DNA of 13,672 bases, from NCBI GenBank assembly GCA_004524535.1, contig SDNY01000100.1, positions 1 through 13,672 on the forward strand. Direction: 5' to 3'. This stretch comes from Promethearchaeota archaeon. Lineage in GTDB: Archaea > Asgardarchaeota > Lokiarchaeia > Sigyniarchaeales > SOKP01. Under the pieces are notes generated by a model that saw only the letters and a list, made by a program, of their open reading frames with translations, made no database searches and had not been told where the DNA came from. The position numbers were made by a program, and so were the translations under genes. Below are positions 1 to 13,672 of the stretch, piece after piece; the stretch's first letter is position 1; the number at the start of each line of letters is the position of its first letter.

Positions 1-195
1 AATAAAATGGCTCAAGATACCGGTAAGTCAGAGGAGGAAGTTAAAGAATCTTGGACAGAACAAATTCCATTAGGACGTATGGGAAAACCGGAAGAATTAG
101 CCAATTTAGTTGTTTTTTTGGCCTCCGAAAAAGCTAGTTATATTACGGGTACAGTAATTCAAGTAGATGGAGGTTTTGTTAAAGGTACTTTTTAA
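1..195 (+). CDS. SDR-family oxidoreductase (FabG-like), C-terminal fragment; 5' part lies outside the window
   Basis: The frame is open from base 1 (AAT AAA ATG...). [37 protein letters not shown] is the classical SDR C-terminal signature. Confidence 0.92.
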
Positions 196-225
196 AAAAC
201 AAAATTTCACGATAAAATTTTAGAT

Positions 226-1296
226 TTAAAAAAGCTTGGGATTTATAATTCCCAAATATTTCTCAACAACATCTAAAATATCTTCTTTTGAACCCATATA
301 GCCAAATAATTGATGTTTTGCTTTTCCATGAGATGTGTTATCAATTGTTTCAAAAAGATTTAATTGTAGTTCTATTTCTCCATATTCCGACATTGGTTTG
401 TTTGGCGAGTCAGAATTATAGGACTGGATGACACCGATTTCAGATTCAGGATGATCTCTTGCAACATCGAAACACTGGTCTTGGCTTTTTGGAACATCGT
501 CAGATAATTTAACTAAAAAACCGTAGTCATCAGAATCCGGAATGTTTAGAACATACCCTATTTTTGCAGCTCTTTCGAAGTTAATATCATCAGGACGAAT
601 TGCTAACTTATAAATATCATCAACATCAATTTTGTATGCTACATAATTTTTACCTATAGTTAAGCGGTCATCAGGAATTGGTCGAAAATAGGAAAGTGGT
701 TTAGGATCTGCCTTGGTAGGGACTAAAACAGTACCAGGATTATCAGGCCCTCCACTAATAATGTTTCCCAGACTCCAACCATTTATTTTCAAATCTGGTT
801 TAAAAAATACACAATCGTCCAAGAATTCAATTCCACAATAATTTAAACCCGTTTTTATGGGTTCTTTTATGATAGTAAACTGACGCGTTATTTCTCCTCG
901 TAATGTTTCCTTTGTTCGCATATTCATTACGGTAATGGGACTAGATAGAGTGCATGATTTCTCATCATTTCCTAGTATCTCATAATTCGCAGGATCAAGA
1001 CCCTCTGGACAGAACCAGCCTTCCCAATTGTCAGGATTTTTGTAAAAAAAATCTCTTTCTGGACTGATCCAATATCGATCTCCACCGATAGTCCGATCTA
1101 TTCTTTCTATATTTTCTTTAATGTTAGGAGCAATCCATAATAAGCTATAACTATCGTTCTTAGGAAACATTCCCAGAGGACGACCTCCATACTCAGAGAT
1201 AATGGTCGAACTTTCTTCATTAAAGCTCAAATCAATTAATGTCGCACTATTCTTTACTGCTGATATTAGAGCTTTCTTGTTAAAATAATTCGACAT
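226..1296 (-). CDS. Conserved hypothetical protein, possibly galactose-mutarotase-like beta-sandwich (DUF6786/DUF4380-like)
   Basis: 356-aa beta-rich ORF. YGGRPLG, GGDRYWISPE and C-terminal YGEIELQ resemble motifs I recall from these families. The ORF is solid, but the family call is from memory only. Confidence 0.5.
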   Translation of the reverse strand: MSNYFNKKALISAVKNSATLIDLSFNEESSTIISEYGGRPLGMFPKNDSYSLLWIAPNIKENIERIDRTIGGDRYWISPERDFFYKNPDNWEGWFCPEGLDPANYEILGNDEKSCTLSSPITVMNMRTKETLRGEITRQFTIIKEPIKTGLNYCGIEFLDDCVFFKPDLKINGWSLGNIISGGPDNPGTVLVPTKADPKPLSYFRPIPDDRLTIGKNYVAYKIDVDDIYKLAIRPDDINFERAAKIGYVLNIPDSDDYGFLVKLSDDVPKSQDQCFDVARDHPESEIGVIQSYNSDSPNKPMSEYGEIELQLNLFETIDNTSHGKAKHQLFGYMGSKEDILDVVEKYLGIINPKLF

Positions 1297-1328
1297 ATAT
1301 TATCATAAGTCTTATTTTAAATTACATT

Positions 1329-2195
1329 TTATTTAACGCTTTTATCATGTAATTTCTTAACTGTTAATGATAAGGTCTCATCAAAAGCTTCACCCTCAAC
1401 GACGCATTTAATAGGTATATCCTCTGCTTGTAATAATTCTGTGAAGTAACCAAGCCAATAATTACTATAGCGCTTATTTTGGCGATGCTTGAGAATAAGA
1501 TGATACTGATCTTCGCTTTCCTTTTTGATATCGATCATATGAAAGTAATTAGCCACAACCCATATTTTCTGGATAGTTCTTAATATTTCTTCTAATGAAA
1601 GTGTCTTAATCGGTTTTCCTGTATACCATAAGATCAAATCTAACGCAACATTTTTCTTATGTGGTTTATGTAAACTATCTTTTGGTTCTTCTGCGGCAGC
1701 AATTAATTGATTAAAAGTAGTTTTTCCAATTAGCATCATTTTCATCTCTTCTCGGGCTTTAATCCATAGGTCCATATCATCTGATTTGGCTATGTTTTTC
1801 TTTTGATCCAGAAGTCTTATAGCTTCTTCTATTTCTTTCATTTTTGAACCATAATCAGGCTCATATTTCTCAAGTATAGCAAATATCTCAGGAGGTAACG
1901 AATGATAACTGTTATATACATCTATAGCGTTTTCAATGATAGTTGAAATTGTTATCTTTTCCTTTTCATAATTATCATCCAATTTTCCTTTTTTTTCTTC
2001 TTCAGCAGTTAATTCTTTTTTTATCTTATCAATAATTTCTTTTGTAGATTTTTTTACTTCCGCAAATAATTTACTTGTTTCTCCTTCTTCATCATTATCA
2101 TCATGACTCTCGTTGTTAGTACCTTTAGAACTATTTTTTGACATATTACTTCTCATTGACCTCCTTTGTAATTTTTCTTTACTAATTGAACTCAA
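1329..2195 (-). CDS. Hypothetical protein, possible ribbon-helix-helix regulator with a C-terminal V4R/NitrOD5-like domain
   Basis: 288-aa ORF with a TTG start (downstream ATGs are alternatives). KLFAEVKKSTKEIIDKIKK...ITISTIIENAIDVY fits a strand-helix-helix pattern. YHLILKHRQNKRYSNYWLGYFTELL resembles the H..W..F..LL pattern of archaeal V4R-like domains. Function is inferred. Confidence 0.4.
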   Translation of the reverse strand: MSSISKEKLQRRSMRSNMSKNSSKGTNNESHDDNDEEGETSKLFAEVKKSTKEIIDKIKKELTAEEEKKGKLDDNYEKEKITISTIIENAIDVYNSYHSLPPEIFAILEKYEPDYGSKMKEIEEAIRLLDQKKNIAKSDDMDLWIKAREEMKMMLIGKTTFNQLIAAAEEPKDSLHKPHKKNVALDLILWYTGKPIKTLSLEEILRTIQKIWVVANYFHMIDIKKESEDQYHLILKHRQNKRYSNYWLGYFTELLQAEDIPIKCVVEGEAFDETLSLTVKKLHDKSVK

Positions 2196-2428
2196 CTATA
2201 GAAACCTAGATGATTCAACATATTTAATATTTCATATAAAAAAATATATTTTTTCCTATTAAAAATATGTTTTTGGGATATAAATATTTTTCTTTCTGAG
2301 AAATATGGATCGAAACATTTAAATATTTTTCTCCTATATTATATATAAGATTCAAAAAGAAATATCTTAAGAATAAAGAAAATATAAAAAAAAATTATAA
2401 AAAATAAGCTAATAAAAAGCCAGAAAAG

Positions 2429-3307
2429 ATGAAAAAATACGATTATTATTATTGGTCGTCTATGGTCGGTGGCGGCACAATAATGACTATCGTTTCATTT
2501 TTTCATGCTGATACATTTTTCAATATATTTTTTAACATTTGTCTCGGTCTGTTTATTGGTGGTCTTTTTTTTGCAGTCATTTCATTTTTTTTAGCTCAAA
2601 TGGAATCCAATATTGGAGGAGAAGAAATTGATCTTGATGCAGAAATCGATGTTGATATGGATGTAGACATCGACATTGATACCGATTTAGACATTGATGT
2701 TGATATGGATGTAGATGTTGATGCGGATGTAGATATTGATATTGATACTGATTTAGACATCGATGTTGATGCGGATGTAGACATTGACATTGATACCGAT
2801 ATAGATATCGATGTGGATACTGATATAGATACTGATATAGACTCAGAATTAGGAGTTATTTCACCTGCACCTGTGATGTTATTACTTTCTGCGGCCTTTT
2901 TGATTTACGGAATATCAGGGATAATATTATTTTATGCCATCGTGGATTCATTAAAATTTATTATATTTTTCGCGACACCTGCCATTGTATATTTAAGCTG
3001 GAAGGTTATTAATAACTCATGGAAAAAGATTACCAAGTCAAGATACTATTCGATTTCATCAACCATGAATCTAATAGGAAAAAAGGGCGAAGTCACTTTA
3101 GGGGTGGATAACAGAGGAGGGATTATTAGAATCCCCTCCTCCACTCCTATGAGATTTGAAAGAATACATGTCAAGCCATTGAAACCGAATTCTCGATTTG
3201 CGCTAGGAGAAAAAGTATATATTTGTGATGTGAGAAATGGTTTTTTATTAATAGATAATAATAAAAAATTAATTAAAAAAACGAGGTATTGGAAAAATGG
3301 TGGTTAA
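2429..3307 (+). CDS. NfeD/YqiJ-like membrane protein (3 TM helices, acidic xD-repeat loop, C-terminal OB-fold), probable partner of the SPFH protein
   Basis: Three hydrophobic segments. C-terminal LIGKKGEVTLGVDNRGGIIRI...FALGEKVYICDVRNGFLLID matches the NfeD-like OB domain, and the gene lies upstream of an SPFH gene. The true start may be ATG 2483 (GGTGG at 2468-2472). Confidence 0.8.
   Translation: MKKYDYYYWSSMVGGGTIMTIVSFFHADTFFNIFFNICLGLFIGGLFFAVISFFLAQMESNIGGEEIDLDAEIDVDMDVDIDIDTDLDIDVDMDVDVDADVDIDIDTDLDIDVDADVDIDIDTDIDIDVDTDIDTDIDSELGVISPAPVMLLLSAAFLIYGISGIILFYAIVDSLKFIIFFATPAIVYLSWKVINNSWKKITKSRYYSISSTMNLIGKKGEVTLGVDNRGGIIRIPSSTPMRFERIHVKPLKPNSRFALGEKVYICDVRNGFLLIDNNKKLIKKTRYWKNGG
2627..2842 (+). 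repeat. In-frame hexanucleotide-period repeat encoding (I/V/L/M/A/T-Asp) x36
   Basis: 216 nt translating to IDLDAEIDVDMDVDIDIDTDLD...TDID: 36 dipeptides with 35 Asp and 1 Glu at every second position. Confidence 0.97.
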
Positions 3308-3512
3308 TGAAAAGGTTATGGAAGAAAAATCGGTTAGGAACAAGAAAAGAAATCAAAATCAAAGCTATGTCTATATAATGGGTAAAAAATTAACTCCAAA
3401 GCAAGTGAATAAGAAAATCAAGCACAAACCTAGAGTAATTAGTACCATTCTTATAAATTCATTCATAATTCTTGCGATAATCATTACCATTCTATTAGTC
3501 ACAGGAATGTGA
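3297..3512 (+). CDS. Small basic protein with a C-terminal TM helix
   Basis: 71 aa, Lys/Arg-rich N-terminus and hydrophobic tail ILINSFIILAIIITILLVTGM. It overlaps the upstream ORF by 11 nt and has SD-like GAGGT at 3283-3287. Confidence 0.65.
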   Translation: MVVNEKVMEEKSVRNKKRNQNQSYVYIMGKKLTPKQVNKKIKHKPRVISTILINSFIILAIIITILLVTGM

Positions 3513-3626
3513 TGGTAGATCCAATGAAACTACAAAAATCTAATATCAATTTTTTAAAATTTAACGAAAAAAACAGAAAATAAAAAATAATAAAAATAAA
3601 AAAAAAGGAGGGATTAAGAAAAGAAA

Positions 3627-4799
3627 ATGTTGTTTAAAGAACCGGAAATAATGGTTTGGACTATAGGTGTCGTAGTAACAGTGATAATAATATTGTTCTT
3701 GTTCATTGTCTTTATGGCGACCCGATATCGGAAATTCAAGACAAACCAGTTTGTAATTCATTTACGTAATGGTAAAGTTAGGAGTGCTGGTTTAGGTGGA
3801 TCTTTATGGCTTTTGCCTTTAATAGACGAATATATTGTTATTCCAACAACAAGTATTCAGACAATTCTCGAAGCTCATGATCAGGTCGTTTCTAAAGAAT
3901 ACCAAAACATAGAAGTTGTCGGTATGTTGATTTGGAAAGTCATAGATCCTGAAAGAGCATTCAGTGCAGTTTCATGGTACCCTAGAGATGAAAATTATGT
4001 CGAAAAGATTTTGAAAGGAGCTGCTGAAGCAATTATTAGAACTACATGCGCTAATATGCCATTGGAACTAATAATTCGAGAGCGTCGTGAGATAATTGAA
4101 CATGTAGCCAAAGATTTACACGAATTGACTGCTGATTGGGGAGTTCTTATTGAATCGTTTGAAATTTTAGAAGTTATCATAGTAGAACAGGAATTAAAGA
4201 AAAATATGGAAGCTGTTAAACAAGCAGAAGAATTTAGAAAAGCAAGAATCGCAAAGGCAAATGCTGAAAGAGAATCACAATTAAGGGAATTAGAAGTCAA
4301 AAACGAGGTTGGAATTCAGGAACAACTCGTTGAACAAGCTATATCTATGCAACAGAAGGATAAGGAGATATCAGTTGCTGAAAAAGAACTTGAGCGTAAA
4401 AGAATTGAAGCTGATGGTGAACGACAAAAGAAAATAATCGAAGCTGACGCTGATGCTCAACAAATAAAGAGGAAACTTATTGCAAAAGCCGAAGGTGAAG
4501 CTGAGAATATAAAGCAACAAATGCTCGCTCAAGCCGAGGGTTTTAAAAAGCAAGTTGAGGCGATGACGAGCGCTGACGAGAGATTCTTAGCAGTCCAGTT
4601 AACTAACATCCTACCAGAGATTTTTAAGAACTTAAGTCCTGATAAGATGTTCATAATGGGGGACGGTAATGAATCGTTCAGTTCACTTTCAAAATCAATC
4701 ATGCCATTCTTACAATTACTTCCAGAATACTCTGATCAAATCAAGAAATTCTTTGGAAACGGTGGAATGAAAGAGGTTCTAGCAGAAATTAAGAAATAA
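3627..4799 (+). CDS. SPFH/band-7 domain, flotillin-like protein
   Basis: N-terminal TM helix, SPFH core (GLGGSLWLLPLIDE; LIWKVIDPERAF; IIRTTCANMPLELII; LTADWGVLIESFEI) and an Ala/Glu-rich coiled coil (EADGE, EADADA, KAEGEAE, QAEG). SD GGAGGG at 3607-3612. Confidence 0.93.
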   Translation: MLFKEPEIMVWTIGVVVTVIIILFLFIVFMATRYRKFKTNQFVIHLRNGKVRSAGLGGSLWLLPLIDEYIVIPTTSIQTILEAHDQVVSKEYQNIEVVGMLIWKVIDPERAFSAVSWYPRDENYVEKILKGAAEAIIRTTCANMPLELIIRERREIIEHVAKDLHELTADWGVLIESFEILEVIIVEQELKKNMEAVKQAEEFRKARIAKANAERESQLRELEVKNEVGIQEQLVEQAISMQQKDKEISVAEKELERKRIEADGERQKKIIEADADAQQIKRKLIAKAEGEAENIKQQMLAQAEGFKKQVEAMTSADERFLAVQLTNILPEIFKNLSPDKMFIMGDGNESFSSLSKSIMPFLQLLPEYSDQIKKFFGNGGMKEVLAEIKK

Positions 4800-4805
4800 T
4801 AATGA

Positions 4806-4840
4806 TTTTTTTTAAAATTTTTATTCAAATTTTTTTTTTT
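4806..4840 (+). terminator. Possible archaeal oligo-T terminator after the SPFH gene
   Basis: T8 (4806-4813) and T11 (4830-4840) lie just after the stop codon. The AT-rich background weakens this call. Confidence 0.35.
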
Positions 4841-4891
4841 AAAAAAATAGAGGAAAATTAAATTAAAATAATTAAAGGAGGGATAAAAAAA

Positions 4892-5149
4892 ATGAATGAA
4901 ATGATAGTAATAGGTTTAGGAATTTTTATATTAATCATTGTCGCTAAATGTGTAATACTTTTAAGATTTTTGCAAAAATTATCGAAGAAGAGTTATATAA
5001 AATATCAAAAATTTAATGCAAAAACTCAATTGAAGAAAATTGATTCAGAAAGGGTAAAAAATCGAATGATGGAGAGTCAAATCTATTCTGAATCAAAAAT
5101 TATCCAGGATCCAGATTTTTTAACATTTAACACCGAAATTTTTTATTAA
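4892..5149 (+). CDS. Small single-pass membrane protein, paralog of the next gene
   Basis: 85 aa with an N-terminal TM helix followed by a Lys-rich segment. SD GGAGGG at 4877-4882. Confidence 0.75.
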   Translation: MNEMIVIGLGIFILIIVAKCVILLRFLQKLSKKSYIKYQKFNAKTQLKKIDSERVKNRMMESQIYSESKIIQDPDFLTFNTEIFY

Positions 5150-5170
5150 AGGGAGGTATAATAAAATAAC

Positions 5171-5545
5171 ATGGATTTCAGGATAATTATTGCTTGCGCT
5201 CTTATATTATTAGTTATTGTAAAATCAATTATTTACATAATATATCTTGCTAATAAATCTACAAAGGAGAACAAAAAGTCAATGCAAAAATCTAACTTCG
5301 TATTTTGTTTAAATGAGAGAGTCGCAGAAAGAATTAGCAACTATCCCATTAATGCACGATCGAATTCAAATGTAATAGCGCTTCAAGAGCCATATTATTT
5401 AAAATATAATTTAGAGAAGAGTAATGATAATTATTTAAAAGAAGATTTCATAGTAAGGGATCTCAAAGATTGTCGATATTGTGGGAATTTAAATGATGAA
5501 GAAGCTCGTTATTGCACTTACTGTGGAAGTAAATTAAAATCTTAA
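5171..5545 (+). CDS. Single-pass membrane protein with a C-terminal zinc ribbon
   Basis: N-terminal TM helix and C-terminal CRYCGNLNDEEARYCTYCGSKL (CxxC-x10-CxxC). SD GGGAGGT at 5151-5157. Confidence 0.85.
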   Translation: MDFRIIIACALILLVIVKSIIYIIYLANKSTKENKKSMQKSNFVFCLNERVAERISNYPINARSNSNVIALQEPYYLKYNLEKSNDNYLKEDFIVRDLKDCRYCGNLNDEEARYCTYCGSKLKS

Positions 5546-5581
5546 TAGAAATTAAAAAATAGTGAGGGTAGCGAAATAATT

Positions 5582-6496
5582 ATGAATTTGAAAAAAGAAT
5601 TAATTGATGGGAATTTCAAATATCACTGGAAATTAATCAAAGAACAAGAGAAAATAAGGATTGGAGATAAAATTCCTAGGTATCCAATTTTAATTCTCAC
5701 TTGTATGGATCCGAGAATAGATATTCATCGAATATTTCAATTAGAGCCTGACGATGTGTTTGTTTTAAGAAATGCGGGGAATTTAATAACAAATGATATG
5801 CTAAGATCGATTTTAATTACTATTCATGAGTATAATATCAAATATATTGTAATTCTGGGGCATCTTGATTGTGGAATGACAAGAATAGATATAGCAGATC
5901 TTAAAACAAGATTATCTTCTAAATCATTAGAGTTCATATGTAGGAGTGGGTTTAATCCATTAATAGAATTAAGGAATTTTTTTAAACCATTTATAGATGA
6001 GCTAGAAAATGTAAAAAATCAGATTGAAATATTAAAAAAATTTCAAGGAATTCCGTCAGATATAGAAATTACAGGAATGATATATGATGTTGAAACAGGA
6101 TGGGTTTTTGAATATAATATATTAAAGGATTTAAAATTTATAGAAAATTTTGGGAAAAATTATAGAAATATATTATACGAAAAACGTCTTCAATTTGTTG
6201 ACTTTATTGAGGCTCATGAGAATCAGATTGTGAATTCAGGAGGTTTAATAGAAAAAAGTGGAGACGGAGTAAAAATTGAAGGCAATGATGGTATTGAGGT
6301 TCAAAATCTATTAACTCATGAAAAAGTCAATGACACTCCAAATAATCAAAAGCTTGAGGAAAACGATCAAGTTTTATTCGAATTTCCTAATGTTAAAGTT
6401 CCTAAGATTATTTTACCTAAAATAACTATTCATATACCAAAAATAACTATTTATACACCTAAAATTTACAGGAAGGATAAACAAGAGAGTTTTTAA
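5582..6496 (+). CDS. Beta-class carbonic anhydrase (clade D/Cab-type family) with a long C-terminal extension
   Basis: Zinc-ligand motifs CMDPR (CxDxR) and GHLDCGM (HxxC), plus RNAGN and GMIYDVETG. Confidence 0.92.
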   Translation: MNLKKELIDGNFKYHWKLIKEQEKIRIGDKIPRYPILILTCMDPRIDIHRIFQLEPDDVFVLRNAGNLITNDMLRSILITIHEYNIKYIVILGHLDCGMTRIDIADLKTRLSSKSLEFICRSGFNPLIELRNFFKPFIDELENVKNQIEILKKFQGIPSDIEITGMIYDVETGWVFEYNILKDLKFIENFGKNYRNILYEKRLQFVDFIEAHENQIVNSGGLIEKSGDGVKIEGNDGIEVQNLLTHEKVNDTPNNQKLEENDQVLFEFPNVKVPKIILPKITIHIPKITIYTPKIYRKDKQESF

Positions 6497-6500
6497 TAAA

Positions 6501-6719
6501 ATGGAACAATTTAAGAATACAAATTTAGAAAATCCAAACATAGCGGAACACAGACAATGTGGAAATTGTAAAAAAGAGTATCATTTTTACGACATTAAAA
6601 AGAACTATCCTGAATTTTTTCATAATGAATTAAAGAAGATATGGCAAAATCCTGAAATTGAATTTTTTTGCTCCTATTGTTATTTGATTAAAATAATAGG
6701 AATGTTAAAAAAAGATTAA
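6501..6719 (+). CDS. Small Cys4 putative zinc-binding protein
   Basis: 72 aa with CGNC ... FFCSYC. It starts 4 nt after the carbonic anhydrase stop. Confidence 0.7.
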   Translation: MEQFKNTNLENPNIAEHRQCGNCKKEYHFYDIKKNYPEFFHNELKKIWQNPEIEFFCSYCYLIKIIGMLKKD

Positions 6720-6814
6720 GAAATCTACGGTTATGGTATTTGTTTAGAGTTTGTATTGAAATTATTTAAATATCTTAGCAACATTAAGATATTATAACAA
6801 AATAATCTCTTAAT

Positions 6815-7504
6815 GTGATAAGAATGATTCAATACGTATTTCTCGTAATATTTTTTATTGATGCTGGGATTCATATACTCGGAGTTGCTAAAGAAAGTAA
6901 GAAAATAATATATGCAACTAAACCATTTTTAATGCTATTACTTGCGTTATATTTTATTTTTGCTCTTCCCCTAAATAAAGTAAATTGGTTAATAGTTATA
7001 GCAGTGTTATTTGGTGGAGCAGGAGACATATTTTTGATGCTAGAAGGTGATGAGAAATGGTTTATGCTTGGAATGGGAGCATTTCTTTTAGGACATATTT
7101 TCTATATAATTGCCTTCATATTAGAAATAGGAGACAATATCGTATTATTTCCAATATGGGGTGTGCTTTTTCTAATACCAGTTGTGCTAATATTGGTTTT
7201 GACATATCCGAGATTTAAAAACCATCTAGGAGACTTAAAAATCCCTGTTCATGTCTATATGTTAGTAATTTTAGTAATGCATATCTTCACAGTTTTACGT
7301 GTAGCTGCTTACGATTTTTTCTGCGCGTGCTTCCTGTTAGTGTGGTTGGGTTCATTATTATTTATTTTCTCTGATTCTTTGATAGCTATAGACACATTCA
7401 ATAAAGAAAAAAAGATTCCGCATGTAAGAATTATTATAATGCTTACTTATATTTTAGGGCAATTTCTGATCATACAAGGAGTCATATTATCTCTCTTGTT
7501 ATAA
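6815..7504 (+). CDS. YhhN/TMEM86 family (lysoplasmalogenase-like) membrane protein
   Basis: Multi-pass hydrophobic protein with TKPFLM, GDIFL, GMGAFLLGHIFY, FSDSLIA and TYILGQFLI. Start is GTG 6815 or ATG 6824. Confidence 0.9.
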   Translation: MIRMIQYVFLVIFFIDAGIHILGVAKESKKIIYATKPFLMLLLALYFIFALPLNKVNWLIVIAVLFGGAGDIFLMLEGDEKWFMLGMGAFLLGHIFYIIAFILEIGDNIVLFPIWGVLFLIPVVLILVLTYPRFKNHLGDLKIPVHVYMLVILVMHIFTVLRVAAYDFFCACFLLVWLGSLLFIFSDSLIAIDTFNKEKKIPHVRIIIMLTYILGQFLIIQGVILSLLL

Positions 7505-7655
7505 ACTCTAATTTTTAAAATCCTTTTTTTTTCATTTATGAATAAACATAACAATTTTCGAAAAAAATATCAATAGTATTTATTTATTATTTTTATCTTA
7601 AAAAAGAAACCCGCATTTAAATTTAATAATCTGAAAGCAGCCTACAATTATTATC

Positions 7656-8237
7656 ATGGATGAGAATAGTTTAGATAAGTTAAGAGATAAAATTGAGAGT
7701 AGAAAGAAAGAGAAAAAATTACCATTTTATTTTCCTGCAGAGCAAATCAACATTAAACACAAACATAAGAATTTAACTTCAGAAGCTAAGATTTTTAATT
7801 TAATTAAAGAATTAGAATTTTTAAAGAAGTTATTAGGAATGATTGAAAAAGGCGCTACGGGGTTTGAACTAGCTCACTCAGTTCAAAAATATAAAAAGAT
7901 TAAGATATTTATTCATAATGGAATAAATTTTTATAATACATTTAACGAAATTGGAGAATTGATTTTTTTAGAAGCTCCCGATAAAAAAGAAAAAGATTAT
8001 TCCTTCTTCAAAACAGTTGAAGATACAGAAAAATTTATCTTTATGGTTTGGATAAAAGATGCTATTGACAAGGTAGGCGAGTATCTGAAAAATAATGTTG
8101 AAAGTCCTACTTTAAAAAAGTTGAGAGAAAAAATCATCAAACAGACAAAATATTGTAGTAAATGTGATGCAGAAATAATGGATGATTATCAAAAAATATG
8201 TGAGAAGTGTGGAGAAGATATTAAGATTGAATGGTGA
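7656..8237 (+). CDS. Hypothetical protein with a C-terminal zinc ribbon
   Basis: 193-aa ORF ending in CSKCDAEIMDDYQKICEKCG. Confidence 0.75.
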   Translation: MDENSLDKLRDKIESRKKEKKLPFYFPAEQINIKHKHKNLTSEAKIFNLIKELEFLKKLLGMIEKGATGFELAHSVQKYKKIKIFIHNGINFYNTFNEIGELIFLEAPDKKEKDYSFFKTVEDTEKFIFMVWIKDAIDKVGEYLKNNVESPTLKKLREKIIKQTKYCSKCDAEIMDDYQKICEKCGEDIKIEW

Positions 8238-8300
8238 ATTTTGAGTATTTTAACTTAAGGCAAATATAGAAAAAGATTTTAATTTCAAATAATTAAAATA

Positions 8301-8308
8301 ATATATAA
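8301..8308 (+). promoter_or_regulatory. Candidate TATA box for tRNA-Thr
   Basis: ATATATAA begins 25 nt upstream of the tRNA 5' end and is preceded by an A-rich stretch. The AT-rich context limits specificity. Confidence 0.35.
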
Positions 8309-8347
8309 CTTAAACAGAATTTAACGCCTCCGTGGCTTAGCCGGTAG

Positions 8348-8378
8348 ATAAAAACAATTATTAATAGTCTTAACCGCA
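8348..8378 (+). other. tRNA-Thr intron 1 (31 nt, D-arm, 22/23)
   Basis: Strict BHB: central helix CGGT(8342-8345)/ACCG(8373-8376), bulges AG|A and CA|A, inner helix TAA/TTA, outer pairs G8340-C8381 and C8341-G8380. Confidence 0.88.
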
Positions 8379-8393
8379 AGCATTGCCTTGGTA

Positions 8394-8422
8394 TTAAATT
8401 GAGCTTATAACTTTAAATGAAA
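8394..8422 (+). other. tRNA-Thr intron 2 (29 nt, canonical 37/38)
   Basis: Removal restores the 7-nt loop TTGGTAA. The central helix TTGG/ATGA is weak, and the inner stem is TTAAA/TTTAA. Confidence 0.85.
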
Positions 8423-8444
8423 AGGCAAAGGTCGCGGGTTCAAA

Positions 8445-8474
8445 GGATTGAAACACATCGTTTCTTTCAGAAAT
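8445..8474 (+). other. tRNA-Thr intron 3 (30 nt, T-loop, 59/60)
   Basis: Removal restores TTCAAAT. TTC(8439-8441) pairs with GAA(8470-8472), the 3' bulge is AT|T, and the internal hairpin is GAAAC/GTTTC. Confidence 0.85.
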
Positions 8475-8532
8475 TCCCGCCGGAGGCTTCTTATCATTAT
8501 CTTACAGTCTAGATATAATTTAAATACTCTTA

Positions 8533-10209
8533 TTACTCCAGATCTTGAAATTTGTTTGAAAATGTATTCCATATTTTGTTTAAATTCATACCAGAGAACA
8601 GATTATTTACCATATAATTCTTAGGATTAGCTGCTTTCCAATTGTCAAAATTGAATACGTGTTTACATATTAAAAGATGAAAATCTTCCTTTTCTAATTC
8701 AATTTTAGTAAGTCGTCCATTCTCATCTATTATATCAATTATTGCACCAAATTTTAAAATTTCAATAACTTTTTGTCTCTGTAATTTATATTTTAACTCT
8801 GATAATGAATTACAACCATTATTTTTAACAATTCTTTTGACGATTGTCTGAATTTTTGTCTTACCAATTGATAATATCTCAGCAATCGACTTTTGATTTG
8901 AACCAGAATAAGATCTTAACATTTTATTAGAAATAAACCATTCTTTCCATTGATATTCAGGAATCCCAACAAAGTTTTTTTCTGTTTTATCTAAATATTG
9001 CATAATTTCTTCCCAACTTGCTCTTGTGTCTATATTGAATAATTTATAGATTTTTTCGATATCTGTTTTTAAATATTCCTCTCCATAACTCCACTCATAA
9101 AACCAACCATCATTCAGTAATTCAGCATCCTTAAATGTTAAATAGATTTCATGCCTGGATATCCCTTCAATGCTATCTAAGTGTTCGATGATTGGTTTTA
9201 AAAACATTTCCTGAGCTTTATAAGATCCCCCAAAGATTTCAGTTATTTTATGCCTTAGAGTGCGGATCTTAACATCCTTTATATTATAAAATTCTTTTAA
9301 ATCTTTCAACATCTTAGGTGCGGATAATCCTAAAGCAATCATAATAGCAATATCATATAATGGTAATGGAAAATTTGTACCTGTTTGCCCACCTGAAGTA
9401 GTATTCAATCCTTTCTTTCTTAAATCTAAATATTCAGGATATTCATTATTGAAATCTTTTATTATAAGCCCTTGCTCAAATAGACTTTTTAGTGGAAAAT
9501 TTTTAATATAGTATATCTCTCTAGAACCGAGTTTAATAGAACTATAATGCAACTCAATGATACAAGGTCTAATATATGGTTTGATGTTATGTTCAATTTG
9601 GTGAAGAAACTTCCTTCTTTCATTATACCTCTGTAGAGCGGAAAGAGTAGATATTTTCTTATAGGTTTCTATTAAATCATAACCAATGTTTAAAAGAACA
9701 TTACATATTGCTTCATAAAACTTATGATATCCTGGTTGATTTATATCACCATTACTTTTATAATAACCTCTCAAAGCATTAATAATATGTTCTTCAAATC
9801 TTTTTTCTATTCTCTTTTCAGTAAGACCACAATAAAATAAGCCTTGAACATCAACTGCATAAATTAGACCTCCATATTCATATTTTCCAATATTATATAA
9901 TTTTAATGCCCCATGAAAATCAGGATCATTAAATGGAATATATTCTCTTCCTTTTTGATCAATTATAATCTTTTCTTCTGGATTATAAAGTCTATATTGC
10001 TTTTTTTGTTCTAGCTGTTTCATTAAGCTAGAGATTGCTTTTTTAGCCTCTTTTCCTATTAAGGAATCCAAATTAAGATATTTCTTAATTAATTCATGAA
10101 TTAATTCCTTCTTCTCAGATTTAAACCATACAGAAATCCCCTGATCAGGATTAATACCATTAATACTTGCTTTTTTTTCTTTATTAATTATGTTATTTCT
10201 TTCATTCAT
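8533..10209 (-). CDS. Free-standing GIY-YIG endonuclease-like protein with a long C-terminal putative DNA-binding region
   Basis: GLIY(114-117)-x8-YCG(126-128), KRFEEH (R137, H141), FYEAI, REIYYI (E231) and GLNTTSGG (N269) follow the GIY-YIG motif order, with insertions. HTH-like segments follow (e.g. SIAEILSIGKTKIQTIVKRI). Confidence 0.75.
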   Translation of the reverse strand: MNERNNIINKEKKASINGINPDQGISVWFKSEKKELIHELIKKYLNLDSLIGKEAKKAISSLMKQLEQKKQYRLYNPEEKIIIDQKGREYIPFNDPDFHGALKLYNIGKYEYGGLIYAVDVQGLFYCGLTEKRIEKRFEEHIINALRGYYKSNGDINQPGYHKFYEAICNVLLNIGYDLIETYKKISTLSALQRYNERRKFLHQIEHNIKPYIRPCIIELHYSSIKLGSREIYYIKNFPLKSLFEQGLIIKDFNNEYPEYLDLRKKGLNTTSGGQTGTNFPLPLYDIAIMIALGLSAPKMLKDLKEFYNIKDVKIRTLRHKITEIFGGSYKAQEMFLKPIIEHLDSIEGISRHEIYLTFKDAELLNDGWFYEWSYGEEYLKTDIEKIYKLFNIDTRASWEEIMQYLDKTEKNFVGIPEYQWKEWFISNKMLRSYSGSNQKSIAEILSIGKTKIQTIVKRIVKNNGCNSLSELKYKLQRQKVIEILKFGAIIDIIDENGRLTKIELEKEDFHLLICKHVFNFDNWKAANPKNYMVNNLFSGMNLNKIWNTFSNKFQDLE

Positions 10210-10525
10210 ACTGTTAATAGATTTATTAATTTTTTATGATAAAATCATTGATATAAATCAATCTTAAAATATAGGTTTCTTTGTGTCTAATTTCTCAAAA
10301 AAGTTTAGTTGAATATTCGGGTGATAATGGTAAATCATATCAACCATAATTTCCTCAATAATACTATAGATCTAATTAATTTAAAAGAAAAGAGTGATGT
10401 AATTTATAAATATAATCTTATTTGATAAAATAAAAAAGATAACACGAATTTTATATTTATTATTACAAATCAATATTTAAGTTTTTATATTAGCCGGTGT
10501 GGCTTAGCTGGTTATAGCGCCAGAC

Positions 10526-10568
10526 ACACGCTCATTCTGAGAGTTGGGTCAGACTGAATGTGCTGGAC
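10526..10568 (+). other. tRNA-Met intron 1 (43 nt, 32/33)
   Basis: BHB: CCAG(10520-10523)/CTGG(10563-10566), bulges AC|A and AC|T, inner helix CACG/TGTG, outer pair G10519-C10570. GAC at both ends makes the junction ambiguous by sequence alone, and BHB geometry selects 32/33. Confidence 0.85.
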
Positions 10569-10595
10569 TCATAATCTGGAGGTCGCGGGCTCAAA

Positions 10596-10624
10596 ATTAT
10601 ATACCATTTCGCTATAATTGAGAT
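10596..10624 (+). other. tRNA-Met intron 2 (29 nt, T-loop, 59/60)
   Basis: Central helix CTCA(10590-10593)/TGAG(10619-10622), 3' bulge AT|T, inner stem ATTATA/TATAAT. Confidence 0.87.
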
Positions 10625-10638
10625 TCCCGCCACCGGCA

Positions 10639-10645
10639 TTTTTTT
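10639..10645 (+). terminator. Oligo-T terminator of tRNA-Met
   Basis: T7 immediately follows the discriminator base. Confidence 0.55.
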
Positions 10646-10782
10646 CATCCTATTGGCCTATTAAAATCAAATAATCTTTTCTAAAGAATTAAAAACTAAA
10701 ATTAAATAATTTTTAATATTTTTACAAATAAGGTAAAATTCATAAATTATTTTTATTAAAGCTACTATTCCTAGATGATTTT

Positions 10783-11070
10783 ATGGGGAGAAAATATAGA
10801 AGTCAAAGTAAGAGATATGAGGACTATAAACACCAAGGAAAGAAACCCCGAACAAATTGGCGAACAAGGAGATATAATCGAAAAAGACACGAAAAAGCAA
10901 TGGAAGGTGTTTATAGATACAAATATCGTAGTATTTTGGGTTGGTTATTTGCAAGAAGGCGAAGGAAAGACGAGTCATTAAATGAATATAGACTAAAACT
11001 CATTAATCTCGAACTTTGTTCATTTATCATAATATTGCTAATTATTATACTCTATTTAGTATATAATTAA
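10783..11070 (+). CDS. Small Arg/Lys/Tyr-rich protein with a C-terminal TM helix
   Basis: Longest of three overlapping ORFs (95 aa), with a coherent basic region followed by LCSFIIILLIIILYLVYN. Confidence 0.55.
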   Translation: MGRKYRSQSKRYEDYKHQGKKPRTNWRTRRYNRKRHEKAMEGVYRYKYRSILGWLFARRRRKDESLNEYRLKLINLELCSFIIILLIIILYLVYN

Positions 11071-11266
11071 TTTGAAAGTAGTATTTTTATCTATTTATAT
11101 TCTGAATAAATGTAATTCTAAATATATCTTTTTATTTAATAACTAAAATTTTACTCTCTAATTAATCATTTAAGTGAAAAAATCACAATATTTTTAAAGA
11201 TAAATGAAGTAATTATTATAGCAAAATTTGTCCATAAACTAAAGAAAAAAATCGAGAAGAGTAAAG

Positions 11267-13531
11267 ATGAAATTTCGCAGAAAGATATTTAAAATAGTAA
11301 TTCCATTCATCGTATTTCTTTTTGGGATTACTACATGCTTAAATACTTTTTCCATCATAGACAACAATGCTACTAATAGAAATCTTAAAGATATAAAATA
11401 TAAAGAAACTCCTGCTTCCGCAACAAATTCAATATGGTATAGAGTATGGGGATATAATAAAACAGATTCTTGGGATATGGGAACAAGTGTAGCATATGAT
11501 TCAGTTGGGAATTATTATATGGTAGGACGTAGTTCTAACTCGAGAGATGCTGCATTTTTAGTAAAATACGATAATTCAGGCAATTATAAATGGAATAGAA
11601 CTTGGCACGGAGAGGGTTGGCCTGAAGCTAACGATGTTACTGTGGACTCATCAGATAATATCTATGTTACTGGTTCAATAAAAAAAGATGGTGTTTATGT
11701 TATAAATACATTAAAGTTCAATAAAACAGGAGGTCTAAAATGGAACTCAACTGCAGGAGCAGATTATGAATGTATTGGAGATGGAATAGCAATTGGACCT
11801 GATAATTACGTATATGTTGCAGGTGCAAATTATACGTTAGTAGGGCCTGATTATGTAGTATTATTGAAATATAATATGACGACGGGGAATATAGTGGATT
11901 TGAGATCCTATTCTGGTGTTGGTTCCACTTCTGGTATGGGTAAAGATATAGCTATAGATTCCTCTAAAAATATTTACATTGTCGGAACAAATCAATCAGG
12001 GGGCATACCTAATGAAATTTTATTATTAAAAATAAATAGCACTATGGATTTAAATTGGTCAAGAAGTTGGAAAAATCCTTATAAAGGTTTACATGTTAAT
12101 CAAGGTTACGGTGTTGATGTAGATTCTAACGGTGATATATACATAGTTGGACTTTATGAAGCATATGACTATTTCCCACCATATTATTACCATGATGGTG
12201 TTTTCTTAAAGTATAATGAGACGGGGCATTTACTTTGGGAAAAAATTTTACATAATCAATATAATAACACTGGTTTAGGTGATATTTATATATATCAAGA
12301 TAGGATATATATTTGTGGATTTCAAGGAGATTATGATGATGACGATGTGCTTGTGCTGGAATATAATACAACAGGAGGTTTGATAAATAAAACTTCCTGG
12401 GGCGGAACCGCTGATGATAGTGGTTGGGGTATAACTGTAAGAAATCCCTCAGATATAGTAATTGTAGGAAGAACAAGTTCATATGCGAGTGGATTCCCAG
12501 CAGACGCTTTTATATTAAAGTATTATCAACCAAGTATCTACCCTCCTGGAAGTTTCACACTGGACTCTAATGCGGGCGACCCAGATACAGATGGGAATTT
12601 CAATTTAACGTGGTCTAAATCTATCGGAGCTGATAATTATTCAGTTTATAGTCATGATGGTTTTATTCATCAAATAAAAAATAACGGTACTTTAGAAGAC
12701 CAGGGAATCGAAGATTTAAATTATACAATCTCAGGATTAACAAGTGGAGATTATTATTATATAGTAATTGCTTATAATGAAACAGGAAATACCTCATCTA
12801 ACTGTTTACAAGTATCTGTTCGAATCCCTCCCAAAGCCTTTAATATGTTTACTGATGCCAATGATCCAGATACCGATGGGAATTTCAATTTAACGTGGTC
12901 TAAGTCTATCGGAGCCGATAATTATTCTGTTTATAGTCATGATGTTTTTATTCATCAAATAAAAAATAATGGTACTTTAGAAGTCCAGGGAATCGAAGAA
13001 TTAAATCATACAATCTCAGGATTAACTAGTGGCGATTATTATTATATTGTAATTGCTTACAATGAAACAGGAAATACCTCATCTAACTGTACACAAGTAT
13101 CTGTTCGAATCCCTCCCAAAGCCTTTAATATGTTTACTGATGCTAATGATCCAGATACCGATGGGAATTTCAATTTAACGTGGTCTAAATCTATCGGAGC
13201 TGATAATTACTCTGTATATCGATCTAATAATCCAATTTCAAATCTAGATAATTGTATTGAAGTTAAAAGTTATATTACTGATCTCAATTATACAGTCACT
13301 GGGATGAAGACTGGAACCTACTATTTTGTAATTGTGGCTTATAATGCAACAGGATTTACTTTGTCTGATTATGTTCAGGTCAATGTTAGTATACCTCTAA
13401 ACGGATTGCCCCCTGCCCAAGGCGGAAATGATGATGATGATGATAGTGAAGATGGAATTATACCTAGTTATGATATTTATTTAATATTAATTTTAACAAC
13501 ATGCATTTCTTTAATTTATTATCGAGTATGA
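11267..13531 (+). CDS. Secreted/surface protein: SBBP-type beta-propeller, three FN3-like domains, acidic linker, Loki-CTERM-like anchor
   Basis: Signal peptide (MKFRRKIFKIVIPFIVFLFG), repeated (V/I)xxDSxxNIYVxG...LxKY(D/N)xxG blades, three NFNLTW...YSVY...YT(I/V)xG...YYxxxxAYNxTG units, and DDDDDSED followed by IIPSYDIYLILILTTCISLIYYRV. Many N-x-S/T sequons. Confidence 0.88.
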   Translation: MKFRRKIFKIVIPFIVFLFGITTCLNTFSIIDNNATNRNLKDIKYKETPASATNSIWYRVWGYNKTDSWDMGTSVAYDSVGNYYMVGRSSNSRDAAFLVKYDNSGNYKWNRTWHGEGWPEANDVTVDSSDNIYVTGSIKKDGVYVINTLKFNKTGGLKWNSTAGADYECIGDGIAIGPDNYVYVAGANYTLVGPDYVVLLKYNMTTGNIVDLRSYSGVGSTSGMGKDIAIDSSKNIYIVGTNQSGGIPNEILLLKINSTMDLNWSRSWKNPYKGLHVNQGYGVDVDSNGDIYIVGLYEAYDYFPPYYYHDGVFLKYNETGHLLWEKILHNQYNNTGLGDIYIYQDRIYICGFQGDYDDDDVLVLEYNTTGGLINKTSWGGTADDSGWGITVRNPSDIVIVGRTSSYASGFPADAFILKYYQPSIYPPGSFTLDSNAGDPDTDGNFNLTWSKSIGADNYSVYSHDGFIHQIKNNGTLEDQGIEDLNYTISGLTSGDYYYIVIAYNETGNTSSNCLQVSVRIPPKAFNMFTDANDPDTDGNFNLTWSKSIGADNYSVYSHDVFIHQIKNNGTLEVQGIEELNHTISGLTSGDYYYIVIAYNETGNTSSNCTQVSVRIPPKAFNMFTDANDPDTDGNFNLTWSKSIGADNYSVYRSNNPISNLDNCIEVKSYITDLNYTVTGMKTGTYYFVIVAYNATGFTLSDYVQVNVSIPLNGLPPAQGGNDDDDDSEDGIIPSYDIYLILILTTCISLIYYRV
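12578..13218 (+). repeat. Intragenic tandem repeat, 285-bp (95-codon) period, about 2.25 copies
   Basis: ATGGGAATTTCAATTTAACGTGGTCTAA recurs at 12591, 12876 and 13161. Copies 12578-12862 and 12863-13147 differ at 17 positions by hand count. Confidence 0.96.
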
Positions 13532-13672
13532 TCATATTTTAATAGTTAAAACATTATTTAATTTTTCTGTTTCGACATTATTTGTGTATTAATCACGCTT
13601 ATTTAAGTGTAATGCAAGTTTCCTTCAATGATTCGTGCGATTCTATTTTCTATCAATTAGTAAAATGGACTA

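Follow-up and report, generated by a model that had tools for sequence, protein, structure and literature searches.

Between the tRNA-Thr and tRNA-Met genes of a Promethearchaeota archaeon lies a 2.0-kb cassette whose one substantial gene, P0001, encodes what its modelled fold and conserved residues indicate is a real but divergent GIY-YIG nuclease. We favour, at odds of roughly two in three, the reading of P0001 as a free-standing homing endonuclease carried on a cassette that invaded this spacer; its activity, its target and its present-day mobility are matters of inference. Across related genomes this one site is seen empty, occupied and decayed, and it has been taken repeatedly by two unrelated endonuclease families. 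The Thr-Met spacer is most likely a tRNA-spacer hot spot for endonuclease cassettes. Throughout, the window is the whole 13,672-nt stretch of DNA that was analysed.

The locus and its tRNA genes

Examination of the window places the 558-aa ORF as the sole ORF of at least 60 aa between 8489 and 10492 (Table 1). It is wholly intergenic, outside any intron or intein, and 44 nt separate the outer base of its stop codon (8533) from the tRNA-Thr discriminator (8488). The original prediction, made from the sequence alone, had described the gene as standing alone between the two tRNAs and ending at this distance from tRNA-Thr, with no integrase, methylase or att duplication in sight, and our coordinates, domain scan and repeat search agree on each point. 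No methylase domain and no integrase or other recombinase domain was found in the 13 window ORFs scanned, and no att-type direct repeats flank the cassette, the only repeats being segments common to both tRNAs. The window also contains no LRR gene or giant gene, and no conserved operon partner of the 558-aa gene was seen.

Contigs from independent metagenome runs (three runs from two other studies) bridge tRNA-Thr to the 3′ end of the ORF and the 5′ end of the ORF to tRNA-Met; because both joints are bridged, the arrangement is not an assembly artefact. One run (X3) contains a joint that skips 8400–10493. This was rejected as an empty allele of the same strain, its shorter side being 22 letters and its depth much higher, and we attribute it to another, more abundant relative whose two tRNAs adjoin. 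The sequence upstream of tRNA-Thr is also unlike between the window's genome (G000) and the same-genus genome G005, so the locus is variable in general.

Table 1. Positions of the features in the window
Feature	Position	Strand	Basis
tRNA-Thr(GGU) gene, three introns	8326–8488	+	In-silico splicing and ARAGORN; own scanner; G005 alignment
Cassette, 2.0 kb, filling the tRNA-Thr/tRNA-Met spacer	8489–10492	.	G005/G002 comparison; spacer lengths, 31 genomes
558-aa ORF P0001, divergent GIY-YIG nuclease, own ATG	8533–10209	-	
C-terminal region, aa 284–558, putative multi-HTH DNA-binding part	8536–9360	-	Conserved segment, weak HTH matches
GIY-YIG catalytic domain, aa 85–285	9355–9957	-	Conserved columns, AF2 model, PDB structural match
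tRNA-Met(CAU) gene, two introns	10493–10638	+	In-silico splicing and ARAGORN; own scanner

Both flanking genes are co-oriented multi-intron tRNA genes, as predicted, and our own multi-intron scanner finds exactly these two in the window. The three introns of tRNA-Thr lie at 8348–8377 (D loop, 30 nt), 8394–8422 (anticodon loop 37/38, 29 nt) and 8445–8474 (T loop, 30 nt); tRNA-Met has one of 43 nt after position 30 (about 10523–10568, with 3 nt of leeway in its placement) and a T-loop intron of 28 nt (about 10593–10621). With the introns removed in silico, ARAGORN recognizes canonical cloverleaves (scores 115.5 and 115.8), and the fold of pre-tRNA-Thr keeps the acceptor, D, anticodon and T stems intact. 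An alternative ARAGORN call of Phe(GAA) for tRNA-Thr was rejected, as it stems from ambiguous intron placement; the tRNA is assigned as Thr(GGU) because the anticodon loop of the intron-less G005 orthologue reads TTGGTAA. ARAGORN and Rfam (E ≤ 1) return no tRNA from the unspliced window because the non-canonical introns break their models. Our scanner is also incomplete, with 28 candidates in a genome expected to hold about 46 and the G022 tRNAs with unusual T loops missed, and so a lack of nearby tRNAs at other loci is weak evidence.

P0001 has a divergent GIY-YIG domain

P0001 is built of a helical N-terminal extension, a GIY-YIG domain and a helix-rich C-terminal region. The residues characteristic of GIY-YIG enzymes are present in order: the Tyr of GIY, the Tyr-x-Gly of YIG, Arg, His/Tyr, a metal-binding Glu and Asn. 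The candidate catalytic residues are Y117, Y126, G128, R137, H141, E231 and N269. Across 25 diverse relatives, Y117, Y126, G128, R137, H221 and E231 are invariant, and H141, E219 and N269 are nearly so (H141 and N269 conserved in at least 90%). All motifs had been predicted to lie in order at 9388–9870; this interval corresponds to aa 114–274, where G114 and G273 are also invariant, and the conserved residues agree with that assignment.

At the level of sequence searches the protein is nearly silent. Its Pfam matches are weak and all sub-cut-off (E ≥ 0.0025), with none to PF01541 at E ≤ 1, and nothing significant was found in NCBIfam, PHROGs (no family matching at E ≤ 1) or the PDB, also when the latter was queried with a profile of alignment A1. 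Three of 11 close relatives match PF01541 (best 1.3e-8), and P0028 (27.7 bits) and P0033 (24.6 bits) exceed its cut-off of 22.6 bits. Since P0001 has no PF01541 match of its own, its homology rests on transitive and structural evidence.

That structural evidence comes from an AF2 model of the domain (pLDDT 89.3, pTM 0.84). The model has the anticipated alpha/beta GIY-YIG fold, in which a sheet of three strands is accompanied by helices that bear the Arg and the Glu; about 75 aa of additional helical sequence are inserted between helix 1 and strand 3. Its best PDB match is the catalytic domain of I-TevI (1ln0_A; Z 8.0, rmsd 2.3 Å, 88/92 residues, 19% identity); further matches are EndoII of T4 (2wsh_A, Z 5.6), PD-T4-3 (9u75_A, Z 5.4) and UvrC (1ycz_A, Z 4.0), and the top three among 48,161 PDB chains are all GIY-YIG nucleases. 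VIA-align was needed for this recovery; Foldseek placed I-TevI at rank 10 (E 0.95) with the domain model and gave no match for the whole-protein model (pLDDT 66.5).

The C-terminal region was predicted to carry HTH-like segments, and this is weakly backed. HTH Pfam matches in P0001 and its family exist, all below threshold, and aa 410–551 resemble AraC/LuxR-type DNA-binding domains (the AraC bipartite HTH; Z 4.3–5.5) on a low-confidence model of pLDDT 66.5. The region contains a segment conserved in the family, LPLYDIAIMIALG.S. In the Atlas, the closest clusters (score 0.85) consist of phage GIY-YIG+HTH proteins, which we take as a lead and no more.

The same spacer is empty, occupied or decayed in relatives

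Spacer lengths were compared in 31 genomes, leaving out G011, G012, G013, G110 and G064 (overlap or opposite strands). Empty alleles, which the original prediction had suggested looking for, are found in 11 related genomes (Promethearchaeia), where tRNA-Thr and tRNA-Met are 10–26 nt apart. Three same-genus genomes have empty sites (G005, G002 and G001), and G005 and G002 read simply tRNA-Thr, about 13 nt, tRNA-Met.

The spacer has been occupied by a relative of P0001 in another genus: G022 contains a 180-codon fragment (aa 93–265, 38% identity to P0001) that is co-directional with the tRNAs, the opposite orientation to the window gene. GIY cassette remnants were found in no other spacer, and intact GIY-YIG copies at the Thr-Met site number 1 among 36 loci, from 134 genomes screened by DNA.

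A second endonuclease family, unrelated in sequence to P0001, uses the same place. LAGLIDADG_3 (PF14528) ORFs above the Pfam cut-off lie in the spacer of G004, G097, G079, G143 and G123, and the spacer ORF of G106 scores just under it. These ORFs have two LAGLIDADG motifs each, and all are antisense to the tRNAs with the 3′ end abutting the 3′ end of tRNA-Thr, which is the layout of the window. Spacers of 177–278 nt in five genomes align to LAGLIDADG cassette ends (both ends in G076, G077, G141 and G136; one end only in G063) and are therefore deletion remnants of LAGLIDADG cassettes. The interval has other occupants too: G148 has a fragment of TnpB there, and G045 and G057 have cellular genes.

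Distribution and long forms of the P0001 family

Any match to P0001 was found in 8 of 40 relatives, and the gene is full-length and intact only in G000 and G011; the G012 copy has four in-frame stops and G022 has three fragments. Most relatives returned no copy, including same-genus G001 and G005 at 92–98% completeness. In G011 the full-length homologue is convergent with a tRNA-Gln(CUG) gene that has two introns, the arrangement seen in the window, and 100 nt separate the end of the homologue from the 3′ end of the tRNA. Synteny between G011 and G023 ends at the last base of this tRNA, and the roughly 4.2 kb in which the G011 gene lies, with three unknown ORFs, have no counterpart at that place in G023.

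The suggestion that homologues are enriched beside tRNAs is borne out in part: a tRNA lies within 2 kb downstream at 4 of 7 evaluable loci, against about 1.5% expected, but at six metagenome loci the module terminates a long ORF and no tRNA adjoins it. An LRR gene adjoins at four of these six, and at L067 and L068 a tRNA follows the LRR gene. Within its own genome P0001 is the only family member adjoining a tRNA, and a Pfam search there (LAGLIDADG_3, GIY-YIG) gave matches only on contigs without scanner tRNAs, the LAGLIDADG ones lying inside long ORFs and probably representing inteins.

In most relatives the whole module of ~530 aa is the C-terminus of a protein of 700–3014 aa, and 6 of the 10 best relatives are C-terminal modules of 998–3014-aa proteins. 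P0002, P0004, P0019 and G011 share the short form over its full length. Given the giant fusions and the LRR neighbours, it may be too simple to class the whole family as homing endonucleases, and the modules fused to giant proteins beside LRR genes hint at a further class of Asgard mobile element. No P0001 relative was found among IMG/VR viral contigs.

The nature of the cassette

The original prediction compared the gene to a free-standing homing endonuclease, and the empty alleles, the second occupation in G022, the LAGLIDADG occupants and the position of the G011 gene near tRNA-Gln all strengthen that comparison. The sporadic spread and the degenerate copies (the G012 stops, the G022 fragments and the five LAGLIDADG remnants) fit a cycle of invasion, decay and loss. 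Under the homing reading, the HTH-rich C-terminal part would bind a long target of conserved tRNA-gene sequence, located at the Thr/Met junction or close to it, and the I-TevI-like catalytic domain would cut alleles without the cassette. Repair of the cut allele by recombination with a cassette-bearing copy would then give it the gene, perhaps together with tRNA sequence next to it, and the carrier allele would be spared through a target broken up by the cassette itself and perhaps also by differences of sequence in the tRNAs beside it. Against the homing reading stand the size of P0001, whose 558 aa are about double the length of known free-standing GIY-YIG homing enzymes, its lack of sequence-level matches of its own, the long forms of the family, the single intact copy at the site with no GIY remnant beyond G022, the empty IMG/VR search and the general variability of the locus.

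The long forms could instead mean that P0001 is a relic, the surviving C-terminal nuclease module of a mobile element made of a giant protein and an LRR gene that integrates beside tRNAs, with the nuclease serving site-specific integration and not classic homing. The C-terminal placement of the module in most relatives, the LRR genes at four of the six metagenome loci with a tRNA beyond them at two loci, and the G011 gene within a stretch missing at that place in G023 are as such an origin would have them, and published Asgard elements, in the available part of their description, join an LRR gene and a homing-type endonuclease, or giant genes, beside tRNAs (PMC8813620). However, the window cassette is one ORF that has an ATG of its own, the short form is kept over its whole length in several relatives, the window has no LRR gene, giant gene or recombinase, and the small single-gene LAGLIDADG cassettes in the same spacer fit classic free-standing behaviour; we consider a relic origin distinctly unlikely. 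We give very little credence to a domesticated or cellular nuclease or DNA-binding protein (in repair, defence or regulation of the adjacent tRNAs) that sits by chance in a variable intergenic region. An intact ORF with all catalytic residues, the TnpB fragment and cellular genes elsewhere in this interval, and a non-selfish role of the module as suggested by its long forms would be in keeping with such a protein; not found in most relatives, decayed in G012 and G022, devoid of a conserved operon partner and sharing exactly the niche and layout of LAGLIDADG homing-type genes, P0001 does not look like one.

Introns and immunity

In collaborative homing, as in the cyanophage psbA case, a free-standing endonuclease stands beside an ORF-less intron. 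The window resembles this in that the nuclease gene adjoins genes with ORF-less introns, but the tRNA introns in question are of the archaeal BHB type, measure about 30 nt, occupy many positions and are nearly as frequent without the nuclease gene. The original prediction had proposed that the nuclease cuts intron-less tRNA alleles and that the short BHB introns interrupt the target, protect the carrier and are co-converted, so that the nuclease would drive tRNA intron gain. This part did not fare well, and we now regard it as unlikely. At least one tRNA-Thr intron is present in 8/8 alleles with a nuclease gene and in 23/28 without (Fisher one-sided p = 0.26), which leaves the proposed correlation with a weak trend: when remnant-bearing alleles are counted as occupied, 13/13 versus 18/23 have introns and the means are 1.54 versus 1.0 (Mann-Whitney one-sided p = 0.02), in a grouping chosen after seeing the data and among related, non-independent genomes whose kinship was ignored. 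For these counts G011 and G012, where the spliced tRNA-Thr alignment is unreliable, were entered as having at least one intron, and the G001 count was set by eye to 1, not 0.

Several features would suit intron-based immunity. The window allele has the most tRNA-Thr introns of the eight endonuclease-bearing alleles, and its own genus shows counts of 0, 0 and 1 without a nuclease gene, 2 with LAGLIDADG and 3 with GIY-YIG. Intron positions in both tRNAs shift between species of one genus, and the T-loop intron in each flanking tRNA splits GTTCAAATCC; we infer a resemblance between this sequence and the complement of the motif cut by the phage enzyme SegB (below). Set against these are tRNA-Thr T-loop introns in 4/8 occupied versus about 11/28 free alleles, the same two tRNA-Met intron positions in nuclease-free G005 and G002, and a genome in which 21 of 28 tRNA candidates exceed 100 nt and 10 have T-loop introns, though just one family member adjoins a tRNA. 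No further copy of any of the five introns exists in the genome; BLAST against the genome and against each other gave chance-level matches and therefore no sign of recent intron transposition. Introns are also not needed for immunity, because a cassette in the spacer can break the target by itself.

A wider conjecture is that conserved junctions of Asgard tRNA genes are battlegrounds of unrelated free-standing homing endonucleases (GIY-YIG and LAGLIDADG), where repeated double-strand breaks, co-conversion and selection for target immunity would make the ~30-nt BHB introns of the flanking tRNAs come, go and change position unusually fast. We think this improbable; if true, it would supply a DNA-level mechanism for archaeal tRNA intron turnover.

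Comparison with known systems

In the available part of a published account, SegB of phages T4/T6 is a free-standing GIY-YIG homing endonuclease in a tRNA gene cluster that cuts inside tRNA genes at the motif RAWTSGAAC, and its homologues are widely co-located with tRNA genes and cut within them (PMC13096335, citing Brok-Volchanskaya 2008). As far as that part of the account goes, P0001 is alike in its GIY-YIG domain, its place among tRNA genes outside any intron or intein and its presence/absence polymorphism, and differs in being chromosomal and archaeal where SegB is phage-borne. P0001 also differs in its 558-aa length, with an N-terminal extension, the ~75-aa catalytic-domain insertion and a ~270-aa C-terminus, in having no PHROGs match or IMG/VR relative and in having relatives fused to giant proteins.

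With I-TevI (phage T4; PDB 1ln0, 1mk0), P0001 shares, besides the best structural match, the order in which the catalytic residues occur and a division into a catalytic and a DNA-binding part, the latter putative in P0001. Unlike I-TevI, it is not intron-encoded, has a helical insertion in the domain and has no sequence-level PDB match; no search detected the zinc finger or the linker of I-TevI in P0001. Archaeal LAGLIDADG homing endonucleases occur in rRNA introns and inteins. The spacer ORFs are similar to these in their two LAGLIDADG motifs and match to PF14528, and differ in being free-standing and antisense between two tRNA genes, outside any intron or intein.

Among Asgard elements, HeimM2 of Heimdallarchaeum has an LRR gene and a homing-type endonuclease and is inserted between a 16S rRNA gene and tRNA-Arg, and aloposons carry giant genes beside tRNA integration sites; the available part of the source describes the HeimM2 endonuclease as resembling rRNA-intron homing enzymes, not as GIY-YIG (PMC8813620). 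Compared by that partial description only, the long forms of the P0001 family are similar in being giant proteins with an LRR neighbour, sometimes with a tRNA after it. The window cassette differs from both elements, as there described, in consisting of one 558-aa gene and lacking LRR and giant genes.

Implications

Phages and organelles are well-known hosts of free-standing homing endonucleases; our literature search found no description of such enzymes between tRNA genes in archaeal chromosomes. P0001 represents a branch of the GIY-YIG enzymes that is new and invisible to Pfam; its target is probably a long one in tRNA genes, and if so it would be of interest as a rare-cutting nuclease. The locus turns the long-standing question of how archaeal tRNA introns are gained and moved into a concrete experiment; for a part of the nuclease in it, support from current data is weak. 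In related Asgard genomes, one site forms a natural series (empty, GIY-YIG, LAGLIDADG and decayed) that makes archaeal homing testable.

A lone endonuclease gene between two interrupted tRNA genes

The window is an entire 13.7-kb contig of about 30% G+C, and its source genome (G000; 3.66 Mb) is 99% complete. ARAGORN and Rfam, the standard tRNA searches, reported no tRNA in the window. When candidate introns were removed in silico, two canonical cloverleaves formed, and a purpose-built scanner for multi-intron tRNAs found exactly two tRNA genes, tRNA-Thr(GGU) and tRNA-Met(CAU). Phe(GAA), the alternative that ARAGORN gives for tRNA-Thr, was rejected: the orthologue in the related genome G005 has no introns and is unambiguously Thr(GGU), so the Phe reading reflects only how the introns were placed. 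The original prediction placed a 558-aa gene alone between these tRNAs, ending 44 nt from tRNA-Thr; as P0001 is the only ORF of at least 60 aa in the interval, both cloverleaves form on splicing and the distance is exactly 44 nt, that observation is confirmed. Three runs belonging to two other studies contain contigs that span both junctions of the cassette, the DNA filling the tRNA-Thr/tRNA-Met spacer, with 95–99% identity. Downstream of tRNA-Met (10775-11070) are small overlapping ORFs of 68, 65 and 95 aa, the last of which is lysine/arginine-rich and without a Pfam match.

Features of the tRNA-Thr/tRNA-Met spacer in the window and in related genomes
Feature	Location	Orientation	Description
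tRNA-Thr(GGU)	window 8326-8488		introns: D loop 8348-8377, anticodon loop 8394-8422, T loop 8445-8474
ORF P0001	window 8533-10209	minus	558 aa
tRNA-Met(CAU)	window 10493-10638		introns: 43 nt after position 30; 28 nt in T loop
LAGLIDADG gene	L054:1977-2795 (G004)	antisense to tRNAs	free-standing, double-motif
LAGLIDADG gene	L072:782-1570 (G097)	antisense to tRNAs	free-standing, double-motif
LAGLIDADG gene	L073:747-1535 (G079)	antisense to tRNAs	free-standing, double-motif
LAGLIDADG gene	L076:848-1630 (G143)	antisense to tRNAs	free-standing, double-motif
LAGLIDADG gene	L074:412-1602 (G123)	antisense to tRNAs	free-standing, double-motif
LAGLIDADG gene	L071:926-1684 (G106)	antisense to tRNAs	free-standing, double-motif
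LAGLIDADG remnant	spacer of L077 (G076)		177-278 nt class, no ORF; aligns to cassette ends
LAGLIDADG remnant	spacer of L082 (G077)		177-278 nt class, no ORF; aligns to cassette ends
LAGLIDADG remnant	spacer of L078 (G141)		177-278 nt class, no ORF; aligns to cassette ends
LAGLIDADG remnant	spacer of L079 (G136)		177-278 nt class, no ORF; aligns to cassette ends
LAGLIDADG remnant	spacer of L083 (G063)		177-278 nt class, no ORF; aligns to one cassette end only

P0001 is predicted to be a divergent GIY-YIG nuclease

Searches with P0001 against Pfam, NCBIfam, PHROGs and PDB sequences gave no significant match. PF01541 is matched by 3 of 11 close relatives, and further relatives also score above its cut-off. 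Aligning 25 diverse relatives showed Y117, Y126, G128, R137, H221 and E231 to be invariant and H141, E219 and N269 to be kept in at least 90%. The GIY-YIG domain alone (aa 85-285) gave a predicted fold with pLDDT 89.3, and when this model was compared with 48,161 PDB chains the best three were all GIY-YIG enzymes: the I-TevI catalytic domain (Z 8.0, rmsd 2.3 Å, 88/92 residues), T4 EndoII (Z 5.6) and PD-T4-3 (Z 5.4). The next matches were unrelated helical proteins with Z of 4.5 and below. Judged by alignment and model, the GIY-YIG motifs originally read in this gene thus have their predicted fold and catalytic columns behind them, and P0001 is a divergent member of the GIY-YIG nucleases. About 75 aa of helical sequence are inserted in its catalytic domain (the helices occupy model residues 79-125), and the helix-rich C-terminal 270 aa can be read only tentatively as HTH modules.

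The same spacer is empty, occupied or decayed in relatives

The tandem tRNA-Thr(GGU) to tRNA-Met(CAU) order is kept across the family, and a DNA search with the G005 version of the pair gave matches in 121 of 134 genomes. Of 36 loci retrieved and mapped, 31 gave a spacer length; matches at the remaining five overlapped or lay on opposite strands. Empty alleles, which the original prediction proposed to look for in relatives, were found: the spacer is 10-26 nt in 11 of the 31 genomes, including G005 with about 13 nt and G002 and G001, all from the same genus as the window. It is about 90 nt in three genomes, 177-278 nt in six, 930-1177 nt in seven and 1370-4649 nt in three; in the window it is 2004 nt, filled only by the GIY-YIG gene, antisense to the tRNAs.

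G022, which belongs to another genus, has a P0001-family fragment of 180 codons in this spacer (aa 93-265, 38% identity), on the tRNA strand and starting about 25 nt after tRNA-Thr. This occupation was a distinct event, or at the least one that has been rearranged. The T loops of the tRNAs at this locus (L053:5195-5296 and 6321-6427) read ATCATAA and ATCATAT, and that of tRNA-Thr in G001 reads ATCATAG, all unusual relative to TTCRANY. Other contents of the interval include ordinary genes (G045 and G057) and a 234-codon TnpB/OrfB_IS605 fragment (L088:1663-2364, G148).

A second endonuclease family occupies this spacer. Five genomes (G004, from the same genus as the window, and G097, G079, G143 and G123) carry an ORF of 260-270 codons in which two LAGLIDADG motifs occur and whose PF14528 score exceeds the cut-off, and the G106 ORF, slightly under that cut-off, can be aligned to the G123 cassette. 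All are arranged just as P0001 is in the window, with their 3′ end against that of tRNA-Thr. The LAGLIDADG cassettes are 71-90% identical across three genera. G097, G079 and G143 share 85-88% identity over cassette and tRNAs; outside the tRNAs the flanks cannot be aligned, not even between members of one genus. Five short spacers align to the ends of these cassettes and are therefore internal-deletion remnants of a former occupant. G143 has the full tRNA-Met and, between tRNA-Thr and its LAGLIDADG gene (L076:1654-1682), a second copy of tRNA-Met nucleotides 1-29, possibly the footprint of the insertion or repair event. At the start of a G007 contig (L102:1-163, C254), the sequence upstream of tRNA-Met resembles by eye the start of the G004 LAGLIDADG cassette; this spacer is probably also occupied, with the contig cut there.

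Some relatives of P0001 lie beside tRNAs, and some within long proteins

The P0001 family has matches in 8 of 40 relatives, with a full-length intact gene only in G000 and G011; the copy in G012 is interrupted by four in-frame stops, and G022 contains three fragments. In G011 the gene and a two-intron tRNA-Gln(CUG) converge, like P0001 and tRNA-Thr in the window, with 100 nt between the end of the gene and the tRNA 3′ end; immediately past this tRNA is a tRNA-Ser (GCU by our own reading of the sequence). Synteny between G011 and same-genus G023 extends to the last base of tRNA-Gln(CUG) and then ceases. Around the G011 homologue, a stretch of about 4.2 kb (L051:1940-6190, contig C70) contains ORFs of 130, 182 and 248 aa without a Pfam match; G023 lacks this stretch after its tRNA-Gln, so it may represent a larger insertion. 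A tRNA lies within 2 kb downstream of the gene at 4 of 7 evaluable loci (G000, G011, and the long-form loci L067 and L068) versus an expectation of about 1.5%, given 28 scanner tRNAs in 3.66 Mb; the observed count is a lower bound because the scanner misses many tRNAs.

Among 1.84 billion representatives there are 70 relatives of P0001, and in 6 of the best 10 of these the module makes up the C-terminal ~530 aa of a protein 998-3014 aa long. Their N-terminal parts gave no domain in a Pfam search; they have hydrophobic stretches and one segment common to several. The whole GIY-YIG and putative HTH module is the C-terminus of 700-3014-aa proteins in P0012-P0018 and loci L064-L069. Six loci, from metagenomes or genomes, have the module as the end of a long ORF (708 to >1088 codons), which an LRR protein gene adjoins in four; a tRNA follows the LRR gene in two of these four, L067 and L068. 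These long forms with LRR neighbours do not fit a simple homing-enzyme family. They possibly parallel, by description of gene content, elements of Heimdallarchaeum: as described in PMC8813620, HeimM2 lies between the 16S rRNA gene and tRNA-Arg and combines an LRR gene with a homing-type endonuclease, and in aloposons giant genes adjoin tRNA integration sites.

Most alleles without an endonuclease gene carry tRNA-Thr introns too

Introns are pervasive in G000 tRNAs: of 28 scanner candidates, 21 are longer than 100 nt, and a T-loop intron is present in 10. ARAGORN with intron mode on found only 22 tRNAs in this genome, and standard finders overlook about half of the tRNAs it should contain. The introns of tRNA-Thr lie at about positions 7/8, 20-22, 36-37, 41-44 and 56-59 and are almost all 28-31 nt; for both tRNAs the positions vary between species of one genus while the length stays near 30 nt.

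It was originally proposed that these introns give immunity to the nuclease and so protect their carrier. According to PMC13096335, SegB cleaves tRNA genes at a motif like that of the T loop, the very place at which both flanking tRNAs are interrupted here, and tRNA-Thr introns within one genus form the series 0, 0, 1, 2, 3. There is also a weak trend in intron counts: with the five remnant alleles counted as occupied, the means are 1.54 versus 1.0 (Mann-Whitney p = 0.02, for a post-hoc grouping that ignores relatedness). However, at least one tRNA-Thr intron is present in 8/8 alleles with an endonuclease gene and in 23/28 without (p = 0.26), which brings the proposal close to refutation by its own yardstick, introns equally common without the gene. 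Moreover, the tRNA-Met introns do not differ between alleles with the cassette and those lacking it, introns are pervasive genome-wide, and those in the window have no other copies in the genome. Intron-based immunity is therefore unlikely, the low probability left to it coming from the SegB motif, the within-genus series and the weak trend, and the role proposed for the introns is not supported by the present counts.

A tRNA-junction hot spot for endonuclease genes

We found no description of chromosomal archaeal tRNA-spacer endonuclease cassettes in searches of the non-subscription literature. The P0001 cassette is inserted at a tRNA-junction hot spot that is also used by LAGLIDADG endonuclease genes. 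Empty, occupied and decayed states, together with two unrelated endonuclease families at one short tRNA junction, are the signature of free-standing homing endonuclease genes; P0001 is thus most likely such a gene, with a probability of roughly 0.65.

Follow-up and report, generated by a model that had tools for sequence, protein, structure and literature searches.

The segment at positions 8326..8488 (+) is very probably (probability about 0.92) the working, enzyme-spliced tRNA-Thr(GGU) gene of this genome, and it is interrupted by three introns. The initial annotation of the window (the whole 13,672-nt stretch of DNA that was analysed) had placed a triple-intron tRNA-Thr(GGU) there, with introns of 31, 29 and 30 nt at positions 22/23, 37/38 and 59/60; the coordinates, lengths and sites all hold. 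Removal of the introns gives a 73-nt cloverleaf with 7-4-5-5 stems and the conserved bases in place. The exons form four GC-rich blocks (73 nt in total, 62% GC) and the introns are AT-rich (17-33% GC). The parts of the gene are:

8326..8347 (+): exon 1, tRNA positions 1-22, acceptor 5' strand and D arm
8348..8378 (+): intron 1, 31 nt, at 22/23; strict hBHBh' motif, 8342-8345 pairing with 8373-8376
8379..8393 (+): exon 2, positions 23-37; anticodon GGT at 8390-8392
8394..8422 (+): intron 2, 29 nt, at the canonical 37/38; relaxed motif with 3/4 central pairs, two of them G-U
8423..8444 (+): exon 3, positions 38-59
8445..8474 (+): intron 3, 30 nt, at 59/60; relaxed motif with 3/4 central pairs on an intact T stem
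8475..8488 (+): exon 4, positions 60-73; discriminator U73; CCA not encoded

Evidence for the gene and its boundaries

The decisive evidence that the three introns are real is comparative. Candidate loci were collected from 160 genomes of the class (107 loci); 103 of them could be aligned as tRNA-Thr(GGU), and the remaining 4 scored too low and were left out. Eleven of the 103 orthologues are intron-less and read colinearly through all three insertion sites. The in-silico spliced product is recognised by ARAGORN as tRNA-Thr(ggt) with a score of 122.9. Since shifted exon boundaries, some yielding Ser or Phe anticodons, tie with this score, the boundaries were set by the bulge-helix-bulge register and by alignment to the intron-less orthologues, both of which give 22/23, 37/38 and 59/60. 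The unspliced gene is called by neither ARAGORN nor Rfam cmscan, in the raw window or in the genome, and the expectation that default annotation would probably miss it is therefore borne out for these two standard finders.

No second copy of exons 1, 2 and 4 was found in the 3.66-Mb, 99%-complete assembly (198 contigs), in which exon 3 has a single near match, within tRNA-Ala(GGC). The intact tRNA-Thr(GGT) elsewhere that would have spoken against the initial annotation was thus not found among these contigs. The codons ACU and ACC make up 51% of the Thr codons in the long ORFs of the genome, and a separate tRNA-Thr(UGU) gene lies elsewhere. Upstream of the gene, no conserved promoter position emerged among 102 flanks, and a sigma-70 scan, a model not suited to archaea, gave chance levels.

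Splice motifs and pairing

The motif of intron 1 combines 4/4 central pairs with helices of 2 pairs on the exon side and 3 pairs on the intron side, and it is matched by 0.065% of 20,000 shuffles. The 3/4 central pairs of introns 2 and 3, which stand on full anticodon and T stems, are matched by 31% and 14% of shuffles, respectively. Shuffles reach these two motifs so often that the motifs alone are weak evidence; the available text of a 2026 preprint on Asgard tRNA introns likewise reports that the relaxed motif class often arises by chance. The central-helix probabilities computed with ViennaRNA are 0.54-0.98 for intron 1 and 0-0.05 for introns 2 and 3, and are unchanged upon removal of the other introns. 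Consequently, the helices of introns 2 and 3 must form on the enzyme or be recognised as loops.

Among the orthologues the central pairs are kept in 55/56 cells at 22/23, 92/108 at 37/38 and 121/144 at 59/60. The first pair at 59/60 alternates between T-A (24), A-T (9) and G-T (3), and both sides change where T54 is replaced by A. The observed count of compensatory pairing at this site was reached in 0 of 2000 permutations, the relatives counted not being independent of each other. The motif of intron 1 would borrow bases of the D loop, while those of introns 2 and 3 would be built on the anticodon and T stems. As the three motifs would then occupy separate stretches of RNA, no fixed order of removal would be needed.

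A dead tRNA, or another splice register giving a different anticodon, would agree with the tied ARAGORN scores and with the weak motifs of introns 2 and 3. It is nevertheless most improbable: all stems are intact, the intron-less orthologues have the same exons and the same GGU, no other tRNA-Thr(GGU) was found in the assembly, and Ser(GGA) and Phe(GAA) have genes of their own.

Splicing machinery

The genome encodes RtcB and, on the separate contigs C100 and C84, two EndA paralogues. The alpha paralogue contains the catalytic Tyr/His/Lys triad and, in its N-terminal domain, a loop Lys that aligns to that of the Aeropyrum pernix alpha subunit. The beta paralogue is devoid of the His/Lys pair and also matches the beta-subunit model. 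The loop motif is present in 80/80 relatives compared. In the portion of Kaneta et al. 2018 (PMC5829648) that was available, Asgard archaea are described as having an (alpha-beta)2 EndA with an L1 loop that confers broad specificity, and the role of the loop Lys is treated in the same source. Of the two broad-specificity forms anticipated for such sites, (alpha-beta)2 and epsilon2, the former agrees with the gene content of this genome, namely two paralogues, one of them catalytic, with the L1/CSL loop Lys present. According to the available text of the 2026 preprint, no Asgard EndA has yet been assayed on such introns. From the known machinery we infer that the tRNA-Thr transcript would be cleaved, ligated and provided with its CCA end.

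The closest relatives of the EndA proteins (74-94% identical) are mostly Promethearchaeota, which supports the view of an Asgard genome. The suggestion that the gene bears on the origin of eukaryotic TSEN gained nothing specific: the (alpha-beta)2 EndA of Asgard archaea and its L1 loop were already described in 2018, and the alpha paralogue matches Aeropyrum EndA (E 8e-37) better than Sen34 (E 2e-12).

Introns in the genome and in the orthologues

A splice-aware search of the genome returned 33 tRNA genes, set apart from lower-scoring candidates by a clear gap, and a motif scan together with an earlier run of the search added four more, for a total of 37. Introns occur in 30 of these 37 genes. 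The set is incomplete, with no Trp or Cys gene found. ARAGORN without intron search makes 9 tRNA calls in the genome, against at least 37 genes present. At least five of the 37 genes, those for Thr(GGU), His, Asn, Phe and Tyr, have three well-parsed introns, and a sixth three-way parse, Val(UAC), probably has two. In addition, a probable tRNA-Ile(UAU), probably with about three introns, lies at C188:19349-19519 (+).

The 103 tRNA-Thr orthologues contain zero, one, two or three introns in 11, 64, 26 and 2 cases, respectively. Site 22/23 is occupied in 14 of them, 37/38 in 32 and 59/60 in 42. The combination of the three sites is seen once, with 1.8 expected under independence. Genes with three or more introns number 2 against 8.7 expected under independence; since the search is biased towards genes whose anchor stretches are free of introns, heavily interrupted genes are undercounted and nothing is drawn from this deficit. 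The three introns of the present gene probably reflect a coincidental filling of three commonly used sites, at which introns appear to be gained and lost throughout the family.

The rarity that the initial annotation attributed to three-intron tRNAs does not stand in this setting, given the at least five triple genes among 37, the common use of all three sites in the 103 orthologues and the published Asgard tRNAs with several insertions. In the portions of the literature available, 92-95% of the tRNA genes in three complete Asgard genomes have introns, and more than half have several (PMC11291895). The 2026 preprint gives 2.2 introns per gene and up to five, and the 22/23 and 59/60 sites as well as three-intron genes are listed for Crenarchaeota (PMC4090602). 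The tRNA-Thr(GGU) gene therefore belongs to a known kind. It adds a further case to an Asgard trait that is already described, and it confirms that the tRNA annotation of Loki-type genomes is incomplete.

The spacer between tRNA-Thr and tRNA-Met

Two features follow the tRNA-Thr gene in the window:

8533..10209 (-): ORF of 558 aa, free-standing between tRNA-Thr and tRNA-Met, with a putative GIY-YIG-like nuclease domain; its end lies 44 nt behind tRNA-Thr
10493..10638 (+): elongator tRNA-Met(CAT) with two introns, 43 nt at 32/33 and 29 nt at 59/60

The GIY-YIG-like ORF is single-copy in the genome. Residues Tyr117, Tyr126, Gly128, Arg137, His141 and Glu231 are invariant across three homologues and presumably correspond to the active site of I-TevI. 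The look-alikes of the ORF in the Atlas are GIY-YIG proteins, at lead level (scores below 0.9, TM below 0.5), and no nuclease match was found in Pfam or NCBIfam. Most homologues lie away from tRNAs: the splice-aware finder detects tRNAs in the 1.5-kb flanks of 1 of 29 other loci. Further tRNA-associated homologues are a remnant in G022 and one in G152, where ARAGORN calls a tRNA-Trp in the wider region. A homologue in G011, 42% identical to the ORF, adjoins tRNA-Ser(GCU) and a three-intron tRNA-Val(UAC) (L203).

The spacer measures 2004 nt here and at most 30 nt in 62 of 92 relatives. An endonuclease ORF occupies it in 11 of the 92 loci with a downstream tRNA-Met (LAGLIDADG group A in 6, group B in 3, GIY-YIG-like in 2), and two of the 11 ORFs are truncated. 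The two LAGLIDADG groups are unrelated to each other. Another 15 spacers of 90-279 nt match the ends of such nuclease insertions, and 4 are of other kinds or unassigned. The nuclease genes thus have a patchy distribution among the relatives, at one constant intergenic position, and some copies have decayed. Neither a duplicated tRNA-Thr end nor an old tRNA-Met start was found in the spacer of this genome.

In the spacer of G068 (L249), a shortened copy of the tRNA-Met 5' end stands just before the LAGLIDADG gene, as if a cassette had replaced the tRNA-Met start. The 43-nt intron at 32/33 of the present tRNA-Met shares a conserved core that most relatives hold in an intron of 31-34 nt at 37/38. 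It looks as if this intron has changed position, perhaps via duplication of the anticodon arm, and its conserved core may be a guide module.

Intron length

The near-equal lengths of the three introns had been taken as a sign of a size constraint. The part of this claim that stands concerns the non-canonical introns, which cluster around 30 nt family-wide. Among the distinct non-canonical introns of the Thr orthologues, 72 of 80 measure 28-31 nt, 55 of them exactly 30, at ten sites; the canonical ones fall in this range in 10 of 28 cases (Fisher p 6e-8, kinship ignored). Of the non-canonical introns in this genome that could be parsed clearly, 30 of 35 measure 28-31 nt, compared with 3 of 9 canonical ones (range 16-53 nt), two ambiguous parses (the Val(UAC) T loop and Leu(UAG)) being left out of the count. 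On the other hand, the 29 nt of the canonical intron 2 are coincidental, as introns at 37/38 range over 19-31 nt in the orthologues, and the splicing enzyme apparently needs no 30 nt.

A length imposed by splicing would account for the 30 of 35 non-canonical introns of this genome. It is improbable, however, as the same genome has canonical introns of 16, 20, 48 and 53 nt and a D-loop intron of 20 nt, as most of the distinct canonical introns of the orthologues lie outside 28-31 nt, and as the median in other Asgard families is 22-23 nt in the available text of the 2026 preprint. Since the splicing enzyme must also process much shorter and much longer introns, we infer that the 30-nt mode is an insertion-size signature rather than a splicing limit. 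A literature search returned no paper on a 30-nt mode of tRNA introns; supplements may contain such data. A histone footprint or a Cas1-type ruler are conceivable sources of this size. In tRNA-Leu(UAG), tRNA-Leu(CAA) and tRNA-Tyr (C174:9072-9221, C174:20186-20352 and C24:6086-6270), a single site holds an insertion of 48-64 nt, which may include a 30-nt intron that lies within a second intron.

Origin and spread of the introns

Independent gain and loss at a few permissive sites, through some unspecified route that inserts about 30 nt, is given slightly better than even odds; the nuclease gene would then be a passenger of a safe intergenic slot. Several unrelated intron families are found per site, no pair among 48 introns of 33 genes in the genome exceeds 74% core identity, and the length class of 28-31 nt recurs at ten sites. 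The 2026 preprint also reports repeated independent gains and, in its available text, no general route. On the other hand, near-identical introns across genera, together with alleles scattered on the rpoB tree (29 allele-type changes), need lateral exchange or many losses. Such exchange would be provided by collaborative homing, a tentative alternative in which the spacer endonucleases cleave alleles that lack an intron and transfer the intron closest to them between lineages. That intron is the one at 59/60, 14 nt from the end of the gene, and the present GIY-YIG-like gene would have helped to bring intron 3. The 11 spacers with an endonuclease ORF and the 15 shorter ones that match insertion ends agree with this alternative. 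The 59/60 intron is found in 17/26 loci with a nuclease trace against 22/62 short-spacer loci (Fisher p 0.018, kinship ignored), and in 7/7 loci with LAGLIDADG group B or its tRNA-proximal remnant. However, a kinship-aware sign test gives median p values of 0.18 (any trace), 0.23 (ORF or remnant) and 0.06 (LAGLIDADG group B, defined post hoc). The link between nuclease and 59/60 intron is suggestive and is not significant once kinship is allowed for.

The distribution of the 59/60 intron also favours its transfer. On the rpoB tree of 87 genomes, which rests on one gene and on assembled genomes, some possibly mis-binned, 59/60 changes 25 times, near the 28.9 of shuffled labels, unlike 22/23, 37/38 and 43/44 with ratios of 0.53, 0.43 and 0.64. 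Two genera share a 59/60 intron core at 96% identity, and the core of intron 3 is 70% like introns of another genus, with a shuffle 95th percentile of 52%. Two sister genomes of the present one (G000) have no intron, a 15-nt spacer and no nuclease. Several observations nevertheless count against homing. The 59/60 intron occurs at 22 loci with no nuclease trace, whereas two LAGLIDADG loci (G065, G066) are without a Thr intron and the other GIY-YIG locus (G022) is without the 59/60 intron. This site is the commonest non-canonical one in other tRNAs of the genome as well, and the scar in G068 indicates tRNA-Met as the target. For introns 1 and 2, no orthologue gives a match above the level of shuffles, and homing accounts for spread, not for first origin. 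A literature search returned no paper on collaborative homing of tRNA introns in Asgard archaea. Independent gain and loss remains the preferred reading.

It is possible, with the odds against it, that the Loki-type non-canonical tRNA introns are fixed-size modules of about 30 nt, spread between species with free-standing homing endonucleases in tRNA operon spacers, and that the three-intron allele and its GIY-YIG neighbour are products of that traffic. If so, the Thr-Met spacer, which at least three lineages of nucleases have entered, would be a place to test how Asgard tRNA introns move. The sharp 30-nt mode would point to a sized insertion step, and the adjacent nuclease genes to a route of lateral spread. 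Both observations, if they hold, would bear on how intron DNA enters Asgard tRNA genes, a question left open in the available text of the 2026 preprint.

Exon repeats were seen at two kinds of D-arm intron. The 46-nt intron at 20/21 of a tRNA-Thr in G011 (L008) has a 3' end that repeats the upstream D-arm exon, and the D-arm introns of G133 and G142 (20-27 nt) have a start that repeats the downstream exon. Intron birth by local duplication is a possible reading of these repeats.

Relation to known systems

The comparisons below refer to the available parts of each source. The Asgard tRNAs of the 2026 preprint resemble the present case in several respects: short BHB introns in the D, anticodon and T arms that occur several to a gene, oversight by annotators, an (alpha-beta)2 EndA, and repeated gains with little sharing between tRNA types. 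The preprint focuses on Freyr-, Jordi- and Atabeyarchaeaceae, with a median of 22-23 nt and 2.2 introns per gene, in contrast to the 30-nt non-canonical mode described here. In its main text it mentions neither Loki nor Promethearchaeota; its supplements may cover Loki genomes.

In Thermoproteales, for example in the Pyrobaculum islandicum tRNA-Pro(UGG) with introns at 25/26, 37/38 and 56/57 (PMC4090602), one canonical and two non-canonical introns are combined with the same enzyme class, as here. Introns in that group are often copied between tRNA types (PMC4090602), whereas the three introns described here have no close counterpart in any other tRNA gene found in the genome. A test for such copying gave a best core identity of 0.74 among the 48 introns of 33 genes, in a pair that does not involve tRNA-Thr(GGU).

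The tRNA-Thr(GGU) of Caldiarchaeum subterraneum (PMC3293823) is the same isoacceptor, with an intron gain that differs among close relatives and mobile DNA proposed as the carrier. An integrating element and a tRNA fragment are found there (PMC3293823), whereas the present spacer holds no duplicate tRNA-Thr fragment and the neighbour is a lone nuclease-like gene. The collaborative homing of phage T4 SegB (PMC2988022) likewise involves a free-standing GIY-YIG gene between two tRNA genes and a nearby intron without its own nuclease. The setting here differs from SegB (PMC2988022) in being a cellular archaeal chromosome with protein-spliced 30-nt introns and a larger, putative nuclease.

Other genes in the window

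A 754-aa secreted-looking protein with an SBBP beta-propeller and repeated fibronectin type III-like domains is encoded at 11267-13531 (+). At 2429-4799 (+), upstream of an SPFH/flotillin-like gene, lies the gene of a membrane protein that looks NfeD-like on reading of its sequence and contains an Asp/Ile/Val low-complexity tract.
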